Positions 1-47,870 of a stretch of DNA of 47,870 nucleotides are shown here, piece after piece. Position numbers and translations under genes: made by a program. Numbering within the stretch: position 1 is the first letter of the stretch; each line of letters begins with the position of its first letter. Source of the DNA: a bacterium (GTDB lineage Bacteria; Desulfobacterota; Anaeroferrophillalia; Anaeroferrophillales; Tharpellaceae); assembly GCA_029932385.1 (NCBI GenBank), contig JAOZQE010000004.1, positions 1 to 47,870 on the forward strand. The letters are read 5' to 3'. The notes below the pieces were generated by a model. That model worked only from the letters and a program-made list of their open reading frames with translations, was not told the origin of the DNA and made no database searches.

Positions 1-1249
1 CCTCCCCATAAGTAAAACAACTGTCATAGACACGATGTTCCGAGAAAACCTGCACGACGGCCGTTGTCCCGGTACCGGTAATGGTCAAGTCGTACGGATT
101 TTCATCACTATCATTATTGGCTATTGCGATAGTCGCCGTCTTGGCTCCTGTTGATGTGGGCGAGAATCTGATCGTAAATGTAGTGCTGCTACTTCCGGTC
201 ACGGGTGATATGGGTTGAGTTTGCACGCTGAATTGACTGGAGTCAGCTCCTGTTATTGCAATTATTGGAGTACCTGAAAGCGCAAGATCCGCAGTTCCAG
301 TATTTTCAATGGTAAAGATTAAGTCGGTATCAGTGCCGGTTGCTTGACTTCCAAAGTCATGGCTGCCTCCGTCAGCTATGTTTATCGTATTTTGCTTGAG
401 GTTGATTTCCGGAGCCAGAGTGGTAAATGTTACATTCGTGCCATATGAGGTTCCGGCGCTGTTGGTTGCATAGGCCCGGACATTGTAAAGAGTGCCTGGG
501 GTTAACCCAGTCATAGAGGAAGTAAAAGATCCGGTGGCACTAACCGCACCGTCAGTAGTTTTGAAATCATTAATATCATCGACGGTTGGATCCGTAGATG
601 TACTCCAACATATCCCATGTTGAGTTGGGTTGGAAGATCCGAGCGCCGTGATGTTGCCGTTACCAGTGGCCGTCGTGCTAGCGACAGCAGTTGCAGCCTG
701 AGTCGCGACGGATGGGGCTACAGCTAGGATCTCCACAGTTGCCGATCTCAGTGCTAAGCCGTAAAGTATATGCCAGTCGTCCCAAAAGGAATTATAACCA
801 TTTGATGCTAGTGGGTTGTAATATTGCCCATTAAAAAACCCGGGAGAAGTTTCCCAGCGGTTCACTGACCAATATAAATCGGATACAAGGTTCAAGAATC
901 CCACCCCTCCCGAAGTTCTCAAACCTACTGTGTATTCTGCCTCAGATTCAGCCAGTCGCCAGTCACTTGTAAATGCGACTGTGACTCCTTCATCAAAAGT
1001 TAAATTCAGGGGGTTGACTGTGTTGAGATTGGCCGCCCAAATAACTTGTGTTGGTTGGGTGGCCTCAATAGCTGTATAGTCAAGCCAGATCACCGACGCT
1101 TCTTCATCCCACAAAAGAGGGTATGTCGGCCCATCCGGTCCGTCTACATCAAATTGAGCTGTGCCGATTGGTACCAAGGCTGCTGAGCCTGTTACAGTAA
1201 AAACAAATACGAGAGCCATCACGACTAAAATTGAGGTTAACTTTTTCAT
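1..1249 (-). CDS. Secreted multi-domain cell-surface (adhesin-like) protein, 5' part only; the gene continues beyond the window start
   Basis: Not in the ORF track because it runs off the edge. My hand translation of the minus strand from ATG at 1249 is open to position 1. GGGAGA RBS sits 6 nt upstream. N-terminus MKKLTSILVVMALVFVFTVTGSAA is a signal peptide. It is followed by a DUF1566-like segment (SDWRLAESE...YWSVN), an FN3-like module (GICWSTSTDPTVDD...LTPGTLYNVRAYATNSAGTSYG) and a choice-of-anchor-D-like module (FTIENTGTADLALSG...FSPTSTGAKTATIAIANNDSDENPYDLTITGTG). Confidence 0.8.
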   Translation of the reverse strand, partial: MKKLTSILVVMALVFVFTVTGSAALVPIGTAQFDVDGPDGPTYPLLWDEEASVIWLDYTAIEATQPTQVIWAANLNTVNPLNLTFDEGVTVAFTSDWRLAESEAEYTVGLRTSGGVGFLNLVSDLYWSVNRWETSPGFFNGQYYNPLASNGYNSFWDDWHILYGLALRSATVEILAVAPSVATQAATAVASTTATGNGNITALGSSNPTQHGICWSTSTDPTVDDINDFKTTDGAVSATGSFTSSMTGLTPGTLYNVRAYATNSAGTSYGTNVTFTTLAPEINLKQNTINIADGGSHDFGSQATGTDTDLIFTIENTGTADLALSGTPIIAITGADSSQFSVQTQPISPVTGSSSTTFTIRFSPTSTGAKTATIAIANNDSDENPYDLTITGTGTTAVVQVFSEHRVYDSCFTYGE

Positions 1250-1291
1250 GCTTATCTCCCATTTTTAAATTACGCACTGATTGCCAGCCAC

Positions 1292-1344
1292 AAAAAAGAC
1301 AGTCAAGCTGCTCTTCAATAAAGAGGCAACCCGGCTGTCTTTTA
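1292..1344 (-). terminator. Intrinsic terminator acting as the expression platform of the GEMM-I riboswitch
   Basis: AAAAGACAGCCGGGUUGCCUCUU pairs almost continuously with AAGAGCAGCUUGACUGUCUUUU around a UAUUG loop, and the stem runs into a U6 tract (1297-1292). The 5' arm is the 3' half of the aptamer, so the two folds are mutually exclusive. Confidence 0.65.
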
Positions 1345-1405
1345 GATTTTGGAGACAAGACCCGTGGCTTTCCGACCCCGTCTTTCGGCGGGTGAGGCTT
1401 TTTCA
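1325..1405 (-). promoter_or_regulatory. c-di-GMP-I (GEMM-I) class cyclic-dinucleotide riboswitch aptamer
   Basis: Minus-strand RNA reads AAAAAGCCUCACCCGCC-GAAA-GACGGGGUCGGAAAGCCACGGGUCUUGUCUCCAAAAUCUAAAAGACAGCCGGGUUGCC. It has a GAAA-capped P1 hairpin, a GGAAAGCC junction, a second hairpin UUGUCU/AGACAG with a CUAAA receptor-like loop, and a 3' AGCCGGGUUGCC tail. This matches the remembered GEMM-I consensus and Vc2 layout. Confidence 0.7.
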
Positions 1406-1621
1406 GCAAGTATTTCTATTGCGACATCGCAACATACCTTAAGCACAAACCATAATTAAAGGCAATACCTATTTTGCGATTTGCACCTAAAGAATAAATC
1501 ACAAGATAAGTGTGATATTCGTCAAAGATATCCACTGGCAATCTAAACTTTACTGACATTTTGCAAACTTGAGTTTCATCGTAAATACTTTAGGTCTGCC
1601 GGGTTGGAGAAGGTTGGTTCA

Positions 1622-3127
1622 TTATTTATTTGAATTTATAGAAGTGGGGGAAGGAAGCAGAGCGCTCATACACGCCCAGGATGTGTTAACAAAATCATAC
1701 AAACTCTCTTTAATTGGGTATTTGAATTGATTATGCATCGATATATGCCAAATATTGTAACGAATTACTTCTGCAAAAAATAAAATACCAAACATGGAGT
1801 TATTGACAGTGCCCTGATTAATTCCATTTTCATCTAAAAATCTATTTAACACTCCAACCTTTATTTCATTTTCCATAATCAACACTATCCGTTCCTGTTT
1901 ATAGTGATGAATTAACAGGTTTTCCACTAAAATAAAGGTGAGCAAGTCATGGCCAAGTGGTTTCATTGAAGCTTCTTCCCAATCGACAACATAATTTCTC
2001 TGATTATCAGAGCGAATGTTCCAACGGGTAAAATCTCCATGACTAAGGGCTAATGGCAGCATGATGGAACTATCAAAACTCAGAGCTATCTTTTCTAAAA
2101 CAGCTATAACGCCATCTCTGATTGCGGTAATTTTTTGATCAATATCGGAACAATTCAGTTCATGTAGAGATTCTACAAGAGAGTCAAAATATTTTTTTAA
2201 GGTGAGGCTATTATTGTCTTGAGTGGCTTTTATAAGTTCACCCAATCCGGCTAAAAGTGTGTCGGTAACCGACTGTAAAGGTTTACCACCTTCCAAATGT
2301 TTTGTTATCATTGTCCTGTCATAAAACAGTTCAGGTACCTGAACTTCGAGTAGTTCAGGTACTATTATTCTTGATAAAGATAGGGCTTTTAACTGTTTTA
2401 ATGTTTTTTTCTCGTTTTGAATGGCTTGTTTGATAAAGTCATTAAAACCGAATTTTGCATATGCAAATGGGTTGCTTTTATTGTCAATTAATTCTACAGT
2501 GAATTTCTGTAGAGGGCCAAATGAACCGGTATAGATGATGCCCGGTCTTATATTAGGTCCTATAGTTTGAAAAAAATTAACAAAAGAAATTTTATCATGA
2601 TAGGCAAAAATTATTCGGCAAGAGAAAAGGTGCTGGGATATGTTTAACGTTTTCAGCAATCTAAAAATGATTACTGCTATTTTGGCGATGATATTTACTG
2701 GTTTAATCAAGCGGGAAATTTTACCCGGCTTGAGTGAACGATTATGAGAGATACACCACCGTGGATTACTCCAACCGGGGAAGACTATGAACTCTTCTAT
2801 AAAAAAATTGCTGATTAGATTAATTTTTTTTATGATTGATGCAATAGAATCTCTGCAGTCTGTTATGTACACGGCTGCGTCGCAACCCAATTCATTGAGT
2901 TGTGATTGTGACAGAGGTAAGAATCCGTTTCCACGATGGTGATCTGAAACTACAGTCATCCCTGAACTTTTACATTGCTTAAATAAAGATTTCAGGACTG
3001 GAGCTTTAATTGTTTGTGAAAAAACTACAGCAATCTTTTCGGGAAAATGGGTAAGACATATAATCCAATTCAAACGAGAGTCACTAGTTGGAATTATTGA
3101 TACCGCTTTGACATTGTCTTCAGGCAC
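1622..3127 (-). CDS. Phosphotransferase (APH/choline-kinase-like) family protein with an unassigned N-terminal domain of about 190 aa
   Basis: The C-terminal half carries the kinase catalytic-loop motif LSHGDFTRWNI followed by VVDWEEA, plus an N-lobe-like segment (FAYAKFG). I recognise nothing in the N-terminal part. Confidence 0.6.
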   Translation of the reverse strand: MPEDNVKAVSIIPTSDSRLNWIICLTHFPEKIAVVFSQTIKAPVLKSLFKQCKSSGMTVVSDHHRGNGFLPLSQSQLNELGCDAAVYITDCRDSIASIIKKINLISNFFIEEFIVFPGWSNPRWCISHNRSLKPGKISRLIKPVNIIAKIAVIIFRLLKTLNISQHLFSCRIIFAYHDKISFVNFFQTIGPNIRPGIIYTGSFGPLQKFTVELIDNKSNPFAYAKFGFNDFIKQAIQNEKKTLKQLKALSLSRIIVPELLEVQVPELFYDRTMITKHLEGGKPLQSVTDTLLAGLGELIKATQDNNSLTLKKYFDSLVESLHELNCSDIDQKITAIRDGVIAVLEKIALSFDSSIMLPLALSHGDFTRWNIRSDNQRNYVVDWEEASMKPLGHDLLTFILVENLLIHHYKQERIVLIMENEIKVGVLNRFLDENGINQGTVNNSMFGILFFAEVIRYNIWHISMHNQFKYPIKESLYDFVNTSWACMSALLPSPTSINSNK

Positions 3128-4509
3128 TTATTAATAACCTCAGCTAAAACGTTTTCTCTGGACTGTTCACCATCAACTGAAATGAAGTTTTTGTGACGCT
3201 GGCATAGTCTCTTGTATTGTTCAGTTTGTTTCACTAATTCATCCAAAGGTAATTCAGGTTTTCTATCAATGAGAACTGCAGGCTTGACATTAAGGTAAAA
3301 AATTATATCCGGTTTTGGTACAAATAGACCTAGAAATTCTACCAACCATTGGGGTACGCATAAACCAAATCGTTCAGGAAAAACATACAAGTCTTCCCAA
3401 TAACGATCAAAGCAAACAACCCCACCCCTTGACCATGCTCCCTGATATTTAGCTCGGCCGAGACTATAGTCAACCCAATAGTAAAAAAGTTTAATACAAT
3501 GAATAATACGTAGACTCCAGCCAGTTTTACGTAGAGCCAATCTCTCGGCTGGTTCCTCATCGGCCGTTTTACCAGAGGTATTTTTTTTCCCCGGCAGGAG
3601 TGATTGTATCCGGGGTAATAAAAACGGTCTCCAGTAAAAAGTTTTAATTTTCCCTTTTGTAAAACCGTTCTTAAAAAATTGGTCTAAATTCGTTTGAATA
3701 GTTGTTTTCCCACAGCCATCTGGCCCGATAAAAGCAATAAACAAACCGGTTGGTTTTATTAATCGTTTAACATTGTAAATTAAGAAATAAAGCCATGATC
3801 TGAATTCGGCAAACCTGATTTTGCTAAGAGAGTGCAAGAAAAGATTGGCTTTGTCAGCCGCGAATATTCTTTCGAGAATATTCCAATGACCATTTCTTAC
3901 AGCGGAATTGATTTTCCGGGAAAAATTTGAGCCCCAACCTTCTTCGATTATTTCCCAGAAATTAGCGCATTTTGCCTCATCCCTAATACCGGCGTAGTAT
4001 TTGGGGGTTACTTTGCCAAAATGGGCCAATGGGTACATCAAATGCATCGCAGTCTCAACAGTTGTGTTTGCGATGTAGAAATTTTCATATCGTCTCCGGT
4101 TGTTTTTTATGGTTTCTGACCTGACCAGCGGCAAGATGGAAAACCATCGACATTCCTTTAAGATATCAAGATGAATGATTTCGTCGCAGCCTTTGCCACA
4201 TAAACAAATGAAGAGGTTAATTCCCGTTGCATTAGCGTTATTAAGGTATATGTCATAGAGAAGATCTGTACAAATTATTTTAATTAATTGTAAAACTACG
4301 GAAGGATTTTCCGCCCAGATATCAACATCATTGTCAGTATGGTACGGTAACTCCATGTAGTTTCCGCAAACACAATAAGCCTGACCACTTAATTCCAATT
4401 CTTTGAATAGTGGAATTAATAGTTTCGAAAGAGATGTCCGACTATTGTTGCAGTTGCTATTTTCAGGCTTCGGTAAAGCCATTCTTTTGGTTTCCATTTT
4501 CATGTACAA
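3094..4509 (-). CDS. P-loop (thymidylate-kinase-like) nucleotide kinase family protein with a possible nucleotidyltransferase-like N-terminal domain
   Basis: Walker A FIGPDGCGKTT, then CFDRYWED and KPDIIFYL segments typical of dTMP-kinase-like folds. The N-terminal CGNYMELPYHTDNDVDIW resembles a G-x...DxD nucleotidyltransferase motif, weakly. Its 3' end overlaps the next gene by 34 nt. Confidence 0.5.
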   Translation of the reverse strand: MYMKMETKRMALPKPENSNCNNSRTSLSKLLIPLFKELELSGQAYCVCGNYMELPYHTDNDVDIWAENPSVVLQLIKIICTDLLYDIYLNNANATGINLFICLCGKGCDEIIHLDILKECRWFSILPLVRSETIKNNRRRYENFYIANTTVETAMHLMYPLAHFGKVTPKYYAGIRDEAKCANFWEIIEEGWGSNFSRKINSAVRNGHWNILERIFAADKANLFLHSLSKIRFAEFRSWLYFLIYNVKRLIKPTGLFIAFIGPDGCGKTTIQTNLDQFFKNGFTKGKIKTFYWRPFLLPRIQSLLPGKKNTSGKTADEEPAERLALRKTGWSLRIIHCIKLFYYWVDYSLGRAKYQGAWSRGGVVCFDRYWEDLYVFPERFGLCVPQWLVEFLGLFVPKPDIIFYLNVKPAVLIDRKPELPLDELVKQTEQYKRLCQRHKNFISVDGEQSRENVLAEVINKCLKTMSKRYQ

Positions 4510-4622
4510 ATTTTCCGCTCAGAGTGGCTTTTTAAAGCGCTTGTTTTTAATTATGTTGAATATTGTTGTGTTTTAGGATTAAGGTGAACCCATCATTCAG
4601 ACAACTTTTTCTGGTTGCCAAA

Positions 4623-5891
4623 TTAGATAGAGCTGGGGTTGTAAGAGTTAAAATGATTTTTTTTACAACTAAACATTCCCATATCAAAAAAAACCAACAG
4701 AGCAATCTCGGTTCTCTGGAAAAGTGGAGTTGTTGCGGAAAGTAAGAGTAATACAGACAGGATTAATGGTCTGCTAATACGTTGTTGATTATATGGATCC
4801 TTTACTGTTTTGATAATAGAAAAATATATTAATAGTATCAACAGTGATCCGATCGCTCCATATTGACCTGTAATTTGTGCCCAATATGTATCGTTATAAA
4901 AAGACACTTCATCGTCAGACCTGAAACCCCATTTGTGATCCATTTCATATTTTGTGTAGATAGGGCTGTAATTTATCATTGATCCTTTCGAACAAAATGT
5001 TGCAGGCCCAGATCCTATCGGGAAATAGTCATATGCGATTTGAAAACTTTTGCTATATGCAAAGAGTCTTGGTTGTTTAAGCGTTGAGTATTCAACGACG
5101 GATCTTTTGAAAAGTGACGTTTGCAAGATAAATATTAAGGCAAAGAGAAGGACAACTATCTTTAATAATTTAATGATAAATGGATTTCGATATCTAAACT
5201 TCATAAAAAATAAGACAAAGGCAATACCTAATAAAACTTTTCTGTTTCCAGACATAAATATAAATATTGATGACGCAGCAAGCAGGAATATCGCCACCAG
5301 TTTCTGTTTGTCATAACAGTTGGTGGCATAGAAAAAAATAACAAGCCCATAAAGAGCAAATACCGACCTTAATGAAAAAATAGACTCAAACGAGTTGCCG
5401 TAAAAATTGAATAGATTATGTAGATCTCCAATCCCGTTCCAGTTATATTTAATTACAGAGTATAGCAAAATCAGAAGTGAAAAAATTGCCAAACTATATA
5501 TTGGTGGGAATTCTGAATCATATTCCGGGTAAGTATAAGAGAATAGATAACCTAAAAAAAAGTATATCAGCCATTTTAGAACACTGACAAACTCTTGGAT
5601 GATTATACCGGTTGAATTATATGATGTAAATGCCAAGAAAAAATAATATACTAAAAAAATCAAGAACAAAAAAAAGATTTTGTTCTTTTCTAAAAAAAGT
5701 GCCGTTAATCCAGCTTGTAATCTTAAAGGTTGTAAAATAAGAAACAGCATGATCAAAGAGAGTATTGAAATATCTACAAAACCATCTTGATAAACTAATA
5801 ACTTTTTCAACAAAATATTTAAGGCATATAAAAGAAAAATAGAGTGTAAATACAGAGATGATCTGCTGATTTTTAATTCAAAACGCTCCAT
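4623..5891 (-). CDS. O-antigen polymerase/ligase-like (Wzy-type) polytopic membrane protein
   Basis: 422 aa, very hydrophobic with about 10 or more predicted TM segments, and a larger loop with RSDDEVSFYNDTYW near the C-terminal third. It sits next to wzx. The call rests on topology and context, not on a motif. Confidence 0.55.
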   Translation of the reverse strand: MERFELKISRSSLYLHSIFLLYALNILLKKLLVYQDGFVDISILSLIMLFLILQPLRLQAGLTALFLEKNKIFFLFLIFLVYYFFLAFTSYNSTGIIIQEFVSVLKWLIYFFLGYLFSYTYPEYDSEFPPIYSLAIFSLLILLYSVIKYNWNGIGDLHNLFNFYGNSFESIFSLRSVFALYGLVIFFYATNCYDKQKLVAIFLLAASSIFIFMSGNRKVLLGIAFVLFFMKFRYRNPFIIKLLKIVVLLFALIFILQTSLFKRSVVEYSTLKQPRLFAYSKSFQIAYDYFPIGSGPATFCSKGSMINYSPIYTKYEMDHKWGFRSDDEVSFYNDTYWAQITGQYGAIGSLLILLIYFSIIKTVKDPYNQQRISRPLILSVLLLLSATTPLFQRTEIALLVFFDMGMFSCKKNHFNSYNPSSI

Positions 5892-5952
5892 TATTTTGGC
5901 CTTAGTCGTTGCTGTGTGCTTATGTTTTTATTAGCCCTTTCCCTCTCTCTAC

Positions 5953-7287
5953 TTAGTTTTTGGAAAAACCTGGTAGATGAAAGGTGTTAATACCATAACG
6001 TCGGTAAAAAAAGATTCCACCGGCAATATTCCACGAGATCAGGCTTAATGTACTGGCTGTAGCAGCTCCGTTAATCCCATATAGAGGTATCAGGAAATAG
6101 TTAAGTGCAACATTCAAAATTAATGACATAATCATAATATATTGCAAGGGTACCTGATTGTTGGTCATTTTAAGGATATTGCCAATTGATCCAGAAAAAG
6201 CAGGCATGAATTGTCCTACCAGCAATATTCGCAAAGCTAAAGTGCCGACGTAGAATTCACTGCCAAACATAGACATGACATAGGGGGCACAAATTCCGAT
6301 TAAAAATACAAAAGGGAAGGTTATATAAAAAAAAAGTCGTGAAGTGTGTTTGATAAATTGTAAAAGTCCTGGTAGATTACCCGCTTCATAAAATTCCGCA
6401 AATTTTCGTGTGGCAATTCCATTAAGAGCAAATGCTGGGATTATACTGAGACTGGCAACCTTTATGACTACATGGTACACTCCTACATCAGTTGTTGATT
6501 TCATCATTCCTATCATGATTATATCTATCCAGCCCAGAATTAATTGAACTGAACTTGCCAGCATTAGAGGTAACGAATTTTTTAAGAGTACGGTTAGAGG
6601 TAATGATGGTTGGCAGATAATTTTGGGGAAAGAAATTTCTTTCATGAAAGAAAAGTTTGCAAAAATTAAAGTCAACCATATTGCACTTACAAGAATAATT
6701 ATTGGTAGTAATGTGTTGTGAAAAAGGAATTGTGAGCCGAGTAACAGAATACAGCCCAATAGAAAAGTACTACTATGTGAAAAGAAAGCATATTTCATTA
6801 AGCAATTTACACCCCGTAAACTTTCATTGTTTAGATATAGAAGGGCAAGAGGTATAATGCCAAAAGCAGCAATCTTAAATATTTTCTCCAGATCTAAGTT
6901 TTCGAAAACTACTTCTGCCAGCCAGGGAGACAAACAGTAAACAATTACCGCAATACAAAGGCTAAATAAAAATACAAGAGAGTTACCTCTGAGATACAGA
7001 TGTTTTATTTTGCCGAGCTCATTTTTAGTCTTATAGCCTGACATGAAACGTACAAATGTGTAATCAATTCCCAGGCGTCCCACTGTGACGGATATCTGAA
7101 TTGCTGTAAAACCAAGTGAAAAGAGGCCCATAACATAGGCACCATATAATCTAGTGACAGAAAGTGTAAAAATATATTTACAGGCATAGCCTAAAAGAAG
7201 GAAAATAAAGATTCCTGCACTAACCGTGAAAAGTTCCTTGACGTTTACGAAAAAACTACGGTTTTTTGTGGTGAAAAGCGGCATCAT
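5953..7287 (-). CDS. wzx: Polysaccharide flippase, MOP/Wzx family
   Basis: 444 aa and about 12-14 TM segments. The N-terminal pattern (VSAGIFIFLLLGYACKYIF...RLYGAYVMGLFSLGFT) and overall architecture are typical of polysaccharide biosynthesis proteins (Wzx). Confidence 0.7.
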   Translation of the reverse strand: MMPLFTTKNRSFFVNVKELFTVSAGIFIFLLLGYACKYIFTLSVTRLYGAYVMGLFSLGFTAIQISVTVGRLGIDYTFVRFMSGYKTKNELGKIKHLYLRGNSLVFLFSLCIAVIVYCLSPWLAEVVFENLDLEKIFKIAAFGIIPLALLYLNNESLRGVNCLMKYAFFSHSSTFLLGCILLLGSQFLFHNTLLPIIILVSAIWLTLIFANFSFMKEISFPKIICQPSLPLTVLLKNSLPLMLASSVQLILGWIDIIMIGMMKSTTDVGVYHVVIKVASLSIIPAFALNGIATRKFAEFYEAGNLPGLLQFIKHTSRLFFYITFPFVFLIGICAPYVMSMFGSEFYVGTLALRILLVGQFMPAFSGSIGNILKMTNNQVPLQYIMIMSLILNVALNYFLIPLYGINGAATASTLSLISWNIAGGIFFYRRYGINTFHLPGFSKN

Positions 7288-8066
7288 GGATTAGTTTTTT
7301 TGTTGAAAGTTGATTGAGTTAATATTACCATTGAATTACCGCCTAAACTTAAACTGTTTATTTTTTGGCTGGCGGATGATAGTGCGGATCGTAAAGGTGC
7401 CATTACTTTAGAAATCAAGGTTCTGCAATTCGTAGGACATGAAAAATTATTTGTAAAGCTATAGCCCATAATTTCAAATCCATTGTGTTGTAAAAGCTTT
7501 AAGGCGTCATTGTAGGTGTAGTAATGGAGATGTCCCAGTTCCTTAAGTAGTAATTTTTTTTTGCCCAGTAAAATATTCCACAGATTATGTTCAAGAGGGA
7601 CACGGAATAGAGCGTAGTGGGTACGGTGAGATGCTTGTTGTAAAAAAGTCTCTGGCTCTAAGAGATGTTCTATTAGGTCAGCAACCACAAGGATATCATT
7701 GTCAGGAGGTAGATGATTTATATCTCCAACTATAAAATTTATGGTTCCACCAAATCGTTGTTTCGCATTTTCTACCGCAATTTGAGAGATGTCAATTCCA
7801 ACACCAGCACACTTAATTTTCCAATAGTTTTCTATTTTTTGAGCTAAACAGGAAACGACCCCGCCAAATCCACATCCGATTTCACAAAGATGGAATAGTT
7901 TGTCTCTATTGAAGTTCAAGTTATGTTTATGGTGCTCCAACAAGGTAAATAATTCATCAGCTTTACGTAAAGAATGTTCTTGGTGCCAACATGGATTATT
8001 CTCAATGTATCTGCCGTCATTATACATCTTCTCATGGCTGTTGAGATGATTTTTTTCACTTGTCAT
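7284..8066 (-). CDS. Class I SAM-dependent methyltransferase
   Basis: SAM-binding motif I LCEIGCGFGG, followed by GVGIDIS and VVADLIEHL motifs. ATGA overlap with wzx. Confidence 0.75.
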   Translation of the reverse strand: MTSEKNHLNSHEKMYNDGRYIENNPCWHQEHSLRKADELFTLLEHHKHNLNFNRDKLFHLCEIGCGFGGVVSCLAQKIENYWKIKCAGVGIDISQIAVENAKQRFGGTINFIVGDINHLPPDNDILVVADLIEHLLEPETFLQQASHRTHYALFRVPLEHNLWNILLGKKKLLLKELGHLHYYTYNDALKLLQHNGFEIMGYSFTNNFSCPTNCRTLISKVMAPLRSALSSASQKINSLSLGGNSMVILTQSTFNKKTNP

Positions 8067-8265
8067 TGTTACAAGCTCTCTTTACTGGGTGATATTGTCT
8101 GTTTAGAAAACGTAAACTTGGATGAAAATCCATTGTTTGGGAGCAAGCATTGTTTTTTTGTATTTCTGGAAGCTAGAGAAATAGCCATGAAAGTGTTACT
8201 AAATTGAATTCAGCCATTGCCATAAATCAAAAAGTCTACTCTCGGTTTTCAAGATATATCAATAA

Positions 8266-9645
8266 TTAGTTTGAAGACAGTTTTTTGTGATGTGAAAACC
8301 AAAAGTGGCGCAGATAAACAATTATGATTCCAAGAAATAAGCCTGAAACCAGTGCTAGGGCGACGGTTTTTATCTTGTTGGGTTTTGCTGGTTTCAAGGA
8401 TGCGAACGGGGGTCTGACAATATCAATCAGCGTCAGTCGTTCTTTGAACTTTTGAGTAAGAGTATTTTGCTGTTCCATCGACCTTATTTCACTATCGATT
8501 TCCAGTGAAGCTTGTAAGGTTAGTTCCTCGATTTTTTGTTCAATGATTGACTTTTTGGCGGAAATCTGTCGATCAATTTTATCCTTCAAGCTGGCGATTT
8601 TTAATTCCAGTTTTTCCTGTTCTTCTACGGATTGTTCTTTCTGCAGCCGATAGGAAATTAAATTATTTTGTATTGCGGTGATTTTTTGGGCAATCGTATC
8701 CATGTAAGCAATATTTTGTTGGACAATATTGGAAAGCAGCAGGAGCTGGATTTTGTCATCGTTACTAGAGTTGAGCAGTTGATTCCTCAATAAAATTATC
8801 TGATTGGTGTCATCCTCCAGTTTCTGGCTGTTATTTTCATGTTCAGTTATTGCTTGCTTGGCTACGGTTAATTTTTCTTGTAAAGAGATCAACTTTTTTT
8901 CATTAATCCTCTGCGTGAGTAGCAGATTATCGATCTCACTCTTCAGTTTTCTGGCTTCAACGTCTACAAGCGCAACTTGTTCCTTTTCTCCTCGGATTTG
9001 CAGAGAAACTTTTTTTCGTTTGACTTTGACTAACTGGATTTTTTCCAGGGTTGTGTTTATTGAATCTTCCATCTTTAACTGCTGTATCTGCAAAGTGCTG
9101 ATTTTCCCTTCGCCTGGATTTAATGCACGATAGTTGACGTTGCCGATGACCTTGATCAAAATCGCCTTTCCCTGTTCCCGGTTCGGCCAGAAGAGAGTGA
9201 CAATACCCTGCCTGCTATTTCTGGGATTGGTGAGCTTGATTTGGGGGCAGCGCTTGTCGCCACTCTCCTCCTGTCCGTAAAGTTCCGTAACGCTGGCCTC
9301 TATCAAGCCTTTTACCTCTTCAATCCCAAGAAAATTGAGGGGAAGACCTTTGATATTGATGATTGAATCGCTGGGTTTAACCTGTGCAGTGATTCGGTAC
9401 TGGGGTGTTTTGATGGATACGTAGGCCAGGGCAGCAGCGGTTGTAAGTGTAGTAATGACAATGATTAAAAATTTATTTCGCCATAACGGTAAGATTAGCT
9501 CAATAAGGTCAATTTCATCTTTGTTACCATATACGTTGCCGTTGTGTGAGGGCGGCATATTATTATCTGGTCGGTTTCGTTCTTTCATGAATGTATTCAC
9601 CGATAATGTAGATGATTTTAGACAGTTGATATCGGTCTCTATCAT
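8266..9645 (-). CDS. Polysaccharide chain-length determinant (Wzz/PCP family) protein
   Basis: Wzz-type N-terminus (DEIDLIELILPLWRNKFLIIVITTLTTAAALAYV = TM1), a long Q/E/K/L-rich coiled-coil periplasmic region and a C-terminal TM (VALALVSGLFLGIIIVYL). No tyrosine-kinase domain. The true start may be an internal Met. Confidence 0.7.
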   Translation of the reverse strand: MIETDINCLKSSTLSVNTFMKERNRPDNNMPPSHNGNVYGNKDEIDLIELILPLWRNKFLIIVITTLTTAAALAYVSIKTPQYRITAQVKPSDSIINIKGLPLNFLGIEEVKGLIEASVTELYGQEESGDKRCPQIKLTNPRNSRQGIVTLFWPNREQGKAILIKVIGNVNYRALNPGEGKISTLQIQQLKMEDSINTTLEKIQLVKVKRKKVSLQIRGEKEQVALVDVEARKLKSEIDNLLLTQRINEKKLISLQEKLTVAKQAITEHENNSQKLEDDTNQIILLRNQLLNSSNDDKIQLLLLSNIVQQNIAYMDTIAQKITAIQNNLISYRLQKEQSVEEQEKLELKIASLKDKIDRQISAKKSIIEQKIEELTLQASLEIDSEIRSMEQQNTLTQKFKERLTLIDIVRPPFASLKPAKPNKIKTVALALVSGLFLGIIIVYLRHFWFSHHKKLSSN

Positions 9646-9924
9646 AATCCGGTATATAGTTCAATTCAATGTTGTTGAATTATTTAGCTCAGGTTAGAGC
9701 TCGGGGAGAAATACGTTTTTATGGGATTGGTGTGTTGACTTTTCAATATGCCAAAAAATAATGTTCTGGATTCTGGATGAATCAGCAAGATAACAATTTT
9801 TAACTCTTTTTTCGTTGCTGCTTTACGCTATAATTACTTGACAAGAATCTCATAAACTCGTACAAAAGTAGGTTGGTTTCTATTTATATTTTCCCGGGTC
9901 ATTTGCTTTCGAGGTTTTATTGAT

Positions 9925-10488
9925 ATGACATCATACAAAGAAGAGTTGCTGAAACTTTTACATAGTCTCTCTTATGAGGAGCGGGCCGTAACCTTAACCT
10001 CGGGGAAGAAGAGCAACTTTTATGTTGATGGTAAACAGACGACCTGTCATGCCCGGGGTGCGTTTTTGACCGGGCAGCTTTTTTATGAAAGAATCAAGGC
10101 CTGTAATGTTTCTGTGAAAGGGGTCGGGGGTCTGACAATGGGGGCCGATCCGATTGTGGCCGCAATCAGTGTGGTTAGCATTCTCAAGGATGATCCTCTG
10201 CACGCTTTTCTGATCCGTAAAGAACCTAAAGGTCATGGGAAGCAGCTCTGGCTTGAAGGTGATAAAAATCTTCAAGCCGGTGATTCAGTGGCGATTGTTG
10301 AAGATGTTGTGACCAGCGGTGGCTCACTTTTGAAAGCGGTGGAAAGGGCTCAGGCCCATGATCTCAAGGTGGTGCAGGCTTTGACGTTGGTCGACCGGCT
10401 CGAAGGCGGAGCTGAGTTATTAGAGAAACACGGCTTTAAGCTCGAATCTCTTTTTACAATTAAGGACTTGAAATCATTTAAGGGTTAA
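9925..10488 (+). CDS. pyrE: Orotate phosphoribosyltransferase
   Basis: LTSGKKSNFYVDGK and the PRPP-binding loop VAIVEDVVTSGGS; 187 aa. Confidence 0.9.
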   Translation: MTSYKEELLKLLHSLSYEERAVTLTSGKKSNFYVDGKQTTCHARGAFLTGQLFYERIKACNVSVKGVGGLTMGADPIVAAISVVSILKDDPLHAFLIRKEPKGHGKQLWLEGDKNLQAGDSVAIVEDVVTSGGSLLKAVERAQAHDLKVVQALTLVDRLEGGAELLEKHGFKLESLFTIKDLKSFKG

Positions 10489-10527
10489 GGGGTTAAATCA
10501 GTTTCACCTCTTGACCGAGGATTGATT

Positions 10528-11451
10528 GTGATTAAAAACCGGGTGGTGATAGTCGATGCCGAGATTAAAATTCGCGAGAGTTTAATCCGGGTTGTCAAAC
10601 ATGAACACCTGGTTCCTGATGCCTATGCTGACGGGCGTGAGGCGTTTGAAGCTTTGCGGGAATACCATGATAATGTAGTTCTGGTGATCGCTGATATCCG
10701 GATGCCGAGCTTGAACGGACTTGAATTTATGCGGTCGGCAAATGCCGAGTTTCCCGGCATTCCTTTTATTGTGACTTCCGGGCACGGGACTAAAAAAGAG
10801 ATTATTCAGGCTCTGAAACAGGGAGCCCTGGATTACTTTGAAAAACCTTTCGGCCTGAAAGAGATCAGCGCTTCAATCCGTAAAGTGCGGCGCTTGGCAG
10901 ATGTGAGTTACAAGACTATTCAGGTCTACCGGAATCTGGTCGAAAAAAGGCTGGTTTTCAGAATTGCCAACGATATTACGCTGGTTCATCCTCTGGTTGG
11001 CGGGCTGATTGATGAGGTCAGGCTTGCCTGCCGGATTCCTCCGAGCCTGTTGCCGGGCCTGCAGATGGGTCTGCATGAATTGATTGTTAATGCAATTGAG
11101 CATGGTAATTTAGAGCTCGGTTCCGAACTGAAGGATCGCCGCAACTATCTTGAACTGCTTAAACGCCGGGCCCGTGAACCGCGTTTTTCCGACCGTCGGG
11201 TGATAATTGAGGTTGTGATTGTGCCCGGTTCTTTTACCTGTATGATACAGAATCAGGGGCCTGGTTTTGAATGGCGTTTTCTGCCTGATCCGACCGATCC
11301 TGAGAACCTTTTCAAGTCGCATGGCCGCGGGGTGATTATGGCAGGTAATTTTTTTGACGAGTTTTTCTATAGCGAATCCGGGAATCAGGTGACGGTACGT
11401 AAATTTTTTAAGGATAATAGCGTTGTCCAAGGATTCGAATCTAAGGGATAA
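10528..11451 (+). CDS. Response-regulator receiver fused to an RsbW/SpoIIAB-like HATPase (anti-sigma type Ser kinase) domain
   Basis: REC features are VVIVDAE, phospho-acceptor VIADIRMP and FEKPF. The C-terminal domain has the N-box ELIVNAIEHGN and the G-box-like GRGVIMAGNFFDE. The GTG at 10528 has GAGGA 6 nt upstream, while the track start TTG at 10522 abuts the RBS. Confidence 0.7.
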   Translation: MIKNRVVIVDAEIKIRESLIRVVKHEHLVPDAYADGREAFEALREYHDNVVLVIADIRMPSLNGLEFMRSANAEFPGIPFIVTSGHGTKKEIIQALKQGALDYFEKPFGLKEISASIRKVRRLADVSYKTIQVYRNLVEKRLVFRIANDITLVHPLVGGLIDEVRLACRIPPSLLPGLQMGLHELIVNAIEHGNLELGSELKDRRNYLELLKRRAREPRFSDRRVIIEVVIVPGSFTCMIQNQGPGFEWRFLPDPTDPENLFKSHGRGVIMAGNFFDEFFYSESGNQVTVRKFFKDNSVVQGFESKG

Positions 11452-11459
11452 AATTAGCG

Positions 11460-12680
11460 ATGAATAATAATTATAAATATGTTGTTCTTCTGGGTGACGG
11501 CATGGCGGACGAACCGCTGGCCGAACTTGGGGGGAAAACTCCGTTGATGGCCGCGAAAACCCCACATATGGATGCTCTGGCGAAAAAGTCAGAGCTGGGT
11601 ACGGCCGTAACCGTACCCGAGGGTTTTCCGGCGGGTAGTGATGTTGCCAATCTTTCAGTTTTCGGCTATGCACCGGCAAAATATTATACCGGCAGGGCTC
11701 CATTGGAGGCTGCCAGTATGGGGCTTGAACTGGGTCCGGATGATGTGGTTTTTCGTTGTAACCTGGTCAATATTCTCCACCATCAGGCCCGGGGTTTTAT
11801 GCACGATTTCAGTGCCGGTCATATTACTACCGAAGATGCTCATGAGATTATTGCGGCACTGAATAAAGAGCTGAAATCAGACCAGATTGAATTTTTTCCC
11901 GGCATCAGTTACCGTCATTTGCTGGTGATCAGAGATTGCCCCCGGGAACTGGCTGAAGTTGCATTGATGCCGCCACATGACATTATCGGCCAAGAGGTGG
12001 TGGATCATCTGCCGGATAATTTCGGCTCACCGTTGTTGCAGTTGATTATGTCGTCCCAGATGATAATTCATCAGTTGCCGAAGTTTCGCGAGCGTCTTGA
12101 TCGGGGAGAGGTGACGGCTAATTCTATCTGGCTTTGGGGTCAGGGAAAGAAGCCGCGGCTTGATCCGTTCTCGGAACTTTACGGTATCAAAGGTTCGGTT
12201 ATTTCAGCGGTTGATCTGATTAAGGGCATCGGCATTCTGGCCGGAATGGAGAGTATCGATGTGCCGGGGGCGACCGGTTACGTCGATACCAATTATGAAA
12301 ATAAGGCCGCCTACGCAATTGAGGCCTTAAAGAGCAGTGATTTCGTCTATCTTCATGTCGAAGCTCCGGATGAGTCTTCGCATGAGGGCAGTCTCGAGAA
12401 AAAACTGCAGGCCATAAGCGATCTTGACATTCGTCTGCTCGCCCCGCTGCTTAAGGGCTTGGATGAAAATTTTCCGGCTTACCGAATTCTGGTAATGCCC
12501 GATCATCCGACTCCGATTCGTCTGAAAACCCACACCTCTGAGCCGGTGCCGTTTATGATTTATGATAATTGCAAAGCTTACGCCGGATCAGAGGCGGGCT
12601 ATAACGAGCAGAGTGCCACAGCCGCAAATAATCATTTTGCAGAAGGCTGGCGCTTACAAAAACACTTTGTGGCGGCTTAA
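11460..12680 (+). CDS. apgM: Cofactor-independent phosphoglycerate mutase, archaeal-type (ApgM family)
   Basis: N-terminal YVVLLGDGMADEP and C-terminal YLHVEAPDESSHEG...MPDHPTP metal-binding motifs of the ApgM/alkaline-phosphatase superfamily. Confidence 0.75.
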   Translation: MNNNYKYVVLLGDGMADEPLAELGGKTPLMAAKTPHMDALAKKSELGTAVTVPEGFPAGSDVANLSVFGYAPAKYYTGRAPLEAASMGLELGPDDVVFRCNLVNILHHQARGFMHDFSAGHITTEDAHEIIAALNKELKSDQIEFFPGISYRHLLVIRDCPRELAEVALMPPHDIIGQEVVDHLPDNFGSPLLQLIMSSQMIIHQLPKFRERLDRGEVTANSIWLWGQGKKPRLDPFSELYGIKGSVISAVDLIKGIGILAGMESIDVPGATGYVDTNYENKAAYAIEALKSSDFVYLHVEAPDESSHEGSLEKKLQAISDLDIRLLAPLLKGLDENFPAYRILVMPDHPTPIRLKTHTSEPVPFMIYDNCKAYAGSEAGYNEQSATAANNHFAEGWRLQKHFVAA

Positions 12681-12703
12681 AATCTCGATCTGCTGCGTTG
12701 TTG

Positions 12704-12758
12704 TATTTTTTCAGGCACTCGACATACTTTATTGTATAGTCTCGCGCCTGAAAAAATA
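12704..12758. repeat. Long inverted repeat (13-bp perfect stem TATTTTTTCAGGC / GCCTGAAAAAATA) between apgM and pyrG
   Basis: Read directly. The T-run is in the 5' arm and the A-run in the 3' arm, so there is no trailing U-tract on either strand. Confidence 0.5.
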
Positions 12759-12826
12759 CACGCCTTGCATATCAAAATTTTACTTTGCCACTAATTTGTG
12801 AAAACATTTTTACTGATTTGGAGTAG

Positions 12827-14476
<1,650 letters not shown>

Positions 14477-14501
14477 GTTTGTTGTGCTGAGAGTTCATGT
14501 T

Positions 14502-14531
14502 TTGTTCCGTAAGAAGAGAAGTTGATATAAT
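14502..14531 (+). promoter_or_regulatory. Candidate sigma-70 promoter for kdsA (TTGTTC-18 nt-TATAAT)
   Basis: -35 TTGTTC at 14502-14507 and -10 TATAAT at 14526-14531, about 40 nt upstream of the kdsA ATG. Confidence 0.3.
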
Positions 14532-14572
14532 TTGTGTTCAGTCTAGAGTTTTAAATGAGTTAAGGAACTTAG

Positions 14573-15391
14573 ATGATGAATTCGGTAAAAATCAACGATA
14601 ATATTACGATCGGCCGGCCCCGATATCCTCTGGCTCTGATTGCCGGCCCCTGTGTTCTGGAGAGCCGGGAGCTGGCCTTTGCGGTTGCCGGAGCAGTTGC
14701 TGAAATTTGCCGGAAACTGAGTGTTCCCTACATTTTCAAAGGCTCTTTTGACAAAGCCAACCGCAGCAGTATTAACGCGTTCCGCGGCCCCGGCCTGGAG
14801 GCTGGACTCGAGATATTAGCCGCGGTTAAAGCGGAGTTTAACCTGCCGGTGACCACCGATGTTCACACGATTGAACAAGTAGAAGCTGCGGCCGCAGTCG
14901 TTGATATTATTCAGATTCCCGCCTTTTTATGTCGGCAGACCGACCTTCTTCTGGCCGCCGGCGAGAGCGGCCGGGTGGTGAATGTGAAAAAAGGTCAGTT
15001 TATGGCACCTCGGGATATGCGTCATGTGGTCGGTAAAGTCGCTACAACCGGGAACCGGAAGATCATTTTGACCGAGCGCGGTACGACCTTTGGTTACAAC
15101 AATCTGGTGGTCGACTTTCGTTCATTGCCGTTGATGCGCGCCTGTGGCACACCGGTTATATTTGATGCGACCCATTCAGTCCAGCTACCGGCGGCCCAGG
15201 GCGATTCGTCCGGAGGTGACCGGGCTATGATTCCAACTTTGGCGGCCGCCGCCGTCAGCGCCGGGGCGGATGCTCTTTTTATGGAAGTTCATCCCGACCC
15301 TGATAATGCTCTTTGCGATGGTGCCAATTCTCTACCTCTAACCGAGCTTGAATTCCTGCTCAGACGTCTGGTGGCGTTGAGCGAGGTTTAG
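14573..15391 (+). CDS. kdsA: 3-deoxy-8-phosphooctulonate (KDO-8-P) synthase
   Basis: GPCVLES, FKGSFDKANRSS and DATHSVQLP motifs; 272 aa. Confidence 0.9.
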   Translation: MMNSVKINDNITIGRPRYPLALIAGPCVLESRELAFAVAGAVAEICRKLSVPYIFKGSFDKANRSSINAFRGPGLEAGLEILAAVKAEFNLPVTTDVHTIEQVEAAAAVVDIIQIPAFLCRQTDLLLAAGESGRVVNVKKGQFMAPRDMRHVVGKVATTGNRKIILTERGTTFGYNNLVVDFRSLPLMRACGTPVIFDATHSVQLPAAQGDSSGGDRAMIPTLAAAAVSAGADALFMEVHPDPDNALCDGANSLPLTELEFLLRRLVALSEV

Positions 15392-15494
15392 TGACTTACA
15401 GAACATTTTCTTGTTTTTTAAGACAAGACACTCAAGAAAATGTTCTGAAAAAAGCACTTATCTGTGGGCAACACCCGAATTAATTGAGAAATTT

Positions 15495-16487
15495 ATGCTG
15501 AATGAGCAACAAATTATTGCTGAAGGCCAGCGTACAATAGCGGTTGAAGCAGAGTCACTTAAAGATCTGGGTCAGCGGCTGGATCAGAATTTTGCCCGGG
15601 CGGTAAAGATGCTTTCCGTATGTCAGGGCAAGGTTGTGGTGACCGGGGTCGGCAAATCGGGAATTATCTGCAGAAAGATTGCCGCAACTCTGGCCAGTAC
15701 CGGAACCCCGGCTCTGTTTCTCCACCCGACCGAGGGTCTGCATGGTGATCTCGGGGTTTTGGCAAAACAGGATTTAGTGATTGCCATCTCTTACAGCGGC
15801 ACGACTGAAGAGTTGACCAAGATTATTCCGGCGGTTAAACGGCAGGGTCTGCCGCTGTTAGCATTGACTGGAAATATGGATTCAGAACTTGCCCAGAGCA
15901 GTGATCTGACCCTCGATATCTCCGTAAATCAAGAAGCCTGTCCACTTGGTCTGGCCCCGACGACAAGTACGACTGTGACCGTAGCTTTGGGTGACGCGTT
16001 AGCCGCGGCTCTTCTGGCACTTAAAGGTTTCAGCGCCGATGATTTTGCCTTGCGTCATCCTGGTGGGGCCTTAGGCCGGCGCCTGCTGCTACGGGTGGCG
16101 GATGTGATGCATGAGGGGGTGCAAATTCCTTTGGTCACAGCATCTGTTTCAGTTAAAGACGCCCTTTTCGAAATGACTGGAAAAGGTCTGGGTGTGACCG
16201 GGATTTGTGATAAAACGGGCGGCCTTGTCGGAGTTTTGACCGATGGTGACCTGCGGCGCCTGCTGGCGGACTATCAGAACCCACTGGCTTTGCCGGTGGT
16301 TGAAGTGATGACGGGAAACCCGAAATCAATTTCCTCGATCGAATTGGCCGCCAGTGCTCTGAAGATTATGGAAGATGCTAAAATAACATCACTTTTTGTC
16401 ATTGATAACCCGGTTTCAGGAGATTATGCGTCGCAACCTGTTGGAATTATTCACCTCCACGATCTTCTCCGGGCCGGAGTAGTTTAA
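15495..16487 (+). CDS. kdsD: Arabinose-5-phosphate isomerase (SIS domain plus tandem CBS)
   Basis: SIS motif VVVTGVGKSGIICRKIAATLASTGTP and a C-terminal CBS pair. I chose the ATG at 15495, which gives the usual length of about 330 aa. The track ORF begins 28 codons upstream at a TTG. Confidence 0.85.
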   Translation: MLNEQQIIAEGQRTIAVEAESLKDLGQRLDQNFARAVKMLSVCQGKVVVTGVGKSGIICRKIAATLASTGTPALFLHPTEGLHGDLGVLAKQDLVIAISYSGTTEELTKIIPAVKRQGLPLLALTGNMDSELAQSSDLTLDISVNQEACPLGLAPTTSTTVTVALGDALAAALLALKGFSADDFALRHPGGALGRRLLLRVADVMHEGVQIPLVTASVSVKDALFEMTGKGLGVTGICDKTGGLVGVLTDGDLRRLLADYQNPLALPVVEVMTGNPKSISSIELAASALKIMEDAKITSLFVIDNPVSGDYASQPVGIIHLHDLLRAGVV

Positions 16488-16515
16488 CCGGAAGGAAGTA
16501 GTTTAAGAAGGTATT

Positions 16516-17052
16516 ATGTCTCCAATTTCTGAGATTTCAGCGAAAATTATGCCGCTTAAGGCCTTGATTATGGATGTCGACGGAGTCTTAACCGACGGTC
16601 GGGTGATCATCGATAGTAACGGAGTTGAGAGTAAGCAGTTTGATGTTCGGGACGGGCATGGTCTGAAAATGCTGCAACGCAGTGGCTTAACATTGGCCCT
16701 TTTGACCGGCCGCCGGTCGCCGGTTGTGAGCTATCGGGCGGCGGAATTAGGAATTGATATTGTTTTCCAGCGCTGTCATGATAAGCTGGCGGCATACAAT
16801 CAGATTAAACAGCGGCTTAAGCTTGAAGATTGTGAAATTGCTTATGTCGGTGATGATGTGATTGATCTCCCGGTTTTGCGTCGGGTAGGTTTTGCCGCCA
16901 CGGTTGCAGATGCTAACCCCGAACTTGAAGCCCATGTCGACTGGCAGTCGACCCGGCCCGGCGGCCGCGGTGCCGTGCGTGAACTTAGCCAATTGATTAT
17001 GCAGGTTCAGGGTACCTGGAATCAGGTGATGGCCAGATATCTTGATCGTTGA
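16516..17052 (+). CDS. kdsC: KDO-8-phosphate phosphatase (HAD family)
   Basis: HAD motif I LIMDVDGVLTDG, and YVGDDVIDLP; 178 aa; located after kdsD. Confidence 0.85.
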   Translation: MSPISEISAKIMPLKALIMDVDGVLTDGRVIIDSNGVESKQFDVRDGHGLKMLQRSGLTLALLTGRRSPVVSYRAAELGIDIVFQRCHDKLAAYNQIKQRLKLEDCEIAYVGDDVIDLPVLRRVGFAATVADANPELEAHVDWQSTRPGGRGAVRELSQLIMQVQGTWNQVMARYLDR

Positions 17053-17147
17053 GTGGCTGCCGGCTACAGCTCAAGCTCGATTGGGGTTAATTATTTGGTT
17101 TGAATAAGAACCTTTTTGAGGTTCAAGTTTGTACGGATTGAGTCAAT

Positions 17148-17795
17148 TTGAAAAAGATTTTTATCATAGCGTTGCTGTTGATTGTCTTTACCGGCGGCGG
17201 TTACTATTTTGTGCAGCAGGTTCTGCGCGATCCCGCGCGCTTGGTTAAAGCTCTGCCTGAAGTTGTCAAACAACTGGAATTTGAACTTGATAATGTGCGC
17301 TATGGTCATACCCGTTCCGGGGTGAAAAAGTGGGAGCTGAGTACCCAGAAAGCTAAACGAATAAAGGGCCAGGACAAAATTATTCTGGAAGGAGTAACGG
17401 CTCGGATCTATGCTGACGGTAAATTGGAGAGTGATACCCGGATCGAGGCTGAAAATGGCTTTTACCGGGTTGAAAGTGGTGATATTGAACTTCAGGGTTC
17501 AGTTAAAATTATTAACCAGCAATTTCAGATTAAGACGGAACGTCTCAGTTATCAAGAGGCCAAAGAGGAAATTCTGGCTCCGGAAAGTCTGGTAGTTGAG
17601 AGTGAGAAGCTGACTATAAAAGCGAATCAGGCAACGATTGATTTGCGACAGCAGCAACTGCATTTTTCGGGTTCGGTTAAAGCTCGTATCCAGCTTGAAA
17701 AAATATCGGGTGCTGCAGAAAATGGCAGTAAAGATAAAAAGACTGGGCGTAAAGTGAAGCCCGAGGTTGATATTGAAAAATTCAAACCGCAATAG
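17148..17795 (+). CDS. lptC: LPS export system protein LptC
   Basis: Single N-terminal TM anchor (IFIIALLLIVFTGGGYYF) followed by a beta-jellyroll-sized domain. The position between kdsC and lptA is the conserved one. TTG start. Confidence 0.7.
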   Translation: MKKIFIIALLLIVFTGGGYYFVQQVLRDPARLVKALPEVVKQLEFELDNVRYGHTRSGVKKWELSTQKAKRIKGQDKIILEGVTARIYADGKLESDTRIEAENGFYRVESGDIELQGSVKIINQQFQIKTERLSYQEAKEEILAPESLVVESEKLTIKANQATIDLRQQQLHFSGSVKARIQLEKISGAAENGSKDKKTGRKVKPEVDIEKFKPQ

Positions 17796-17823
17796 AGACT
17801 TCCGGAGTTGCTGGAGGGAGAAG

Positions 17824-18363
17824 ATGTTTTTGTCTTTAAGAAGGGTTGGGGCAGGTTGTATCGTGCCGTTTTTACTGGTGCTGCTGTTAGGCGGGATGGT
17901 GTCGGCCGCGGAGAAGCCGGCTTTTCTCGGTGACAGCAAAGATCCTCTCGATATTGTTGCTGATAAACTTGATTTCGATCAAAAGAATCATATCGCAGTC
18001 TTCAGCGGTAATGTGGTGGTCACACAGGCTAAAACCACACTCGAGGCAGATAAGCTGCAGATATTTTTCGCTCAGGGTGCTGAGCAGGATCTGAAAGAGA
18101 TTGTGGCTACGGGAAAAAAAGTTGTGGTAAAAATGGAAGGGAAAAAAGCTTTGTGCCGGAAGATGCACTACTTTGCCGCCGGGCGGAAAATTGTCCTGAC
18201 CGGAGATCCCTCTCTTGATGACGGCAATAATGTGATCAGTGGAGAAGAGATTACTTTTTTTCTCGATGATGAACGCAGTGTGGTTAAGAGTGGTCGGCAG
18301 CGGCGGGTAAAAACGACAATCTTCCCCGGCCAGCATGGCGGTCTGGGTCGCAAAGCTCAATGA
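17824..18363 (+). CDS. lptA: LPS transport periplasmic protein LptA (OstA N-terminal family)
   Basis: Signal peptide MFLSLRRVGAGCIVPFLLVLLLGGMVSAAE, and DIVADKLDFDQKNHIAVFSGNVVV typical of OstA/LptA. ATG at 17824 follows GGAGGGAG. Confidence 0.8.
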   Translation: MFLSLRRVGAGCIVPFLLVLLLGGMVSAAEKPAFLGDSKDPLDIVADKLDFDQKNHIAVFSGNVVVTQAKTTLEADKLQIFFAQGAEQDLKEIVATGKKVVVKMEGKKALCRKMHYFAAGRKIVLTGDPSLDDGNNVISGEEITFFLDDERSVVKSGRQRRVKTTIFPGQHGGLGRKAQ

Positions 18364-19085
18364 GTTATCGTTTAGTAGTTGAGGAAGTTGTAAAAAGCTA
18401 TCAGGGCCGGCGGGTTGTTGACGGAGTCTCGATCGCTATTGATTCCGGAACCGTGGTCGGTCTGCTGGGGCCGAACGGCGCGGGGAAAACGACGACCTTT
18501 TATATGGTGGTAGGACTGATAAAACCGGATGCCGGTACCTTACTGCTTAACGATCATGACTTGACCGGAATGACCCTGCCGCAGCGGGCCCGGCGGGGAA
18601 TCAGTTATCTGCCGCAGGAGGCATCGGTTTTTCGGAAACTTTCTGTCGCTGACAACCTGTTGGCAATTATCCAGACACTAGGTCTCAGTCGATCCGAAGA
18701 GGAGCAGCGCCTTAATCGCATGTTGCAGCGTTTCGGTCTGGAGAAAATCAGGAAGAGTATGGGTTATACGGTCTCCGGAGGTGAGCGTCGACGGATTGAA
18801 ATTGCCCGGGCCTTAGTTTTAGAGCCTAAATTCATCCTTCTGGATGAGCCTTTCGCCGGGATTGATCCCCTTGCGGTTAATGATATTCAGCAAATTATTT
18901 CCGAGCTTAGAGCTGACGGCATCGGGGTTTTGATTTCAGATCATAATGTGAGAGAGACCCTTGGCATCTGTGATTACGCTTATATAATGGATCAAGGTGC
19001 CATTCTTGAGGAGGGTGACCCGCAGTCGGTTATTGCCAGCCCTAAAGCCCGCAAGATCTATCTCGGTGATAATTTCACCATGTGA
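18360..19085 (+). CDS. lptB: LPS export ABC transporter ATPase LptB
   Basis: Walker A GPNGAGKTT, signature SGGERRR, Walker B ILLDEP. ATGA overlap with lptA. Confidence 0.9.
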   Translation: MSYRLVVEEVVKSYQGRRVVDGVSIAIDSGTVVGLLGPNGAGKTTTFYMVVGLIKPDAGTLLLNDHDLTGMTLPQRARRGISYLPQEASVFRKLSVADNLLAIIQTLGLSRSEEEQRLNRMLQRFGLEKIRKSMGYTVSGGERRRIEIARALVLEPKFILLDEPFAGIDPLAVNDIQQIISELRADGIGVLISDHNVRETLGICDYAYIMDQGAILEEGDPQSVIASPKARKIYLGDNFTM

Positions 19086-19109
19086 AAACTACAGTATTAC
19101 ATTTTCCCC

Positions 19110-19138
19110 TTGTATTTCCTACCTTACTTTATTATACT
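19110..19138 (+). promoter_or_regulatory. Candidate sigma-70 promoter for rpoN (TTGTAT-17 nt-TATACT)
   Basis: Read directly in the 121-nt AT-rich lptB-rpoN spacer. Confidence 0.35.
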
Positions 19139-19206
19139 TACAACTTAGGTATGATAATTGCGTTAAATCCCTATTTTTAGTCAGATAAGGTCTCTACTTT
19201 TCCTAT

Positions 19207-20670
19207 ATGTCGATATCTTTAAGCCAGAATGTTCGCCTTATCCAGACCCAGCAGCTGGCTTTAACCCCACAGCTGCAACAGGCAATCAAACTTTTACAAC
19301 TTAATCAGGTAGAACTTCTGGAGATGGTCAACCAGGAGATGGTGACCAATCCGGTTTTAGAGGAAGCCACTGATAAAGGGCTGGAAGAGCGTGAACATAC
19401 AGAACAACAGTTGACCAATCGGGATGAGCAGGCTTTGCGGGAAGGGCTGGATTCGGAAAACCGCCCCGAAATTCGTGAGGCATTGAAAGATGCAGACTGG
19501 CAGCCCTATTTCGAACAACGTGGTATCAGCGGCAGTGGCCGATCCGGTTTCGATGATGATGACCGGCCCGCATGGGATTATAACCTGACCAAACCTCCAA
19601 CCCTGGTTGACCATCTTCTCTGGCAACTTCAGCTTACCCCCCAGTTCAGCGAACAGAGCCAGCGTATCGGTGAATCCATTATCTACAGCTTGGATGAGGA
19701 TGGTTATCTCGAAACCGATTTCACTGAACTCTGCACCCGTCTTGATTGTGACCCGGAGACGGTGGAAAAGGTTCTTCTTAGGATTCAACAGTTCGATCCG
19801 GTTGGAGTTGCGGCCCGTTCTCTTGAGGAGTGCCTGCTCTGTCAGCTGATTCATCAGGGGCTTGACAGCGAGCTGAACTGTCAGATTGTCTCGGGGCACA
19901 TTAGTCAGTTAAAAACCAAAAATTATCGCAAGATTGCCCGTCATTTGCAGGTGGATGAAGAGAAAGTGCTGGTTGCGGTCAAGGAGATCCTCACTTTAGA
20001 CCCTAAACCCGGAGCCCGTTTTCAGGCTGATTCGACTCAGATCGTTGTGCCTGAAGTTTTTGTCCATAAAAGTGAAGGTGTTTACGTTGTCACCTTAAAC
20101 AGTGACCGGCTGCCGAAATTGTCGGTTAACAGTTATTATATGGAGGTTGCCGGTCAGCGTGGCGAGGCCAACAGTCTGACCCGGAACTACCTGACCGAGA
20201 AGATTCGTGCAGCTCAATGGTTGATTAAAAGTATTGAACAGCGACAGAAAACCATATATAAGGTTATGGTGAGTATCGTCAAATTTCAGAGTGATTTTTT
20301 CAGTCAGGGTCCTCACTATCTGAAGCCTTTGGTTCTGCGTGATGTTGCCGATGATATCGAGATGCATGAGTCGACTGTCAGCCGGGTGACTCAGGGTAAA
20401 TACGTGCAGACTTCACATGGAGTCTTTGAGCTTAAATATTTCTTTAACAGCAGCATTAATCAAGGTACAGGTGATATTGCCTCTGCCAGTGTTAAGCGGA
20501 AGATTGTTGAATATATTGAAAATGAGAATGTGGTTGAGCCTTTGAGTGATGATGCTATTGTCAAATTGCTGTTAAAGGATCATGAGATAAAAATTGCCCG
20601 GCGTACGGTCGCCAAGTATCGGAATCAGCTTGGCATTCTGGCTTCGGGCCAACGCAAAAGAATTTTGTAA
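19207..20670 (+). CDS. rpoN: RNA polymerase sigma-54 factor
   Basis: Gln/Leu-rich region I (LTPQLQQAIKLLQL), HTH, and C-terminal RpoN box ARRTVAKYR. Confidence 0.95.
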   Translation: MSISLSQNVRLIQTQQLALTPQLQQAIKLLQLNQVELLEMVNQEMVTNPVLEEATDKGLEEREHTEQQLTNRDEQALREGLDSENRPEIREALKDADWQPYFEQRGISGSGRSGFDDDDRPAWDYNLTKPPTLVDHLLWQLQLTPQFSEQSQRIGESIIYSLDEDGYLETDFTELCTRLDCDPETVEKVLLRIQQFDPVGVAARSLEECLLCQLIHQGLDSELNCQIVSGHISQLKTKNYRKIARHLQVDEEKVLVAVKEILTLDPKPGARFQADSTQIVVPEVFVHKSEGVYVVTLNSDRLPKLSVNSYYMEVAGQRGEANSLTRNYLTEKIRAAQWLIKSIEQRQKTIYKVMVSIVKFQSDFFSQGPHYLKPLVLRDVADDIEMHESTVSRVTQGKYVQTSHGVFELKYFFNSSINQGTGDIASASVKRKIVEYIENENVVEPLSDDAIVKLLLKDHEIKIARRTVAKYRNQLGILASGQRKRIL

Positions 20671-20834
20671 AGGATTACCCTCGAGGTCTCAGCCTTGTAT
20701 CAGTGTTGACTCTGTTTTGATTCCCGGAAAGGATTGCAGTTTTCCGTAAGCAGAATCGAGTTGAAGTTTAATAACTGCCACTGTGAACAAACCGGTTTGT
20801 GCCGGTAAACCATCTAATTAAGGGAGGAAATACG

Positions 20835-21380
20835 ATGCAGATTAACGTTGTCTTTCGTCACATGGATCAGTCGGATGCAGTTAAAGAGTATGCTATTGAG
20901 AAGCTTTCTAAAATAAAAAAATATCTTGATGGTCCGTTGGATGTCAACGTTGTTCTTTCGGTCGAAAAGATTCGTCAGATTGCTGAAGTAACCTTTACGA
21001 TTAGTGGTTTCTTGGTCAAGGGTAAAGAAGAATCGGACGATATGTATGCCGCCATCGATCTGGTTGCCAATAAAATCAGTCGTCAGGTGAAACGTTACAA
21101 AGGCCGTCTGCGGCAGAAAAAGGGTCTGCCCAGTATTGATGAAAGTCTGTCAAGTGTGCCTTACGATGTTTTGAGTGTTGACCACGATCTTGAAGAGTCG
21201 ACTCCGGAACTGATTAAAAAGAGTAATTTCCTGGTCAAGCCCATGAGTCCGGATGAAGCCATCATGCAACTCAACCTGATGGGTAACAGTTTTCATGTTT
21301 TTCGGGACGAATCAAGTGACCGGATTAATGTTGTTTATCGTCGTGATGACGGCCATTACGGCCTGATTGAGCCGCAGTAG
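20835..21380 (+). CDS. hpf: Ribosome hibernation promoting factor (long HPF)
   Basis: MQINVVFRHMDQSDAVKEY N-terminus and a C-terminal dimerisation domain (MSPDEAIMQLNLMGNSFHVFRD). ATG at 20835 follows AGGGAGGA. Confidence 0.9.
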   Translation: MQINVVFRHMDQSDAVKEYAIEKLSKIKKYLDGPLDVNVVLSVEKIRQIAEVTFTISGFLVKGKEESDDMYAAIDLVANKISRQVKRYKGRLRQKKGLPSIDESLSSVPYDVLSVDHDLEESTPELIKKSNFLVKPMSPDEAIMQLNLMGNSFHVFRDESSDRINVVYRRDDGHYGLIEPQ

Positions 21381-21403
21381 CCGCAGTAGAAAAGTAAAAA
21401 AAT

Positions 21404-21865
21404 ATGAAAATTACTGATTTTCTGGTACCCGAACTGGTTGTCGCTGATCTTGAAGCCGTTACTAAAGATGAGGCTTTGCGGTCGCTTGCTGGTCGGGTGG
21501 CAAGTGTGGTTTCTGAACTTGATGCGGCGGATATCCTGGCGGTTATTAAGGAGCGTGAAGCGTTAGGCAGTACTGGTATTGGACACGGCATCGCCATCCC
21601 GCACGGCAAACTGGGCGGCCTTGAAGATATTGTCGTTCTCTTTGCCCGGAGTAAGAAAGGGGTGGAATTCGCAGCTGTGGATGGCAACCCTGTACACCTT
21701 ATTTTTTTGCTGCTGGCCCCGGAAAATTCTGCGGGAACCCATCTGAAAATACTGGCCCGTATCTCGCGGATGTTAAAGAGAGATGAGTTTTGTCATAAAT
21801 TGTTGGAGCTTTCTACGGCCGATGATATTTACACCGTGATCAGATTGGACGATGAGAACTCCTGA
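21404..21865 (+). CDS. ptsN: PTS EIIA-Ntr (nitrogen-regulatory IIA)
   Basis: Active-site region GIGHGIAIPHG, with the conserved position after hpf. Confidence 0.85.
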   Translation: MKITDFLVPELVVADLEAVTKDEALRSLAGRVASVVSELDAADILAVIKEREALGSTGIGHGIAIPHGKLGGLEDIVVLFARSKKGVEFAAVDGNPVHLIFLLLAPENSAGTHLKILARISRMLKRDEFCHKLLELSTADDIYTVIRLDDENS

Positions 21866-22814
21866 TCTGAGAGAGACTTTACGTCTGACAGTTGCCGACC
21901 TGCTTAAGGATGAGGCCCGCGGTCTCTGTCTGAGCCTGCTTTCGGTTGGGGTTGCTTTAGATCGAGAAATAAAAAACTACCGGATTCAGAAGCACGGCCT
22001 GATATTCGCCGGGTTCGAGCAATTTTTTGAGCCGGATAGAATGCAGCTCATGGGAGTGACTGAAGTCGCCTATTTTGAGGCCTTGGACTCTGAGCGCCGG
22101 CTTGAAGTGGTTGATCAGCTTTGTGCTCTGCAGCCTATCTGTATCATCGCCACTCGCGCCTGCGAACCTCCTTTGGAACTGCTTAACCGTTGCAAAGAGT
22201 GTAGAATCCCTCTCCTGCAGAGTACGCTCTCGGTGTCAGCTTTTTTTGATGCTGTGAATCGTTATTTTGAGGATTTTATCAATCCTGAAACCACCATTCA
22301 CGGGGTACTGCTTGATATTCACAGTACCGGAGTTTTACTGGTCGGCAAGAGCGGAGTCGGTAAAAGTGAAGTTGCCCTTGATCTTGTGCAGCGCGGCCAT
22401 CGACTGATTGCCGATGATGTTGTCATTATGCGTTTCCGGCCCCCGGCGACGGTAATCGGTGAAGCCAACGCAATTCTGAAGTTCAATATGGAAATTCGCG
22501 GTCTCGGGATTATCAATATCGAGGATATTTTCGGTGTGACCGCGGTTCGTGAGAGTCAGCGGCTTGATCTGGTGATTGAGCTGATTGCCTGGGATGAGTA
22601 CGATGACAGTAAGCGTTTGAATCTGGATCAGGAAAATTTTCCGATTCTTGGAATTAATATTCCGAAGGCGACAATCCCGGTTAGTCCAGGGCGGAACCTG
22701 GTGACTATTGTTGAAGTTGCGGCCCATACTTTCCGGCTCCGGAAACAGGGTAGAAGGTCGGATTCAAATTTACTGGAAGATCTTTCCCGGCGTCTGAACA
22801 CAGATGGTGATTGA
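21852..22814 (+). CDS. hprK: HPr kinase/phosphorylase, full-length form
   Basis: Walker A GKSGVGKSE, then LIADDVV and the signature EIRGLGIINI. Confidence 0.9.
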   Translation: MRTPDLRETLRLTVADLLKDEARGLCLSLLSVGVALDREIKNYRIQKHGLIFAGFEQFFEPDRMQLMGVTEVAYFEALDSERRLEVVDQLCALQPICIIATRACEPPLELLNRCKECRIPLLQSTLSVSAFFDAVNRYFEDFINPETTIHGVLLDIHSTGVLLVGKSGVGKSEVALDLVQRGHRLIADDVVIMRFRPPATVIGEANAILKFNMEIRGLGIINIEDIFGVTAVRESQRLDLVIELIAWDEYDDSKRLNLDQENFPILGINIPKATIPVSPGRNLVTIVEVAAHTFRLRKQGRRSDSNLLEDLSRRLNTDGD

Positions 22815-22829
22815 TGGGTTGTTAATTAA

Positions 22830-23711
22830 ATGAGTAAGGATCGGAAACAGGCTACGGTGATTATTGTTACCGGCCTTTCCGGAGCCGGCAAGAGCAGCGC
22901 CTTGAAGGTTCTGGAGGACATCGGTTATTTCTGTATTGATAATCTGCCGGTTGCCTTTTTGACAAAATTTATCGAACTCTCCGGAAATTTCTCTCCTTCG
23001 ATAAAGGGTATTGCTCTGGTTATGGATCTTCGTGAGGAGGGTTTTTTAAAGAGCTTCCCCGACCTTTATCGCCGTCTCAAAAACTCATCGGTGTCCCTGG
23101 ATCTGATCTTTCTGGAAGCAGATGATCAGACCCTGATCAAACGCTACAGTGAGACCCGGCGTAAACATCCGGTTTCAATTGCCGGTTCGGTTGCCCGGGC
23201 GGTAGCCCGCGAGCGTGAACTTTTAGTTGAGATTCGGACTCTGGCCAGTTACCGGATCGATAGCAGCAGTTTTACGATTCATCAGTTTAAGGATTATCTG
23301 CGAAAGATTGTTACTGCTGATGCGAGTCAGGAAAGTCTCAATATCTCTCTGCTCTCTTTTGGTTTTCGTAATGGTCTGCCACTGGAAGCAGATATTGTTA
23401 TGGATGTCCGTTTTCTTCCGAATCCATATTTCATTGAGAGCCTGCGTGAGCAGAGCGGGCTTGATCCGGGGGTTAAAGAGTATGTTCTGGGGCACCCTGT
23501 GAGCCGCTCTTTTGTCGATCGATTTCAGGCTCTGTTAAAAATGTTGATTCCCGAATATCTGCGTGAAGGTAAAAGCTATCTGACGGTGGCGATCGGATGT
23601 ACCGGGGGGCAGCACCGCTCAGTTGCAATTGTGAACCATTTAAGCAGTTCACTACAAGAGGATGGCTATGAAATTTCAATCAGCCATCGAGACATTAAAA
23701 AATATGATTAA
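22830..23711 (+). CDS. rapZ: RNase adapter protein RapZ (YhbJ family P-loop protein)
   Basis: VTGLSGAGKSSALKVLEDIGYFCIDNLP N-terminus and C-terminal AIGCTGGQHRSV. Confidence 0.9.
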   Translation: MSKDRKQATVIIVTGLSGAGKSSALKVLEDIGYFCIDNLPVAFLTKFIELSGNFSPSIKGIALVMDLREEGFLKSFPDLYRRLKNSSVSLDLIFLEADDQTLIKRYSETRRKHPVSIAGSVARAVARERELLVEIRTLASYRIDSSSFTIHQFKDYLRKIVTADASQESLNISLLSFGFRNGLPLEADIVMDVRFLPNPYFIESLREQSGLDPGVKEYVLGHPVSRSFVDRFQALLKMLIPEYLREGKSYLTVAIGCTGGQHRSVAIVNHLSSSLQEDGYEISISHRDIKKYD

Positions 23712-24111
23712 AACGATTATCGTAACGCATCACACTTTAGCTGACAATCTAATTGAAACAGCTGAAATCATTGTTGGTCAATGTGAACACCTGACTGGTA
23801 TCGGCATCGCTACAAACAGTGATATTGAGACGGTTCGCAAACGTCTGGTCGAGATGATTAAAAAATTTAAGAAAGATGGGCATAAAATTTTGATCCTGAC
23901 TGATATGTTTGGCGGCACTCCCTCTAATATATGTCTCGCCCTCTATGAACCGGAAAAGGTTGAGATTGTTTCCGGAGTCAATCTGCCGATTGTCTTAAAA
24001 CTGGCCAGTTGGATTAAAGAGGAAGACCAGAATCTGAAAGAGGTTGCGGCGAAAATAACCGAGTGCGGCCGTAAGAACATCTTTACTGCAGCTGAGTTTC
24101 TGGATTTATGA
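23704..24111 (+). CDS. PTS mannose-family EIIA component
   Basis: IIVTHHTLA (His phosphorylation site) and TDMFGGTPSN. ATG at 23704 overlaps the rapZ stop by 8 nt. Confidence 0.8.
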   Translation: MIKTIIVTHHTLADNLIETAEIIVGQCEHLTGIGIATNSDIETVRKRLVEMIKKFKKDGHKILILTDMFGGTPSNICLALYEPEKVEIVSGVNLPIVLKLASWIKEEDQNLKEVAAKITECGRKNIFTAAEFLDL

Positions 24112-24602
24112 AGCAGGTACTGTTTCGGGTTGATGACCGCCTGATTCATGGTCAGATTATTGCCGCCTGGGTGCCCTATATCCGGGCCACCCGCATTATT
24201 GTGGCTGATGATCAGCTGCCGCAGAATGAGATGCTTTCCAAAATTTTACGGCTTGCGGCCCCGACTAATATACGGGTTGAGATTTTGCCCGTACGTCAGG
24301 CGGTGGCTTTGATCGAACAGCAGCGTTCCGGTCCCGGTCTTTTGACGATCATGCTTTTTGCCGGTCTCGATAAGGTGGTGCAGGCGCTGGCCGTTGGATT
24401 AACGCTGACCGAGTTAAATGTCGGCAATATCCGGAATGCACCCGGCAAGTTACAAGTTTCTGATTCAGTTTCGCTGGATCGGAAAGAGATTGAGGATCTA
24501 AAGGTGTTGCAGAACCAGGAGATACAGGTCTCTATCCAGCCGGTGCCGACCGCGCCGGTCATTGACCTGATGGCCCTGTTGCAGCGCAAAGGGCTGTTGT
24601 AA
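24108..24602 (+). CDS. PTS mannose-family EIIB component
   Basis: FRVDDRLIHGQI active-site His motif. ATGA overlap with IIA. Confidence 0.8.
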   Translation: MKQVLFRVDDRLIHGQIIAAWVPYIRATRIIVADDQLPQNEMLSKILRLAAPTNIRVEILPVRQAVALIEQQRSGPGLLTIMLFAGLDKVVQALAVGLTLTELNVGNIRNAPGKLQVSDSVSLDRKEIEDLKVLQNQEIQVSIQPVPTAPVIDLMALLQRKGLL

Positions 24603-24607
24603 GGTTT

Positions 24608-25330
24608 ATGGGGCTCGATTTTTCATCAGTTATCTGGTTGACAGCTAAAGTCTCATTGCTTGGGGCGTTCTGCGCGCTTGACCGAACTGCGTTTTTACAG
24701 ATGATGCTTTCGCGGCCTCTGGTTGCGGCGACGTTCGCCGGGGCTCTGGCGGGAAACTGGGAGATCGGTTTACTGATTGGGGTCATGCTTGAACTCTGTT
24801 TTTTAAGTGAAATGCCGGTCGGTACGACGATTCCGACCGATGATACACTGCTGGCACTGGCTGCCGGCGGGGCCGGGGCCGGTTTGAGCGGCCTGCCGCA
24901 GTATGCGGATCAGACCTTAACGTTGGCTCTCGTAGTTTTGCTAAGTACGCTGCCGTGGTCTGCATTCACCCGTAAAGTTGACGGCTGGGTCAGGGTCAGG
25001 AATGCGCAGTTGATTGATGAGGTCGAAACTGCTCTGCTGGCCGGTCACAGTCTGGATGGGAGTGAAAAAGTTGCCATCAATTTTCATCTCCATGGTCTGT
25101 TGAACTTTTACGGTGCCGCCGTAGTTGCCGTTGCTTTGATGATGTTAAGTTCGTTGCTGGTGGCACCATTGCTGCTGTTTCTGGTGCCAGACTGGAGTCG
25201 GCCGGTAACTGATCGTCTGCTTTTTATCTTTCCCGTGATCGGGATTACCGGTTTACTCAGTAACATGAATCACAAACGACAACTGGCCGTTTTTGCCGGG
25301 GTGGCAGCCGTGCTTCTGTTTTTTATTTAA
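24608..25330 (+). CDS. PTS mannose-family EIIC membrane component
   Basis: Polytopic membrane protein; the N-terminal LGAFCALDRTAFLQMMLSRPLV resembles ManY-type IIC. Position between IIB and IID. Confidence 0.7.
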   Translation: MGLDFSSVIWLTAKVSLLGAFCALDRTAFLQMMLSRPLVAATFAGALAGNWEIGLLIGVMLELCFLSEMPVGTTIPTDDTLLALAAGGAGAGLSGLPQYADQTLTLALVVLLSTLPWSAFTRKVDGWVRVRNAQLIDEVETALLAGHSLDGSEKVAINFHLHGLLNFYGAAVVAVALMMLSSLLVAPLLLFLVPDWSRPVTDRLLFIFPVIGITGLLSNMNHKRQLAVFAGVAAVLLFFI

Positions 25331-25345
25331 GTAAGGTTTTTTAGC

Positions 25346-26053
25346 ATGCGATTGGAAAACCAAATTTTTCTGCGGAGTCTTTGCTGGCAATGTTCGTGGA
25401 GCTTTACCCGGATGCAGTGTCTGGGACTGGCTTATGCGATCTATCCTCTATTGAAAAAACTCTACGGTAAAAATCCGCTCCAATTGACCCGCAGAACCCG
25501 TTGCTATCTGAACTGTTTCAACTCCAATCCCTACCTGGCTGCCGGGATCTTGGGTTTTCTGGTACATATGGAGAGTCAGGGTGAAGCGATGGGTGACCAG
25601 GGACTCAGTTTGAGTTCCAGTCTCTCTGCTCTCTACGGTGCAGTAGGAGATAACTTTTTCTGGAACGGTCTTAAGCCTATGACCTCGGCGCTTGCGGTGA
25701 TGATTTTTTTCTGGAGTCCGGGGCTTAAGGCGTTGCTGTTTCTATTGCTTTTTTACAACCTGGTGCATATCTGTATTCGCTATACCGTCTATCTTTATGG
25801 TGTTCATCGCGGTATCGGGGTACTTGAAAAAATTGACAGTTGGCGCTTACCGCTGGTGCGGGATATTATGGAGTATATTACGACTGTATCACTGGCGGTC
25901 ACGGCTTTTCTTATGGTGGACTATTTCAATGTAAAGAGCCGGCTGGGTGCGGGGCTCTTTTATTTGTTGATACTGCTGCTGATCGCCGGTCTCTGGTGGT
26001 ATAAGAAAACCGGTTGCAAAGGTTTTTTTATTAAAAAGAGTGAATTAATCTGA
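25346..26053 (+). CDS. PTS mannose-family EIID membrane component
   Basis: FLRSLCWQCSWSFTRMQCLGLAYAIYPLLKKLY matches the IID N-terminal amphipathic signature. At 235 aa it is rather short for IID. Confidence 0.7.
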   Translation: MRLENQIFLRSLCWQCSWSFTRMQCLGLAYAIYPLLKKLYGKNPLQLTRRTRCYLNCFNSNPYLAAGILGFLVHMESQGEAMGDQGLSLSSSLSALYGAVGDNFFWNGLKPMTSALAVMIFFWSPGLKALLFLLLFYNLVHICIRYTVYLYGVHRGIGVLEKIDSWRLPLVRDIMEYITTVSLAVTAFLMVDYFNVKSRLGAGLFYLLILLLIAGLWWYKKTGCKGFFIKKSELI

Positions 26054-26072
26054 CAGGGAAAATAAACTTAAA

Positions 26073-26351
26073 ATGGCTAAAAGAGAATTTACAATAGTAA
26101 ATAAACTTGGTCTCCATGCTCGGGCCGCTGCAGTTTTGGTTCAGTTGGCTGGAACTTTTACCTCTGAGGTTACAGTCATCAAAGAGGGGCTTACAGTTAA
26201 CGGTAAGAGTATCATGGGAGTTCTGATGCTGGCTGCGGCCCGTGACAGCACGATAGTCGTCGAGACTGTTGGTGCGGATGAAGATGCGGCTCTTAGCGCT
26301 CTGGGCAAACTTATTGAAAGTGGCTTTGGTGAATTGGATGGTGAATCATAA
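26073..26351 (+). CDS. ptsH: Phosphocarrier protein HPr
   Basis: His15 region NKLGLHARAA and Ser46 region NGKSIMGV are both present. Confidence 0.9.
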   Translation: MAKREFTIVNKLGLHARAAAVLVQLAGTFTSEVTVIKEGLTVNGKSIMGVLMLAAARDSTIVVETVGADEDAALSALGKLIESGFGELDGES

Positions 26352-28153
26352 TGGCTGAAAACGGGGGAATGCCTCAGGCCTTAGGCAGTATTTTAAACGG
26401 AATTGGTGTGTCACCGGGAATTGCCATCGGTCGGGCTTTCCTGCTTGACCGGGCAAAACTGAAGCCGCGGGGTGAAAAGATCTCCAGTAATCAGGTGGTG
26501 CCGGAGGTTGAACGCTTTCTGGAGGCGGTTGATGGTGCCCGGATAGAATTGGAACAGATCAAAGCGAAGACTCTGAAAAACGGCAGTGTCGAGGTAGCCG
26601 GTCAGCATAATTATATCTTTGATGTTCATCTGCTGATGCTCAAAGACAAAATGTTGATTGATGATACGGTGACTTTGATCAAAGAGAAAAAAATCAACGC
26701 CGAGTGGGCTTTGAATCTCAACAGTGAGAAGATAGTAAACTTTTTCAAACAGATGCAGGACTCCTACCTTCGAGAAAGACAGAGTGATGTGGCTCATGTC
26801 AGTGAGTTGATTTTAAGACACCTGAGTAAAAGTGAATATGACAGTATCGAGAAGATCAGTCGAGGCGTAATAATCGTTGCCCATGATTTGTCCCCGGCCG
26901 ATACATTGCAGCTTGATCCCAACCGGGTCAAAGCTTTCGTAACTGATCTCGGAGGGCGGACTTCGCATACTGCGATTGTCGCCCGTTCGATCGAGATCCC
27001 CGCAGTGGTCGGTTCTGAGTATGCGACCGAGAAGATTAACGGTGGTGACCGTCTGATAGTTGATGGTATCGAGGGTAAAGTTATTGTCAATCCCTCGCGG
27101 GCACAGCTGGTTACGTATCAGGAAAAAAGAATACAGTACGATCAGTTTCAGGCCCATCTGATTCTAAATAGAGACCTGCCGGCGGAAACAACCGATGGTT
27201 TTCGGGTCGCTCTGGCCGGTAATATTGAGACTCCGGAAGAAACCGAGTCAATCATTGCCCACGGGGCCACCAATATCGGTCTCTACCGAACGGAATTTCT
27301 TTTTCTTAACCGCAACAACCTGCCCAGTGAAGAAGAGCATTTTTTAACCTATAAGAAAGTTGTCGAATCACTGCCTCCGGAAAGTAAGACCACGATTAGA
27401 ACCTTCGACCTGGGGGCAGATAAGATTGCGGAATCGGAACAGTTTCACGAGGACAGCATCAATCCGGCTCTGGGTCTACGGGGGATACGGCTCTGTTTGA
27501 ATCATCAAGAGATTTTCGTGACCCAGATTCGGGGCATTCTGAGGGCCAGTCACTATGGGCGGCTCAAGATAATGCTGCCGATGGTTTCGGGGCTTAAGGA
27601 GTTGCGACAGGCGAAGGCAATTATCGCGGAGGCCAAGGCAGGTTTGGAGCATGAAGGGGTTTCGTTTGATCATGAAATTCCGGTAGGAATTATGATCGAA
27701 GTACCTTCGGCGGCGATTATCTCCGACCAGCTTGCCCGCGAAGTCGACTTCTTCAGTATCGGCACCAACGACCTGATTCAGTATACTCTGGCTCTGGATC
27801 GCAGCAATGAACATGTTTCCTATCTTTATGAACCGTTGCATCCGGCTATCTTGCGGCTATTGCATCAGATTATAACTAATGCTAAAGAGGCTGAAATCCC
27901 GGTCAGTATCTGTGGCGAAATGGCCGGAGAGCCGCTTTACACCCTGATTCTGCTGGGTCTCGGTCTTGATAAACTCAGTATGAACGCGATCTCGATTCCT
28001 CATATAAAGCAGATCATCCGCCAGAGTACTTTTGCGGAAGCCCGGGAAATGCTGGCGCAGTCATTGCTAATGGAAACTGCGGCTGATGTCGAAAGCTATG
28101 TGGCTAAAGAGATGAACCAGCGTTTTCCTGAAACCTTTTTGATGAAAATGTAA
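26351..28153 (+). CDS. ptsI: PTS enzyme I (phosphoenolpyruvate-protein phosphotransferase), no GAF domain
   Basis: Phospho-His region [13 protein letters not shown] and PEP-utilising signature [15 protein letters not shown]. One-nt overlap (TAATG) with ptsH. Confidence 0.9.
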
Positions 28154-28187
28154 AAAACTTTTTAATTTAATTACGGAGCACAAAGTT

Positions 28188-29354
28188 ATGTCAACGAAAG
28201 ATTATCTGTTCAGTTCTGAGTCGGTAACCGAGGGCCATCCTGACAAGGTTGCGGATCAGATATCGGATGCAATTTTAGACAGTATCATGAGTCATGATCG
28301 TAATTGCCGGGTCGCCTGTGAAACGATGGTGACGACCGGTATGGCTGTGGTCGCCGGAGAGATTACTACTGATTGTTATGTCGATATCCCGGCAATTGTC
28401 AGATCGACGATCAAAGGGATTGGTTATAACGATTCGGCGATGGGTTTTGACTGGGAGACCTGTGCTGTTTTGACGAGTATCGACAAACAGTCACCCGATA
28501 TCTCACAGGGGGTGACTGCCGGTGAAGGCCTGCATAAAGAGCAGGGTGCCGGCGATCAGGGCCTGATGTTCGGTTATGCCAGCAATGATACCGAAGAGTT
28601 GATGCCGATGCCGATAACCTTCGCCCATCGGCTGACCCGGGAACTTTCGCGAGTGCGCAAAAACGGGAAGCTTGATTTTCTGCGCCCGGATGGTAAATCT
28701 CAGGTTACAATCGAGTACGAGAATTTTCTTCCTAAAAGAATTGATACAGTAGTTGTCTCGAGTCAGCACACACCTGAGGTTAGTCACGAACAGCTTAAGG
28801 ATGCAATTATTGAAGAAGTTATTAAAAAGGTGCTGCCGGCCGATATGGTCGATGCCAAAACTAAATTTCTGGTTAACCCGACTGGTCGTTTCGTCGTTGG
28901 CGGGCCGATGGGAGATTGCGGTTTGACCGGGCGTAAGATTATTGTTGATACTTATGGCGGTAAGGGTGGTCACGGCGGTGGTTGTTTTTCCGGCAAGGAC
29001 CCCAGCAAAGTTGACCGCAGTGCCTCGTATCTGGCGCGCTATATTGCGAAAAATCTGGTTGCTGCCGGGCTTGCAGCCAAATGTGAAGTCCAGCTCGCCT
29101 ACGCGATCGGGGTGGCCGAGCCGATCAGTGTTATGGTTAACAGTTTCGGAACGGGGAAACTGCCGTCGGAGCGTCTGGCCAAGTTGGTACGAAAACATTT
29201 TCAGCTGCGGCCGGCAGGTATTATTGAAAGTCTTGATCTTCTGCGGCCGATATATCAGCAGACTGCCGCCTATGGGCATTTTGGTCGTAATGAACCGGGA
29301 TTTTCCTGGGAGAAAACTGATCTTGCCGAAACATTGCAGGGTGCGTTGAAGTAG
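28188..29354 (+). CDS. metK: S-adenosylmethionine synthetase
   Basis: [36 protein letters not shown] and [16 protein letters not shown] motifs. Confidence 0.95.
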
Positions 29355-29416
29355 AAGTTTGATTACTAAAGAGATTGAATTGTGACAATGCTTGTGCTAG
29401 TTAGCCCCGCTATAAT

Positions 29417-29507
29417 GGAGAGATGGCCGAGAGGTCGAAGGCGGTAGACTCGAAATCTATTGTGGGCTTTGCGCTCACCCGGGGTTCGAATCCCCGTCTC
29501 TCCGCCA
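29417..29507 (+). tRNA. tRNA-Ser (anticodon CGA), CCA encoded
   Basis: Hand-folded cloverleaf: acceptor GGAGAGA/TCTCTCC, D stem GCC/GGC, anticodon stem GTAGA/TCTAT with loop CT-CGA-AA, a long variable arm (class II), T arm CGGGG-TTCGAAT-CCCCG, discriminator G, CCA. Confidence 0.9.
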
Positions 29508-29513
29508 GCAATA

Positions 29514-29565
29514 AAAAGCTCCTTGAAGAAAAAGGTTATGAACCCTGCTCTTCAAGGAGCTTTTT
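29514..29565 (+). terminator. Rho-independent terminator after tRNA-Ser
   Basis: AAAAAGCTCCTTGAAGA ... TCTTCAAGGAGCTTTTT: a stem of about 12 bp flanked by an A-run and a T5 run. Confidence 0.8.
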
Positions 29566-29780
29566 GTCTGAAAAAGTCACCTTGTCTGGTGACATTTTAC
29601 CGCCCTGAAATATACATATCAGTTCGCTTGACAACCAGGGATCCGGTTAAACTATCTAAACGCTATCCATTTAATAGAGCTAGAAGAGGTTCAGGTTGTA
29701 AGTTTTTTGATGAAATCTTTACGCATTTGTAATGATTACCGGTTTCCTTTTGGCAGGGGCTTCCAGCCGGCTTTCAAGAT

Positions 29781-29796
29781 TGGCATGTAAGTTGCT
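29781..29796 (+). promoter_or_regulatory. Sigma-54 (-24/-12) promoter candidate for the thiolase-to-bamA operon
   Basis: TGGCAT-GTAAG-TTGCT matches TGGCAC-N5-TTGCW with the GG and GC dinucleotides separated by 10 nt. It lies about 140 nt upstream of the thiolase ATG. Confidence 0.6.
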
Positions 29797-29936
29797 CTTT
29801 TCCTTGAGGGATGAAATATCATGGGTGTCTTGAAAAATTAGAATTTTTGTTTGAGTGCATTTATAATACGTTTAACCTTTGGAAAGGTTCGCGTGTGGAT
29901 ATCCGGTCAATAATATTAACAGGAGAAGAATAGGTT

Positions 29937-31133
29937 ATGAGAAAATTAAGTGATGTAGTTTTTGTCAGTGCAGTGCGGACTCCAATGGGCAGCTTCGGCG
30001 GCACGATGAAAGATATGCAGGTTTATGATATCGGATCTTTTGTGGCGCGTGAAGCTTTGAAACGGGCTAATGTTGAGGGTGATGATATTGGTGAAGCAAT
30101 TATTGGTAACTGTCGTCAGGCGGGTAACCATGTTAATCCGGCTCGTACCGTTGGTCTGAAGGGCGGTTGTGGGCCGCATACGGCCGGGGTTACGATTAAT
30201 ATGGCTTGTCCGGCCGGGATGAAAGCGGCTTCGATGGCAGTTTCGCAGATTGTTCTGGGTCAGGCTGATGTCATTCTTTGTGGTGGGATGGAGTCGATGA
30301 GTACGATTCCATACATGCTTAAAGGAGCACGTTTTGGCGGTTTCAAGATGGGTGATCGTAAACTTGAAGATGGTTGGGGTGACAGCTATGACCCGATTGC
30401 CAAAGTCAGCATGGGCATGACTGCCGAGAATGTTGGTGAAAAATATGGGGTTACGCGGCAGGAGATGGATGAATATGCCGTGCAATCGCATCAGCGGGCG
30501 CAGGCTGCGGCAGATAATGGTTGGTTTGACAATGAGATTATCCCGGTTACTATTCCCGGAACCCGGAAGAAACCCGAGTTTCAGTTTACTGCGGATGAAT
30601 CAATTAAAGGCGGAAGTACGGTTGAAAAACTTGCGAGCTTACGTCCCGCTTTTAAGAAAGAGGGCGGAAAAGTAACTGCCGGTAATTCCTGCGGACTTAC
30701 TGATGGTTCGGCGATGATGGTCGCTATGACTCGGGAAGAGGCCGCAAAACGCGGTGTGAAACCTCTCTTTTCAATGGTTGATTACTGTCAGACTGCAGTC
30801 GATGGTACATTTATGGGTGAAGGTCCGGGTGAAGCGATTCCAAAGGTACTTGATCGTGCTGGAATGACCCTCGGCGATATCGATATTTTTGAGATCAATG
30901 AAGCCTTTGCGGCTCAGGTTTTAGGTAATGTTTCCCGTCTTAACCTCGATACTACGAAGCTCAATATTCATGGTGGTGCCATCGCTTTAGGTCACCCCAC
31001 CGGTTGTAGCGGTGCCCGGATTATGATTTCCCTCTATAACGTCTTGAAGCGACTTGATAAAGAGTTTGGTGTTGCCTCAATCTGTGGTGGTGGTGGCTCG
31101 ACAATGGCAGTTATTCTTAAACGTGAATCTTAA
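29937..31133 (+). CDS. Acetyl-CoA C-acyltransferase (thiolase)
   Basis: Active-site Cys region INMACPAGMKA, and C-terminal NIHGGAIALGHPTGCSGARI and ASICGGGG. Confidence 0.9.
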   Translation: MRKLSDVVFVSAVRTPMGSFGGTMKDMQVYDIGSFVAREALKRANVEGDDIGEAIIGNCRQAGNHVNPARTVGLKGGCGPHTAGVTINMACPAGMKAASMAVSQIVLGQADVILCGGMESMSTIPYMLKGARFGGFKMGDRKLEDGWGDSYDPIAKVSMGMTAENVGEKYGVTRQEMDEYAVQSHQRAQAAADNGWFDNEIIPVTIPGTRKKPEFQFTADESIKGGSTVEKLASLRPAFKKEGGKVTAGNSCGLTDGSAMMVAMTREEAAKRGVKPLFSMVDYCQTAVDGTFMGEGPGEAIPKVLDRAGMTLGDIDIFEINEAFAAQVLGNVSRLNLDTTKLNIHGGAIALGHPTGCSGARIMISLYNVLKRLDKEFGVASICGGGGSTMAVILKRES

Positions 31134-31143
31134 GGAGAAAATT

Positions 31144-31890
31144 ATGTTTGATTTAAAAGGTAAAGTTGCAGTCGTCACCGGCGGCAGCCGCGGAATTGGG
31201 GCCGAAATCGCCCGTCTTTTGGGTTCTCTTGGAGCCAAAGTTGCGGTCAACTATAATAAGAGTGCTGATCAGGCCGAAGCTCTGGTTGAAGAAATTAAGG
31301 CCAAAGGCAGTGACGCACTCGCTTTTCAGGCTGATGTTTCAAGTCTGCCTGATGCTGAAGCTCTGGTAGCCGCGGCCAAAGATAAGTGGGGCACGGTTGA
31401 TATTCTGGTTACCAGTGCCGGGATGAACTGGGATGGAACTATCTGGAAAATGACGGCTGAGCAGTGGCAGAAGGTTATTGATGTCGATCTGACCGGAACT
31501 TTCAACTATATTCGGGCCTGTGCTCCGATTTTCCGGGAGCAGAAATGGGGCCGGATTATTACGATTACTTCGATTAACGGTCTCCGTGGCAAATTCGGTC
31601 AGAGTAATTACTCTGCTGCCAAAGGTGGGGTTATCGCTTTGACCAAAGCGGCGGCCAAGGATCTCGGTAAATACCAGGTTACGGCAAATTCCGTGGCTCC
31701 CGGATTTATCCTGACCGAGATGGGCGAAGCCATGCCGGATGAGTTCAAGCAGATCGCAATTAACGAAGGCGTCATGAAAAAAGCTGGCAAGCCGATCGAT
31801 GTTGCCGGCCTGGTAGCGTTCCTGGCCTCCGATGTCGGTGGTCACATTACCGGTGAAGTTATCAAAGTAGACGGCGGCCAATATATATAG
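31144..31890 (+). CDS. Short-chain dehydrogenase/reductase (FabG-like; candidate 3-hydroxyacyl-CoA dehydrogenase)
   Basis: TGGSRGIG cofactor motif and catalytic S...YSAAK. ATG at 31144; the track ORF has a 30-codon upstream extension overlapping the thiolase. Confidence 0.85.
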   Translation: MFDLKGKVAVVTGGSRGIGAEIARLLGSLGAKVAVNYNKSADQAEALVEEIKAKGSDALAFQADVSSLPDAEALVAAAKDKWGTVDILVTSAGMNWDGTIWKMTAEQWQKVIDVDLTGTFNYIRACAPIFREQKWGRIITITSINGLRGKFGQSNYSAAKGGVIALTKAAAKDLGKYQVTANSVAPGFILTEMGEAMPDEFKQIAINEGVMKKAGKPIDVAGLVAFLASDVGGHITGEVIKVDGGQYI

Positions 31891-31899
31891 GAGTTAATT

Positions 31900-32676
31900 A
31901 TGTCCGATTATAAATTTATTACTTACGAAGTGAAAGAGGGTGCGGCTTATCTAACGATTAACCGGCCGCCGTTGAACTGGCTTGATATTGCGACTATGGC
32001 CGAGATGAACCAGGCATTGGATACGGTGCTTACCGCCGGGCCTGAACTCAAAGTTCTGGTGATCCAGGCTGCCGGCAATAAAGCTTTCTCGGTTGGTGTT
32101 GATGTCAGTGATCACTCGGAAGATAAAGTTGATCTTATGATCTCGACTTTTCACGGGATTTTTCGTCGCCTTGATCGGATTGAAATTCCGACGATTGCGG
32201 CAGTTCATGGTGCGGTTTTAGGCGGCGGTTGTGAAGTTGCTCTCTTCTGCGATATGATTCTGGCGACCGAGAAGATTAAAATTGGTCAGCCGGAGATTAA
32301 ACTTGCGGTCTTTCCGCCGATCGCCGTTGCGGCGCTCCCCAATATTGTCGGCCCGAAAAAAGCCTATGAGATTATCCTGGGTGGCGAAGCTCTGCGTGCC
32401 GATGCGGCTTTGGCCTGCGGCCTGGTTAATAAAGTAGTGCCGGTTGATGATTTTGCGAGTGAACTTGATAAGTTTGTCAAGGTTTTTACGGCAATCAGTA
32501 CCTCAGCTTTGAAATCAACCAAGCGCGCCCTGAAAGCCGCCGCTGGTAAACCTTTCAGCGCGGCGTTAGATACCGTCGAAGGTTCTTATCTTAATGACTG
32601 TATGCGTAATGAAGATGCCCGGGAAGGAATTAACTCTTTTCTTGAAGAGCGTAAACCAGTCTGGAAGAATAAATAA
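31900..32676 (+). CDS. Enoyl-CoA hydratase (crotonase) family; candidate cyclohexa-1,5-diene-1-carbonyl-CoA hydratase (Dch/BamR-like)
   Basis: Crotonase fold (AFSVGVDV, AAVHGAVLGGGCE); 258 aa. The specific assignment rests on the position immediately upstream of had-like and bamA genes. Confidence 0.65.
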   Translation: MSDYKFITYEVKEGAAYLTINRPPLNWLDIATMAEMNQALDTVLTAGPELKVLVIQAAGNKAFSVGVDVSDHSEDKVDLMISTFHGIFRRLDRIEIPTIAAVHGAVLGGGCEVALFCDMILATEKIKIGQPEIKLAVFPPIAVAALPNIVGPKKAYEIILGGEALRADAALACGLVNKVVPVDDFASELDKFVKVFTAISTSALKSTKRALKAAAGKPFSAALDTVEGSYLNDCMRNEDAREGINSFLEERKPVWKNK

Positions 32677-32698
32677 ACTGCAACATCAGGAGGGGAAA

Positions 32699-33790
32699 AT
32701 GTCTAAAGTTCCTGCAAAAATTAAAACCTGGCAAATGGTAAAACCGGGTGAGTTAAAGTTGACGGAAATCGATATGCCGGAAATTAAAGCCGGTGAAGTC
32801 TGTGTCAAGATTGCCGGTTGCGGCATCTGCCATACCGACCTCGGTTTCTTTTATGATGGTGTTCCGACCGTGAATGAACCGCCCCTGACCTTAGGCCATG
32901 AGATCAGCGGAACCGTGATCGGTGGTGATGCCGAGATGATCGGCAAAGAGGTCATTATCCCGGCGGTTATGCCCTGTAATGAGTGTGAAATCTGCAAAAT
33001 GGGTCGTGGTAACCGTTGTCTGAAACAGAAAATGCCGGGTAACAGTATTGGCATGTATGGCGGTTTTTCCAGCCATATTGTGGTTCCGACTGCCGGTCTT
33101 TGTGTTATTGAAAACCGGGGCGAACGGCCTTTGTCACATTATGCCGTTATCGCTGATGCCGCCACGACTCCATATCAGGCGGCGATTCGGGCGGAACTGG
33201 ATAAACCCTATTTTGCTGATGGTGATCTGGTCGTAGTCACCGGCGCCGGTGGTGGCGTTGGTACTTATATGACGCAGATCGCTAAAGCCATGGGGGCTCG
33301 GGTGGTGATAGCAATTGATATCGATGATGAAAAACTTGAACGAGCTCTCAAATATGGGGCTGACTTGACGATTAATCCAATCGGTAAATCGAGTAAAGAT
33401 GTTAAAGGTATCATTAAAGCTTACTGTAAAGAGCAAGGTGTGCCGCATAATTATGGTTGGAAGATCTTTGAGTGCTCCGGGAGTAAACCGGGACAGGCTT
33501 TGGCCCTTGATCTGCTTTCCTTTGTCGGTAAGCTCATTGTGGTTGGTTTTTCGATGGCAAAACACGAGTATATGATCTCGAAACTGATGGCATTTGATGC
33601 CGAAATGATCGGGACCTGGGGTTGTCACCCGAAATACTATCCGCCGGTTCTCGAAATGGTGCAGAGCGGTAAAGTTGAGATCGACGCATTTCTTGAAACC
33701 CGGCCGATGAGCACGATCAAAGAGTCCTTTGCCGAGGTGCATGCGGCTCCGATCAGCCGTCGGATTGTTCTGATACCGGATTTTGATTAA
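32699..33790 (+). CDS. Zn-dependent alcohol dehydrogenase family; candidate 6-hydroxycyclohex-1-ene-1-carbonyl-CoA dehydrogenase (Had/BamQ-like)
   Basis: GICHTD and GHEISG Zn-ADH motifs, structural-Zn cysteines CNECEICKMGRGNRC, and a Rossmann VVTGAGGGVG. ATG at 32699 follows AGGAGGGG. Confidence 0.65.
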   Translation: MSKVPAKIKTWQMVKPGELKLTEIDMPEIKAGEVCVKIAGCGICHTDLGFFYDGVPTVNEPPLTLGHEISGTVIGGDAEMIGKEVIIPAVMPCNECEICKMGRGNRCLKQKMPGNSIGMYGGFSSHIVVPTAGLCVIENRGERPLSHYAVIADAATTPYQAAIRAELDKPYFADGDLVVVTGAGGGVGTYMTQIAKAMGARVVIAIDIDDEKLERALKYGADLTINPIGKSSKDVKGIIKAYCKEQGVPHNYGWKIFECSGSKPGQALALDLLSFVGKLIVVGFSMAKHEYMISKLMAFDAEMIGTWGCHPKYYPPVLEMVQSGKVEIDAFLETRPMSTIKESFAEVHAAPISRRIVLIPDFD

Positions 33791-33904
33791 TAGAGCAGTT
33801 AACGCGGGCGTTGTCTGCAGGGGAATTACCTTTATCAGCTTATTTTCCTGTTAAAAAAACAAGCAAATAATTTGTAAGTTACTAAATATTTTAAGGAGAA
33901 AGAA

Positions 33905-35041
33905 ATGTCATTAGATTGGATTCCGAGAGAGAACGAACCCAAGAATCACTTTTTGTGGGAAGACGAACATTTTGGTGGTGAAGGCGATGCCCCCTGTACA
34001 ATTTATGAGAAACGTCCGGTTGTTGATCCGAAAGGAAATGAAGTCAAAGGGCTCTACACTGCCTGGATTATTCTTAATAATCCGCGTCAGTTCAACTCCT
34101 ATACCACCGAGATGGTTAAAGGTGTAATTGCCGGTTTCCAGCGGGCATCTGCCGATCGTCAGGTGGTGGCCGCAATTTTTACGGCAGTCGGCGATAAAGC
34201 TTTCTGTACCGGCGGGAATACCAAAGAGTATGCTGAATACTACTCCAAACGGCCCCAGGAGTATGGCGACTATATGGATCTCTTCAACGGAATGGTTGAT
34301 GCGATCTTAAACTGCAAAAAACCGACTATCTGTCGGATTAACGGGATGCGGGTTGCCGGTGGCCAGGAGATTGGCATGGCAACTGATTTGTCCATCTCTT
34401 CTGATCTGGCAATTCTGGGTCAGGCCGGGCCCAAGCATGGTTCAGCCCCGGACGGCGGTTCGACCGATTTTCTCCCCTGGTACTTAGGTATAGAAGAGGC
34501 GATGTGGAATTGTGTCTCCTGTGAAATGTGGAGCGCCTACAAAATGAAACGTTTAGGCTTGCTCTCCAAAGTTGTTCCGGTTATCAAAGATGGTGAAAAA
34601 TGGGTGCGCAATCCATTGGTTGAGGTTGATAAATGGGTTGATGATGGTGAAATTGTTTACGGTGAGTTTAAGACTGGAGCCGCAGCTAAAGAGGCTCGTG
34701 CCTACATTAAGAACGCGACCCTGGATCTCTCTCTGCTTGACGAAGCGATTGATGAGATTGTTTGGAAATTTGCCAACTTGATGCCGCACTGTCTCGTGAA
34801 ATCGGTTGACGGTGTTCGCGCCAAGAAGAAATTCTTCTGGGATCAGGCAAAATTGCCGAATCGTCACTGGCTTGCTGCTAACATGAACTACGAAGCCTAT
34901 ATGGGCTTTAATGCATTCAATACCAAGAAGATTACCGGTCAGGACACGATTGACTTCATCAAATATCGCCAACTCGTTGGCGAAGGTCAAGAGATCGGTG
35001 AAGCCTTATACGAACAGATCTTCGGAACTCCGCAAGAGTAG
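33905..35041 (+). CDS. bamA: 6-oxocyclohex-1-ene-1-carbonyl-CoA hydrolase (ring-cleaving; BamA/Oah)
   Basis: 378-aa extended crotonase with QFNSYTTEMVKG, AFCTGGNTKEYAEYY and GGQEIGMA. The QxNSYTT and GQEIGM stretches are what I recall the widely used bamA marker primers encoding. Confidence 0.85.
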   Translation: MSLDWIPRENEPKNHFLWEDEHFGGEGDAPCTIYEKRPVVDPKGNEVKGLYTAWIILNNPRQFNSYTTEMVKGVIAGFQRASADRQVVAAIFTAVGDKAFCTGGNTKEYAEYYSKRPQEYGDYMDLFNGMVDAILNCKKPTICRINGMRVAGGQEIGMATDLSISSDLAILGQAGPKHGSAPDGGSTDFLPWYLGIEEAMWNCVSCEMWSAYKMKRLGLLSKVVPVIKDGEKWVRNPLVEVDKWVDDGEIVYGEFKTGAAAKEARAYIKNATLDLSLLDEAIDEIVWKFANLMPHCLVKSVDGVRAKKKFFWDQAKLPNRHWLAANMNYEAYMGFNAFNTKKITGQDTIDFIKYRQLVGEGQEIGEALYEQIFGTPQE

Positions 35042-35075
35042 TCTTCTTAAACATTTTAACTGTAGTTGTTAGCCA

Positions 35076-35110
35076 AAGGGCGGGATATTAAATCCCGCCC
35101 TTTTTATTTT
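35076..35110 (+). terminator. Rho-independent terminator after bamA
   Basis: AAAGGGCGGGAT-ATTAA-ATCCCGCCCTTTTTATTTT. Confidence 0.8.
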
Positions 35111-35195
35111 GACTTTGTTTGACGACTTGTGTAGCGTGGTTGGGTTCGATAGAAATTTTCTTGATTGCTTTAATAAAATTCGAAGGCTATTTTTT

Positions 35196-37874
35196 ATGTC
35201 AAAACTACTCTGTCTGATCGATATCAGTGCTTTGATACACCGGGCTTTTCACGCTATCAGGCCCTTGACTACCGCCAGTGGGCAGCCCACTAATGCCCTG
35301 TTCGGTCTTTGTCAGATGTTAATGAAAGTGCTGAATGATTTTCAGCCGACGCATGTGGCGGCAGCTCTTGACTTGAAAGGAAAAACCTGGCGTCATGAGC
35401 TCTTTCCGGCTTACAAAGCCCAGCGTTCGGAACCGGATCCGGATCTGGTTGCCCAGTTTCCGCTGGTACCCAGGCTTTTAGAGGCGTTCTCCTTGTCCGC
35501 AATCGGGGTTCCCGGTTATGAGGCGGACGATATCATTGCAACTCTGACCAGGCGTGGTTTGGCGGCCGGTTTTGAGGTTATGATTATCTCCGGAGACAAG
35601 GACCTTATGAGTCTGGTCGGGGATAACGTTGTGATGATCGATACGATGAAGAACAAGCGTTATGACCTTGACGCGGTTAAGGAGCGCCATGGAGTTACCG
35701 GCGAGCGTCTGCTCGATCTTCTGGCGCTGGCCGGTGACAGCGCTGATAATATTCCGGGAGTGCCGGGGATCGGCCCCAAAAGTGCATTAAAACTTCTCGC
35801 AGATTTTGGCGATCTCGACAATATTTTATTAAAGGCGGATGCGATTGAACGTAAAGGCTGGCGCGAAAAAATGCTGGCGCATAAGGATGAAGCACTGCTT
35901 TCTCGTCGTCTGGTTACTCTGTCGGATGAGGTTGAGGTTGGACTCGGGGATGAACTTGAAGAACTTATGTGTCGTGAGGTCGATAGCGAAGCCTTAAGTG
36001 AGATTTTTGCCGAGCTAGAATTTCATACGTTGAGCCGTCGTTTAAGCCCACTTAAAACAATAAGCCGGGACGGTTATCGTCTGATTGAGACGCCGGAAAA
36101 ATTTTCATCGCTGCTTGATGAGCTTGTCGGGGTTAAGGTTCTGGCGGTTGATACGGAGACCACCTCGGTTAACCCGATGGCTGCGGAATTGGTCGGGATA
36201 TCGCTGGCCTGGAATAAAACAGATGCGGTTTATATTCCGGTGGGGCATGTTGAAACTGATAATGGTGCAGTGATCCAGCTTGATAAGGATTTGGTATTTA
36301 CTGGCTTGCGCCCTATTTTTACCGATGTGAGCGTGAAAAAATGGGGGCAAAATATAAAATATGATGCGATTGTCTTAAAACGATCTGGTCTGGATCTTAA
36401 AGGGATCAATTTTGATTCAATGATTGTTTCCTACCTGGTTGATCCGACCCGGCATCGGCACGGCCTGGACGCATTGTCAGTTGAGTATTTAGGTCACACA
36501 CCAATTTCATTTAAAGAGGTGGTTGGTACGGGACGGAATCAGGTGACGATTGATAAAATTGCTCCGGCAGAAGTCGCGGATTATGCATGTGAAGATGCGC
36601 AACTGGCCTATCTTCTGTCACAGTTGCTGGCACCAAAATTGAAAGAGGGAGAACTTGAAGAGCTTTTTGTAAAAATTGAAAGGCCTCTGATTGAAGTCTT
36701 ATTGCGAATGGAGATGACCGGGGTTTATCTTGACATTGAACTGCTTAATAAAACTGCAGCAGACTACGGTGAACGTCTGCAAAAAATGGCGGCTGAGGTT
36801 TATGCGGCGGCGGGTGAGGAATTTAATATAAATTCACCGAAACAGTTGGCGGTAATCCTTTTTGACAAGTTACATCTGCCGGTCTTGAAGAAGACCAAAA
36901 CCGGGCCTTCAACTGCGCTCGAGGTTCTCGAACGGCTGGCAGACGAACATCCGCTGCCGGCGAAAATTCTTGCGTATCGGTCGTTGTCAAAACTGATTTC
37001 GACTTATCTTGAGGCTCTGCCGCGCCTGGTTAATGCGGAGACCGGGCGGGTACATACTTCCTATAATCAAGCCGTAACTGCGACCGGCCGGCTCTCTTCG
37101 TCTGACCCCAATCTTCAGAATATTCCAATTCGCGGTGAAGACGGGGCCGTGATTCGTCAGGCATTTATCGGTAAAGGCGAGAATCTGATTCTGGCGGCGG
37201 ATTACTCGCAGATAGAACTCAGAATCCTGGCTCATTTTTCCGGTGATCCGGCGCTGGTGGATGCTTTTAAGAAGGGCGATGATATTCATACGCGGACCGC
37301 GACCGAAGTTTTTCAGGTTCTGCCGATGATGGTAACTCCGGAGATGCGGCGTCAGGCGAAAGCCATCAATTTCGGTCTGGTTTACGGGATGGGAGCCCAT
37401 CGTCTGGCCCGGGAGCTTGATATTGACAGAAAAACCGCAAAAGCTTATATAGAGGGTTATTTTGCCGCTTACGCGGGCGTGAAAAAGTATTTTGAGAAGG
37501 TCGTGGCTGAGGCCGGAAGGCGAGAGTATGTAACCACCCTTTTTAAACGGCGGCGCTACATCCCGGAGATCAACAGTAAAAATCATAATTTAAGGGAGAT
37601 GGCTCGGCGTACCGCCTTAAATACACCGATTCAGGGTACGGCCGCAGATCTGATTAAGCTGGCGATGGTGATTATTGATCAGCGCCTGCGGGAAAAAAAG
37701 TGGCAGAGTAAAATGATTATGCAGGTTCACGATGAACTGGTATTTGAAGTCCCGCCGGCCGAAGTTGATGCTTTAACCCTGATGGTACGCAAAGAGATGG
37801 CCGAAGTCTGGCCCTTGAAAGTTCCGCTCGTCGTTGATATCGGGGTAGGAAAAAACTGGCGCGAAGCCCACTAG
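35196..37874 (+). CDS. polA: DNA polymerase I
   Basis: 5'-nuclease N-terminus (LLCLIDISALIHRAFHA), 3'-5' exo region (LAVDTETTS) and polymerase motifs (RRQAKAINFGLVYGM, QVHDELVFE). ATG at 35196; the track ORF has a 29-codon extension. Confidence 0.95.
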   Translation: MSKLLCLIDISALIHRAFHAIRPLTTASGQPTNALFGLCQMLMKVLNDFQPTHVAAALDLKGKTWRHELFPAYKAQRSEPDPDLVAQFPLVPRLLEAFSLSAIGVPGYEADDIIATLTRRGLAAGFEVMIISGDKDLMSLVGDNVVMIDTMKNKRYDLDAVKERHGVTGERLLDLLALAGDSADNIPGVPGIGPKSALKLLADFGDLDNILLKADAIERKGWREKMLAHKDEALLSRRLVTLSDEVEVGLGDELEELMCREVDSEALSEIFAELEFHTLSRRLSPLKTISRDGYRLIETPEKFSSLLDELVGVKVLAVDTETTSVNPMAAELVGISLAWNKTDAVYIPVGHVETDNGAVIQLDKDLVFTGLRPIFTDVSVKKWGQNIKYDAIVLKRSGLDLKGINFDSMIVSYLVDPTRHRHGLDALSVEYLGHTPISFKEVVGTGRNQVTIDKIAPAEVADYACEDAQLAYLLSQLLAPKLKEGELEELFVKIERPLIEVLLRMEMTGVYLDIELLNKTAADYGERLQKMAAEVYAAAGEEFNINSPKQLAVILFDKLHLPVLKKTKTGPSTALEVLERLADEHPLPAKILAYRSLSKLISTYLEALPRLVNAETGRVHTSYNQAVTATGRLSSSDPNLQNIPIRGEDGAVIRQAFIGKGENLILAADYSQIELRILAHFSGDPALVDAFKKGDDIHTRTATEVFQVLPMMVTPEMRRQAKAINFGLVYGMGAHRLARELDIDRKTAKAYIEGYFAAYAGVKKYFEKVVAEAGRREYVTTLFKRRRYIPEINSKNHNLREMARRTALNTPIQGTAADLIKLAMVIIDQRLREKKWQSKMIMQVHDELVFEVPPAEVDALTLMVRKEMAEVWPLKVPLVVDIGVGKNWREAH

Positions 37875-37962
37875 AAACTGTCTGGGAAAAAAGGCAATTT
37901 TTCAAGGTACCCAAGTAACATCAGTTTCAGTTTGTCTATGGCTAATATTATAGGTTGATTTT

Positions 37963-39246
37963 ATGACATCATTTCAAGAAACTCTCGACTATCTCTACGG
38001 ACTCGAGCATTTTGGTATCAGTCTTGGTCTCGAGAATATTAATGAGCTTTGTACTGCCTGCGGAAATCCGCAGAACAAGTTGTGTGTCGTGCATGTCGCC
38101 GGGAGTAACGGTAAGGGTTCGACGATTGCGTTCTTAAAACAGTTGTTACGTGCGCACGGGCTTTCAGTCGGGGTCTACAGTTCACCTCATCTGCGTCATT
38201 TTTCCGAGCGGATTGTGATTGATGAGACTCTAATCAGTGAAGCTGAGATTGTGGCCCTGACCCGTAAACTGCGACCGATTGTTGAAAAGATTCCCCGGAT
38301 TGTTACATTCTTTGATTTTACAACCTGTATGGCACTGCTCCATTTTGCCGATAAATTCCCCGATATTGTTCTGCTTGAAACCGGTCTCGGTGGGCGTCTT
38401 GATGCTACTAACGTTGTCCGAGAGCCACTATTGACGATGATTACCAATATTGCTCTAGAGCATGAAGAATACTTGGGTTCGACTCTGCTTGAGGTAGCCA
38501 CCGAAAAGGCTGGTATCTTAAAGCCGGGGGTACCTCTGGTTTCCGGGGTAAAAAAAGGTAAAATTCGTGATTTTATGGCAGAAAAACAGCGGGAAATGGC
38601 GGCTGCAAGTGATTTTCTCGGGCGTGATTTTCGACTCCGGCGGGCGGCTGACGGTACTTTTTCCTATTATGGGGTGGAATATCAGTTTCCCGGCTTAAAG
38701 ATCAGTATGTTCGGACGGCATCAGCAGGATAACGCCGCCCTAGCTCTGCGGGCTCTGGAATCATTGGCCCATGAAGGGTTATTCGAGATAGAATCCGATT
38801 CAGTAGTTGAGGCGTTGTTACAGGTGAGCTGGCCCGGACGTTTGCAGAAGGTCGCCAGCTCTCCTGACATCTATCTGGATGGGGCTCATAACCCGCACGG
38901 GATTCGGGCTCTAGTCCCCGAGCTTGAACGCTTAAAGGGTGACCGGCACTTGATTTTACTGCTGGGAGTGATGAAGGACAAACGAATTAAAGAGATGACC
39001 TCCAGATTGGCACCCCTGGCTGATGAGATAATTGTCACTCAGGCCCCTCTGGATCGAGCCTGTTTGCCGGAACGATTGGCCGAAGAAATTAGAATTCATT
39101 GTCCAAAAGTAACTGTAACCGATTCGGTTGCCGATGCCTTGACACTGGCCCGGGAGCGGGCTCAAGCAGAAGATCTTATCTTTTTGACAGGTTCGCTGTA
39201 TTGTGTCGGTGAAGCGTTCAATGTTTTGGATTTACCGGTTATGTAG
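37963..39246 (+). CDS. folC: Bifunctional folylpolyglutamate synthase / dihydrofolate synthase
   Basis: P-loop HVAGSNGKGST and Mur-ligase-family layout (ETGLGGRLDATN, YLDGAHNP). Confidence 0.9.
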   Translation: MTSFQETLDYLYGLEHFGISLGLENINELCTACGNPQNKLCVVHVAGSNGKGSTIAFLKQLLRAHGLSVGVYSSPHLRHFSERIVIDETLISEAEIVALTRKLRPIVEKIPRIVTFFDFTTCMALLHFADKFPDIVLLETGLGGRLDATNVVREPLLTMITNIALEHEEYLGSTLLEVATEKAGILKPGVPLVSGVKKGKIRDFMAEKQREMAAASDFLGRDFRLRRAADGTFSYYGVEYQFPGLKISMFGRHQQDNAALALRALESLAHEGLFEIESDSVVEALLQVSWPGRLQKVASSPDIYLDGAHNPHGIRALVPELERLKGDRHLILLLGVMKDKRIKEMTSRLAPLADEIIVTQAPLDRACLPERLAEEIRIHCPKVTVTDSVADALTLARERAQAEDLIFLTGSLYCVGEAFNVLDLPVM

Positions 39247-39318
39247 TGGCTTAACTTGTTTATCCGGCATCTTCTTGGTCGATCCGGCAGGGTTATTTTA
39301 CATGAAGAGTTTTACTGA

Positions 39319-39897
39319 ATGAAGATTACTGCAATCTATGGCAGTCCCAGACGTCAGGGTAATACCTCCCGCTTGCTCAACTCCGCAGTTGCAGGGGCCC
39401 GCAGCGTCGGGGCTGAAGTGACGGAGATTATCCTGCGCGATCTCAAAATATCACCCTGTCTTGAAATTTATGCCTGTCGTAATGCCGGTCGATGTGCTAT
39501 TGAGGATGATTTTCAGGGTCTGGCGCAAACGTTGCTCACGGCTGACGCGACCATCCTGGCATCACCAATATTTTTCTATGCGGTCAGTGCGCAAACCAAG
39601 ATGATGATGGATCGTTGCCAGTCCTTGTGGGTGAAAAAATACTGGCTTGAAAAACAGCCGCTGGGGCAATCTGAAAATCCCAAACCCGGTCTTTTTATTG
39701 CGGTCGGGGCGAGTTGCGGCAAGAAACTGTTTGACGGAGCCAAGATGAGCGTCCGTTATTTTTTTGATACCTTCGATACCTCGCTTCGGTGCTCTCTGAC
39801 CTACTCTGGTATTGACGCAGAGGATGAGATTTTAAAACATCCGGAATATCTCGATGAGGCCCGAAGGGCCGGAGTTGAACTGGCCGAAAGCATCTGA
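39319..39897 (+). CDS. Flavodoxin-fold NAD(P)H-dependent FMN reductase / iron-sulfur flavoprotein-like protein
   Basis: MKITAIYGSPRRQGNTSRLL FMN-binding N-terminus and a Cys cluster SPCLEIYACRNAGRC. Confidence 0.65.
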   Translation: MKITAIYGSPRRQGNTSRLLNSAVAGARSVGAEVTEIILRDLKISPCLEIYACRNAGRCAIEDDFQGLAQTLLTADATILASPIFFYAVSAQTKMMMDRCQSLWVKKYWLEKQPLGQSENPKPGLFIAVGASCGKKLFDGAKMSVRYFFDTFDTSLRCSLTYSGIDAEDEILKHPEYLDEARRAGVELAESI

Positions 39898-39936
39898 AAA
39901 AGCTTGATTTTTATTTTTTAAGGAAAATAGTAATTC

Positions 39937-42108
39937 ATGATGAAGCAGTTGTCTAATTTTAGATTGGCGGTAATAATTTTTTTACTGTCGTTGCTGGCCG
40001 GTGCTCCCGCAGTTGCCGCAGTTCCCGGTATGCCCGGGGCCGGGACCGATATTGTTGATAAGAGTGTTGAGATCGAGGCACGTTACCTCTACTATGATAA
40101 GCAGGCAGATCTTTATCATGCTCAGGGTGGTGTGGTCATTCGTCAGAAGGGGATGGAACTTAAGGCTGATAAAGCGGTGCTTAATCAGGCCACCAATGAA
40201 TTTGAGGCCTGGGGTGATGTCCTGCTGCGGGATAAGACCGACTATATTGCCTGCCGCTATCTTAAATTCAACTATAAGGATCAGATCGGTTCGATCAAGG
40301 ACGGTCGTATCTTTATCAAGGAAAAGAATTACTATATTACCGGAGAACATATTGAAAAGCTGGGTCCTAATGAGTACGATGTTGAAAATGCGACCCTGAC
40401 TACCTGTGATGCCGATCGGGCCGCATGGTTGATCCGGAGCCGCAAAGTACACGTTAAAGAGGGTGGCTACGGGGTTGTTGATGATGCCGTATTTGCGGTG
40501 AAAAATGTTCCTATACTCTATCTTCCCAAAGGGATTTTCCCGATCAACACCAAACGCCAGACCGGTTTTCTTCTACCCGGCATCGGCTATTCCGATAAGG
40601 ACGGTGTGATTGTCAAAGGTGCTTTTTTCTGGGCTATTAACCGTTCCAATGATTTGACGCTCTATCCTGAGTATTACAGTGAAAGAGGGATAAAGTTCGG
40701 GGGGGAGTATCGTTATGTAATTAACGAGAGGGCGGAAGGTGATATCCGGGCCTCTTTTATCAGTGATAAGCTGGTGGATGATCATCCCGAGGATTACCAA
40801 GATGCCGATAAGGCACGCTGGTCTTTTGGGGCGCACCATTTTCAGACACTGAAAATTGGTACTACCTTAAAAACAGATATCAATCTGGTCAGCGACAATG
40901 AGTTTCTTGAGGATTTCCCGGATACTTTTTCGGGTAGTTTTATTGATGAGTTAGATAATGTTGATTCCAAAACCGAGACCTATCTGCGTTCACTGGCAAT
41001 TGCCTCCCAGAGTTGGGAGCATTATCATGTTGCTGCCGCGGGTCGTTACTATCAATCACTGGTACGAAAAAATGATGATGAAACGCTGCAGTTGTTACCG
41101 GAAATAACCATTTCCGCGTTGAATCGGCCGGTCTTCGATGCTGATTGGCTATTCTGGCGTATGGACACCGATTATGCCCACTTCTGGCGGCGTGAAGGTG
41201 AGACCGGTCATCGGTTTGATATCCATCCGCAAATCAACATGCCGCTTAAGTTCGGTGCTTTAGAAGTAATTCCATATTTTGAATTGCGTGAAACTTGGTA
41301 TGATCTCAGCGATCGTATGAATGGCCAAAGTGACGGTAGTGAATCGCGGGCAACCATGGCTGCCGGAGTCGAGCTGAAGAGTGTCACAGAAAAAGTCTAT
41401 ACCTGTGACTGGTGGGGTATGGATCGGATGCTGCATATCCTGGAACCAATGCTGGCGTATCGTTATGTGCCGGATGTTGATCAGGATGATCTGCCTGATT
41501 TTGATCAGCTCGATTATCTGCCGGAAGAAAGTAATGTAACCTGGGGGCTGGTCAGCCGTCTGGTTGGGCGTTATCCTAAATCCGCCAATATCGATCAGTA
41601 TGATTATCATGAATGGCTTAAATTCCAGATTGGTCAGGCCTACAGTTTTATCGATGTTGCCGATGGTTACCGGTTTATGGAGGATGATCAGCACGCCTCT
41701 AACTTCTTTTCTCAACTTGAGGTCCGAAGTTATGGTGGCGGTCTCTACATGAAACTTGAGAACCGTTTTGATCCGTATAATAATGCCAATGAATTGATGA
41801 CGGCACTCTTCAGTACGAGCGATCAGCGGGGTGATTTTATCTCATTGGAATATCGCTATGAGCGGGATGAGACTGAACTATGTACCGGTGTTGCCCGGCT
41901 ACCCATAACAACCTGGCTTGATATCTACGGCAGTATCCGTTACTCAATTGCTGACAGCCACATCTGGGAGACTATTTATGGTTTCAATTATCATCCCCAG
42001 TGCTGGGCGCTTGATTTCTCAGTTGATGAAGAGCGTGATCCCTATGATCTATCATTTCGTTTCATGCTCAGTCTGAATGGTCTGGGAGGACTTGGAAGTG
42101 GTGATTAG
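39937..42108 (+). CDS. lptD: LPS-assembly outer-membrane protein LptD
   Basis: Signal peptide (FLLSLLAGAPAVAA), an OstA-like N-terminal domain (ADKAVLNQATNEFEAWGDVLL) and a large beta-barrel-sized C-terminal region (GFLLPGIGYSDKDG). Confidence 0.85.
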   Translation: MMKQLSNFRLAVIIFLLSLLAGAPAVAAVPGMPGAGTDIVDKSVEIEARYLYYDKQADLYHAQGGVVIRQKGMELKADKAVLNQATNEFEAWGDVLLRDKTDYIACRYLKFNYKDQIGSIKDGRIFIKEKNYYITGEHIEKLGPNEYDVENATLTTCDADRAAWLIRSRKVHVKEGGYGVVDDAVFAVKNVPILYLPKGIFPINTKRQTGFLLPGIGYSDKDGVIVKGAFFWAINRSNDLTLYPEYYSERGIKFGGEYRYVINERAEGDIRASFISDKLVDDHPEDYQDADKARWSFGAHHFQTLKIGTTLKTDINLVSDNEFLEDFPDTFSGSFIDELDNVDSKTETYLRSLAIASQSWEHYHVAAAGRYYQSLVRKNDDETLQLLPEITISALNRPVFDADWLFWRMDTDYAHFWRREGETGHRFDIHPQINMPLKFGALEVIPYFELRETWYDLSDRMNGQSDGSESRATMAAGVELKSVTEKVYTCDWWGMDRMLHILEPMLAYRYVPDVDQDDLPDFDQLDYLPEESNVTWGLVSRLVGRYPKSANIDQYDYHEWLKFQIGQAYSFIDVADGYRFMEDDQHASNFFSQLEVRSYGGGLYMKLENRFDPYNNANELMTALFSTSDQRGDFISLEYRYERDETELCTGVARLPITTWLDIYGSIRYSIADSHIWETIYGFNYHPQCWALDFSVDEERDPYDLSFRFMLSLNGLGGLGSGD

Positions 42109-42117
42109 AGTCGTCGA

Positions 42118-42756
42118 ATGAGTCAATCTCTCTATCTGCAGGAAACTCCGTTTATTGATACCGGCAACCGGAAGCTTCGGGAACAAACCCGGGAGTTGGT
42201 GGCGGGAGTAAGCGATCTGCGTGAGCAAGTTAAAATCATCTTCTTTTTTGTGCGCGATGAGATAAAATATAATCCCTATACCTCATTTTTACGACCTGAA
42301 GATTATGTCGCCAGTGAAATTCTTCGGCGGGGAGAAGGGTTTTGTATCCCCAAAGCCTCTCTTTTTACTGCGATGATGCGTATTCTTGAAATTCCCGCCA
42401 AACTCTATTTTGCAGATATCAGAAATCACAAGGCTCCGTCAAAGCTTAAGGCGGTCATGGGTGACCTTTTTATATTCCACTGCTATTGCGGGGTTTTGAT
42501 TGAGGGCAAATGGGTGAAATTAGCTCCGACTTTTAATCGTGAGATGTTTAATTTAATTCGAGTGCAAGTAAATGATTTTGATGGTTTTCACGATGCCCTT
42601 CTGCCCCCGACCAACCTTGACGGCGAACTCTACGTTGAGTACGTCAGGGATCGAGGTGATGCCCCAGATATCCCTTTCAACGATATTGTCAATGCTTTTA
42701 ATGATTTTTACGGAAAAGATGTGACCGAAAAATGGGTTCAGAAATGTGTGTCGTAA
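42118..42756 (+). CDS. Transglutaminase-like cysteine peptidase superfamily protein
   Basis: Catalytic-Cys context RRGEGFCIPKASLFTAMMR with downstream His (FHCYCG) and Asp candidates. Confidence 0.65.
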   Translation: MSQSLYLQETPFIDTGNRKLREQTRELVAGVSDLREQVKIIFFFVRDEIKYNPYTSFLRPEDYVASEILRRGEGFCIPKASLFTAMMRILEIPAKLYFADIRNHKAPSKLKAVMGDLFIFHCYCGVLIEGKWVKLAPTFNREMFNLIRVQVNDFDGFHDALLPPTNLDGELYVEYVRDRGDAPDIPFNDIVNAFNDFYGKDVTEKWVQKCVS

Positions 42757-42824
42757 GGTTGAATTTCTAGACAATGAACCATTTGTGATGTTGTCCACCA
42801 TCTGAATTATATTTTAAGATACAA

Positions 42825-42863
42825 AATAAAAGGGCCGTGCGGTTAAGCACGGCCCTTTTATTT
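42825..42863. terminator. Bidirectional rho-independent terminator between convergent genes
   Basis: AAAATAAAAGGGCCGTGC-GGTTAA-GCACGGCCCTTTTATTT: an A-run before and a T-run after a GC-rich 10-bp stem. Confidence 0.8.
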
Positions 42864-42886
42864 GCATTCTAGAATCTAATCGAGTC

Positions 42887-43816
42887 TTATTTGTACCAGT
42901 TGTGGTCGTATTTTTCGACCAGATCTTCGATCCAGGAGTGAGAGTAGAGAACATTACCCATGAGGCACTTGATGCTGCGATAGTATGCCTGCAATTCGGT
43001 GCCCAGGCTACCGGCATCAACATCGCCACCATCCATCAGGGTTTTGGTCAGATTTTCAACGTCAATAATCTTACCCTGGCATAAGGCCATCATTTCGCTA
43101 TCGTAAGCATCAACGATTGAAGAGTAAATGCCGAGATACATCAGCATGGCCTGGTAGCCACGGTTTAAATAAGGGCGCAATTCCGTCGGGGTTCCGTTGG
43201 AGATATTGGAAAGACCGCAGGTTGATTTAGCGCCGGGAGCAAAGTCAGGGATCAAGGGCAGAAACTCCTGGAAGGAGGCAACCTGGCCGGGATCAACACA
43301 GATCGGCAGAACGATCGGATCGATAAACATACGTTCGGCCGGAATATCATATTCCAGGGCTTTACCGTAAATTTCGGCGGCACACATCCCGCGTTCATTG
43401 ACATCCCGAGGAATTCCTTCCTCACTCAACGTCAGAGCAACAAAGTTGCAGCCATATTTCTTGACCAGAGGCATACGATCATCCAAGCTCGCAGGTTGGG
43501 CTGAGATGGAGTTAACGATACATCTTTCAGGGGTTTTGGAAGCTTTAAGGCCGGCTTCAATAGCCACGGTATTGGTGCTGTCGAGGGCCAAAGGCAAATC
43601 GGAAACCTCTTCAATAGTTTTGACCAGCCAGGCCATCATCTCGTCACCGCCCTTACGAGCTGGTCCGAGGTTTAAGTCCTGGATGTCGCCGCCGGCTTCT
43701 TGCTGTTCAATTGCCATCTTCTGAATCGGTTTGGGATCACGTTCCTTGATCGCCGGTCCGATGGTTTTGGACATGATGTTAATACTTTCAGGTAATGTAA
43801 GACATGATAATGCCAT
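42887..43816 (-). CDS. acsE: Methyltetrahydrofolate:corrinoid/iron-sulfur protein Co-methyltransferase (MeTr)
   Basis: Pterin-binding motifs AIKERDPKPIQ...QEAGGDIQDLNLGPA, LDSTNTVAIEAGLK and CGLSNISNG, matching my recollection of Moorella AcsE. ATG at 43816 follows GGAGG; the track ORF has a 55-codon extension overlapping acsC. Confidence 0.8.
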   Translation of the reverse strand: MALSCLTLPESINIMSKTIGPAIKERDPKPIQKMAIEQQEAGGDIQDLNLGPARKGGDEMMAWLVKTIEEVSDLPLALDSTNTVAIEAGLKASKTPERCIVNSISAQPASLDDRMPLVKKYGCNFVALTLSEEGIPRDVNERGMCAAEIYGKALEYDIPAERMFIDPIVLPICVDPGQVASFQEFLPLIPDFAPGAKSTCGLSNISNGTPTELRPYLNRGYQAMLMYLGIYSSIVDAYDSEMMALCQGKIIDVENLTKTLMDGGDVDAGSLGTELQAYYRSIKCLMGNVLYSHSWIEDLVEKYDHNWYK

Positions 43817-43917
43817 ATTGTCCTCCGTAAAACTATGTTTGGTTGAATTGAAATGGTAAAAAAAGTGGCGTGAGAAGATCTCTCTTCCCACGTCAAATTT
43901 ACTTAAACAGTTACCTC

Positions 43918-45249
43918 TTACTGGCTTTTCAAGAAGGCCGCAATGTCGGAGGCTTCGCGGGTGCCGATAACAACTTCCCACTCAGTTCCCAACTCTTCCT
44001 GGAATTCGCCGGAGATCTGGGCAACGTAACCCGGAATGATGATCTTGTTATGACTGATCTTTTCTTTCATGCCGCTCTTTTTGACGAAAGGTGCCATGGC
44101 ATCAGCAACAAATTTACCGGCTGACCAGGCAGTCAGAACCGACATCCCTTCAACGTCCATGATCAGCAGCCAGGTCGGTACGCGACTGGCTTCAATCTCA
44201 GCAGCAACGATAAAGTAGGTCAGAGCAAAGTTGGTGGTGATGATAACCGGAGAGTCGGGACCCGGTTTGTTGATTTCGTAGATCCCTTCGTCCATAAGCA
44301 TCGGCCGCTGCGGATCGGTGTAGATGTTGAGGCGCTGTACCAGAATCGGCAACATGCGCTCTTTATCCACATCACTCATGACGATGATGCCGGCATACTT
44401 GGAAATTGCCATTGTTGCCAGCATCGCTTCCTTATACGGATCATCGGTCATGTCGCAGATAACTTCGATAGTCGGGTAACCAAGATCACGGTTTTTGGCT
44501 TTTAAAGCCGCCCGGCGAACCTGATTTTCATTGTAGAACATCGATTTCAGGTCAGTGGCACCAGTATCAAGGACGATATCTTTGACGCCGGCGTCAGCAA
44601 TTTTGCTGGTGAAGTTAGAAACATCTTCAACCGATGCGCCTTTAGCAACAACGGAGGCGCCGTTGGCTTTGGCAATTTCAGCGACTTTTGCAAAATTGTC
44701 AGCTGTAGCGGCATAGAGCAGAGCCCCTTTGCCGTTAGCAGCTTTGGCACCGGCTTCGAGAGCATCCAAGTTGTCGCTCATCAAAATCAGGCCTTTTTCG
44801 GTGGCGCCCAAAGCTTTGTTGACTAATGCTTCAAACTTGCCGGCATCGCCACTGCTGTTACGGATAGCCAGAAGATCGGCCGAGAGGGTCAGGCCAACAC
44901 GATCAAATGTAACCGTATTAAGGTTATTGATCTTGGCATCGACTTCGGCATCGTCCATTTCGTCGGTGACGAGACAGGCGATCGCAGTCGGGTTCATAAA
45001 GGTTTTTTCATGACGGTAGAAGACGAGTTCTTCACCAACTTTTTTGTCACCGATTTTGACGCCGCGGATCGGGGGTGCTGATGCTTCGCTTAAAATAGCT
45101 TTAGCTTCGTCCGAGACGTAGGGGCATTTATCGAGTTCTGCTTTACCACCGGCCAGAGCCATGGCGAAAGCCAGACAGGTCGGGCTACCACACTCTTTAC
45201 AGTTGGTCTTGGGGAGCAACTTAAAGATTTGGATTCCAGTGAGTCCCAT
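43918..45249 (-). CDS. acsC: Corrinoid iron-sulfur protein large subunit (CFeSP gamma)
   Basis: N-terminal [4Fe-4S] motif NCKECGSPTCLAFAMALAGGKAELDKCPYV, and conserved LYTDPQRP and ITTNFALTYF segments; 443 aa. Confidence 0.9.
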   Translation of the reverse strand: MGLTGIQIFKLLPKTNCKECGSPTCLAFAMALAGGKAELDKCPYVSDEAKAILSEASAPPIRGVKIGDKKVGEELVFYRHEKTFMNPTAIACLVTDEMDDAEVDAKINNLNTVTFDRVGLTLSADLLAIRNSSGDAGKFEALVNKALGATEKGLILMSDNLDALEAGAKAANGKGALLYAATADNFAKVAEIAKANGASVVAKGASVEDVSNFTSKIADAGVKDIVLDTGATDLKSMFYNENQVRRAALKAKNRDLGYPTIEVICDMTDDPYKEAMLATMAISKYAGIIVMSDVDKERMLPILVQRLNIYTDPQRPMLMDEGIYEINKPGPDSPVIITTNFALTYFIVAAEIEASRVPTWLLIMDVEGMSVLTAWSAGKFVADAMAPFVKKSGMKEKISHNKIIIPGYVAQISGEFQEELGTEWEVVIGTREASDIAAFLKSQ

Positions 45250-45323
45250 AGTAAGACTTCTCCTTTTGTGTCAGTCCCCAACATCGTGTTTCGCCACGTA
45301 CTTTAATTGTTGAGGAACACATA

Positions 45324-45460
45324 CCAATCAGGTTTTCTGGCTTCCGGATCATCTGGCTGACTCTTCCTTCCCAGGTTTCCCCAGTGGTTATATTAAGTCA
45401 GTATCCCCGGTTACAGCGGCGGGCCCGCTTCCGATTTGCACGGAATTCCCTGATTTAGCA
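45324..45460 (-). promoter_or_regulatory. Cobalamin (B12) riboswitch aptamer in the acsB-acsC intergenic region
   Basis: Minus-strand RNA: AAUCAGGGAAUUCCGUGCAAAUCGGAAGCGGGCCCGCCGCUGUAACCGGGGA...CCACUGGGGAAACCUGGGAAGG...GUCAGCCAGAUGAUCCGGAAGCCAGAAAACCUGAUU. It contains the conserved GGGAA / GUGnAAAUC / CCCGCCnCUGUAA core, the CCACUG...GGGAAGG element and a B12-box-like GCCAGAAAACCUG. AAUCAG and CUGAUU close the outer helix. Confidence 0.8.
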
Positions 45461-45495
45461 GTGTTCAGTTAAAAAAATATTTTCCGGCTTTATAA

Positions 45496-45537
45496 AATAT
45501 TCAGCTGGCTGGCTTGCGCGCCTTACAGCTGAATATT
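45496..45537 (-). terminator. Hairpin (12-bp stem AATATTCAGCTG/CAGCTGAATATT) just after the acsB stop; possible terminator or attenuator
   Basis: Read directly. On the minus strand the stem is followed by UUUAUAAAG, a U-rich but imperfect tract. Confidence 0.45.
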
Positions 45538-45562
45538 TTACTTTGCCATAACTAAAATTAAA

Positions 45563-47785
45563 TTACATCATTTCCATCAGTTGTTCCATCTCCAGGCAGG
45601 GATGGCCGGCTTCGGTCAAAAAGGCCATGATGGTCTCTTCGTCGGTGCCGTTTTCTTCGGTGGCGATCATGTCATAAAGATTCGGTACGCCAACTTCGGC
45701 GCCGCGGGCATCAATCATATCTTTGCTTGCTTCTTTCAGAACTTTAGGCAGCCAGCAGAGGCGTTTGATGCCGCCTTCAGCCGAGATGAACTTCTTACTG
45801 CCGATATAGAATTTGGAGATGCCGACAAAACCCGGAGTCTGCAAACCACCACCGACGGAGCCGGCCAGGGTCGAGAAGCCCATACCACATGGGGTTTCAC
45901 CTGAGTAGTCACGGTCAACAACCATTATGCCGTTGGCAGCAAAGAGACAAGCGGCGATCGCTTCAAAACAACCACAAGAGGTCATCGGATCGACCAGGAT
46001 TGAGTAAGCGGCGAAAGATTCGAAAGCATTACCCGAAGCCGGAATAACAAATTCGTCAACCCCTTTCCATTTACCCAGGCGTTCATCCATGATGTCACCT
46101 TTGGCGATCGGCTGGTTCGGGCCGTGCTCGTTAATCTCGTAAGAAGCCCGGCAATCAAGCCAGTTGTAGGCACCACAGAGGCCCGGACGTTCCGGAGTAA
46201 CAACACAGACATGGGTCGGAGCAAATGACTGACAGAGTGAACATGAGTAGTAAGTCTCAGTCGTTTCATCGTTCATGTCGGCAAGACGGTTGTCACGCTC
46301 AGTCCAGGTCTTACGACAAATCTCAAGATGTTTGTTAACTTCATCAGGATCAGTGAAGATAGTGACCTGAACTTTGTCAACAATAGCGCCAAACTCGTTG
46401 TGCATTTTAGCATGCAGGATGGTGCCGAAATGTTCAAATGTGAAGCCGGCTTCAACCGCTTTTTTGGAGATCCGCATCCAGACGATATCACGCTGACCGA
46501 TATGGAGTATGCCTTCAGCGCCATTCAAGAGATGATGACACTGGCGCTCCAGGATAGGCTCAAAATCTTCCTGGAATTTACGACCGGCCAACTCAATCCA
46601 GATACCGATCGGCAACAGGCCGCCCTCTTCAACATCTTTGATATTGGGACCGACAACTGTGAACTTACCATCTTCAACTTCATCCAGAGGTTTGGAGTAG
46701 GCAAATTCAAAACCAAAAGATTTCGGACCGCCAAGTTCAACGTGCATGGCATCTTTTTTGATCCGTTCACCTTCGAATGCAGGACCATAAGACATCGGAA
46801 TGTCGATTTTGGCGATCGTGATTTTAAGACCACGAACTTCGATACCCTTAGTGACGATTTCAGTCTCAGGGATGTTTGTAACAACATGCTCGTAAGTACA
46901 GACACCAGTCGGCAGAACTTCAGGGAAGTCGGTATCAGCGATGGTCGGCACGCCGAAGTTGATACAACCACAAGCGGCAGCATACTGTTCGTCACAAACT
47001 GGGCCCAGCGCCAAGATGAAAGCAAATACACGATCCTGAATGTATTTAAGGACGCCTTTGAAATCGCCCGGAGTCTGACCACCAAAGGTCAGGGCGGCGC
47101 GGACGGCAAAGCCGACGGCGTGGATGGCAGCTGAATGATCAAAACCGAAAGGTACAAGACGGGTATTCCAGCCAACCTGGGTGCCGGCTTCAGCTACCTG
47201 TTTGGCAAAAGAGGTCCCATTTTCATTATTTGAGGCCATGAAGACGTAGATACTTTTTTCCTGGAGCTCTTTAGCGATTGCGGCGGCAGCAGCAGGAGAA
47301 GAGGCGGCACCAACAACGGCAGCAAAGCCGGGAGCCGAACCATCAACAAACTCAACCCCACGTTTCCGCAGGATGATATCATCGGCAGCACCTAGCCACA
47401 TTTCAGGATCAGTATCTTCCGGATCTTCTTTGCAGTCAAGGTATGGTGAGCCTTCCACATACTTAAGGGCCTCTTCCATATCAAAAGCAAAAAGAGTCGC
47501 CATGCCTGAGTCGAGGCCAGGTCCTAGATAAGGGGTCCAGCAGTTATCAATCGGAACTTCGGCAAGTAATTCACGACACTTTTCCATGACCGGTAACATA
47601 TCACCCAGAGTTTCAACTTTCATGCCGGTGACACCGTAGATAACGGGCAGATAGTAGGCGGTATTGGGTAAAGCAACTTCTTTGTCAGCACCATACTTTG
47701 CGATGGCTGCGTTAATTTTGCCTTCGACCCGGTCAACGACTACGTTGGCTCCACGGATTCCGGCACCAATTACTTGTTTAGACAT
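45563..47785 (-). CDS. acsB: Acetyl-CoA synthase (A-cluster subunit of CODH/ACS)
   Basis: A-cluster ligands in YYSCSLCQSFAPTHVCVVTPERPGLCGA and MTSCGCFE. N-terminal NTAYYLPVIYG; 740 aa. GGAGG RBS. Confidence 0.95.
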   Translation of the reverse strand: MSKQVIGAGIRGANVVVDRVEGKINAAIAKYGADKEVALPNTAYYLPVIYGVTGMKVETLGDMLPVMEKCRELLAEVPIDNCWTPYLGPGLDSGMATLFAFDMEEALKYVEGSPYLDCKEDPEDTDPEMWLGAADDIILRKRGVEFVDGSAPGFAAVVGAASSPAAAAAIAKELQEKSIYVFMASNNENGTSFAKQVAEAGTQVGWNTRLVPFGFDHSAAIHAVGFAVRAALTFGGQTPGDFKGVLKYIQDRVFAFILALGPVCDEQYAAACGCINFGVPTIADTDFPEVLPTGVCTYEHVVTNIPETEIVTKGIEVRGLKITIAKIDIPMSYGPAFEGERIKKDAMHVELGGPKSFGFEFAYSKPLDEVEDGKFTVVGPNIKDVEEGGLLPIGIWIELAGRKFQEDFEPILERQCHHLLNGAEGILHIGQRDIVWMRISKKAVEAGFTFEHFGTILHAKMHNEFGAIVDKVQVTIFTDPDEVNKHLEICRKTWTERDNRLADMNDETTETYYSCSLCQSFAPTHVCVVTPERPGLCGAYNWLDCRASYEINEHGPNQPIAKGDIMDERLGKWKGVDEFVIPASGNAFESFAAYSILVDPMTSCGCFEAIAACLFAANGIMVVDRDYSGETPCGMGFSTLAGSVGGGLQTPGFVGISKFYIGSKKFISAEGGIKRLCWLPKVLKEASKDMIDARGAEVGVPNLYDMIATEENGTDEETIMAFLTEAGHPCLEMEQLMEMM

Positions 47786-47870
47786 ATTTTAATCCTCCAA
47801 GTGCAGACTTCTTGCCTGCTTTGTATAAGATTATTATCTGTTAAATAGGTTTCTTTCCGATTAAGCCATC

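Follow-up and report, generated by a model that had tools for sequence, protein, structure and literature searches.

In one uncultured clade of Desulfobacterota, the spacer between acsB and acsC of the CODH/ACS operon holds what is, on comparative sequence evidence, a genuine class-I (AdoCbl-type) cobalamin riboswitch under selection, and the same comparisons show it to be suited to the control of acsC without a terminator. The cell seems in this way to tune a B12-using protein, not its B12 supply, to the level of B12. Our tentative account, to which we give a chance slightly short of even, is that this lineage acquired a class-I riboswitch between acsB and acsC and that the element is translational and activating and uncouples AcsC from acsD and acsB.

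The window, i.e., the whole stretch of 47,870 nucleotides that was analyzed (contig JAOZQE010000004.1), carries all the features described below on its minus strand, and the operon order in the lineage is RACo-cooC-acsD-acsB-acsC-acsE. The gene acsB (45563-47785) encodes the bifunctional CODH/ACS alpha/beta subunit of 740 aa (NCBIfam NF040764, 1002 bits vs. a cut-off of 800) and is the cistron upstream of the riboswitch, outside its control. The first cistron 3′ of the riboswitch is acsC (43918-45249), which codes for the large gamma subunit of CFeSP (443 aa; NCBIfam NF003195, 566.6 bits vs. a cut-off of 306), a protein that binds a corrinoid and a [4Fe-4S] cluster. The spacer of 313 nt that separates them (45250-45562) is real and devoid of any credible ORF, as the first-pass annotation had stated. 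The third gene (42887-43816) codes for an acsE-like methyltetrahydrofolate:corrinoid methyltransferase of 309 aa, a MeTr/acsE-like pterin-binding protein whose NCBIfam scores lie under the curated cut-offs (NF005719, 212.7 bits vs. 259) and whose orthologues in relatives measure 308-313 aa and bear PF00809; a start at the GTG ORF at 43981 was replaced by the ATG at 43816. A strong intrinsic terminator found by the scan, a 17-bp stem followed by a T-run (42824-42863), marks the end of the operon.

Rfam cmscan placed RF00174 (Cobalamin) at 45310-45492 of the minus strand with 85.4 bits against a gathering threshold of 31.5 (E = 9e-20), the match covering the full model (positions 1-189 of 189), and our own covariance model R1 gave 166 bits in the window at 45312-45469. 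Together they define an aptamer with a P6 extension and an extended P1 (45315-45466), which confirms the riboswitch originally proposed between acsB and acsC. The core motifs quoted in support of that proposal, GGGAAUUCCGUGCAAAUCGGAAGCGGGCCCGCCGCUGUAA, CCACUGG...CUGGGAAGG, the B12 box AGCCAGAAAACCUG (45329-45342) and AAUCAG/CUGAUU, are all present on the minus strand; the B12 box, the GGGAA junction and GCCACUG...GGGAAGG occur in the window and are invariant or nearly so across 14 clade sequences. AAUCAG/CUGAUU had been thought to close the outer helix, the extent of which needs correction: P1 is longer (GAACAC-UGCUAAA-UCAG ... CUG-AUUGGUA-GUGUUC, ~14 bp), and its outermost part pairs GAACAC (45461-45466) with GUGUUC (45315-45320), with compensatory changes. 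RNAalifold closes P5 with a loop of 5 nt, GCCCG (L5; 45420-45424), which would be the partner within the aptamer in the proposed kissing loop, and finds both sides changed in 21 of 55 pairs. When P1 and P13 were scored as an explicit structure, 86% of the cells were paired, vs. 28-47% when the structure was slid, and nine pairs had changed on both sides, vs. 4.4 in shuffles (0/500).

A metagenome scan gave one close relative only, and the clade was gathered via exact-protein look-ups. The occurrence of the element upstream of acsC orthologues in relatives, a check suggested with the first-pass annotation, proved complete within the clade: the element is kept in 19 of 19 loci, the AcsC proteins of which are 78-95% identical, with RF00174 in the acsB-acsC spacer of all close relatives (78-100 bits) and scores of 114-177 bits in the 19 loci for our own model. 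The latter had no match in 158 outgroup acsC loci, and an Rfam scan of 59 outgroup loci, 20 of them with long spacers, had none either, which speaks against independent acquisitions elsewhere. In the nearest outgroup locus (L170) the gene order is the same and the acsB-acsC spacer is merely 60 nt long. Identity to the window ranges from 58 to 85% for the aptamer, vs. 41-67% for the four-fold degenerate sites of acsC; these sites are near saturation at the divergence of the clade and the aptamer core is invariant, so that by this measure the aptamer is slower-evolving than the synonymous sites of the gene that it precedes. The 16 distinct leader sequences, from at least 15 assemblies, all keep L5, L13, and the B12 box.

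The expression platform is dominated by a hairpin, P13 (45275-45316; MFE and RNAalifold), that adjoins P1 without a linker. Its 5′ arm, UCCUCAACA (45308-45316), is pyrimidine-rich and anti-SD-like, and its 3′ arm, UGUUGGGGA (45275-45283), is purine-rich. The base of the hairpin, CCUC/GGGG, is invariant in 14/14 sequences, one compensatory pair is found, and subclade 2 preserves the helix with a different upper stem. The leader stem first drawn here, GUGUUCCUCAACA/UGUUGGGGACUGACAC, was right in one half: UCCUCAAC(A)/(U)GUUGGGGA is the conserved base of P13, whereas GUGU:ACAC was rejected, as GUGUUC pairs with GAACAC (in L163, ACAU:AUGU compensates and the downstream ACAC does not follow) and as L002 and L175, too, differ in this ACAC. 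Near the apex of P13, the candidate L13, CGUGGC (45293-45298), complements L5 with one bulge; CG-N-GG(C/U) is conserved in 14/14 clade sequences, and CG-N-GG is also found in riboswitches linked to CbiK in the same genomes. A G-to-A change in L5 tracks a C-to-U change in the loop in L161, L162, and L172, and does not in L171, which amounts to one split with one exception. An L5-L13 kissing loop is likely, the partner being assigned through sequence identity with the cobT riboswitch of A. halodurans, in which a bulged GCCCG/UGGC kiss was validated by mutagenesis (PMC10327014). The CGGGCC of the CbiK-linked comparators, an exact complement of L5, was also considered as L13; it is now read as an antiterminator strand, in agreement with the published metE model, and the conserved loop CGUGG is the better candidate.

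The strong Shine-Dalgarno (SD) sequence of acsC, AAAGGAGA (45259-45266), is invariant and lies outside P13. With the aptamer and P13 folded, it is unpaired with a mean probability of 0.50 in the window and of 0.47-0.88 across the main clade, vs. 0.00-0.01 for btuB by the same measure; in L161 it falls to 0.08, where a hairpin, AUUUCCU-GAA-AGGAGAU, follows P13 and coexists with it. Another predicted hairpin, AGUCUUA/UGGGACU (45242-45258), pairs the U and G of the AUG and likewise coexists with P13; the 7-bp form is confined to the window and its closest relative (L001), the rest of the main clade having 5-6 bp, and codons 2-3 of acsC (GGA CUC) show no third-position change in 14/14 sequences. 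Upstream, a single conserved segment complements the SD, namely UUCCUC in the 5′ arm of P13 (sister subclade: CCUCAUCUCUCUU), which can form 5 bp in the window (UUCCU:AGGAG) and 8-12 bp in subclade 2. By predicted energies, in which the terms for long-range helices are uncertain, the SD-sequestered fold beats P13 by 6.9 kcal/mol in L162, P13 is favored by 9.3 kcal/mol in the window, and in the window and 11 other members (12/14) P13 is 6-10 kcal/mol more stable than the alternative without the kiss. These values come from explicit blocking, a forced-pairing constraint being informative for subclade 2 only. For the main clade, plain thermodynamic modeling of SD accessibility, run as a free fold, with the platform alone and with the G-run blocked, showed no clean switching. 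A terminator scan of the minus strand of the spacer found none, with no terminator-like site between 45250 and 45320, and no U-tract follows P13 in the window sequence; the lack of a terminator implies translational control. The initial remark that no U-tract was obvious stands; the anti-SD character of the CCUC arm and the likely L5-L13 kiss had been overlooked. A promoter scan of the same strand, a crude one, also found none, and in most members the aptamer begins only ~25-30 nt 3′ of the acsB stop codon. The element spans ~230 nt and is self-contained.

Two further hairpins flank these structures. The one reported right after acsB does exist, at 45494-45539, adjoining the stop codon, with 14-bp arms AAAAUAUUCAGCUG / CAGCUGAAUAUUUU recognized in the sequence and its fold. 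It is part of an insertion of ~70 nt restricted to the window and L001, has no further copies within the window, was not scored as terminator-like by the scan and is possibly a 3′ stabilizer or a weak terminator of acsB. Downstream of acsC, scan and sequence reveal a terminator-like hairpin, CGUGGGAAGAGAGAUCUUCUCACG followed by CCAC and U7 (43858-43892, the hairpin itself at 43869-43892). All 13 of the clade members examined have a hairpin at this position, of -18 to -33 kcal/mol, in most cases followed by a U-run and not conserved in sequence; L170, the acsC-acsE spacer of which is 18 nt long, lacks it. Because every member bears this hairpin and acsE has an SD of its own, GGAGGA, it is doubtful that the riboswitch controls acsE or that acsE is co-regulated with acsC. 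Of the joint gating of acsC and acsE originally put forward, the part that survives is a position suited to the control of acsC separately from acsB.

In the activating account that we tentatively prefer, binding of a corrinoid would organize the aptamer, L5 (GCCCG) would kiss the apical loop of P13 (CGUGGC) and thereby stabilize P13. The 5′ arm of P13, able to complement the acsC SD, would then be locked as a pyrimidine arm onto a purine-rich decoy arm, leaving the SD free, and AcsC apoprotein would be made preferentially when free cobamide is present; where the kiss is absent, the pyrimidine arm would compete for the SD. Such a device would act on translation initiation, not on intrinsic termination, and would uncouple AcsC synthesis from the acsD and acsB of the same transcript. 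According to a published rule, a corrinoid riboswitch is of the activating kind if P13 cannot form together with the OFF structure (PMC10327014). The ON-type reading of the first-pass annotation is plausible, and that paper supplies a precedent for an inverted sign. Judged from the sequences, activation is the sign that we would assign, at slightly less than an even chance; repression is rather unlikely, and other outcomes are more unlikely still. To the complete picture, that of a natural translational ON corrinoid riboswitch, the first of its class directly controlling a corrinoid-dependent enzyme, in which the L5-L13 kiss fastens a P13 with a decoy SD and AcsC is matched to free cobamide, we grant a slightly lower chance than to activation as such.

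Several observations count against activation, and some of them favor a conventional OFF switch, in which the same functional element would lower AcsC synthesis upon corrinoid binding. Indeed, all experimentally characterized corrinoid riboswitches but one repress (PMC10327014); the SD-sequestering hairpin beside P13 in L161 completes a full btuB-type, repressing layout; and the start-codon hairpin, which in the window reaches 7 bp, coexists with P13 and is accompanied by the invariant synonymous positions of codons 2-3. The 5 bp of anti-SD pairing in the main clade and the single split with its exception in the L5-L13 covariation also weigh against activation. Repression could proceed by either of two routes. 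On the one hand, as in btuB, the kiss would lock P13, and its G-rich 3′ arm would no longer open a downstream hairpin over the RBS or start codon. On the other hand, L5 (CCC) would take the G-run of the P13 3′ arm, so that the CCUC arm could bind the SD; this capture was rejected as a general model and is retained solely as a sub-route of repression. In its favor, the UGGGG G-run is invariant, can form four pairs with L5 and sits where the CbiK-linked comparators, terminator-type OFF switches, carry CGGGCC; it nevertheless conflicts with the validated geometry between L5 and the P13 apical loop and costs 6-10 kcal/mol. The rationale would be that of BtuB, scarcity of cobamide calling for more of the essential apoprotein that captures corrinoid and plenty calling for less. 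Against repression by any route, 13 of the 14 members are without a conserved SD-sequestering helix beside P13, and the SD is predicted to be largely free when the RNA is folded. A conserved anti-sequestor of the apo state was not found: L081, L175, and the window disrupt the candidate H1 hairpin (CAGAC:GUCUG, with the SD in its loop) and show no compensating change. With a repressor, the SD of L162 would stay sequestered whatever the conditions. Moreover, to shut down a central enzyme that depends on corrinoid while this cofactor abounds would constitute a positive-feedback drain on a scarce cofactor. We consider repression rather improbable on this balance, and continue with activation as the preferred, tentative reading.

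The energetics invite two explanations in which the SD is not switched at all. As P13 is favored without the kiss in the window and 11 other members, the published rule would predict constitutive expression, not switching, a point that counts against activation as well. A duplicated riboswitch that had become a non-regulatory remnant, with P13 always formed, acsC constitutive and the aptamer kept by chance or for RNA-structural reasons, would agree with this prediction and with the published "closed P13" mutant, which is ligand-insensitive; such a remnant is very improbable, given an invariant aptamer core that evolves far more slowly than near-saturated synonymous sites, helices that covary, and the retention of L5, L13, and the B12 box across so many distinct leaders. 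Improbable, to a lesser degree, is an effect on mRNA fate and not on SD accessibility, in which compaction of the corrinoid-bound aptamer would set the stoichiometry of AcsC to AcsB/AcsD by way of Rho-dependent polarity across the untranslated 313 nt, cutting by RNase E within the AU-rich stretch that precedes P1, or a long P1 helix that shields the 5′ end of a processed acsC mRNA. P1 and P13 are indeed predicted to be too stable for switching by secondary structure alone, an AU-rich single-stranded tract lies 5′ of P1 in all members, and acsC is flanked by the riboswitch on its 5′ side and a strong hairpin on its 3′ side, to which the window adds the post-acsB hairpin, an arrangement typical of segmental control of mRNA stability. 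This explanation draws on the absence of evidence for other mechanisms, however, as neither a rut-like C-rich unstructured tract nor a defined cleavage site was identified, and a classical translational platform is indicated by the conserved L13 together with the SD-mimic arm and the anti-SD-like CCUC arm, which is invariant.

Corrinoid riboswitches are usually regarded as feedback repressors of B12 supply. A conserved member tied directly to the subunit that binds corrinoid in the acetyl-CoA pathway would carry the class beyond cofactor supply to cofactor demand and would offer a simple RNA means of matching apoprotein to cofactor in one of the most cobamide-hungry pathways known. If activation is true, the synthesis of AcsC, the main cobamide sink of the Wood-Ljungdahl pathway, would be matched to free cobamide cistron by cistron, through discoordinate, cistron-specific control within the CODH/ACS operon, and the element would provide a natural blueprint for translational corrinoid-ON devices. 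Searches of the literature combining acsC, CFeSP or Wood-Ljungdahl with the B12 riboswitch returned no report of this arrangement, nor was any found of a corrinoid-dependent enzyme under the direct control of a corrinoid riboswitch. The context is as unusual for this riboswitch class as had been proposed, being intercistronic and ahead of a corrinoid-dependent target.

One reference for the element is the btuB riboswitch of E. coli, a class-I, translational and kissing-loop-dependent member of RF00174. The acsC element likewise matches the family model over its full length and shares the class-I core (B12 box, GGGAA, CCACUG...GGGAAGG, P6 extension), the absence of a terminator and a P13 placed directly after P1, the apical loop of which complements L5 (ACGCG in L5 and CGCGU in L13 of btuB). 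It differs in being intercistronic instead of located in a 5′ leader, in the extension of P1 to ~14 bp that abut P13 without a linker, and in lacking, in 13/14 members, the dedicated SD-sequestering hairpin that btuB possesses. Its target, a corrinoid-dependent enzyme subunit, is also unlike those of the typical class-I regulon (biosynthesis, transporter, B12-independent isozyme). The one activating example among known corrinoid riboswitches, cobT of A. halodurans (Alkalihalobacillus; Procknow et al., 2023, PMC10327014), has an identical L5, GCCCG, an identical L13 core, UGGC, and a bulged kiss like the one proposed here. Its P13 has a strand in common with the structure that blocks expression, the feature by which the paper recognizes activation; in the acsC element the candidate anti-SD:SD pairing would take the place of that structure. 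In both, expression in the presence of corrinoid makes sense for the regulated gene. However, cobT is controlled at the level of transcription, P13 being an antiterminator that competes with an intrinsic terminator of a kind the acsC element lacks, and this biosynthetic gene responds best to cobinamide, whereas the acsC element precedes a cofactor-using apoprotein. Among acsC elements, L162 alone shows the energetic relation of cobT, in which the OFF structure outweighs a P13 that lacks the kiss; the window does not.

Restricting B12-dependent functions to conditions in which B12 is present has been documented as a strategy (PMC8079631). In Listeria and Enterococcus, AspocR and Rli55/EutX achieve this outcome for pdu and eut by means of terminating OFF switches on antisense or sponge RNAs, an indirect relief of repression, whereas the acsC riboswitch lies on the sense strand, directly 5′ of the B12-dependent gene. 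Moco riboswitches (Regulski et al., 2008, PMC2408646) similarly place a coenzyme sensor directly 5′ of genes for coenzyme-using enzymes, with another RNA family and ligand and a sign that was not established in that study. Related elements are the CbiK-linked riboswitches of the same genomes (L164:5471-5654, L168, L173, L174), which our covariance model, trained on acsC-linked aptamers only, detects with 103-110 bits, vs. 37 bits for E. coli btuB. They share L5 with the acsC element and a homologous P13 module, CCCCU-CGUGGAAC-AGGG; unlike it, they have their own promoter, a U8 intrinsic terminator and a P13 of only 4 bp, and they control a cobalt chelatase operon, a textbook repressing context. 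The acsC-linked riboswitch probably arose by duplication of a biosynthetic B12 riboswitch of the lineage itself, the CbiK-linked element being its likely evolutionary source.

The 313-nt spacer between acsB and acsC (45250-45562, minus strand), as delimited by the sequence and the gene calls, contains a match to the RF00174 Cobalamin family at 45310-45492 (minus strand), for which Rfam cmscan returned 85.4 bits against a gathering score of 31.5 (E = 9e-20), with all 189 model positions covered. The first-pass annotation had placed a cobalamin aptamer here, to be abandoned should RF00174 score below its threshold; the score lies well above it, and the minus strand does carry each motif cited at the time. 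The region also folds better than 100 of 100 dinucleotide shuffles (z = -4.3). Score, core motifs and covariation assign the element to RF00174, with a corrinoid as the predicted ligand.

The spacer is flanked by acsB (740 aa; 45563-47785, minus strand; NF040764, 1002 bits) and acsC (443 aa; 43918-45249, minus strand; NF003195, 567 bits). A 309-aa acsE-like pterin-binding methyltransferase follows (42887-43816, minus strand), with its ATG at 43816 behind a GGAGGA Shine-Dalgarno (SD) sequence; it reaches 212.7 bits with NF005719, under the cut-off, and is a divergent member, as the NCBIfam AcsE/MeTr cut-offs are not reached. The longest ORF for this methyltransferase, a 364-aa GTG-start reading (42887-43981, minus strand) with a 64-nt overlap into acsC, was rejected as spurious. 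The window ends just upstream of acsB; in relatives the operon reads RACo(acsV)-cooC-acsD-acsB-[spacer]-acsC-acsE, an order that puts acsD, encoding the small subunit of the corrinoid Fe-S protein (CFeSP), ahead of acsB and beyond the reach of the switch. The remaining window genes are ordinary chromosomal housekeeping genes (pyrG, rpoN, ptsI, polA, folC, lptD), and no further B12-related genes were found in the window beyond the acs operon. The window also carries a long-variable-arm tRNA of 88 nt (29417-29504, plus strand; RF00005, 58.4 bits), whose anticodon loop, CU-CGA-AA by alignment, suggests tRNA-Ser(CGA), and a c-di-GMP-I-GGC variant riboswitch (1321-1407, minus strand; RF03167, 67.4 bits, gathering score 59). 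Downstream of the latter, an ORF running past the window edge (2-1249, minus strand) encodes a repeat-rich protein with a signal peptide and ASH/HYDIN-type Ig-like domains, likely a secreted or adhesin-type target of that riboswitch.

AcsC homologues at 78-95% identity make up a tight clade, and the next ones come only at about 66%. The clade set comprises 19 loci including the window (L001, L002, L081, L161-169 and L171-176), with 16 distinct leader sequences from at least 15 assemblies that carry a Deltaproteobacteria or Thermodesulfobacteriota label. Every clade locus put through Rfam has an RF00174 match in its acsB-acsC spacer (78-100 bits), and a covariance model of our own, trained on 14 acsC-linked clade aptamers only, scored 114-177 bits in each clade locus. 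This model gave no match in 158 non-clade acsC loci (Syntrophales, Dehalococcoidia, Desulfobacterales, Spirochaetota and others); it is sensitive enough, since it detected both positive controls, the untrained CbiK-linked riboswitches (103-110 bits) and E. coli btuB (37 bits). Rfam likewise found no match in 59 outgroup loci, 20 of them picked for long acsC-upstream spacers, and the nearest outgroup, L170 (66%), has an identical acsD-acsB-acsC-acsE order with a spacer of merely 60 nt. Clade-wide presence and absence from the outgroups point to a single lineage-specific acquisition. Its source was likely a duplicated resident biosynthetic riboswitch, the CbiK-linked copy, because such riboswitches from the same genomes score high in our model. 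This second cobalamin riboswitch, absent from the window, lies just downstream of acsE in several relatives (L164:5471-5654, L165, L166, L168:5493-5677, L169, L173:5518-5651 and L174:2703-2836) at 122-124 bits, higher than the acsC-linked element; equipped with a promoter-like site of its own and a U8 intrinsic terminator, it controls a 100-aa ORF and the CbiK cobalt chelatase gene. One assembly, GCA_016936995.1, holds two riboswitch-acsC operons on separate contigs (L163 and L167, whose AcsC proteins share 88 and 85% identity with that of the window), reflecting either a true duplication or two strains in one bin.

The outer helix P1, said in the first-pass annotation to be closed by AAUCAG/CUGAUU, does contain that pairing but extends beyond it through GAACAC (45461-45466) and GUGUUC (45315-45320), reaching an unusual length of about 14 bp; the extension shows a compensatory ACAU:AUGU in L163 and a G-U pair in L175. 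P13 adjoins P1 directly, without a linker, its 5' arm UCCUCAACA at 45308-45316 and its 3' arm UGUUGGGGA at 45275-45283 (both minus strand). A sister subclade (L161, L162, L171, L172) keeps this helix and its CCUC/GGGG base despite a wholly different upper stem, CAUCUCUCUU / AGGAGAGUG. The P13 apical region carries CG-N-GG(C/U) in 14 of 14 clade sequences and in the comparators; in the window this candidate L13, CGUGGC (45293-45298, minus strand), is complementary with one bulge to L5, GCCCG (45420-45424, minus strand). L5 reads ACCCG in L161, L162 and L172, precisely those with GGU rather than GGC in the loop, a covariation that is no more than suggestive; L171 breaks the pattern, with GCCCG and GGA. 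On that metagenome contig (L171:2-1185) acsB is split into ORFs of 339 and 59 aa and AcsC has a reduced length of 423 aa, so assembly errors or decay of this copy may lie behind the sole exception. The validated kiss of A. halodurans cobT joins L5 GCCCG to L13 UGGC plus a bulge (Procknow et al., 2023, PMC10327014), sequences identical to those of the window; by analogy, it supports the L13 assignment and makes a pairing of L5 with the P13-stem G-run less likely. An A-rich linker leads from P13 to a strong, invariant SD, AAAGGAGA (45259-45266), and the acsC AUG (45247-45249; both minus strand). Promoter and terminator scans of the spacer, which report consensus matches only, found neither kind of site on its minus strand. 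Upstream, a post-acsB hairpin with 14-bp arms (45494-45539, minus strand) is a roughly 70-nt insertion common only to the window and L001, its closest relative, with no second copy in the window; in other clade members P1 starts about 25-30 nt past the acsB stop codon, which indicates that the riboswitch is truly intercistronic.

Several signs of selection make a decaying relic unlikely. Aptamer identity to the window is 58-85%, against 41-67% for four-fold degenerate positions in the neighbouring acsC in the same pairs, and RNAalifold reports 21 pairs with both sides changed. With P1 and P13 explicitly modelled in 14 sequences, pairing holds in 86% of cells but only in 28-47% once the partners are slid, and 9 pairs show both-side changes, whereas shuffles give 4.4 (none of 500 reaches 9). 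The third positions of acsC codons 2-3 (AUG GGA CUC; 45241-45249, minus strand) are invariant in 14 of 14 aligned leaders. The contrast with four-fold sites elsewhere in acsC, only 41-67% identical, suggests that selection acts at the RNA level where translation is initiated.

In published cases, corrinoid binding lets the L5-L13 kiss stabilise P13; in repressing switches the P13 3' side serves in the apo state as an anti-terminator or, in btuB, blocks the RBS hairpin, whereas in A. halodurans cobT, the one corrinoid riboswitch known to activate, it is P13 itself that excludes the terminator (PMC10327014). Calibrated on E. coli btuB, our folding pipeline left the btuB SD 0.00-0.01 unpaired, in a dedicated hairpin coexisting with P13; in acsC leaders folded with aptamer and P13 the SD is 0.47-0.88 unpaired (0.50 in the window), and only L161 has a hairpin similar to that of btuB (AUUUCCU-GAA-AGGAGAU). 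The sole conserved upstream segment able to pair with the acsC SD is the P13 5' arm, through UUCCU:AGGAG in the main clade and AUCUCUCUU:AAAGGAGAU (8-12 pairs) in the sister subclade, whose P13 3' arm (AGGAGAG) mimics an SD. P13 and SD sequestration are therefore predicted to be mutually exclusive, by analogy the published criterion for activation, and the strict invariance of CCUC and GGGG, whereas P1 covaries freely, fits a strand under two pairing constraints.

For this uncultured lineage, we infer ligand and sign of regulation from sequence and predicted energies, and we tentatively read the riboswitch as activating acsC, a reading that falls slightly short of an even chance. The predicted energies argue against activation: in 12 of 14 members P13 is favoured over the alternative by 6-10 kcal/mol (9.3 in the window), and L162 alone shows the expected energetics, its SD-sequestered fold being favoured by 6.9 kcal/mol. 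A 7-bp hairpin pairing the AUG in the window and L001 (45242-45258), together with the invariant synonymous sites of codons 2-3, also counts against activation, as does the family prior, cobT being the only known activating case (PMC10327014). That prior and the AUG-pairing hairpin favour repression, which on the predicted folds we consider rather unlikely, though a serious competitor; control of mRNA fate without SD switching is improbable, and an inert remnant, at odds with an aptamer better conserved than the acsC four-fold sites and with covarying helices, is very improbable. The reach of the switch seems limited. The first-pass annotation had both acsC and acsE apparently gated; the riboswitch does lie directly ahead of acsC, but acsE has its own SD and is set apart by a post-acsC hairpin (43858-43892, minus strand; stem 43869-43892, then CCAC and U7, from scan and sequence). 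All 13 clade members examined have a strong hairpin (-18 to -33 kcal/mol) after the acsC stop codon, usually followed by a U-run, its position kept and its sequence not; the acsC-acsE spacer of L170 is just 18 nt, without a hairpin. This hairpin is probably a leaky terminator or a stabiliser setting AcsC:AcsE stoichiometry. With the riboswitch 5' and the hairpin 3', acsC is thus bracketed, and the regulated unit is most safely taken as acsC alone, the corrinoid-binding subunit.

Literature searches returned no account of a corrinoid riboswitch ahead of acsC, CFeSP or Wood-Ljungdahl genes. Whereas the known corrinoid-riboswitch regulon supplies the cofactor, the acsC target uses it, and the element differs further in being intercistronic. 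Conceptually close are the activating cobT riboswitch, with its transcriptional mechanism and biosynthetic target (PMC10327014), the AspocR and Rli55 systems, which are indirect (PMC8079631), and the Moco riboswitches found ahead of Moco-using enzymes (PMC2408646).
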